In this document: positions 1 to 34,261 of the stretch, in pieces
Numbering within the stretch: the stretch's first letter is position 1
How the letters are laid out: every line of letters begins with the position of its first letter
Assembly (NCBI GenBank): GCA_018830585.1
Contig: JAHJSD010000013.1
Span: 1-34,261, forward strand
Source of the DNA: Patescibacteria group bacterium
Lineage (GTDB): Bacteria; Patescibacteriota; Microgenomatia; UBA12405; JAHJSD01
Reading direction: 5' to 3'
Length of the DNA: 34,261 nucleotides
Position numbers and translations under genes: made by a program
Notes under the pieces: generated by a model
The model's database searches: none
What the model saw: only the letters and a program-made list of their open reading frames with translations
Told to the model about the DNA's origin: nothing

Positions 1-19
1 ACTTGCCGAAGCTGCGGCC

Positions 20-105
20 GTTAGACAAAATCACATTTGAAAATACAAAAGGCTGCGAGCTAAGAGCGCCTGCCCGCCTTTGGAGGGAGCGGCATTTTGT
101 CTAAC
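20..105 (-). other. ORF-less integron cassette body between two att sites
   Basis: Bounded by complementary ends GTTAGACAAAAT (20-31) and ATTTTGTCTAAC (94-105); no ORF; its own attC runs off the left edge of the window. Confidence 0.55.
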
Positions 106-211
106 GTTTCGGTATATTTGATGTTTCGCTATTATTTTAGCATTTTTCACTGTTAGAGCGAAATATGGGACGAGCGACTGCAAAGAGTGAGCCAGATATA
201 CCGTGTTAAAC
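99..211 (-). mobile_element. Integron attC-like recombination site (113 bp)
   Basis: GTCTAAC (99-105) ... GTTAAAC (205-211) with inner arms CGGTATAT/ATATACCG; same layout as the 1080-1166 site. Confidence 0.75.
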
Positions 212-413
212 GACCCGATCCTAAGCGGAGTCGAAGGAGAGAGTGCAACGTGGCCAAACGACTGAAAGGGACAAGGAGTATATTTTCCCTTAATTTCTTT
301 TTCAGCCAGTTTTTTATTTCTTTTGATATGAATTTTCGGCGAAAAAAACAGGGGTTAGGGATGAATTTTTTGAGCTGAAATTGTGAAACGGGCAAATGAT
401 ATTAACTCCAATT

Positions 414-674
414 TTAGTATTGATCGTGAGTCAATATATCAGTAAGGATATAGTTTTGTTTCTCTTTAATGAAAGTGATCCTTAGGTTTGACTCAAGCCA
501 AATAGAGTACTGGTTAATTCTTTTACCCCTAAGTTTATGAAGCCTTAAGGAGGGATGATTAGGGTTTCTGAGAAGCAGGTTCAGTTGTAAGGTAGTCTTC
601 TTTTTTAAAGCTGGTTTTTTCTTAATTGTTTGTTTAAGCTTGCGTTTAAAATGACTGGTATAGCGAAGATTCAT
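414..674 (-). CDS. Type II toxin, RelE/YafQ-like mRNA interferase
   Basis: 86 aa, basic; motifs TSHFKRKLK, HPSLRLHKLRG, SIWLESNLRITF, DILTHDQY; 4-nt overlap with the upstream antitoxin. Confidence 0.85.
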   Translation of the reverse strand: MNLRYTSHFKRKLKQTIKKKPALKKKTTLQLNLLLRNPNHPSLRLHKLRGKRINQYSIWLESNLRITFIKEKQNYILTDILTHDQY

Positions 675-925
675 AAAGAGTTCACGAAATCATCAACCGA
701 ACGGACGATTTTTGTTTTGCCCGATCGAAACTCTTTAAGAGCTTTTAAAGCAGTTTCCTCAGTTGACTGACTCATGGTAAACTCAGGTATCTCCATATCC
801 TTAACGTCTTCGAGAATTAGGTGCTTTAAATAGGCCGACATGGTTAAGCCAAAACGTTGGGTCTTGGCCTGAACGTAGTCGTAAAGTTGCACTGGTAAAG
901 TAACTTTTAATTGAGTTGAGCTCAT
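671..925 (-). CDS. Antitoxin (ribbon-helix-helix-like N-terminus)
   Basis: 84 aa; QLKVTLP...MSAYLKHLI and C-terminal EFRSGKTKIVRSVDDF; directly upstream of the toxin. Confidence 0.75.
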   Translation of the reverse strand: MSSTQLKVTLPVQLYDYVQAKTQRFGLTMSAYLKHLILEDVKDMEIPEFTMSQSTEETALKALKEFRSGKTKIVRSVDDFVNSL

Positions 926-933
926 ATGACACC

Positions 934-981
934 ATTATAGTCCTTAATTAGACCTTTATCAAGTCTTTTTAGGGACTATAA
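934..981 (-). promoter_or_regulatory. TA promoter with overlapping inverted-repeat operator
   Basis: Minus strand TTGATA (962-957), 17 nt, TATAAT (939-934); inverted repeat TTATAGTCC (935-943)/GGACTATAA (973-981). Confidence 0.65.
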
Positions 982-1079
982 CGTCATTAGTCCGGTTTAT
1001 CTGCATATTTTATTCAAGATATCATCCTTTTTTATTTATAAAAAACTGGCTGAAAAATCTAAATAGTAAAATATATTTC

Positions 1080-1166
1080 GTTTAACGTATCGGCATATAC
1101 GATGTTTGCGAAGCAAATATGGGTGAGTGAGGTGCAACCGAGCGAACCGTATATGCCGTGTTAGGT
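1080..1166 (-). mobile_element. Integron attC-like recombination site (87 bp)
   Basis: GTTTAAC (1080-1086) ... GTTAGGT (1160-1166); arms CGGCATATACG/CGTATATGCCG. Confidence 0.8.
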
Positions 1167-1254
1167 GCGCCGCAGGCTGAGCCAGAGTGCAACGTCCCGA
1201 AGGGCTGGCGAAGAGTTGCAGATTTGCCGTCAATTATAAAAGGCGGACAGAAAA

Positions 1255-1641
1255 TTACTTGCGTTCATATTTGGCGACCTCAATGAGGTTGCCCTCTGTA
1301 TCTTTACATTGAAAACAACGATAAGGATAGTCAGTGAACGCAAGATTTTCCGGTGGACTAACTATTTTAATATCATGCTTTTTAACTTTTTTAAATACAG
1401 CATCAACATCATCGGCCCAAAAAACAGGAATTGCGTTATTGCCGACAATGCGTTTATTGCTGATAATCTTTGGATTTATGAGACCAAAGTAAAATCCACT
1501 GCCGAGGTCGAAGTCAGCCCATGTATCATCCTCACGATGAGTGACTTTCATGCCAAGCAAATCTTCATAGAACTTGATTGCCCTATTCATGACTTCGACC
1601 GAGACATAAAAATGATCTAATTTTGCGTGTACCATATTCAT
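1255..1641 (-). CDS. VOC/glyoxalase family protein (first cassette)
   Basis: 128 aa; LDHFYVSV..RAIKFYEDLLG, FWADDVDAVF, FQCKDTEGNLIEV. Confidence 0.9.
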   Translation of the reverse strand: MNMVHAKLDHFYVSVEVMNRAIKFYEDLLGMKVTHREDDTWADFDLGSGFYFGLINPKIISNKRIVGNNAIPVFWADDVDAVFKKVKKHDIKIVSPPENLAFTDYPYRCFQCKDTEGNLIEVAKYERK

Positions 1642-1706
1642 AGATGATGTTGATGTGTTAATAAAATTTTCTGTCCGCCTACCTTAAAAGGCAAATCTGC
1701 AATTGC

Positions 1707-1771
1707 GCCTAACTGGTTCTTATCCGAAGTGTTTTCATAAAACATACTGGTAATTGTATGTTATGCGAACA
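1707..1771 (-). mobile_element. Putative attI site
   Basis: Minus strand CGGATAA-GAACCAG-TTAGGC with GTTAGGC core and no attC hairpin partner, preceded by a second tyrosine-recombinase-type box GTTCGCATAA-CATACAA-TTACC; located at the head of the array. Confidence 0.55.
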
Positions 1772-1827
1772 ATTTTGCATAACAACTTGACATTAATTAA
1801 GTACATATTATCAGATTTCTACCAAAG

Positions 1828-1871
1828 ATGGAAAAGCAAATATCAACAACCGCAAGAGAGCTGCAGATGAG
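1828..1871 (+). pseudogene. Possible 5' remnant of the integron integrase
   Basis: Divergent from attI; MEKQISTTARELQM plus AG, then a palindromic repeat; resembles the EL.LRNYS start of integrase N-terminal domains. Confidence 0.4.
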
Positions 1872-1873
1872 TG

Positions 1874-2345
1874 CTCCACCCCCGGTGTGTCATAGGTACT
1901 CCACCCCCGGGGTGTAGTACCTATGACCATGGTGATCTGGAATGAGCGGCGGGGGATTACGATTCTGAGGCTTTGTTGAGGGGGGAGCCCTCCTCTCTCG
2001 TCATTCCGAGAAGGTTTGCCCCCCCCGTCATCCTGATCTCCCTCAGGGAGAGAAGGATTCCCTTTGGGTTAGTAATTTGCTCTTTAAAAGGGGACCTGTT
2101 AAACACCCCCGGGGAGCCAAAAGCGCCTGCCGGTTTACCTGTCTGCCGACAGGCAGGCCCGCCGGTAGGAGGGCAGGCAGGTCACCCCGGGAGTGGGTTA
2201 ATCAGGTAGGGATTCCTCAATTCGCAAAACTCGCTCGGAACGGCCATTCCCTCTCCGTCATTCTGAGCAAAGCGAAGAATCCCCATGAGATCAGCAATTT
2301 GTTTTAATCCAGATGGGACCTGTCTGATGTAGGCAGGCGGCGAAG
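1874..2345 (+). repeat. Cluster of short palindromic (REP-like) repeat modules
   Basis: GTCATAGGTACT..CACCCCCGGGGTG..AGTACCTATGAC; 34-bp CCGTCATCCTGATCTCCCTCAGGGAGAGAAGGAT (2025-2058) identical to 33862-33895; ACACCCCCGGGG...CCCCGGGAGTGGGTTAAT; GTCATTCTGAGCAAAGCGAAGAATCCC. Confidence 0.75.
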
Positions 2346-2454
2346 CGAATTTTATACACGAACCAAGAAAATCTGGGTTTACGCCTGTGGAGCTTCATTT
2401 CGAAGATAGTACGGCCCCAGAGCCCCGTCGGATGACGGGGTGAACTGTGAAGAT

Positions 2455-2531
2455 TGGTCGGGGTGGCCGGACTCGAACCGGCGGCCTTTCGCACCCCATG
2501 CGAACGCGCTAGCCAACTGCGCCACGCCCCG
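2455..2531 (-). tRNA. tRNA-Pro(GGG)
   Basis: CGGGGCGTGGCGCAGTTGGCTAGCGCG-TTCGC-ATGGGGT-GCGAA...GGTTCGAGTCC...CCCCGACCA; encoded CCA; TGCTATAAT upstream. Confidence 0.97.
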
Positions 2532-2676
2532 TTGAATCTTTAACCATGGATATTATAGCAAATATTCAAATAGACACTTAAGTTTTAAGTAGTTAATCTG
2601 ATTAAAAAGCCTCTTTTGGGTAAAGCCTCCTCAAGATAGTTCGGGTTTGATGCGGTTTGGAGGATAGGATAATTCC

Positions 2677-2727
2677 GTTCTCTCATTTCAACGATCGTTG
2701 AAATGAGAGAACCATTTTTGCTAAACT
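2677..2727 (+). promoter_or_regulatory. Perfect 36-bp palindrome overlapping the promoter of the PaaX-like gene
   Basis: GTTCTCTCATTTCAACGATCGTTGAAATGAGAGAAC (2677-2712) contains TTGAAA (2698-2703), 18 nt before TAAACT (2722-2727). Confidence 0.65.
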
Positions 2728-2733
2728 AAAAAC

Positions 2734-3561
2734 ATGCCATCAGTTAAAAAGTGGCGGACCGGTAGTTGGCGCCGCACGGTTTCCTTTAAGGACCTCGTTG
2801 TTCTATCTCTTCTTTCTTTTGTAGATATGACCGCTTTGATCCACGACTATGCTCGACTGCCGGGAAGAGTGAAATTTCAACAAATTCCTTTTGAGGAGGT
2901 TAAAAGGTATCTGGATCAAATCAATAAGAAAGGGCAGACAGGAAGACCTGTCTTTAATAGTCTAAAGAGAAAGAAAGCCCTTAGCCTCAAACAAGATAAA
3001 CTTTTCCTGAATCTAAACGATAAATGGTGGCAAGATATGTTTGAGATAAAATTCCGCTTTTTTTCCGCTCCTCACTCTTGGGATGGCTGGTGGCTGATAG
3101 TTTTCTTTGATATCCCGGAAGAAAAGAGGAAAGTTCGGGATTTTTTTCGGAGGACGATCAAAGATTTGGGATTTGTTCTTTGGCAAAAGTCCGTTTGGGT
3201 TACCATTAACAAGATGGAGAGACCTTTAAAAGAATTGATCGAAGGCTCTAACATTGATCCTTGGATTTCCGTTTTACGGGCAAAGAGCGTTTTTGGCGAC
3301 AAGGACAGGGAAATTATTAAAAACCTTTTCGACACCAAAGATTTAGAGGCCTCATACCAAAGATTTCTCCTTCTGGCGAAAGAGAGTTTGAAGAAGAAGG
3401 ACTACTCTCGAATGAAAGAATTGTTTTTAGCGTTGCCGGAATTAATCCTTAAAGATACCGGGGTACCGGATGAATTTTTTGAGGATGTCTTGATTAGAAA
3501 AAAAATGTGGCAGACCTTCGCCGAGTTAAGGGGGTTCGTTGCCGGTCAAGTTGTTTTTTAA
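2734..3561 (+). CDS. PaaX-like transcriptional regulator (central Cas2-like fold domain)
   Basis: WDGWWLIVFFDIPEEKRKVRDFFRRTIKDLGFVLWQKSVWVT and C-terminal LILKDTGVPDEF. Confidence 0.8.
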   Translation: MPSVKKWRTGSWRRTVSFKDLVVLSLLSFVDMTALIHDYARLPGRVKFQQIPFEEVKRYLDQINKKGQTGRPVFNSLKRKKALSLKQDKLFLNLNDKWWQDMFEIKFRFFSAPHSWDGWWLIVFFDIPEEKRKVRDFFRRTIKDLGFVLWQKSVWVTINKMERPLKELIEGSNIDPWISVLRAKSVFGDKDREIIKNLFDTKDLEASYQRFLLLAKESLKKKDYSRMKELFLALPELILKDTGVPDEFFEDVLIRKKMWQTFAELRGFVAGQVVF

Positions 3562-3622
3562 CATTTTTTATGTTAGAAAATAAGAGTATCGATTAGTTAA
3601 TTCCAAAGTTAAAGAGGAAGTT

Positions 3623-4648
3623 ATGACTAAACAAAAAGACGAAATCAAGCACAAAAAGGAGGCGGTAGAGGCGGCAATGGCGCAAATTGAAAAACAATAC
3701 GGCAAGGGAGCGATTATGAGGATGGGTGAAAGACAGGCGAAGCTCAAAATAGATGTTGTTTCTACCGGTTGTTTCACTTTAGACCTTGCTTTGGGGGTAG
3801 GCGGACTTCCCAGGGGTAGGGTTAGCGAGATTTACGGTCCGGAAGCCTCAGGAAAAACAACCGTTTGTCTCCATGTTATTGCTGAAGCCCAAAAACAAGG
3901 CGGTGTCGCCGCTTTTGTAGATGCCGAACACGCTTTAGACCCCCAGAGGGCAAAGGTAATTGGGGTAGACATTGACAATCTTCTGATTTCCCAACCGGAC
4001 ACGGGAGAACAAGCGCTGGAAATCGTCGAGACTTTAGTCAGATCGGGAGGTTTAGACGTAATTGTGATAGATTCCGTTGCCGCTTTGGTGCCAAAGGCGG
4101 AAATAGAGGGCCAGATGGGAGATGCCTCCATCGGTGTTCAGGCAAGACTGATGTCCCAGGCGTTAAGAAAACTGACCGGGGCAATTTCAAAATCGAGAAC
4201 AGTAGTTATTTTTACTAATCAAATCAGGCATAAGATCGGCGTTTTCTTTGGTAACCCGGAGACCACTTCCGGAGGATTAGCATTGAAGTTTTATTCTTCG
4301 GTCAGAATTGACCTAAGGAGAAAAACAGCGGTTAAAAATAGTGAGGGTGTGGTTGTTGGTTCGCTCCACAAAGCGAGGGTGGTGAAAAATAAAGTGGCTC
4401 CTCCGTTCAGAGACGCGGAGTTCGAGATTTTAAATCGGGGTGGAGTTTCAAGATCCGGCAGCTTGCTTGATGCCGCCTTGGCTTTTGATGTGGTTAAACA
4501 GAGCGGAGCCTTTTTCAAATATCAGGGGAAAAATATAGGACAAGGAAGAGAAGCGGTTAAGGAGTTTTTAGATAAAAACGAAAAAACGGCCCAATCATTG
4601 AAGGGAGAAATCTTAGCCGCTGTAGACAAAGCTTCCTTAGACTCCTGA
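3623..4648 (+). CDS. recA: Recombinase RecA
   Basis: [40 protein letters not shown]; RBS GAGGA. Confidence 0.99.
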
Positions 4649-4767
4649 GTTTTTGCGATAATTGCCAAGTGATTTAACTTTGACTGCGTGGTAAAATATT
4701 AGGGTTCAAGGAGAAATTATGCTTAATAAAATTTTTCTTCTTTTTAAAGTTTTTAAAGGAGGATTAG

Positions 4768-6285
4768 ATGATCAATATAATTCCGCGCCGGTTATTTGGT
4801 ATTTTTGGTGGATTCAAAAAGAAAGAACCACCTGTTCCCGTTCCCGCGCCTTTGTCTTTACTGCAGGAGCAGCCTCCTCGGGTTCCTTCTGAAAAATTTA
4901 AGGCTAAGAAAAAACTTCAGCCGGCTAAAAAATCCTTGGAGGAAAAAAGGATTCTTGACCTTTTGGAAAGGTTAAGACAGAGGGAGAGGGGTTTAGATTT
5001 GAGATTAAAATCATTGGAGGGAAAAGAGCATTTTCTTCAGGAGAAAGAGACCAGAATAGAAAAATTGGAGAGTTCTTTAAGGGAGGATAAAGAGAAGTTA
5101 GACGCTCTCCGGTTAGAGGAGACTAAAAAGTTAGAGCAGATTTCTGGTCTTGATGAGGATCAGGCTAAGAAGCAAATTGTCGACCAGGTCGAAAAAAAGA
5201 TGGTTGGCTGGATATCGAGAAAAGTTGAAGAGACAAAAGAGTCAATCAAAAGCCAGGAGACCGAGCTGGCAAAAGAAATTTTAGTAGACGCCTTGCGGCA
5301 TGGAGTAGTTGACTGGGTTGCCGAATACACCGTTTCTACTATTCGTTTGGCAGATGAAGAAATTAAAGGAAGAATTATCGGCCGTGAGGGGAGAAATATC
5401 CGCGCTTTTGAGAGAGCTACCGGAGTCGAACTTGAACTTGATGAAACCAACGATGTTAGGCTTTCTTCTTTTGATCCGGTCAGGCGGGAAATTGCCAAAC
5501 TTTCTTTAGAGAAATTGATTCGTGATGGCAGAATCCAGCCTTCAAGGATTGAAGAAGTTGTTTCCCAGACCCAGACCCAAATGGATAAAGTTCTTCTTGA
5601 GGAGGGGAAAAGGATTTGTCAGGCAGTCGGTGTTTACCATTTGCCAATCGAGCTGGTTAAATTGATTGGTAAATTCAAGTACCGTTTTTCTTATGGCCAG
5701 AATTTGGCCCAGCATACCATCGAGGAAACCAAAATCGGGGTTGCTTTGGCTTACGAGCTAAAAGCGGATGTCAAATTAGTCAGGTTGGGCTGTCTCTTGC
5801 ACGATATTGGCAAGGTTATCACCGAAGAGGAGGGAAGCCATGTAGGTCTGGGCGTCGATTTGTTGAAACGTTACCAACTGCCCGATAAGGTAATTGCCTG
5901 TGTGGCCGAGCACCACGAAGACAAGCAGTTTTCCTGCATCGAATCCATCGTTGTCTGGATTGCCGATGCCGCTTCCGGGTCCAGACCTGGCGCCAGATAC
6001 GAAGCCCATGAAGAGTATCTTAAGAGAATGGAAAATATAGAGGAGATTGTTAAATCTTTCAAGGGGGTTTCTAATGTGGCGGCTTATCAGGCCGGAAGGG
6101 AGGTCAGGGTAATTGTTCGGCCTGAGGAAGTATCCGACAGCGAGCTTACCGTCTTAGTTCAGGAAATGGCTGAAAGGTTAGACGAGGAGGCAAGGTGGGC
6201 GGGTCAAATTAAATTGACTGCTATTAGGGAAACCAGGGCAACAATTACTGCCCCAGTTATTGACAAGCAAAGAAAACACCTTTAA
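4768..6285 (+). CDS. rny: Ribonuclease Y
   Basis: Coiled coil, KH domain (KGRIIGREGRNIRAFE), HD domain (LLHDIGK, SGSRPGAR); follows recA. Confidence 0.96.
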   Translation: MINIIPRRLFGIFGGFKKKEPPVPVPAPLSLLQEQPPRVPSEKFKAKKKLQPAKKSLEEKRILDLLERLRQRERGLDLRLKSLEGKEHFLQEKETRIEKLESSLREDKEKLDALRLEETKKLEQISGLDEDQAKKQIVDQVEKKMVGWISRKVEETKESIKSQETELAKEILVDALRHGVVDWVAEYTVSTIRLADEEIKGRIIGREGRNIRAFERATGVELELDETNDVRLSSFDPVRREIAKLSLEKLIRDGRIQPSRIEEVVSQTQTQMDKVLLEEGKRICQAVGVYHLPIELVKLIGKFKYRFSYGQNLAQHTIEETKIGVALAYELKADVKLVRLGCLLHDIGKVITEEEGSHVGLGVDLLKRYQLPDKVIACVAEHHEDKQFSCIESIVVWIADAASGSRPGARYEAHEEYLKRMENIEEIVKSFKGVSNVAAYQAGREVRVIVRPEEVSDSELTVLVQEMAERLDEEARWAGQIKLTAIRETRATITAPVIDKQRKHL

Positions 6286-6288
6286 AAT
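6260..6288 (+). promoter_or_regulatory. Sigma70-type promoter for HU
   Basis: TTGACA (6260-6265), 17 nt, TAAAAT (6283-6288). Confidence 0.7.
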
Positions 6289-6335
6289 GCAATTAATTAA
6301 GCATTGATTGTTTTAAAAGGAGGTGGGGACAGTAA

Positions 6336-6608
6336 ATGACAAAAAGAGAATTAATAGAAGTTTTAGCAAAGAAAACCAAACTTACTAAAAGGGCGGCTAA
6401 AGAGATAGTTGAAGCCTTTTTGGCGGAGATAGGCAAAGCTCTTTCCCGCGGTGAAAAGGTTAAACTTTCAGGTTTTGGTGTCTTTTTCACCAAACTTTTC
6501 AAGAAAAAAATGGTTTCGCCGATTGGCGGCGGAAAAAAGAAATCAATCAGTTCTCGTAGAATGCCCAGATTTACTCCGGGAACAGCTCTAAAAAGAGCGG
6601 TAAGATAA
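6336..6608 (+). CDS. hup: HU family DNA-binding protein
   Basis: MTKRELIE..GEKVKLSGFGVF..PRFTPGTALKRAV; RBS AGGAGG. Confidence 0.95.
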   Translation: MTKRELIEVLAKKTKLTKRAAKEIVEAFLAEIGKALSRGEKVKLSGFGVFFTKLFKKKMVSPIGGGKKKSISSRRMPRFTPGTALKRAVR

Positions 6609-6625
6609 AACATTTTTTAGGATAA

Positions 6626-6664
6626 ACTCAAGAGACCCCGATTTTTAAGATCGGGTTCTTGAGT
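6626..6664 (+). terminator. Hairpin downstream of HU
   Basis: ACTCAAGAGACCCCGAT...ATCGGGTTCTTGAGT. Confidence 0.5.
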
Positions 6665-6684
6665 ATTCGGATTGTTTACTACTG

Positions 6685-7668
6685 ATGAGTCTAATCATTG
6701 CTTCTAATTTAAAAAAATACTATCGGGTTTACCACAAAGAACCGGGGCTTAAAGGATCGCTAAAATCGCTTTTTGCCAGAGAGTATCGGCAGCTAAAAGC
6801 GTTAGATGGAGTTAACTTTAAAATTAACCAGGGTGAGCTGATTGGTTTTATTGGTCCCAACGGCGCCGGGAAAACCACTACCTTAAAATGCCTCTCCGGA
6901 TTGCTTTGTCCGGACGATGGTTTTGTTTCCGTTTTAGGCTTTAACCCCTGGCAGAGAAAAGCGGAGTTTTTAAAACAAATCGCTTTTGTGATGGGGCAGA
7001 AGAATTTGCTTTGGTGGGATCTACCTCCGATAGAAACATTTTTACTCAATAAAGAAATTTACGCCATTCCTAAAAAGGACTTTGACAGCGCCCTTAAAGA
7101 ATTGGTAGACCTTTTGTCTGTGGAAGACATTCTTGGGGTGCCAACCAGAAAATTATCTTTAGGAGAGAGAATGAAATGTGAATTAATTGCCGCCTTACTT
7201 CATAAGCCCAAAGTTTTGTTTTTGGATGAGCCGACGATTGGTCTTGACGTGGTAATGCAGAAAAAAATCAGAGATTTTATTAAAAACTACAACCAAAAAT
7301 ATCAAGCGGCGATAATTCTTACTTCTCACTATATGGGCGATGTCCAGGAGCTGGCCAAAAGAGTAATTATTATCAATAAAGGAGTGATTGTTTTCGATGG
7401 ACAGCTGAGTGAAATTGTTAAAAAATACGCCGATCACAAGCTGATCTCAGTAGTTTTTTCCGAAAAGGTTCTTAAAAAGGATCTTAGAAGGATAGGCAAG
7501 ATTAAAGAGTTTGCTTTTCCGAAAGTTGTTTTGACGGTGAAAAAAAATCTTGCTTCTTTGGCCGCTTCGGAACTTTTGAAAAGTTTTCCGATCGAGGATT
7601 TAAACATTGAAGAGCCGGCGATCGAAGAAATTATCAGAGAGCTTTTTACCGGCAAGGATTATGCATGA
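6685..7668 (+). CDS. ABC transporter ATP-binding protein
   Basis: GPNGAGKTT, LSLGERMK, FLDEPTIGLD. Confidence 0.95.
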   Translation: MSLIIASNLKKYYRVYHKEPGLKGSLKSLFAREYRQLKALDGVNFKINQGELIGFIGPNGAGKTTTLKCLSGLLCPDDGFVSVLGFNPWQRKAEFLKQIAFVMGQKNLLWWDLPPIETFLLNKEIYAIPKKDFDSALKELVDLLSVEDILGVPTRKLSLGERMKCELIAALLHKPKVLFLDEPTIGLDVVMQKKIRDFIKNYNQKYQAAIILTSHYMGDVQELAKRVIIINKGVIVFDGQLSEIVKKYADHKLISVVFSEKVLKKDLRRIGKIKEFAFPKVVLTVKKNLASLAASELLKSFPIEDLNIEEPAIEEIIRELFTGKDYA

Positions 7669-8447
7669 AAAAATATTTGGCTATAGCCAGGTTGAGTCTT
7701 CAGGAAGATTTAGTCTATCGGAGTAACTTCTTTTTTTATTTTTGGGATCAGACGCTTTCTTTTTTAGTCCAGGTTTTGCTCTGGACAATTGTTTTTAAAG
7801 AATCCGACTCGATCGCCGGCTTTGATTTCAACGGCATTATTCAGTATTTTGTTATTGTCAGACTGATTCAGATTTTCACGGTTAGCAGAATAGCTTATGT
7901 TTTAGGAGACTTAATTATCAGCGGAGGCCTGTCCCGCTTTTTGATTCGCCCCTGGTCGTTTTTTTGGGCGATGTTTTCAAGACAATTGGGCAAGAAAATT
8001 TACCGTTTTTTTTACTTTTCCTTGGTAATTGCCGCTTTGTATTTTTTCGGTTTTGTCCAGCTTAGCTTGGTTAAAATTCTGATTTTCTTGGTAATGTTAG
8101 TCAATGTTTCGCTGCTTAGTTTTCTTTATAGCTTTAATTTGGGAGCCTTGGCTTTCTGGGCTACCAATATCACTTCATTAATTTGGTTTTTTCAGCAAGC
8201 GGCCGATTTTCTCGGTGGAGGCTGGTTGCCGGCCTCTTTTTTCCCGGTCTGGACTCTTTGGTTAATTAAAAAACTTCCTTTTTACCTTGCCTTAGGCTTT
8301 CCGGCAGAATTTTTTCAGGGTAAAATGGAGCCGGGCGGTGTATTGATTGGAATAGGCCAGCAACTGATTTGGATTTTCATTTTTTTCTTTTTAACTGCTT
8401 TAATTTGGGGTAAGGGGGTAAAGCAATATGAAGCAGTGGGTAATTGA
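7665..8447 (+). CDS. ABC-2 family permease
   Basis: Multi-TM, ends in VKQYEAVGN, coupled to the ATPase. Confidence 0.88.
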   Translation: MKKYLAIARLSLQEDLVYRSNFFFYFWDQTLSFLVQVLLWTIVFKESDSIAGFDFNGIIQYFVIVRLIQIFTVSRIAYVLGDLIISGGLSRFLIRPWSFFWAMFSRQLGKKIYRFFYFSLVIAALYFFGFVQLSLVKILIFLVMLVNVSLLSFLYSFNLGALAFWATNITSLIWFFQQAADFLGGGWLPASFFPVWTLWLIKKLPFYLALGFPAEFFQGKMEPGGVLIGIGQQLIWIFIFFFLTALIWGKGVKQYEAVGN

Positions 8448-9249
8448 AGCTAAAAATGATTGGCTTCATTCCTTTATGGTTTATTTGGTTTGGGCTCGGA
8501 TGATCTGGCTAAGGCAGTTAGCTTACCGTTTTAACTCTTTTTTCAGTTCTTTGGGTTCAATTTTTTGGCTTGCCGGGAGCCTGCTGACGCTTAATCTTAT
8601 TTTCGGAAAGGTTCATTCTTTGGCCGGCTGGGATTGGCAGAGTATGCTGGTTCTCTATGGCGTTTATAACCTCTGGTGGGGGATAATGGTTGCTTTTTTT
8701 AATGGTGGTTTGGCCATTAGCTCGCGGGTTAGAATGGGTTCGTTGGATAAAATTATGCTTTGGCCGGGAAAAGTCTTTTTTTACGCCTCGATGAAGTTCG
8801 AGCCCGAGCTTTTAACTCACTTTTTATTTGGACTGATAGTTTTGATCGCCGCGCTAATCAGGTCCGGTTTATCAATTTCAATCTCCAACCTTGGTCCTTT
8901 TATTATTTTAATGATTAATAGCTGGCTGTTGATTTTCTTTATCTCCGTTATTTTTGGTGCCACCGCTTTTTGGTTTATTGAAAATTCACATCTGACTAAT
9001 TTGTTTTGGGTTTGGGAGTCATTGGCGAAATATCCCCGTCAGTTTTTTATCCATTATAAATTGCTTTATTTAGCCGTCTATACTATTTTACCGGTTGTTT
9101 TCATCGCCGTCGTACCGGCCGAAGTCCTTTTGAGTAGGTCCAACTGGTTTTTGGTCGCTGGGTCTTTTTTAGTCACCCTGATAGCGGCTTTTTTGGCAAA
9201 AACCATTTGGCGCTTGGGTTTAAAAAGATATTCGGGAGTTTCCATCTAA
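8428..9249 (+). CDS. ABC-2 family permease
   Basis: Multi-TM, LAGWDW, LAKYP, GLKRYSGVS. Confidence 0.88.
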   Translation: MKQWVIEAKNDWLHSFMVYLVWARMIWLRQLAYRFNSFFSSLGSIFWLAGSLLTLNLIFGKVHSLAGWDWQSMLVLYGVYNLWWGIMVAFFNGGLAISSRVRMGSLDKIMLWPGKVFFYASMKFEPELLTHFLFGLIVLIAALIRSGLSISISNLGPFIILMINSWLLIFFISVIFGATAFWFIENSHLTNLFWVWESLAKYPRQFFIHYKLLYLAVYTILPVVFIAVVPAEVLLSRSNWFLVAGSFLVTLIAAFLAKTIWRLGLKRYSGVSI

Positions 9250-9250
9250 G

Positions 9251-10261
9251 ATGAAAAAAGTTTTAGTTATCTGCGGCCCGACGGCTACCGGAAAAACCTC
9301 GGTCGGAATAAGTTTGGCCAAAAAATTTAACGGCGAAATTGTTTCTGCTGATTCCCGGCAGATCTACCAAGGGTTAGATATTGGCACAGGTAAGGACCTT
9401 GATGAAAAATCAAAGTCCAAATATCAAATATCAAAAATAAATACCAAAAATCAAAAGCTCAAGGTTGGCTGGTATCCGATCGATGGTGTTCCGGTTTGGC
9501 TTTTAGACATAGTTTCCCCGAAGGTCCAATTTAATGTTGCCGACTGGCTATCTTGTGCCGATTTGGCAATTGAAGATATTTGGCGCAGAAATAAACTGCC
9601 GATTATTGTTGGCGGCACCGGTTTTTATATTAAAGCTCTGACCGATGATTTGGAAACTTTAGCCATTCCTCCGGACTGGGGATTGAGAAAAAAATTAGAG
9701 AGCCTTTCTTTACCTGAATTGCAGAAAAGGCTAACAGAAGTTAATGCGGAAGCTTTTGAAAAAATGAACTCTTCCGATCAGGCCAACCCAAGAAGGCTGA
9801 TCCGCAAGATAGAAATTAGCCTTGCTAAAAGAAAAAACCTCCTCGTTGCCCTATCGGGGCGAACGTCTTGTACCAGAAGACCAATTCCTCCACGTATTGA
9901 GATAAACTTTTTATCAATAGGGCTAACCGCATCGAGAAAAATAATTTATCAAAAAATAGATTTCCGCGTAAAGGATAGGATTAAAGCGGGTCTTATTGAT
10001 GAGATAAAATCTCTTTTAGAGAAAGGTTTTTCTTGGGCAGATCCCGGAATGGACACCCTTGCTTACAGAGAGTTCCGGCTTTTTGTTGAAGGAGAAGAAA
10101 CTTTTAAACAGGCAACCGAAAGGTGGTTTTTAGATGAATGTCATTATTCTAAAAGGCAGCAGACTTGGTTTAAAAAGCAAAAAGATATTCGCTGGTTTGA
10201 TATTTCCAAAAAGGGGTTCCGGTCTGAAATAGCAAAGCTGGTAGAAAGATGGTATATTTAA
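9251..10261 (+). CDS. miaA: tRNA dimethylallyltransferase
   Basis: GPTATGKT, SADSRQIYQGLDIGTGK, VGGTGFY, YSKRQQTWF. Confidence 0.97.
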   Translation: MKKVLVICGPTATGKTSVGISLAKKFNGEIVSADSRQIYQGLDIGTGKDLDEKSKSKYQISKINTKNQKLKVGWYPIDGVPVWLLDIVSPKVQFNVADWLSCADLAIEDIWRRNKLPIIVGGTGFYIKALTDDLETLAIPPDWGLRKKLESLSLPELQKRLTEVNAEAFEKMNSSDQANPRRLIRKIEISLAKRKNLLVALSGRTSCTRRPIPPRIEINFLSIGLTASRKIIYQKIDFRVKDRIKAGLIDEIKSLLEKGFSWADPGMDTLAYREFRLFVEGEETFKQATERWFLDECHYSKRQQTWFKKQKDIRWFDISKKGFRSEIAKLVERWYI

Positions 10262-10276
10262 GAAGAAACACTTTCT

Positions 10277-11278
10277 ATGGCTATGGCAAAAGAAATTAAG
10301 AAAGTTGAAATTTCCAGAAAGACGATTATCTTTCTGGCTCTTTTTTTGACTTTAATCTGGTTTTTATACCAGATAAAAGATATCTTGTTGGCCCTTTTTA
10401 TTTCCCTGATTTTGGTAGGCGCCCTTAACCCGTTGGTAACCAGGTTGGAAAAAAAAGGAGTGGCCCGCTGGTCGGCGATTTTCTTTTTTTACTCTCTGAT
10501 ATTGATAGTCTTGCTTTTAGCAATTGCCGGGTTGGTTCCTCCTTTAGTGGAGCAAACCGGGCTTTTGGTCCAGGCGATAACCAATCTTTCCGGCAAACTT
10601 TCGTTTTTGGGGCTGTCTTCCGAAATCTTGCAGTCTCAGCTTCAGGGTTTAGGTGGCTTGCCCTCTCAGATAGCGAAACTGGTGTTTTCTGTTTTCTCGA
10701 ATATTGCCGCAATTTTAGCTATTTTGATAATCACTTTTTATCTGCTTTTGGAACATAAAAATTTAGACCGTTATCTTTTTTCCGTTTTCGGCTCTAAAGG
10801 AAAAGACAGGGCCAAAGCGGTTGTCGAGAAGTTAGAAGAAAAAATGGGCAGCTGGGTTCGGGCTCAACTGCTTTTAATGACCATCATTGGTTTGCTCTCC
10901 TATTTGGGCTTTAAACTTTTGGGATTGAAGTTCGCTCTCCCGTTAGCGATTCTGGCAGGTTTTTTAGAACTGGTACCCAACATCGGTCCGACAATCGCTG
11001 CCATTCCGGCTATTTTGGTTGGTTTGATGGTTTCTCCTCTGATAGCCTTTTTGACCTTAGCCTGGTGTCTCATTATCCAGCAATTGGAAAACAGCCTGAT
11101 TGTTCCGAAATTGATGCAAAAATCTGTCGGCGTCAATCCCTTAATAACGATTCTGTCCTTGGCAATCGGTTTTAAGTTGGCCGGAATTAAGGGCGCTGTT
11201 TTGGCAGTGCCGATCTATTTGATGGTGGAGACCTTTTGGTTAGAGCGGAAGTTTTTTAAAAAAACCAAAGGTGAGTAA
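10277..11278 (+). CDS. AI-2E family transporter
   Basis: Multi-TM; ELVPNIGP, QQLENSLIVPKLM. Confidence 0.92.
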   Translation: MAMAKEIKKVEISRKTIIFLALFLTLIWFLYQIKDILLALFISLILVGALNPLVTRLEKKGVARWSAIFFFYSLILIVLLLAIAGLVPPLVEQTGLLVQAITNLSGKLSFLGLSSEILQSQLQGLGGLPSQIAKLVFSVFSNIAAILAILIITFYLLLEHKNLDRYLFSVFGSKGKDRAKAVVEKLEEKMGSWVRAQLLLMTIIGLLSYLGFKLLGLKFALPLAILAGFLELVPNIGPTIAAIPAILVGLMVSPLIAFLTLAWCLIIQQLENSLIVPKLMQKSVGVNPLITILSLAIGFKLAGIKGAVLAVPIYLMVETFWLERKFFKKTKGE

Positions 11279-11609
11279 GCCAGATTCTGTTCTTCCGAAT
11301 CTTCAAAGAAACCCGGAATAAGTTCATCTATCTAATGCTCTCTACCTGGCGCTTTCCCCAAAATTTTAGGGGTAGAGGGAGGCTCTCGGCGCCTTTTTGA
11401 GATTGCTCAAGGGAGGGTTGCCCGTTTCACTTCATCTACCTAAGCGTTTAAGCTTTTGGCAGAATCTTCGTCACTGTGGCCCTATCTCTTCCCGGCTTTA
11501 CGTCGGGAGTTCCGTCTTGCGTTGGAACACCTTTGCCTCCGTGAGTCTGGACTTTCCTACCCACCAAAAGCTTACGCATTTAGGCGGGTCGAACTTCCTG
11601 ACCTTTGGT
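11264..11609 (-). ncRNA. rnpB: RNase P RNA
   Basis: Minus strand GGAAAGTCCAGACT near the 5' end and ACAGAATCTGGCTTA near the 3' end; P1 ends ACCAAAGGT/ACCTTTGGT; promoter TTGAAG-17-TATAAT (11644-11616). Confidence 0.93.
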
Positions 11610-11748
11610 GATCTGATTATACTACAGTTATAGGATATCTTCAAGATTCAGTTTTCCCGTTCAAACCCGACTAATCACTCTTCTTCGATTTCGGAACAAG
11701 GGTTCTCTATTATTAACATTTCTCCATCGGGTCCGGTAAGAAGTAATG

Positions 11749-11924
11749 TATCACACACCGATCACACACCAGGTGTGTGTTAGGTTGACACATCGGGAAT
11801 TGTTTCCAAAATACCCCGCGCCAGGGCGGGAAAGTGTATTTTATTCTTCGAGCAACGTCGAGAAGAATTTGTTAAATAAATTCGATCCTGGAAACGAAAG
11901 ACTTAAAACGATCCAGGATCGTGA
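11749..11924 (+). repeat. Modular repeat element, near full-length copy (modules A+B)
   Basis: CACACACCAGGTGTGTGTTAGGTTGACACATCGGGAATT ... TTCTTCGAGCAACGTCGAGAAGAATTTGTTAAAT ... TTCGATCCTGGA...GATCCAGGATCGTGA; matches 26901-27048. Confidence 0.85.
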
Positions 11925-12146
11925 CCTCTTTATTTTCTCTGTTACCCCGAGCTTTTCCCTGCCACCTTGACCCCCTATTTCCCCTGTCGCCCTGATCTTC
12001 CCTTTCCGCCATTTCTCGCCTCGCTGGGCGGTTGAAGCGGGCCGGCAGGAGTGAAGTACCGTAAGGCTTTAGCCAGTGGTATTTCATTTCACCAGTTTCA
12101 AACCCTCTTTCTTCACCGGAAATGGTATAAATAAAGCAGGAAAATC

Positions 12147-13688
12147 ATGCTTGCCAAAATTTATTCCGTTGCCAATAAAGGTTTAGAAACGATAAAGATA
12201 GAGGTTGAAGTGGATGTGGCAAAGAAAGGCTTTCCCAGTCTTCAGATTGTCGGTTTGCCCAGCAAAGCGGTTGAAGAAGCCAAAGAAAGGGTCAGAACGG
12301 CGATCGTTAACTCCGGAATCGATTTTCCCAGCCGGTCAAAAGTAATTATCAATCTTGCTCCGGCAGATGTAGTCAAGGAGGGTTCCTGTTATGATTTACC
12401 GATTGCCTTAGCTGTCTTATTGGCTTCCGGTCAGATAAGAAACGACCCATTGTTGTTTAAAGAAAGTTTGTTTTATGGCGAACTCTCCTTGGACGGCAGC
12501 CTAAGACACACCAAGGGGGTTTTTCTTTTAGCCGCTTTTGCCAAAGATGAAAATTTTAAAAATATTTTTGTCCCTCCGGATTCTGCCAACGAAGCCGCTT
12601 GTTTAAGCAAGCCAATAGTTTACCCGGTTTTTTCTTTGACTAAATTGTTGGTTCACCTAACCGGTCTTGAAAAAATAAGACCGCTTAAAAAAGTATCGGT
12701 TTCGCAGCTGCTTAAAAATCCGGAATCGGAATTTGATATGGCCGACGTTGTTGGTCAATATCAGGCCAAAAGAGCTTTGGAAATTGCCGCCGCCGGCGAT
12801 CACAATGTTTTTATGAAAGGGCCTCCGGGGTCAGGTAAAACTATGTTAGCCCGGGCAATGACCGGAATAATGCCCCCTTTAACAGAAGAGGCATCTTTAG
12901 AAGTGACCAAAATTTATTCTTTAACCGGGAACCTCAAGCCGGGCGAGTTTATTGTTAAAGAAAGACCTTTCAGGGCGCCCCACCATACTATCAGCCGGGT
13001 CGGCCTGATTGGCGGCGGCAGTAAACTGCAACCCGGAGAAGTAAGCATGGCCCACCGGGGAATTTTATTTTTGGACGAAATTTCCGAATTTCCAAGGAGT
13101 GTCATCGAGTCTTTGCGCCAGCCGATAGAAGACCGCCGGGTGACAATCAGCCGGGCTTTGGGAACGGCCACTTTTCCGTCTACCTTCTTAATGGTGGCGG
13201 CCAGCAACCCTTGTCCCTGCGGCTTCTTGGGTCACCCTGAGAAAGCCTGCCGCTGTTTGCCCGGAGACATTGCCCGCTACCGGCGGAAAATATCCGGACC
13301 GATTTTAGACCGGATCGACATTCATATCGAGGTTCCGGCCGTGCCGGCGGGGAAACTGACGGACAAAAATAATTTTAGCGAGTCTTCGGCTTTGATCAGA
13401 AAGAGAGTTATCTTTGCCAGGGAAAGACAGAAAAAGCGGTTTAAAGATACCAATCTCATATCCAATGGTGAAATGAGGACCGAAGAAATCAAGCGGTATT
13501 GTCCTTTAAACACCGATTGTCTTAACCTTTTGCGCCAGGCGGTTTCGCAGAGCAACCTTTCCGCCCGGGCCTATTTTAAGATAATCAAAATTGCCCGTAC
13601 TATTGCCGATTTATCCAACGAGGAAGAAATAAAAATTGCCCATTTGGCAGAAGCTCTGCAGTATCGGCCAAAAGAAGACGACTATTGA
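12147..13688 (+). CDS. comM: ComM/YifB Mg-chelatase-like AAA+ ATPase
   Basis: INLAPAD, GPPGSGKTMLA, RPFRAPHHT, NPCPCG, ISGPILDRID. Confidence 0.96.
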   Translation: MLAKIYSVANKGLETIKIEVEVDVAKKGFPSLQIVGLPSKAVEEAKERVRTAIVNSGIDFPSRSKVIINLAPADVVKEGSCYDLPIALAVLLASGQIRNDPLLFKESLFYGELSLDGSLRHTKGVFLLAAFAKDENFKNIFVPPDSANEAACLSKPIVYPVFSLTKLLVHLTGLEKIRPLKKVSVSQLLKNPESEFDMADVVGQYQAKRALEIAAAGDHNVFMKGPPGSGKTMLARAMTGIMPPLTEEASLEVTKIYSLTGNLKPGEFIVKERPFRAPHHTISRVGLIGGGSKLQPGEVSMAHRGILFLDEISEFPRSVIESLRQPIEDRRVTISRALGTATFPSTFLMVAASNPCPCGFLGHPEKACRCLPGDIARYRRKISGPILDRIDIHIEVPAVPAGKLTDKNNFSESSALIRKRVIFARERQKKRFKDTNLISNGEMRTEEIKRYCPLNTDCLNLLRQAVSQSNLSARAYFKIIKIARTIADLSNEEEIKIAHLAEALQYRPKEDDY

Positions 13689-13748
13689 TTTAAATATTTA
13701 TCATTTCTTGTGCCGTCCAGCCTATTTTTTTGGCCGGAAACCGATTAA

Positions 13749-13790
13749 GAAAACCCCCCCGTTTCTTAGTTCGGAAAAAGGGGAGTTTTC
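13749..13790. terminator. Hairpin between convergent genes
   Basis: AGAAAACCCCCC...GGGGAGTTTTCT. Confidence 0.5.
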
Positions 13791-13806
13791 TAACCTTCGA
13801 TACTTC

Positions 13807-13956
13807 TTATTTTGCGGAAACAAACTTGAACATTACTGTTCCGCAGTCAGGACACTTGGCTTTTACAAAAGGTCTACCGTTTTTAGCGGTTCCGTGCTCA
13901 CAGCTGGCATCATCGACATCCTTTTTAGCGCGACATTTTACACAGTAGAAAACCAT
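13807..13956 (-). CDS. Small zinc-ribbon protein, DUF5679-like (49 aa; absent from the ORF track)
   Basis: MVFYCVKCRAKKDVDDASCEHGTAKNGRPFVKAKCPDCGTVMFKFVSAK; RBS GGGGGTGA. Confidence 0.85.
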   Translation of the reverse strand: MVFYCVKCRAKKDVDDASCEHGTAKNGRPFVKAKCPDCGTVMFKFVSAK

Positions 13957-14112
13957 TCTTACTTTCACCCCCTTCCAAAGCAGGAAAATTCAAGTAGGCA
14001 CAATATAACATGGTCCAGGCAGGAATTGCAAGTGAAGCTCTCTTGAGGTAACGTCTGGAGGAAAATTTCCGTTCTCCGTCGTTCTGAACCAATGGTGACG
14101 GAAGGTCTTCCC

Positions 14113-14303
14113 TCGTCATTCTGGGTGTAGCGAAGAATCCCCTAATCTTCGGGTGATTCTTCTCTAAAAGGGGATCTGTCTGCTCGCCTCGCTAAGCGGT
14201 CGAAGCGAGCCTGTGTCTACGCCACACCCCCGGGGTGACCTGCCTGCCGGCAGGCAGGGCTTTTGGCTCCCCGGGGGTGGGTTAATTCGATCCAGGATCG
14301 TGA
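14113..14303 (+). repeat. Palindromic repeat cluster
   Basis: GTCATTCTG..GCGAAGAATCCC; CTCGCCTCGCTAAGCGGTCGAAGCG; ACACCCCCGGGGTG-CCTGCCTGCCGGCAGGCAGG-GGCTCCCCGGGGGTGGG; AATTCGATCCAGGATCGTGA. Confidence 0.75.
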
Positions 14304-14448
14304 TGGTCTCTATCGTTCGAGTTCCTCGGCCTGAGCCAAGTTGAATTTTTTTGCGGATCCCCTTTTCAAAAGGAGAGAGGTAGATACTTTGTGACAGTTG
14401 AGGTTATGAGGTTATATGATAGAGCTAAAGTTATTAAAACCAAAAAAC

Positions 14449-14988
14449 ATGTCAGGAGAATCTTCTGAAATACCAATAAAAGATAGCAGTAAAGAAACAA
14501 TCCGAGGGATTACTTATGAAAGAATACCCTTTCCCACAGAAGGGAGATTTGTTAGGTCTTTTCTGGAAGCTCATCCAGAGATTGCTTTAACGAGAGATTT
14601 ATGGCCAGACTTAATTGAGACGAACAGAAGTCGTCCCGAAGCAACGATATTATTTGCTGGATTTAAGAGATGGAACACAGAGGGCATGATGAGGGGACGA
14701 ACTGTCCACAAGTTAGCTGAACAGCTTGATGATACGATCGGGTTCATTGACTGGATGACTACTACTCATATTGAAGAATTGGTGGCTCGTGGGTTGGCTG
14801 ATCACTTTGAGGATTGTGGATACCAAGGCGTCAAATTATTTGGGGTGTTTCACAGGGGCTATTTTGCCCTTAGGTTGACTAACACACACCAGGCTAACAC
14901 ACACCAGGTGTGTGTTAGGTTGACACATCGGGAATTATTTTCAAAATACCCTACATCAGATGTGGGAAATTCTTCGGGCGCATTATAA
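14449..14988 (+). CDS. Hypothetical protein, C-terminus supplied by a repeat element (probably truncated)
   Basis: Open frame, likely start MSGE at 14449; from about 14879 it translates repeat module A (THQVCVRLTHRELF). Confidence 0.55.
   Translation: MSGESSEIPIKDSSKETIRGITYERIPFPTEGRFVRSFLEAHPEIALTRDLWPDLIETNRSRPEATILFAGFKRWNTEGMMRGRTVHKLAEQLDDTIGFIDWMTTTHIEELVARGLADHFEDCGYQGVKLFGVFHRGYFALRLTNTHQANTHQVCVRLTHRELFSKYPTSDVGNSSGAL
14879..14936 (+). repeat. Repeat module A
   Basis: CTAACACACACCAGG twice, then TGTGTGTTAGGTTGACACATCGGGAATT. Confidence 0.85.
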
Positions 14989-15310
14989 TCTTGAGCAGTT
15001 CGACGAGTTTGCCCTGAGTGAGCCGAAGGGCTCACTGTTGAACTTGTCGAAGGATTATAATCCTGGGGTTTTGTCGAAGGAGTTGAGAAGAATGGTTAAA
15101 ACGGGTTCTCGGCAAGCCTTTGGCTCTGAGCCAAAGTCGAGGGCCTCGAACGTAAGTTTTCCGAGTAACCCTTTCCGGAGCAACCCCCGGAAGTCGGATC
15201 AGTTTCTTTTTTCCTCCGGAATGTTTCAGAGGCCCGAAAGCAGGACAGCCAAAAAAGTATTTTTCTATTAATCCTTGGGTACAATAAACATCGAAACTCT
15301 AACTCTTTTG

Positions 15311-15340
15311 TTGACACAATCGACTTTCTGACAGTACAAT
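15311..15340 (+). promoter_or_regulatory. Sigma70-type promoter
   Basis: TTGACA, 18 nt, TACAAT, ending 10 nt before ATG 15351. Confidence 0.6.
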
Positions 15341-15350
15341 TAAGTTAATC

Positions 15351-15794
15351 ATGCTTGATAGGGTTTTGTTTATTCTGCTTTTGGTTTGGAACTTGGTTAG
15401 CACCTCTTTTATTTTTTTGCTGGTTTTTTATTACCGTCGCTTGACTAAAGGGGTCAAGCAAGGTAATCTTAAAAGAATTTTGAAGTCGCTTTTAAAACAG
15501 GGAAAGCTTTCTGAAGAAAATTTTAAAGAGCTGGAAAAAAGGATTGTCTGTTTGGAAGGGGAAGAGAAACTTTCTCTGAAAAAGATAGGCTTAGCCAAGT
15601 TTAATCCTTTTTCGGAATTAGGAGGAGATCAAAGTTTTTCCTTAGCGTTATTAAACCGGAAAGACAGCGGGATTGTCGTTACCAGCCTTCATGGTCGCCA
15701 AACTACCAGGATTTATGCTAAACTGGTCGACGGCAAAAAGGAAAAAGTAAAGTTTTCGGCAGAAGAATCTGAGGCGATTAAAAAAGCTTTATAA
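15351..15794 (+). CDS. DUF4446-like membrane-anchored protein
   Basis: N-terminal TM; KFNPFSELGGDQSFSLALL, SLHGRQTTRIYAK, SAEESEAI. Confidence 0.85.
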   Translation: MLDRVLFILLLVWNLVSTSFIFLLVFYYRRLTKGVKQGNLKRILKSLLKQGKLSEENFKELEKRIVCLEGEEKLSLKKIGLAKFNPFSELGGDQSFSLALLNRKDSGIVVTSLHGRQTTRIYAKLVDGKKEKVKFSAEESEAIKKAL

Positions 15795-15810
15795 ACCTCA
15801 TTTCATTAAA

Positions 15811-17037
15811 ATGAATAATAAAACTAAAATTTTGTTATTTGGTTTTGGTCTTTATTTTCTAAGCACAGGCTTGTCTTTTGCCGCTTTTTCCAAGACGGAT
15901 TCGATTTCCTCAATGATCTCTCCTGTCGGTGATCAGAAAACCAAAGAGGACGAGCTTAGCCAGGAACAGATTTTCTTTACCGGTCCGAGAGACCAGGAGT
16001 GCCCTATTAACGGAAAGAAATATACTAAAGAACAATTAGCCATTTGGGAGAAGAAAAGGCCTTTGATGGTGATGGTTGAGAACCATGAAAATTCCCGGCC
16101 CCAATCAGGATTATCCCGGGCAGATGTGGTTTACGAGTCGGTGGCAGAGGGCGGTATTACCCGCTTTTTGGGGGTTTATTATTGCGAAGCTACCGAGCCT
16201 TATTCCGGCAAATATGATCTGGGTCCGGTTAGATCGGCCAGAACTTACTTTCTGGATTGGGCTTCGGAATATTCCGATTATCCTTTGTATGTTCATGTCG
16301 GCGGAGCCCACTGCAGTTCTAACGGCAGTTACTGTACTACCGACAAAAGGGCCCAAGCCTTGGAGCAAATTGGCCAATATGGCTGGCTTGACCCCGACCA
16401 TAGAAGCGATATGAACCAGTTTGCTCTTAGCTACCGGGAGTGTCGTCGGGAACCGGAGAGGACCGGAGAATCAAGGGCGACCGAACACACGATGTATTGT
16501 GACAGCAACGCTCTTTGGGCTAAGGCGGAATCGCGTGATTTGGCCGCAAAAAACAAAAGCGGCGATTCCTGGGATGAGGATTTCCGCCAGTGGAAGTTTA
16601 AAGATGAAGCCGCTTCAGTCAAAAGAGGCACCGTTTCAAAAATAGAATTCGATTTCTGGGAAAGTTATAGTGATTACCATGTTAAATGGGACTACGACAG
16701 GGAGAAGAATTTGTATTTCCGTTCAAACGGAGATCAGGATCAGAAAGACTTTATCAACAATCAGCCTTTGAGCGCAAAAACGGTAGTAATTCAGTTTACT
16801 AAAGAGATTGGTCCGGTCGATGAGCACAAGCATATGCTTTATACCACCATCGGCCAAGGCAAGGCTTTAATTTTCCGGGACGGAGAGGCTATTGAGGGCA
16901 AGTGGAGTAAAGAAACCAGAAAAGAGAGGACTGTCTTTACCGACTCTAAAGGAAAAGAAGTCGAATTCAACCGCGGCCGGATTTGGATTGAAATTCTATC
17001 AAATACTAACGAAGTGGACTACAATGAAGCCGGTTAA
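15811..17037 (+). CDS. DUF3048-like exported protein
   Basis: RPLMVMVEN..RPQSGLSRADVVYE..EGGITRF, GPVRSARTYF, GRIWIEI. Confidence 0.88.
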   Translation: MNNKTKILLFGFGLYFLSTGLSFAAFSKTDSISSMISPVGDQKTKEDELSQEQIFFTGPRDQECPINGKKYTKEQLAIWEKKRPLMVMVENHENSRPQSGLSRADVVYESVAEGGITRFLGVYYCEATEPYSGKYDLGPVRSARTYFLDWASEYSDYPLYVHVGGAHCSSNGSYCTTDKRAQALEQIGQYGWLDPDHRSDMNQFALSYRECRREPERTGESRATEHTMYCDSNALWAKAESRDLAAKNKSGDSWDEDFRQWKFKDEAASVKRGTVSKIEFDFWESYSDYHVKWDYDREKNLYFRSNGDQDQKDFINNQPLSAKTVVIQFTKEIGPVDEHKHMLYTTIGQGKALIFRDGEAIEGKWSKETRKERTVFTDSKGKEVEFNRGRIWIEILSNTNEVDYNEAG

Positions 17038-17623
17038 AACTCTTAAGAGAATTATTGTTTCCGAATCCCGCCTCAAGCTCCTGCAAATTTTTTTTTACAG
17101 TGTGGACGGAATGTTTTATGTCCGGCAATTGACCAGGCTGACAAAAGAGAAACTGAATTCAATCCGCCGGGAACTGCAAAACCTGAAAGCGGCAGGGATC
17201 TTGGAAAGCGAGTGGCGTGGTAACAAGCTTTTTTACTGGATAAATAAAAAGAACCCATTTTATCAGGAAATTTTAGCCATTATCATGAAGACAAAAGGTT
17301 TGGGGGGTAACCTGATTAAATACCGCCAAAAATTAGGCAAGATAAAATTTGTGATTTTTTCCGGCAGGTTTATAACCGGTTTTAGCAGCTTGGGAAAAAA
17401 GGATCTGATTGATCTTTTACTGGTAGGCAAAATTGTTTTGCCCGAGCTGGGAGTCTTGGTAAGAGAAGAGGAAAAAGTAAGAAGTTCGGAGATTAATTAT
17501 ACTGTGATGAATGAGACGGATTTTGCTTTCAGAAAGAAAAATAGAGATCCGTTTTTACTCCAAATCCTGCTCCAGCCCAGAATAATGATTATTGGCAGCG
17601 AAGAAGAAATGGTAAATTTCTAA
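17024..17623 (+). CDS. Winged-helix regulator with degenerate nucleotidyltransferase-like C-domain
   Basis: Start moved to ATG 17024; YVRQLTRLTKEKLNSIRRELQNL, IDLLLVG, EINYTVM. Confidence 0.75.
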   Translation: MKPVKTLKRIIVSESRLKLLQIFFYSVDGMFYVRQLTRLTKEKLNSIRRELQNLKAAGILESEWRGNKLFYWINKKNPFYQEILAIIMKTKGLGGNLIKYRQKLGKIKFVIFSGRFITGFSSLGKKDLIDLLLVGKIVLPELGVLVREEEKVRSSEINYTVMNETDFAFRKKNRDPFLLQILLQPRIMIIGSEEEMVNF

Positions 17624-17625
17624 AA

Positions 17626-18960
17626 ATGAAAAACAGAAGGCTTCTTTTTTGGTCGATCTTATTAATCGCCCTCGTTTCTTTGCTGATAGATTTACCGACC
17701 AGCTACCGGTTGAAATTTAAAATAGGCTCTTTTAATTTCGATCAGGAAATCTCCAGACCGTTTGCCTTCCTGCGGCGTTTCAAATTAGTCAAAGGTTTGG
17801 ATCTTGCCGGAGGGGTTCACCTGATGTTTAGGGCAAAAATGGAAGACGTTGGCCAGGAAGATCGTGACCGAGCGCTGATCTCTCTTAGGGACAATATCGA
17901 AAGGAGAGTCAATCTTTTCGGGGTCAGTGAAGCGGTCATCCAGACTTCCAGGGCGGCAGATCAGTATCGGCTGATTGTTGAATTGCCCGGTGTAGTTGAT
18001 GTCGAGGAGGCGATCGACTTGGTTGGAAAGACGGCTCAATTGGATTTCAGGGAGTCGGTTGAAATTCCTCCGGAGGCGACTGAGTCGGCGACGATTTACG
18101 ACCTTTTCGCTGGCAAAACCGGGCTAACCGGCGCGCATTTGGTCAGGGGTGAAGTTCAATTCAACCCCAATACCGGAAAGCCCGAGGTAGGCTTAGAGTT
18201 TAATGAAGAGGGTAAAAAACTTTTTGGCGAGATTACCAAAAGGAATGTTGAAAAGCCGTTGGCGATTTTTTTGGATGGTCTTTTAGTTTCCGCTCCCCAG
18301 GTAAAAGAGCCGATCACTGATGGCAAGGCGGCCATCAGCGGCGAGTTTGACCTAAGACAGGCAAAATCTTTGGTTTCACAATTGAACGCCGGTTCTCTCC
18401 CGGTTTCAATCGAGCTGATCGAGCGCCGTCAGGTCGGGCCGACTTTAGGTGAAGAATCGGTTCAAAAAAGTATGAGAGCCGGTTTGGTCGGCTTAGCAAT
18501 TGTTGCCTTGTTTATGGCAATCTATTATCGCTGGCTTGGTATTTTGGCTGACGTCGGACTGGTAATTTATGCCTTGATTTCCTTGGCGGTTTACAAATTG
18601 ATTCCGGTCACTTTGACTTTGCCCGGTTTGACCGGGTTTTTGCTCTCGGTGGGGATGGCGGTGGACAGCAATATCCTGATTTTTGAAAGGATGAAAGAAG
18701 AGCTTAAGCAGGGCAAACCTTGGAACGTGGCCATGGAGCTGGGTTTCGGCCGGGCCTGGGATTCGATTCGTGATGCCAATGTTTGTACCCTGATCATTTG
18801 TTTTTTGCTCTTTAATCCGTTCGACTGGGGTTTTCTTAATAATTCCGCTATGGTTCGCGGTTTTGCCGTAACTTTGTTTCTGGGAGTTTTCATCAGTATG
18901 TTTACCGGCATTATTGTTGCCAGGACCTTGTTAAGGGTTTTTGCCAGGAAAAAAGCATGA
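17626..18960 (+). CDS. secD: Protein translocase subunit SecD
   Basis: GLDLAGG, RRVNLFGVSE, GMAVDSNILIFERMKEE. Confidence 0.97.
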   Translation: MKNRRLLFWSILLIALVSLLIDLPTSYRLKFKIGSFNFDQEISRPFAFLRRFKLVKGLDLAGGVHLMFRAKMEDVGQEDRDRALISLRDNIERRVNLFGVSEAVIQTSRAADQYRLIVELPGVVDVEEAIDLVGKTAQLDFRESVEIPPEATESATIYDLFAGKTGLTGAHLVRGEVQFNPNTGKPEVGLEFNEEGKKLFGEITKRNVEKPLAIFLDGLLVSAPQVKEPITDGKAAISGEFDLRQAKSLVSQLNAGSLPVSIELIERRQVGPTLGEESVQKSMRAGLVGLAIVALFMAIYYRWLGILADVGLVIYALISLAVYKLIPVTLTLPGLTGFLLSVGMAVDSNILIFERMKEELKQGKPWNVAMELGFGRAWDSIRDANVCTLIICFLLFNPFDWGFLNNSAMVRGFAVTLFLGVFISMFTGIIVARTLLRVFARKKA

Positions 18961-19832
18961 ATAGTATCAAATGGACTAAATTAAATTGGCTGTTTTTTAC
19001 CGTTTCGGCCCTGTTTATTTTGCCGGGGGTTTATTCTTTGATCCGCTGGGGGTTAAAACCTTCGGTTGATTTTACCGGAGGCACCTTGCTTGAAATTAGC
19101 GCCGACGGTCTAAACCGGCAGGAAGTCACCGAACTGATCGAGGGAAAAGGCTTGGGTTTAAAAAGTATTCAGTCGAGTGGGGACCGGTCTCTGCTCTTGC
19201 GTTTTGACTCCTTGGAAGAAGCCTCCAAGAATGAGCTTCTAAGTAGCATCGGGGAAAATTACGGTAATTTACCCGAAGTGGTTCGTTGGGAGTTTTTAGG
19301 TCCGGCTCTTGGACAGGAGCTTTTAACCAAGACGGGAATCAGTATCTTGTTGGCGGTTTTGGTAGTTTTGATTTATATCAATTTTCAGTTTAAAGAAAAA
19401 GCTTTCGGTATCTGCGCTATTTTGGCAATGCTCCACGACAGTCTGATCCTGCTGGGCTCGTTCAGTCTGCTGGGTCGCTTTTTCGGGGTTGAGGTGGACA
19501 GCCTTTTTGTCACCGCGGTTTTGACGATCCTTTCTTTTTCGGTCCACGATACCGTAGTTGTTTACGATCGGATTAGGGAACTTTCCAGGATAAATCCGAA
19601 AATGGCCTTTGAGGAAATTTCCGACTTGGCTGTCAGCCAAACCTTGGTCAGGTCAATCAACAATTCTTTAACCATTATTTTTATGTTGATAGCTTTGGTC
19701 TGGTTAGGAGGGGAAACAATCCGGAATTTTACCTTGGCTTTACTGATCGGCACTGTCGCCGGCACTTATTCTTCCACTTTTACCGCCGTGCCCTTGCTGG
19801 TAGTTTGGAAAAAGATTTTCAAGCGAAAGTGA
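18957..19832 (+). CDS. secF: Protein translocase subunit SecF
   Basis: VDFTGGT, FSVHDTVVVYDRIRE, GTYSS. Confidence 0.97.
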   Translation: MNSIKWTKLNWLFFTVSALFILPGVYSLIRWGLKPSVDFTGGTLLEISADGLNRQEVTELIEGKGLGLKSIQSSGDRSLLLRFDSLEEASKNELLSSIGENYGNLPEVVRWEFLGPALGQELLTKTGISILLAVLVVLIYINFQFKEKAFGICAILAMLHDSLILLGSFSLLGRFFGVEVDSLFVTAVLTILSFSVHDTVVVYDRIRELSRINPKMAFEEISDLAVSQTLVRSINNSLTIIFMLIALVWLGGETIRNFTLALLIGTVAGTYSSTFTAVPLLVVWKKIFKRK

Positions 19833-19974
19833 AGCCTTCCCAATGTAATGTCGGGGTTTTCTTCGCCGAAAGCCCCCCCGTCATTCTGAGCGGTGCCCCG
19901 TACCAGGCGGTACAGGGCGGAGCGAAAAATCCCCGAGGGAGAGCAAATTGTTTGCCTCCTCTGAGGTGGACTCC

Positions 19975-21342
19975 CTAACCTTCCAGCTTCTTAATTCTTT
20001 CCATCAAGTATTTTCTTTTATTTCTCTCTTTGTCCTCTTCCACCTCTTCAAAAAGCTGTTTTAAAATTCGGCCCACTTCAGGTCCGGGCCCTATTTCTAA
20101 AATCTCCATCACGTCGTTGCCGCTAACTTTTAAATCGGCAACAGAAAACGGTTGTTTTTGAACTTCGACCAATCGTTTTTTAAACAAGTCAGTTCTCCAA
20201 GAGGTCTTAGGGACTCCACTGCCGACTCTGTCGCCGGTGCGGATCGACAGGATATCATCCAAATTTTCCTTGCCCACTCTTCTGATAAATCTGCGGATAG
20301 CGGCATCGGTCAGATTTTCATCCGGAGCAAACTGGTGCCAGCGCACCAGGCGCCAGAGCTTGTCTAGTTGTTTATTAGATAGTCTCAGCCGGAGGCCTAT
20401 TTTTTTGGCGATTGCTGCGCCGACCACCTCATGGTTGTGAAAACTTCTGTCCTCTCCTTCGCCCTGAACCACGACTGGCTTGCCAATATCGTGAAGTAAC
20501 GCCGCCAGTCGGGTTACCGGATTTTTGGAGTCGCAAAACCTGAGTGTTTCAATTGCGTGGGTCCAGACATCATGGATATGGTGTTTGGCTTGGTCTACCC
20601 CCCGCCCTTGGATCAATTCGGGCATCAGGTGTTGGAGCAGTCCGGAGTTAAAAAGCATTAAAAGCCCGTCAGCCGGGTGCTTGCTGGATAAAAGTTTAAA
20701 AATTTCAACCTGGATTCTCTCCCAAGCAATTTTTTCAATTAAACCAGCATTTTTCTCAATTGATTTGAAAGTATTCGGCTCAATAATAAAACCTAACTGG
20801 GTGGCGATCCTTACTGCTCGGAGCAGTCTTAAGGAGTCTTCTTTAAATCTCTGGTCCGGGTCGCCAACGGCCCGGATTATTTTTTTCTTTAAATCTTCCC
20901 GGCCGCCGGAAGGATCAACTATCTTTCGAATTTCGGATTTCGAATTTCGGATTTCAAAATTTATGGCAATCGCATTAATGGTCAGATCTCTTCTGGAGAG
21001 ATCTTCCTCGATTGTCTTTCCCCAGCGGACCTGGTCGGGGCGTCTTTTATCGGAGTACCTTCCTTCGGTCCGGTAGGTAGTGATTTCCAAAATGTCATTT
21101 TTATTTTTGCCCATTACTACGCTGACAGTGCCGAATTTATTCTGGTAAAAGCTGTTTTTAGGAAAAAGAGCCAGGATTTGTTTCGGTGTGGCATTGGTGG
21201 CAAAATCCCAGTCCTCGATTCTGTGTTTAGTCAGCAGCCCTCTTGAGGAGCCGCCGACGACGAAAAGCTCAATCTTCGCTTTTTGGAAAACCCTAATTAT
21301 TTTTTTAACCTTATCCGGTATTTCGTCTTTCTTAATTTTCAT
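19975..21342 (-). CDS. cca: CCA-adding tRNA nucleotidyltransferase with HD domain
   Basis: VGG..R..DWDFATNATP, DLSRRDLTINAIA, RFKEDSLRLLRAVR, LLHDIGK. Confidence 0.93.
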   Translation of the reverse strand: MKIKKDEIPDKVKKIIRVFQKAKIELFVVGGSSRGLLTKHRIEDWDFATNATPKQILALFPKNSFYQNKFGTVSVVMGKNKNDILEITTYRTEGRYSDKRRPDQVRWGKTIEEDLSRRDLTINAIAINFEIRNSKSEIRKIVDPSGGREDLKKKIIRAVGDPDQRFKEDSLRLLRAVRIATQLGFIIEPNTFKSIEKNAGLIEKIAWERIQVEIFKLLSSKHPADGLLMLFNSGLLQHLMPELIQGRGVDQAKHHIHDVWTHAIETLRFCDSKNPVTRLAALLHDIGKPVVVQGEGEDRSFHNHEVVGAAIAKKIGLRLRLSNKQLDKLWRLVRWHQFAPDENLTDAAIRRFIRRVGKENLDDILSIRTGDRVGSGVPKTSWRTDLFKKRLVEVQKQPFSVADLKVSGNDVMEILEIGPGPEVGRILKQLFEEVEEDKERNKRKYLMERIKKLEG

Positions 21343-21537
21343 TTTATGATCAATACCCCATTATAACAGCCAATTTTGTTTCGGTCAGTTTTTAATTAAA
21401 AGCAAAATTTCTTGGTAAAATCACTTTGCAATCTAGTCAGACAAAAGTCCTAAAACGCCTCCCTTCTCTCCGTCATCCTGATCCGCCAGCTGGCGGATGA
21501 TGACGAAGAATCCAGCGAAGCGTAATGTATTAATCTC

Positions 21538-21608
21538 AATGAGTAAATGGTTAAATGCATAAATGATCAAATGACTAAATATTAAATGTTAATATATTAA
21601 TTGAAATG
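21538..21608 (+). repeat. Degenerate 7-8 bp tandem repeat (AAATGnnT) upstream of recJ
   Basis: AAATGGTT AAATGCAT AAATGATC AAATGACT AAATATT AAATGTT. Confidence 0.6.
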
Positions 21609-23258
21609 ATCGACAAGAAATGGATTTTGCTTCATTCAAAAAAAGTTACCCGGCAAGTCGGTCCGGAAGAAGTTTTAAAAATCCTCCTTAAAAACAGGAA
21701 AATAGTTTCTTCAAAAAGAGCCGAGTTTTTAAATCCGACTCATCCTTCCAAAATCGATCCGGCCAAAGCGGGTATTTCCAAAACTTCTTTGGATCGGGCA
21801 GGCGGCCTGATTAAAAGGTCCAAAAAAGAGAAAATAGTTGTCTACGGCGATTATGACGCCGATGGCTTGTCTTCGGCGGCGATTGTCTGGGAGTCGCTTT
21901 GGGCCAAAGGTTATGATGTGATTCCATTCATGCCTCACCGGGAAGAAGACGGTTATGGCATCAATCCTGGTTCGGTGAAAAAGTTAAAGAAAAAATACCC
22001 AAACTTAGGCTTAATTATTACTGTTGACAACGGCATTGTCGCTTTTGACGGGATCAAAACAGCTAAAGATTTGGGCATTAAAACAATCATTACCGACCAC
22101 CACCTTGCTTTAGACAAACTCCCCCCTGCCGATGTTATTGTTCACAGTACTGAGCTGGCAGGCAGCGGTGTTGCCTGGTTTTTAGCTTCTCTTTTTGGCT
22201 ACCGGTCTTTAGAGTTAGTCGCCTTAGGCACGATTGCCGATATGCTTCCTCTATCGGGAGTTAACAGAAGTTTTGTTAAGTACGGCATCAAAGAAATATC
22301 TAAAACCAATCGGGTCGGCTTGAAATTACTTAAACAAAAAGGAGGTATCGGCAGCAAGGATGAAGTTCTTCCCTGGCAGGTTTCTTTTATCTTGGCGCCG
22401 AGGTTAAACGCGGCCGGCCGGCTTTCCGACGCGGTTGACGGACTAAGACTGCTTTGCACCAAAAAGACCGCCAGAGCAAAAGAGTTGGTGGAAAAATTAG
22501 AAACGATCAATTCTAAGAGGCAGAAATTAACCATTGATGGGATAGATGATGCCAAGAAAAATATCAAACCATCTCTGCAGAAAATGATTTTTGCCGTTGA
22601 TGAATCTTATCATCAGGGAATTATCGGTTTGATCGCCGGCAAACTGACGGAGGAATTTTACCGCCCGTCAATAGTCATTTCCAAAGGGGAAAAAATCAGT
22701 CGCGGTTCGGCCCGGTCGGTTAACGGCTTTAATATTATCGAGTTTATCAGAAAGGCGGAGCCCCTTTTGATTGATGCCGGCGGTCATCCTATGGCGGCCG
22801 GTTTTACCATAGAAACGTCGAAAATAAATAAGTTTATCAACCAATTGGGAAAAATGGCTGAAAAAGAGATCAAGACGGAAGATTTGGCTCCTGAATTGAA
22901 AATAGATTTTTCTACAGATGCCTCTTTAGTTGGCAAGAAGCTTTACCGCTTAATCCAAGAACTGGCTCCGTTTGGTTTGGGTAACCCGGAGCCGCTGTTT
23001 TTAATCAAAAGAGCCAGAGTGGTCAGATGCCAGGCTTTAGGATCGGAAAGACAGCATTTAAAGCTTTGGCTTGACGATCCCGAAACTAAAGCGATAGAAA
23101 GAGTTGTTGCCGAAGCGATCGGTTTCGGCTGGGGAGACTTTTGGCAGGACTTGCTCACGGGCGATTTTGTTGACTTGGTTGCCAGCTTAAATTTGAACCG
23201 CTGGCGGGACAGGGAAACAATCCAGTTAAAGATCAGAGACTTAAGAAAAGCAGGTTGA
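21606..23258 (+). CDS. recJ: ssDNA exonuclease RecJ
   Basis: YGDYDADG, ITVDNGI, TDHH, APRLNAAGRL, GGHPMAAG. Confidence 0.97.
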   Translation: MIDKKWILLHSKKVTRQVGPEEVLKILLKNRKIVSSKRAEFLNPTHPSKIDPAKAGISKTSLDRAGGLIKRSKKEKIVVYGDYDADGLSSAAIVWESLWAKGYDVIPFMPHREEDGYGINPGSVKKLKKKYPNLGLIITVDNGIVAFDGIKTAKDLGIKTIITDHHLALDKLPPADVIVHSTELAGSGVAWFLASLFGYRSLELVALGTIADMLPLSGVNRSFVKYGIKEISKTNRVGLKLLKQKGGIGSKDEVLPWQVSFILAPRLNAAGRLSDAVDGLRLLCTKKTARAKELVEKLETINSKRQKLTIDGIDDAKKNIKPSLQKMIFAVDESYHQGIIGLIAGKLTEEFYRPSIVISKGEKISRGSARSVNGFNIIEFIRKAEPLLIDAGGHPMAAGFTIETSKINKFINQLGKMAEKEIKTEDLAPELKIDFSTDASLVGKKLYRLIQELAPFGLGNPEPLFLIKRARVVRCQALGSERQHLKLWLDDPETKAIERVVAEAIGFGWGDFWQDLLTGDFVDLVASLNLNRWRDRETIQLKIRDLRKAG

Positions 23259-23308
23259 TTGGTGATACAAGCACCCATCTTTCCCCTCCTTCCCGTTGGT
23301 ATTATTAG

Positions 23309-23364
23309 TTTATCACACACTTTATCACACACCAGGTGTGGGATAGGTTGACACATCGGGAATT
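23309..23364 (+). repeat. Repeat module A
   Basis: TTTATCACACAC twice, then CAGGTGTGGGATAGGTTGACACATCGGGAATT. Confidence 0.85.
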
Positions 23365-23442
23365 GATTCCAAGATACTCTGCACCGGGTACCAGGTGTGG
23401 CAAAATATTACTCAAAATTTTATTTCTTAAAACATTCAAATT

Positions 23443-23514
23443 ATGACTATCTCAAATAACATTGAATATTTAGACTTAGTTGATGACGATGATTGTATCA
23501 CACCCCCGAGATGA
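23443..23514 (+). pseudogene. N-terminal fragment of a NUDIX/Idi-like hydrolase
   Basis: MTISNNIEYLDLVDDDDCI, then runs into the CACACCCCCGAG repeat and stops. Confidence 0.45.
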
Positions 23515-23712
23515 AATCCGCAGACACCTCGGGGGGTGAACAGTGGTCGATACTTTAGCAAAGGATTTTGACCGCCCAGCGAGGCGAGCAGGCAGTCAGA
23601 AAGAGCATTACCGAATTGGTTGATATCTACAACGGGGAATACGTTGGGAGGAAGCCACTTGAAAAGATGCGATGTTATTTCCTGAATAAATCTGACAATT
23701 CTGCCCCGGTCC

Positions 23713-24250
23713 CTAAGATGATGGTGGCCATTTGACTTTGCCAACTGCAATATCGCAAAGCCAATAACCAAACTCATCTCTTTTAGAAAAACCCAATTTG
23801 TCCGCTAACTGCCAGCACCTTACCATTGTTTTCTTTTCACTACCTCTCTTAACCATCAGTTCTATCTCGACAAAATTTCCAATATTTTTGACTTGATCGA
23901 GACAGATATTAAAATCTCCCAATTGATACTGTTCTCGTTTTTTTATCGATTGCTCCCATTTTCGGAAAGCCCAACCTTTTAAGAAGTTTTTCAATCTCTG
24001 CACCCGCCGGCATTTCAATTTCGCACTCGTCGTTAACACCATCAGCCAAATTAATATGGTGAGCGATTGTTTTTTTATCTCCCGCTCTCCTAACCCTTAA
24101 ATATTCTCCATTCTCAACCAAAACTTTTGCCGGATGGTCATAGTAAGTATCAATCTGACGCTTCGTTTTCATTAAAACAGCCGCTGTTTTTGATAGTTTT
24201 TTTCTCAAACTGGATAGATTTTTGCAAACCAATTTTATTTCAACTTCCAT
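23713..24250 (-). pseudogene. cyaB: CYTH/class IV adenylate cyclase, frameshifted
   Basis: MEVEIK, QIDTYY, LRVR in one frame; KREQY..ICLDQVKNIGNFVEIE in another; frames join at an A7 run (23938-23944). Confidence 0.8.
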
Positions 24251-24256
24251 TGTTAT

Positions 24257-25039
24257 TTATTCTACCTCTTTTCTTGAACCTTCAGGTGATTTCGCTTGCC
24301 CTTCGGGCCAAAATCCTTTCTCCTCTAGAAGCGTTTTTACTTTACCATATACTTTCTCTTCAGAACCACTGGCATCAACCACTGGCCATTTCAATTCTTG
24401 AGCGCACCAAAGCCAAGCTGCTCTTTTGGCCGCAAAACGCCCTAATGTATCTGCCTCGGGCAAATAACCATGCTCTCTCAACCAAGAGAGGAAATCCGCT
24501 CCTGTAGGAACAGATTTTCCCTCTAAACTCATTTTACTTAAAATCCTTCCGCTGACAACTTCTTTATCCCCAACATCTAGAACTATTCCCCACACTCCTT
24601 CCGGTATAAATTTTCTTAAGGCTTGCCGAGCTTTATCCGTGGCCTTCTCGGTAAAATCATTAAAACCATCATATTCAAATGCTAAACGATGGGCCACATC
24701 TACTAGAACAAGTCTATCTAATATTCCAACTATTCCTTCTTTTCTCTTTGATTCCTCCAATTTTGCCTTTGTTTCTCTTACTTGCCGCATTTGCATCAAG
24801 GAATAATAAAAATCCCTGCTTCCTTCCCGAGTGGATCTTTTAGCCAAATCAGACTCCCCAAACCAACCTCCTCCCCTGATATACTCCACTTTTAATTCTC
24901 GTGCCAGCCTTTTAGCCAAAGTAGTTTTGCCAGTAGCGTCGACTCCTTCAAAAACTAAAAGTATTGGCCTACGCATCTGCATCTCTCGCAATTCTGTTTT
25001 CGGAATAATTTCTTTAATCATTTTTAAAAACTTTTCCAA
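24257..25039 (-). CDS. Thymidylate-kinase-like P-loop kinase
   Basis: LVFEGVDATGKTT, ILDR, VVDASGSEEKV; start uncertain (TTG 25039 or downstream ATG). Confidence 0.7.
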   Translation of the reverse strand: MEKFLKMIKEIIPKTELREMQMRRPILLVFEGVDATGKTTLAKRLARELKVEYIRGGGWFGESDLAKRSTREGSRDFYYSLMQMRQVRETKAKLEESKRKEGIVGILDRLVLVDVAHRLAFEYDGFNDFTEKATDKARQALRKFIPEGVWGIVLDVGDKEVVSGRILSKMSLEGKSVPTGADFLSWLREHGYLPEADTLGRFAAKRAAWLWCAQELKWPVVDASGSEEKVYGKVKTLLEEKGFWPEGQAKSPEGSRKEVE

Positions 25040-25250
25040 TTCAATTTTACCATAAGGCTTAAGTTTTCTGAGCTGCGTGAGCTCTCAAAACGATAGCAAC
25101 CTCCTATGGTAGACCGGTATCATCTCCTCTACGGAAACCGGAATGGATGTGAGTAAAATAGAGTATCGTTCAAAAACAGCCACCAGGAATGTTAGAATAG
25201 TGACCATGTACCGGATTAAATGTAAAAAATGTTTCGGAAATAGATTTTTT

Positions 25251-25600
25251 TACACACCTTTCACACACCAGGTGTGGGATAGGTTGACACATCGGGTTTT
25301 TCACATTTTTTCACGCCCCCCAGGGTGGGATAGAGGCCTGCCCGCCAAAGCTGAGCTCGCCTCGTTGAGCGGTCGAAGCGGGTCTGGCGATGCGAGCGGG
25401 CTGACACCTGCCTGCCGGCAGGCCTTGGGAATCATTCCCAAGATAGCCCAACACTGAGTGTGGGAAATTAACACCCCCGGGGTGGGCTTTGACTCCCCGG
25501 GGGTGGGTTGAAACGACCTGGGATCATGATTATCCTAGTACCAAGAAGACCACGGGTGCAAGTCCGTGGATGAATTGGTCTTTTGGTACGTGGGCTCGCC
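25251..25600 (+). repeat. Repeat cluster (module A, nested palindromes, module C, IS200/IS605-end-like hairpin)
   Basis: CACACACCAGGTGTGGGATAGGTTGACACATCGGG; ACACCCCCGGGGTGGGCTTTGACTCCCCGGGGGTGG; CCACGGGTGCAAGTCCGTGGATGAA. Confidence 0.75.
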
Positions 25601-25743
25601 ACATTATCTAGCTGTAGTATCCCCAATATTCTTTCAAAATGGTGATACAATTTCTTCAGGACGGTCGCATGATAGGTGGTCTATTAGGAGAAAGACCCAA
25701 AGATTAGGATAGTATTTTTGTCGCCACAGGAAAATTAATAAAA

Positions 25744-26313
25744 ATGGACAAGATTAAATGGGGTCCGCGGTTACCTACCGGGCTGTTGAAAAAACTATAT
25801 AGACAAGACGCATTAGGCATCCAAGACGGGGTTCTTTGTGAAGAAGTTGGTCTTTATTTATTAAATCGTTGCCGTACTTTAATCCTTGTGTACCGGAAAG
25901 AAGTTGAGTGTCCGGTATGTAAAAAGATTCTTAAGGTGCCGCCGGAGGGAACTATTTTCTGTACTACGGACGGATGCAATTGGACGATTTCAAAAAAAGA
26001 GTATGGAGAAGGTGTCAAGAATCATTATGCGTATCCGGGGAGGGCGGGGGCGGCCTATTTAAAATATTTTGAAAATTATCCAACCACGAAAACGTACCAA
26101 GAAAAGATTATTTTAATAGATACATTAATTCATAGTTTTCACATTGATGAAAAAACAAACGAACCTAAAAAGTCGATTGCATCCAAACTTCTTGAGGGGA
26201 GCAAAGACGGGATAATAAAATTTTTGGATGAATTATTCTCTGAAAACACAGACAGCAACAAAGAATGGAGAGAAATGATGAGAAACACAATTCATGGGGC
26301 TAAATTGAAATGA
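25744..26313 (+). CDS. Hypothetical protein with CxxC...CxxxxC zinc ribbon
   Basis: 189 aa open frame; CPVC, CTTDGC, IDTLIHSFH; repeats on both sides. Confidence 0.75.
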   Translation: MDKIKWGPRLPTGLLKKLYRQDALGIQDGVLCEEVGLYLLNRCRTLILVYRKEVECPVCKKILKVPPEGTIFCTTDGCNWTISKKEYGEGVKNHYAYPGRAGAAYLKYFENYPTTKTYQEKIILIDTLIHSFHIDEKTNEPKKSIASKLLEGSKDGIIKFLDELFSENTDSNKEWREMMRNTIHGAKLK

Positions 26314-26378
26314 ATATAATGCCACATACCAGGCGTGGGATAAAAGATAACGTGGTGGAATAAGATTCTGGTGTGTCG

Positions 26379-26440
26379 CACACCCCGGGGTGGGCTTTGA
26401 CTCCCCGGGGGTGGATTAAGATGACCTCGGATTATGATCC
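26379..26440 (+). repeat. Repeat module C
   Basis: CACACCCCGGGGTGGGCTTTGACTCCCCGGGGGTGG, near-identical to 25471-25506. Confidence 0.8.
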
Positions 26441-26441
26441 C

Positions 26442-26618
26442 GCTTGGGTGATATATAAGATAATTTATCCCGGAAGAATTTTGCCAAACAAGCGTGAGGG
26501 TATCGAATCAATAGATTTTTATCCTCTTGATAAAATCAAGGATATGATTTCAGAAAATCCAAAAATGTTCAAAGAGGATCTTCCCAAAGTTATTAATTTA
26601 TTAGGAGAAAACTTATGA
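26442..26618 (+). pseudogene. C-terminal fragment of a NUDIX-like hydrolase
   Basis: VIYKIIYPGRILPNKREGIESIDFYPLDKIKDMISENPKMF; 5' end replaced by a repeat; ATGA-coupled to the next gene. Confidence 0.5.
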
Positions 26619-26845
26619 GCAAACTATCCTGCGGGACTGGGCTACAGAAAAATATCATAGACAAGGAGGCGTTCGAAAGAGAGCTTGCTCTATGTCATAA
26701 TCTGTCTCAGGAGAATGGCGGTAAATGTGGTTGGGGGATATGTAAAGATTGTGGGGTAATACCGCTTCTTTACAAATTATACAAGGGCGTGTTACTTGAA
26801 GACCCTGCTGAAATAAAAAAGGCAAAAAATAAAGTAGTGAAATAA
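26615..26845 (+). CDS. Small Cys-containing hypothetical protein
   Basis: 76 aa; RBS AGGAG; KCGWGICKDCGVIPLLYKL. Confidence 0.75.
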   Translation: MSKLSCGTGLQKNIIDKEAFERELALCHNLSQENGGKCGWGICKDCGVIPLLYKLYKGVLLEDPAEIKKAKNKVVK

Positions 26846-26900
26846 GATTCTTGCGTCATAAATCACCTAACATGGTATATGGGGTTACTGTCATACGTCA

Positions 26901-27048
26901 TATCACACACCCGGTGTGTGATAGGTTGACACCTCGGGAATTATTTATCACACACCCGGTGTGGGAAATTCTTCGAGTAACGTCGGGAAGAATTTGTTAA
27001 ATTAATTCGATCCTGGATCGAAAAACCTAAAACGATCCAGGATCGTGA
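26901..27048 (+). repeat. Modular repeat element, best-preserved copy (modules A+B)
   Basis: TATCACACACCCGGTGTGTGATA-GGTTGACACCTCGGGAATT, second ATCACACACCCGGTGTGGGAAATT, TTCTTCGAG hairpin, TTCGATCCTGGATCGAA...GATCCAGGATCGTGA. Confidence 0.85.
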
Positions 27049-27093
27049 TTATCCTGCTTGAATTTAAACTTCAACTTCCGGTATAATATTGGT

Positions 27094-27303
27094 TAGCAAA
27101 AACAACGATCCTGTTTGTGACCCAGGGGAGTTGAAGGAAGAAACCCCGCTACCACGGGGAAGTAAAGCCTTCCGGGCGCGCCCGTAACAGCGTTAAATGA
27201 GCTCTCGACTTTAGGTCGGAGGAAGCAGGGTGGCACCGCGAACTTATGTAAGCCCTCGCCCCTGTCAATCAGTTTGTCTTGGTTGATATGGGCGAGGGTT
27301 TTT
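27094..27303 (+). ncRNA. T-box riboswitch, ultrashort Stem I, GAC (Asp) specifier, intrinsic terminator
   Basis: T-box AAGCAGGGTGGCACCGCG (27223-27240); terminator GCCCTCGCCC...GGGCGAGGGTTTTT; Stem II with AGTA loop; GCCCGTAACAGC; promoter TTGAAT-18-TATAAT (27058-27087). Confidence 0.88.
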
Positions 27304-27346
27304 AATTGGAGCAAAATCTGTTAAATTTTAACTAAAGAATAAAAAA

Positions 27347-29152
27347 ATGAAACGAACCCTGATAAAAGATACCGTTTCTTCAGTTGGCAAAAAAGTGGCG
27401 ATCTCCGGTTGGGTAAATAGTGTCCGGAGTCATGGCAAATTAGCCTTTGCTGATATCCGGGATAGGTCTGGAATGATTCAGGTAGTTGGAGGAAAAGAAC
27501 TTGCTAAACTAAATCCGGAATTTGTTGTTAGAATGGAAGGATTGGTTAAAAAAAGAGAAGAAAAATATTTTAATCCCAAAATAGCCACCGGGGAAATCGA
27601 GCTAGAAGTAGAAAAAGTGTTAGTTTTGGCTGAGGCGAAAAACTTGCCTTTTGATATTCATCAACCTAATTTGGACGTTTCCCTGCCTGTTTTGCTGGAC
27701 TATCGGGCCGCTTCATTAAGAAACAAAAAAATTTCCGATATCTTTCGGGTTCAGGCAACTATTGTCAAAACTTTTAGAAAACATATGAACGACAACGGTT
27801 TTATTGAATTTCAGGCTCCAACGATTGTTGCTACTGCCACCGAGGGAGGATCGCAGGTTTTTCAAGTTAATTATTTCGATTACAAAGCCTACTTGGCCCA
27901 AAGCCCTCAATTTTACAAACAAATTATGGTTTCTGTTTTTGAAAGGGTTTTCACCCTGGCCCACGCCTACAGGGCAGAGCCAAGTGTTACTACCAGGCAC
28001 ATGACAGAATACATCGGCATGGATGTAGAACTGGGTTTTATTAACAGCTGGCTGGATGTGGTCGACACGGCAGACAAACTGGTTAAGGCCGTTTTCGCCG
28101 AAGTAAAAAAAGAACATTCAGATATCTTGGCAAATTTTGGAACAACTATTCCTAAAACAGCAGAGAAAACTCCAATAGTGAAACTGTCAGAGGTGCAGGA
28201 AATAATTTTTAAAAGAACCGGCCGGGATATTAGGGGAGAGCCGGACATGGATCCCGAAGGGGAAAGAGAAATTTGCCGTTGGGCGGAAGAGAAACACGGA
28301 AGCGAGATTGTTTTCATCAGTCATTATCCGACCAAAAAAAGACCTTGGTACACCTATCAGGATCCTGAAAATCCGGAGGAAACTCTAAGTTTCGACTTAG
28401 TTGGCCGTGGAGTAGAATGGATTACCGGCGGCCAAAGGATAAATGATTTTGAAGTTCTTTCCGCCAATATTAAAAAAATGGGAGGCGAGCCAAAAGATTT
28501 TGAAATCCCCTATTTACAGGCCTTTTGTTACGGTATGCCGCCGGAAGGCGGATTTTGCTTAGGACTGGAAAGGGTAACTCAGAATATTTTAGGCTTGTCC
28601 AATATAAGGGAAGCGACCCTTTATCCCAGAGATTTGGAAAGAGTAGATGCCAGACTTTCGGTTATCGGCCAAAAAATAGCCGGAAAAAACAAAAATCTTT
28701 TCCATGAATTGATCGATCTGCTTGTTGAAAACAGCATCAACTATCGGCTTTGCAACCATCGGGCAGTTTATACCAGTAAAGAAGCGGCCGAAGCAAGGGG
28801 GACAAAGCTTAGTCAGGGGACCAAGGCATTGATAATGATGGCTGACAGCAAACCGATTTTAGCTGTTATCTCTGCCGCCAAGGAGGTTGATATTGAAAAA
28901 CTTAAAAAATTACTGGCAGCTAAAAAATTAAAAATGGCCACTGCTTTCGAAGTCGAAGAAATTTCCGGAGTTAAAATCGGCGCCGTTCCGCCGTTCGGTA
29001 GTCTGATTGGGCTAAAAATATGGGTTGATAAAAGTTTAGAGAAAAACGAGGAAATTGCTTTTAATGCCGGATTGCACACCAAATCAATAATTATCGCCTA
29101 TCGGGATTGGTTTAACCTGGTCAAACCAGAAAAAGCGGATTTTTCATTGTAA
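27347..29152 (+). CDS. aspS: Aspartyl-tRNA synthetase (short, no-GAD type) fused to a C-terminal YbaK/ProX domain
   Basis: OB fold, ATEGG, LAQSPQFYKQ, YRAEPS.T.RH, GMPPEGGFCLGLER; last ~155 aa with GTKALI, GAVPPFG, FNAG. Confidence 0.92.
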   Translation: MKRTLIKDTVSSVGKKVAISGWVNSVRSHGKLAFADIRDRSGMIQVVGGKELAKLNPEFVVRMEGLVKKREEKYFNPKIATGEIELEVEKVLVLAEAKNLPFDIHQPNLDVSLPVLLDYRAASLRNKKISDIFRVQATIVKTFRKHMNDNGFIEFQAPTIVATATEGGSQVFQVNYFDYKAYLAQSPQFYKQIMVSVFERVFTLAHAYRAEPSVTTRHMTEYIGMDVELGFINSWLDVVDTADKLVKAVFAEVKKEHSDILANFGTTIPKTAEKTPIVKLSEVQEIIFKRTGRDIRGEPDMDPEGEREICRWAEEKHGSEIVFISHYPTKKRPWYTYQDPENPEETLSFDLVGRGVEWITGGQRINDFEVLSANIKKMGGEPKDFEIPYLQAFCYGMPPEGGFCLGLERVTQNILGLSNIREATLYPRDLERVDARLSVIGQKIAGKNKNLFHELIDLLVENSINYRLCNHRAVYTSKEAAEARGTKLSQGTKALIMMADSKPILAVISAAKEVDIEKLKKLLAAKKLKMATAFEVEEISGVKIGAVPPFGSLIGLKIWVDKSLEKNEEIAFNAGLHTKSIIIAYRDWFNLVKPEKADFSL

Positions 29153-29549
29153 TTCCGCTTGGACCTTCTTTTATCTCAGGAAAGCGAAAACACTGATTTT
29201 ACGGGGAGGGATCAATTTCTCCTCCGAGGTAGGCCTTGATTCCTCGGATGGTGAAATTGAATTAATTCGGTTCGGGATGGTGACCTCCCGCCATCCTGAT
29301 CTCAAGCTCGTTGGGAGGGAAAGAACCTACTTTGGCGGGGAATACCGTGGGTACGAGTTCCTGTGTTTTTTATTTCTTTCAATTTCGCGCAGTTACGTTT
29401 TCCAACTACTTTAATATATTAAATTATTAAAGTAGTAATTAACTTGTCTAACTTTAGTTTTTATTCTTCCGCCCAATCGGCGGTAATGGACGCGCTGGCC
29501 AAAGCAGACAAAGCTCAGCTTAAAGAATTAGGAATTCAGGTAATTGCCG

Positions 29550-30431
29550 ATGGTCTACAAAAAGATCGCTAAATTTTGGGGCCTGATACTTTTTATTTTT
29601 TCTGTTTTAATCTCGGTCAGGTTTTTTGTTTTTTGGGAAGGTTTTAATCTGGACTTTAATCCTTCGCCTTTGCCTTTGATTGAAGAGGACGCTTCTTTTC
29701 CGCAGATTAATGCCAAATCAGCGATAATAATTGATGCCGATTCGGGGACGGTCCTGTTTGAGAGAGAACCGCACCTGAGGCTTAATCCTGCTTCAATTAC
29801 CAAAATGGCCACGGCGATAACAGCGTTGGAAACTTATCCGGTTGACGAGGTAGTCAGTGTCATCAGCGCTTATCCTGTCGGCAAAATCATGGGTTTGAAG
29901 CCGGAAGAAAAAATTACCGTCAAGAATTTGATTTATGGGCTTTTGGTTCATTCTGCCAACGACGCCGCCTTTGTCCTCGCCGGCCAGACCGAAGGAAAAA
30001 TAGCAAAGTTCATCGCCAGAATGAACGAAATTGCTTTCCAGGAGAATTTAAACGACACCCACTTTGTTAACTTTGACGGAGAAGAGGATCAAAATCACTA
30101 TTCCACTGTTTTTGACTTGGCTCATCTAACCAGATGGGCCCTAAGAAATAGCATTTTTAGCGACGCGGTCCGGCTTGACAGGATTACGGTAACCGATATC
30201 ACCGGCAATATCAGTCATGATTTGGAAACTACCAATGAACTTTTGGGTTTGGAAGAAATTAAAGGAGTTAAGACTGGTTGGACTCCTTTGTCCGGTGAGT
30301 GTTTTGTCGGCTTAGTGGATTTAGAAGACCGCCGGCTGATCACCGTGGTTTTAGGCAGTGAAGACCGTTTTGGCGAAACTAAAAAATTGGTTGATTGGGC
30401 AAAAGAGAATATTTTTTGGAAAGAGATTTGA
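29550..30431 (+). CDS. D-alanyl-D-alanine carboxypeptidase (peptidase S11)
   Basis: PASITK (SxxK), SANDAA (SxN), KTG; N-terminal TM. Confidence 0.93.
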   Translation: MVYKKIAKFWGLILFIFSVLISVRFFVFWEGFNLDFNPSPLPLIEEDASFPQINAKSAIIIDADSGTVLFEREPHLRLNPASITKMATAITALETYPVDEVVSVISAYPVGKIMGLKPEEKITVKNLIYGLLVHSANDAAFVLAGQTEGKIAKFIARMNEIAFQENLNDTHFVNFDGEEDQNHYSTVFDLAHLTRWALRNSIFSDAVRLDRITVTDITGNISHDLETTNELLGLEEIKGVKTGWTPLSGECFVGLVDLEDRRLITVVLGSEDRFGETKKLVDWAKENIFWKEI

Positions 30432-30489
30432 TTCTTGTCTTGTTGCAAGATAGTGAAAACCCCGACCTGTTTCCATTGTCATTCTTCCC

Positions 30490-30770
30490 CCACACACCGG
30501 GTGTGTGGTAGGTTGACACCTCGGGAATTACTTCGATCCTGGAAATGAAAATCCAAAAAATGATCCAGGATCGTGATTATCCAAAATAAATGGCGATGAG
30601 GAATCTTGTAGCGAAGTTTCTCCTCGGATGATGTCCGAATGCCTGCTGCCCTCCTGCCGGCGGGCCTGCCCTCCTGCCGGCGGGTAAACCGGCAGGCAGG
30701 GACTCCTCCCTGCCCGCAGATGCTTCGCACCAAGCGATGCAGACGGGCGAGGTGGAACGAAGCGTGTTTG
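30490..30770 (+). repeat. Repeat cluster (modules A+B plus nested CCTGCC/GGCAGG palindromes)
   Basis: CACACACCGGGTGTGTGGTAGGTTGACACCTCGGGAATT; TTCGATCCTGGA...GATCCAGGATCGTGA; CTGCCCTCCTGCCGGCGGG twice. Confidence 0.8.
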
Positions 30771-30998
30771 AAGTTTTGTCATCATATCATCTGAGCACCG
30801 TCCGAGAATGAAGCGGTATTAATAAGGTGGTCCACCAGCTGGTGGAGAATTTAAAGTGAATCAAACTGTCCCGCCCTTGCGTCGGGGGAGGCTTTACTTT
30901 TAAGTTTGTAGTTTTGCCCGTGAAGTAGACAGAAAATCACTTTAGGGTTGAATCTTCCCAACCTCGTCAAAGACAGGCGGCCTTTGACTTTTGAATTT

Positions 30999-32057
30999 TT
31001 ACTCCAACCACTCGGGAGGAATTGCCGAGACATAACCGTAAAAATTATCGTCGCCCTGAAAAACGATCACCGGCTGTAAAAACTTATCGGTGAAATAGGG
31101 GTCAAAATAAGCTAAATAGACCCTTCTTATTTTGACGGCAGCCTCTTTTTGCCCGCCGCTGTAAGAAGCAAGATAATAATTGCCGGTCTTAAGCTCTTCC
31201 CAGGCTTGTTCAACTGTCTTAATCGGATACCGGCTGTACTTTTCCCGGTCGCTTTCAAAATGAAGATATTTCGCTTCTACCACATGCTCGTTTTGGATCC
31301 TGAACCCGGAAATCAACAACGAAACTAAGCTTTTGTCCGCCTTTGGCGAAACGACGGGGTATTTATTGTCTACTTTTTTTCTGAAAATATTTATCCTGAC
31401 AAAGTCGGCTTCGGAAGCGGCCAAAGCAGGGATTAGTTGACTGCCGCTTATTTTCCAGTAACTGGGACGGTATTCGCCGTCTTTGAGCTCGTTGGTCAGG
31501 CGGGAAATCTTGCTTAAAAAGGCTCTGGCGATCATAAGCGTATCGGATTCTGCGGGAAGCGACGGTGGATTGATCAGTGTTTGGTCTTCAAGATAAGCGT
31601 AGGCATATTCAAAATTTCCGGTTAAAACGTCAACGGTCAACGAAGTTCTTTGGGACGCGTTTTCGAAAACAAAAATATCCTCGTCTATTTTTCGCGGATC
31701 ATCTTTAAATCCCAACGTTTTCGCTAAGCTGGTTGCTTTTTCCAAAGAAAGAAACTTGCCTCTTTCTTGGGGCACAAAATAAACCTTTTCGGTAAAAGGG
31801 ATGTCTTTGGGCAGCTCTCCGTCTGCGGTTTCCAGCTGGAAGTTTTTCGGTTTTTGGATCGCTTCTTTGGGAAAATTTATTCTGGGCAATTTGCCGAAGG
31901 AAGTGTCCGGCGGCGGCGGCGGTATCGGATGGATACTTCTCCAGTAAACTGTAAAAAGGTTAATGCTTACTTTAGAAACGAAAAAAAGAACTAAAAGTAT
32001 CGCGCTGATTTTGATAACCTTACGAGTGTAGTAAGAAACAACCGTCAATTGGGACAT
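30999..32057 (-). CDS. Hypothetical membrane-anchored protein
   Basis: 352 aa; N-terminal TM then PIPPPPPDTSFGKLP; C-terminal YLAYFD..FLQPVIVF. Confidence 0.8.
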   Translation of the reverse strand: MSQLTVVSYYTRKVIKISAILLVLFFVSKVSINLFTVYWRSIHPIPPPPPDTSFGKLPRINFPKEAIQKPKNFQLETADGELPKDIPFTEKVYFVPQERGKFLSLEKATSLAKTLGFKDDPRKIDEDIFVFENASQRTSLTVDVLTGNFEYAYAYLEDQTLINPPSLPAESDTLMIARAFLSKISRLTNELKDGEYRPSYWKISGSQLIPALAASEADFVRINIFRKKVDNKYPVVSPKADKSLVSLLISGFRIQNEHVVEAKYLHFESDREKYSRYPIKTVEQAWEELKTGNYYLASYSGGQKEAAVKIRRVYLAYFDPYFTDKFLQPVIVFQGDDNFYGYVSAIPPEWLE

Positions 32058-32096
32058 CAGTTTTAGTATACAATTTAGGTGTGATAAAATTCAAAC

Positions 32097-33689
32097 ATGA
32101 AATTAACCCCAGCACCAGAAAGCCCCACGTTCCAACATGGGGATGAATGGCAATCTGTCTGGGGCTTTCGGTGCGGGGTTTCATCCCCCGGGAAAGGGAA
32201 GCCACGGGCTTCAGCCCGTGGAGGATTCACTTCCCCACGGAACCGAAAAAAAGACCTTTTTGATTTTCCCGTCAGAACCAGGTTCGCTCCCAGCCCGACC
32301 GGATTTGTTCATATCGGCAATATCTACGGGGCGATGTTGGATTATGCTTTTGCCAAAAAACACAAGGGCGGTTTTATTCTCCGGATAGAAGACACCGATC
32401 AGAAAAGGCGGGTGGATGAGGCAGAAGAAAAGATTTACCAGGGTTTAAAGTGGGCCGGATTGGTTCCGGATGAAAGTCCGGAACACGGTGGAAAATACGG
32501 GCCTTACCGCCAATCGGAAAGATTGGAAATTTACCAAAAGTATGCTCGCCAATTGGTTGACCAAGGTGATGTCTATTATTGTTTTTGCACGCCCAAGAGA
32601 CTGGAAGAGCTAAGGCAAGAACAGAAAAGAAAGAAAAGATTGCCCAAATATGACCGTCTTTGCCGCAAGATTTCTAAAAAAGAGGCGGAGCAAAGGATAA
32701 AAAACGGCGAAAAATATGTTATTAGGATGAAAGTTCCTGATAACGAAAAAATTGCCGTCAACGATCTTCTCAGAGGCAAAGTTGTTTTTGAAAGCAATCT
32801 GATTGACGACCAGGTTCTTTTGAAAGCGGACGGCTTTCCCACTTACCACTTAGCGGTAGTAGTAGACGACCATTTGATGAAAATTTCCCATATTATCAGG
32901 GGCGAAGAATGGCTTTCTTCTGCGCCGAAACATGTTTTGCTTTACCGCTACCTCAACTGGCAGATGCCTGTTTTGATCCACACTGCCAACTTAAGAAACC
33001 CGGACCGGAGCAAGATGAGCAAACGCCACGGCCACACCTCTCTGGACTGGTACATTGACCAGGGTTTTTTGCCTGAAGCCTTGCTTAACTTTTTGTCTCT
33101 TTTGGGCTGGTCCCACCCGGAAGAGAAAGAAATATTTTCTTTTGACCAGTTTGTTAAACTTTTCGATCTTAAAGATCTTTCTCCGGTCGGGCCCGTCTTT
33201 GATTTAAAAAAATTAGAGTGGATGAATGGGGTTTATATCAGAAATAAAGCCGATGCCGATTTGGTAGAATTTCTCAAGCCCTTTTTGCCCGAGGTAGCCA
33301 AGGACAAAATTTTAACGGCAGCGCCTTTGATTAAGGAGAGAATCAAAACCTTAAAGGAAGCTTCCGAAATTCTTGAGTTTGTTACTCGTAAAGTTGATTA
33401 CAGTCCGGACTTGTTATTGGTTAAGGGATTAACCAAAGAAAGTGCTGGGCAGATGCTTGAGAAGGCAAAAGCAGCTGTAGATAAATATGGGATAGATGTA
33501 GAAAAACTCCAAAAGGAATTTTTAAAACTGATTAAAGACAATAATTGGAACACCGGTAATTTTTTTATGGTTTTGCGCACCGCCGTCTGCGGCAAAAAAA
33601 TCACCCCGCCGATTATCGAATCCTTGCCCTTAATTGGCAAGGGAGAGACCCTTTCCCGTTTAGACTTAGCTTTATCCAAATTAAGCTAA
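32097..33689 (+). CDS. gltX: Glutamyl-tRNA synthetase with repeat-derived N-terminal extension
   Basis: VRTRFAPSPTG, HIGN, KMSKR; only in-frame ATG/GTG/TTG upstream of VRTRF is ATG 32097. Confidence 0.95.
   Translation: MKLTPAPESPTFQHGDEWQSVWGFRCGVSSPGKGKPRASARGGFTSPRNRKKDLFDFPVRTRFAPSPTGFVHIGNIYGAMLDYAFAKKHKGGFILRIEDTDQKRRVDEAEEKIYQGLKWAGLVPDESPEHGGKYGPYRQSERLEIYQKYARQLVDQGDVYYCFCTPKRLEELRQEQKRKKRLPKYDRLCRKISKKEAEQRIKNGEKYVIRMKVPDNEKIAVNDLLRGKVVFESNLIDDQVLLKADGFPTYHLAVVVDDHLMKISHIIRGEEWLSSAPKHVLLYRYLNWQMPVLIHTANLRNPDRSKMSKRHGHTSLDWYIDQGFLPEALLNFLSLLGWSHPEEKEIFSFDQFVKLFDLKDLSPVGPVFDLKKLEWMNGVYIRNKADADLVEFLKPFLPEVAKDKILTAAPLIKERIKTLKEASEILEFVTRKVDYSPDLLLVKGLTKESAGQMLEKAKAAVDKYGIDVEKLQKEFLKLIKDNNWNTGNFFMVLRTAVCGKKITPPIIESLPLIGKGETLSRLDLALSKLS
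32105..32230 (+). mobile_element. Non-autonomous IS200/IS605-end-like palindromic element inside the 5' end of gltX
   Basis: AACCCCAGCACCAGAAAGCCCCA...TGGGGCTTTCGGTGCGGGGTT, then GAAGCCACGGGCTTCAGCCCGTGGAGGATTCAC. Confidence 0.55.
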
Positions 33690-33726
33690 AATACTCTAAT
33701 CATTCGAATCATTAGAGTATTTTAGC
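33685..33726 (+). terminator. Long hairpin at the gltX stop
   Basis: GCTAAAATACTCTAAT...ATTAGAGTATTTTAGC. Confidence 0.55.
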
Positions 33727-33751
33727 CTCCGGGGTTAAATCAATTTCTTAG

Positions 33752-34048
33752 ACACCCCCGGGGTGAGTTTTGGCTCCCCGGGGGTGGATCAAGAGCAACC
33801 AGGCCTATCAACGCTCCGGAGGTGAGTTAATTCGACTCGATCCGGGATCGTGATTCCTTCTCCGTCATCCTGATCTCCCTCAGGGAGAGAAGGATCCCCT
33901 TGTGTAAAATCCCGACCTGGGATTATGCCCCCCTATTTCCCTGATTACCCCTTATCGTCCCGATTTTCCCTTTCCACCCCTCGCTAGAATTCGATCCTGG
34001 ATCGTGACCACCGTCATTCCGAGCGAGTCTTGCGAGACGAGGGATCCT
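33752..34048 (+). repeat. Repeat cluster (modules C, B, D)
   Basis: ACACCCCCGGGGTGAGTTTTGGCTCCCCGGGGGTGG; GATCCGGGATCGTGA; 34-bp match to 2025-2058; AATTCGATCCTGGATCGTGA. Confidence 0.8.
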
Positions 34049-34213
34049 TGTCTGGCGGTTTATCTTGCTTAATTACTTTACTGCCTTTTCTGGTAAAATT
34101 AAGCCGTATGATAGAAATGCGAGCTAATAGACAAAACGTGGAGGTAAAACTAACTCTTTTTTCCTAACTAATCGCCTATTCCCAATTTATTAATCTTCTG
34201 GTACATTAATCTC

Positions 34214-34261
34214 ATGAAAAAAGATACTGTAAACAATGCAGAAACGTTGCTCAAAAAAGAG
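34214..34261 (+). CDS. Partial CDS running off the window end
   Basis: ATG 34214, MKKDTVNNAETLLKKE, open to the edge. Confidence 0.35.
   Translation, partial: MKKDTVNNAETLLKKE

Follow-up and report, generated by a model that had tools for sequence, protein, structure and literature searches.

The aspS gene in the 34,261-nucleotide stretch of Patescibacteria DNA analysed here (the window) is preceded by an RNA leader that is a real T-box, most likely a transcriptional attenuator that senses tRNA-Asp and controls the sole aspartyl-tRNA synthetase (AspRS) gene of the genome using a Class III decoding module devoid of the part that contacts the tRNA elbow. The leader was observed to have the motifs of a T-box in their proper order and two helices that exclude each other, its pairs covary in relatives, and it matches the tRNA-Asp of the genome uniquely. 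Judging from the sequence, the leader is predicted to bind tRNA, to sense its charging and to switch.

A reading of the sequence located every element that an earlier note on this DNA had claimed for the leader, each where the note had placed it. The features are as follows.

27058..27087, + strand: sigma-70-like promoter (TTGAAT, 18-nt spacer, TATAAT), a consensus match alone, at 10/12 positions
27096-27303, + strand: T-box leader, 43 nt 5' of aspS
27103..27133, + strand: ultrashort Stem I, 31 nt in total, found in the minimum-free-energy fold and in the Rfam alignment
27103-27106 with 27130-27133, + strand: basal helix of Stem I, CAAC with GUUG
27107-27108 and 27128-27129, + strand: K-turn position of Stem I, GA and GA, with the K-turn aligned by Rfam
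27109-27113 with 27123-27127, + strand: 5-bp hairpin of Stem I, UCCUG with CAGGG
27114-27122, + strand: apical loop of Stem I, 9 nt, UUUGUGACC
27119..27121, + strand: specifier GAC (Asp) in the apical loop, cognate anticodon GUC of tRNA-Asp
27134..27171, + strand: Stem II, with a proximal and a distal helix and the internal loop GAA/AGUA (S-turn motif)
27134-27137 with 27168-27171, + strand: proximal helix of Stem II, AAGG with CCUU
27144-27148 with 27155-27159, + strand: distal helix of Stem II, CCCCG with CGGGG
27161-27164, + strand: S-turn AGUA of Stem II, with AAGUA aligned to AGUA of RF00230
27173..27192, + strand: Stem IIA hairpin CGGG-CGCG-CCCG, then UAACA-GCG, from the Rfam alignment
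27173-27176 with 27181-27184, + strand: Stem IIA helix, CGGG with CCCG
27202..27221, + strand: Stem III, CUC(U)CGAC, loop UUUAG, GUCGGAG, from the fold and from comparison with the sister species G001
27226..27264, + strand: antiterminator, RF00230 model positions 186-215, -9.1 kcal/mol
27226-27230 with 27260-27264, + strand: antiterminator helix A1
27231-27237, + strand: 7-nt antiterminator bulge UGGCACC, with UGGC at 27231-27234
27238-27241 with 27256-27259, + strand: antiterminator helix A2
27227-27240, + strand: T-box sequence AGGGUGGCACCGCG
27250-27301 (core 27253-27298), + strand: intrinsic terminator, a 22-bp interrupted hairpin in the predicted fold
27299-27303, + strand: U-tract, 5 U and then AAUU
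27347..29152, + strand: aspS, ATG at 27347, matching NF003483 with 453 bits (cut-off 353)

Both promoter hexamers are unchanged in the sister species G001 (the genome of the window is G000), and from the match to the promoter consensus the transcript would be predicted to start at approximately 27094-27096. The spacer upstream of the promoter (window 26880-27060) contains two short palindromic repeat families, one ATCACACACCCGGTGTGTGAT-like and one TTCGATCCTGGATCGAA...CGATCCAGGATCG-like, and dozens of copies of both are present across the genome, with other flanks on metagenome contigs. The K-turn register of Stem I can be read in two ways, as CAAC/GUUG with a tandem GA or as AAC/GUU with a 3-nt bulge, and the helix pairs of Stem I are retained in related leaders. 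The CGC of the IIA loop is complementary to GCG at 27190-27192, which makes a candidate IIB pseudoknot of 3 bp. A IIB complement of at least 3 bp (3-4 bp) is found in 12/13 leaders, a length that shuffled controls reach in 21-496/500 trials; against these controls the complementarity is not significant, and it is compatible with a pseudoknot.

A covariance search with RF00230, which the earlier note had suggested as a check, aligns the model from end to end (model 1-219) at 27096-27266 with a score of 38.8 bits in an E-value scan of 26950-27400, below the gathering score of 93 bits. The match has an E-value of 3e-07 in this 451-nt scan and of 1.8e-7 when the entire 1.14-Mb genome is searched. 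A default Rfam scan of the window lists no T-box because the score of the leader lies under the gathering score. In the alignment 9 nt stand in place of 76 model positions of the distal Stem I, and the low score results from the ~67 nt that are thus missing. The K-turn (UGA...GGAG), the GAA...AGUA loop and Stem III are aligned to the matching positions of RF00230, and AGGGUGGCACCGCG agrees at 13/13 specified positions with the T-box consensus AGGGUGGNACCGCG, as quoted in PMC11297988.

The terminator hairpin has an energy of -34.2 kcal/mol and its core one of -30.6 kcal/mol in our own folds. Its 5' arm shares 27253-27264 with the 3' strand of the antiterminator, so that the two helices are mutually exclusive. 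The terminator is retained in the sister species and present in 6/6 GAC leaders 5' of aspS, and both this recurrence and the overlap with the antiterminator support the transcriptional read-out claimed in the earlier note. The strong terminator with a U-tract that the note had placed about 40 nt before aspS is confirmed as far as the strength of the hairpin and its distance from the gene are concerned, but the U-tract is short. The hairpin was not listed for the + strand by a simple terminator scan of the window because its stem and loop are larger than the limits of the scan.

These findings also bear on the idea that the T-box acts mainly at a post-transcriptional level, through translation or RNA decay in the manner of the actinobacterial Class III leaders, with the hairpin and the U-tract being incidental. 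This is quite improbable. The glyQS leader of the same genome (L002) appears to sequester its own Shine-Dalgarno sequence, which is in keeping with the idea, but the start of aspS lies 43 nt beyond the U-tract, and neither the sequence nor the fold shows pairing between the switch and the start region. Additionally, a G+C-rich 22-bp hairpin with an immediate U5 that overlaps the antiterminator is the standard terminator layout, and this layout recurs among relatives. In an order-wide sample of 15 short-stem leaders with Stem II, a scripted criterion (a hairpin of at least -13.8 kcal/mol in strength, a T-run and overlap with the antiterminator) recognized such a terminator in 12; those of L010 and L020, where the script chose a weaker and earlier hairpin, are visible by eye, and L026 has none. 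A contig from a metatranscriptome library (X5) is identical to 27264-27583 and spans the U-tract into aspS. It is compatible with read-through RNA, with DNA carry-over also being possible and contigs being unable to show transcript ends, and no contig of this library was found over 27088-27263.

The product of aspS is in residues 1-433 an archaeal-type AspRS of the non-discriminating type, to which a YbaK-like aminoacyl-tRNA editing domain is fused C-terminally in residues 471-589 (Pfam PF00152, PF01336, PF04073). The region of the YbaK-like PF04073 fusion, residues 457-601, is encoded by window 28715-29152; the AspRS orthologs are ~600-aa forms in some genomes and ~445-460 aa in others. GatA and GatB are present in the genome, and no AsnRS was found above cut-off in the 92.5%-complete assembly, in which the best match is the aspS gene itself. 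Since the AspRS is of the non-discriminating type and is found alongside GatA and GatB with no AsnRS detected, it should serve both tRNA-Asp and tRNA-Asn.

ARAGORN identified 38 tRNAs in this assembly, with no tRNA-Asn gene among them. The triplets of UUUGUGACC for which the genome has a Watson-Crick tRNA are GAC (Asp), UUG (Leu), ACC (Thr) and GUG (Val). Among the 38 tRNAs found, tRNA-Asp (GUC, G73) is the sole match to both a loop triplet and UGGC, its G73 being complementary to the C of UGGC. GAC is also invariant in 8/8 aligned related leaders. The Asp specifier proposed in the earlier note is thus supported by the gene downstream, by the tRNA set and by the relatives. The base 3' of GAC in the leader of the window is C, not the usual purine; in relatives the GAC loops are 5 nt long in G360, G287 and G318 and 8 nt in G341, with A or G after GAC.

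A working T-box whose ligand is not tRNA-Asp alone is improbable. Such a leader would bind tRNA-Val through GUG-A or would also accept tRNA-Asn (GUU) through a first-position G-U wobble, and in the latter case it would report on both substrates of the non-discriminating AspRS. The tRNA-Val option draws on the usual codon-plus-purine pattern, as UUUGUGACC holds GUG followed by A and a tRNA-Val (CAC) exists, but the A73 of this tRNA is no partner for the C of UGGC, the downstream gene is aspS, and it is GAC, not GUG, that the 8 related leaders have in common. tRNA-Asn normally has G73 too. The tRNA-Asn option is favored by the non-discriminating type of the AspRS, by the presence of GatA and GatB with no AsnRS found, and by AAC leaders on the same gene in relatives. 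It is disfavored by the Stem II S-turns, whose reported role in checking codon-anticodon geometry (PMC7778990) speaks against a position-1 wobble, and the G73 of tRNA-Asn cannot be checked in this genome, where no gene for it was found in the 92.5%-complete assembly.

With tRNA-Asp as the ligand, the leader would be expected to work as follows. Transcription would start at about 27094 from the promoter at 27058-27087, and Stem I would display GAC in its apical loop while Stem II, with its S-turn, and the IIA/B pseudoknot would clasp tRNA-Asp (GUC) at its anticodon stem-loop. In the case of an uncharged tRNA, the 3' GCCA would pair with UGGC of the T-box bulge and stabilise the weak antiterminator (~-9 kcal/mol), and RNA polymerase would then read through into aspS. 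If the tRNA is charged, the far stronger terminator (~-34 kcal/mol) would form and transcripts would end at 27299-27303.

The leader of the sister species is identical to that of the window in 95% of columns. Stem III carries a compensatory change from CUC/GAG to UUC/GAA, the distal helix of Stem II shifts register between the two genomes with its pairing kept, and the differences between the two leaders are compensatory or in loops. A search for related loci with AspRS gave 2 loci, one of them that of the sister species. A covariance model (R1) was built on the two aspS leaders G000 and G001; it was restricted to these because a MAFFT alignment of 11 mixed leaders had Stem I too poorly aligned and was dropped for model building. 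Over 132 genomes of the order R1 scores 218 bits and 215 bits for G000 and G001 and no more than 40 bits in any other genome. In the class it has matches in 32 of 151 genomes, and GAC is found in the apical loop at 6 of the 19 R1 loci inspected. Four of these GAC loci (G341, G360, G287 and G318) precede the same type of AspRS (NF003483, 453-468 bits) and have UGGC and a terminator in 4/4; these four genomes belong to two other families. The GAC aspS leaders L111, L115 and L116 lack a Stem III hairpin in the stretch from IIA/B to the T-box sequence and are smaller than the leader of the window, their antiterminator ending after 134-141 nt.

The conservation of base pairing was determined in two alignments, both of which were fitted to our own model structure and are biased towards it. 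In the 8 GAC leaders 93.7% of cells are paired, compared with 74.0% in shuffled and 30-49% in slid controls, and 27/38 pairs are changed on both sides. Stem II (helices 3 and 4) is 100% and 93.8% paired with 9/9 pairs changed on both sides, IIA (helix 5) is 96.9% paired and mostly invariant, and the antiterminator (helices 7 and 8) is 100% and 96.9% paired, again with 9/9 pairs changed on both sides; these counts include the row of L122, whose T-box part is misaligned. In 18 mixed short-stem leaders 90.5% of cells are paired, compared with 63.3% in shuffled controls, and 35/38 pairs are changed on both sides, with rows L103, L101, L010, L038 and L030 counted although Stem I is misaligned in them.

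The region upstream of aspS was also compared among orthologs. The comparison covered 43 upstream regions of AspRS orthologs with at least 54% identity, 3 of them less than 140 nt long; G089:C87, G096:C58 and two fragments, where contig ends are too near the gene, were left out. A GAC leader is present in 2/43 of these regions (G000 and G001), i.e. only in genus g1 within the order, AAC apical-loop leaders are present in 14/43, two of which are cut by contig ends, and no leader was seen by eye in the other 27/43. The expectation of the earlier note that GAC would be conserved in orthologous leaders was borne out in part, in that all 8 GAC leaders, including six on aspS, keep the triplet, but the orthologous aspS in family f4 has AAC in its place.

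The AAC leaders of family f4, which lie on aspS genes of the non-discriminating type, are L036, L039, L040, L053, L060-L062, L064, L065, L071, L075 and L076, with L058 and L069 being partial. Their apical loop is always AACA (Asn), and a Stem II (GGGAAGAA...UUAGAAC) and a IIA are also present. Their 3' part consists of an invariant GUGUGUC...GGAGCACGAAAA hairpin and then a hairpin with a U-run, without a AGGGUGGNACC box; AAAGGUGGUAC is found farther downstream only in L040 and L076. RF00230 gave no match at E<=0.1 in L036, L039 and L040, and in the 5 AAC-type leaders for which it was computed, pairing of the GUGUGUC motif with the terminator as an alternative structure did not reach significance.

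These comparisons also speak to whether the leader is a decayed relic that no longer switches, with the hairpin being a constitutive leaky terminator or only an RNA-stabilising structure. The Rfam score below threshold, the oversized loop with a pyrimidine after the codon, and the loss of the leader in 27/43 orthologous upstream regions, which indicates that it is dispensable in relatives, would fit a relic, but the chance of this is very small. All core motifs are intact and the T-box sequence is perfect, the differences from the sister species are compensatory or in loops, and the low score is due to the missing distal Stem I, a lack common to dozens of leaders that have a codon matching their gene. 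There is next to no probability that the region is a 73-aa minus-strand open reading frame (27314-27093) and not an RNA leader. The frame is in the list of open reading frames, but it was rejected as it has no Pfam match, the corresponding frame of the sister species is 51 aa long with other limits, and substitutions follow the RNA pairing.

The attenuator upstream of aspS is one member of a phylum-wide set of apical-loop, terminator-type T-boxes. RF00230 at relaxed thresholds matched 21/61 relatives, 1 of them above the cut-off, and in 151 sampled genomes of the phylum it matched 50/151 at E <= 1e-4 compared with 5/151 above the cut-off. The loop codon tracks the downstream gene in relatives, as the leader alignment proposed in the earlier note was meant to examine: AUC is found with ileS, GUC with valS, CCC with proS, UCC with serB, UAC with tyrS or a tRNA-Tyr gene, and AAC with bacterial-type aspS. 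Long-stem T-boxes are also present (L004-L008, L080-L086).

Several other leaders were observed in these genomes. T-box leaders with a UAC or UGG specifier are located directly 5' of tRNA genes, namely L006, L007, L010 and L022 (tRNA-Tyr) and L029 (tRNA-Trp), and in this arrangement the T-box seems to gate the gene for its own ligand. The Tyr leaders L005-L008, L017, L022, L030 and L038 have an insertion between IIA/B and the T-box that is made up of the GUGUGUC...GGAGCACG hairpin also seen in the AAC leaders and of another hairpin with a U-run after it, and Rfam puts this insertion in an enlarged Stem III. The glyQS leaders (L002, at G000 contig C67:1359-1486, L011, L014, L015, L018, L021, L027 and L028) have UGGA and no Stem II or IIA/B, and they are of the translational type, with a 3' strand able to pair with the Shine-Dalgarno sequence. 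GGC is in the loop of a short hairpin in L011, L014, L015, L018 and L021, and no specifier hairpin was identified on reading L002, the glyQS leader of the genome of the window. Short-stem T-boxes are also found 5' of an archaeal-type PEP carboxylase (TIGR02751, 410-476 bits) in L113 (G333), L118 (G355) and L122 (G417), with GAC in L122, AAC in L113 and an ambiguous loop in L118, which suggests that Asp or Asn may control the supply of oxaloacetate.

There is about an even chance that the Class III module without elbow contact is the standard T-box design of the phylum, acting co-transcriptionally with terminators on many genes, and that the specifier on aspS switches between GAC and AAC. The genes that this reading takes in are aspS, ileS, valS, proS, tyrS, trp-linked genes, serB, tRNA genes and PEP carboxylase. 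Reviews of T-boxes associate a long, elbow-binding Stem I with transcriptional control, for which contact with the elbow is said to be needed for rapid capture of the tRNA before the polymerase reaches the terminator (PMC7583486), and a short Stem I with slower, reversible translational control. This kinetic argument counts against an elbow-less attenuator such as the one proposed here. If the phylum-wide reading is true, contact with the tRNA elbow would be no kinetic requirement for transcriptional T-boxes, standard annotation would miss a whole regulatory layer, and lineages that switch between GAC and AAC would choose which tRNA substrate of AspRS reports on supply. Natural short-stem leaders with terminators make the kinetic argument directly testable, and the aspS leader is a clean example with its tRNA partner in the same genome. 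The regulation of aminoacyl-tRNA synthetases is under-annotated in the phylum because the Rfam threshold hides most of its T-boxes, as the two counts over 151 genomes show. Riboswitch re-specification is compactly illustrated by the alternation of GAC and AAC on one enzyme with two substrates.

The genome is 1.14 Mb in size, compared with 0.5-2.0 Mb for the genomes listed in the phylum sample. Ribosomal proteins L30 and L9 were not found in the genome; Brown et al. (2015) reportedly described the absence of both as typical of the Candidate Phyla Radiation. The stretch with the leader occurs in groundwater metagenomes, and independent DNA runs carry the leader unchanged (X3 at 27087-27645, X4 at 27045-27252). 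It is plausible, given the small genome, the failure to find L30 and L9 and the occurrence in groundwater, that the phylum of the host differs from Actinobacteria.

The hisS-aspS leaders of Firmicutes carry T-boxes. T-boxes have been reported in five phyla, with Asp-specific aspS T-boxes in Firmicutes (PMC2494555), and four classes are distinguished, of which Class III, e.g. the actinobacterial ileS leaders, combines a short Stem I lacking the elbow motif with a specifier in the apical loop and a Stem II (PMC10482949). Class III loops are 5-6 nt long with a conserved purine after the codon (PMC10482949, PMC7583486), and Class III and IV are described as those that 'mostly regulate translation initiation' (PMC10482949). 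The translational model of TBDB was, according to PMC7778990, searched only in Actinobacteria and in class I matches with a truncated Stem I. Our literature searches, which had the TBDB tables and some key papers outside their scope, returned no description of T-boxes in the Candidate Phyla Radiation or Patescibacteria. The decoding module, the read-out and the specificity of the aspS leader are each known, and their combination and the lineage are absent from the literature searched. The claim in the earlier note that the combination had not been described fits these searches and has to be read with the word 'mostly' in mind, since the literature does not say that Class III is always translational.

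The likeness to actinobacterial ileS leaders that the earlier note had claimed is upheld by the short Stem I without an elbow part, the apical specifier and the Stem II, which together define Class III in PMC10482949. The Class III ileS T-boxes of Nocardia farcinica, Mycobacterium tuberculosis and M. smegmatis, like the leader of the window, lack the interdigitated T-loop motif in their short Stem I. They also share with it a specifier in the apical loop, a basal K-turn, a Stem II S-turn and a discriminator with Stem III and a UGGN bulge, and their IIA/B pseudoknot has a candidate counterpart in the leader of the window (PMC10482949, PMC7583486). The leader of the window differs from them in that it reads GAC (Asp), not AUC, has a loop of 9 nt, not 5-6, with C and not a purine after the codon, uses an intrinsic terminator as its read-out and not sequestration of the Shine-Dalgarno sequence, and belongs to an ultrasmall groundwater bacterium, not to an actinobacterium.

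With the Class I transcriptional T-boxes (RF00230; Bacillus subtilis tyrS) the leader has in common the order of domains, the T-box sequence and the competition between antiterminator and terminator. In contrast to Class I, ~67 nt are absent from its distal Stem I, among them the two elements that stack on the tRNA elbow (the AG bulge and the distal loop), and its specifier lies in a terminal rather than an internal loop. As a result it falls short of the Rfam gathering score. In Clostridium acetobutylicum an Asn-specific T-box (the 'NT-box') reportedly controls the tRNA-dependent formation of asparagine (Saad et al. 2012, 2013). The NT-box belongs to the indirect route to Asn, for which tRNA-Asp and tRNA-Asn are both substrates of an AspRS, and it is a precedent for the AAC aspS leaders of the relatives; the leader of the window, in contrast to that of this Firmicute, reads Asp and not Asn.
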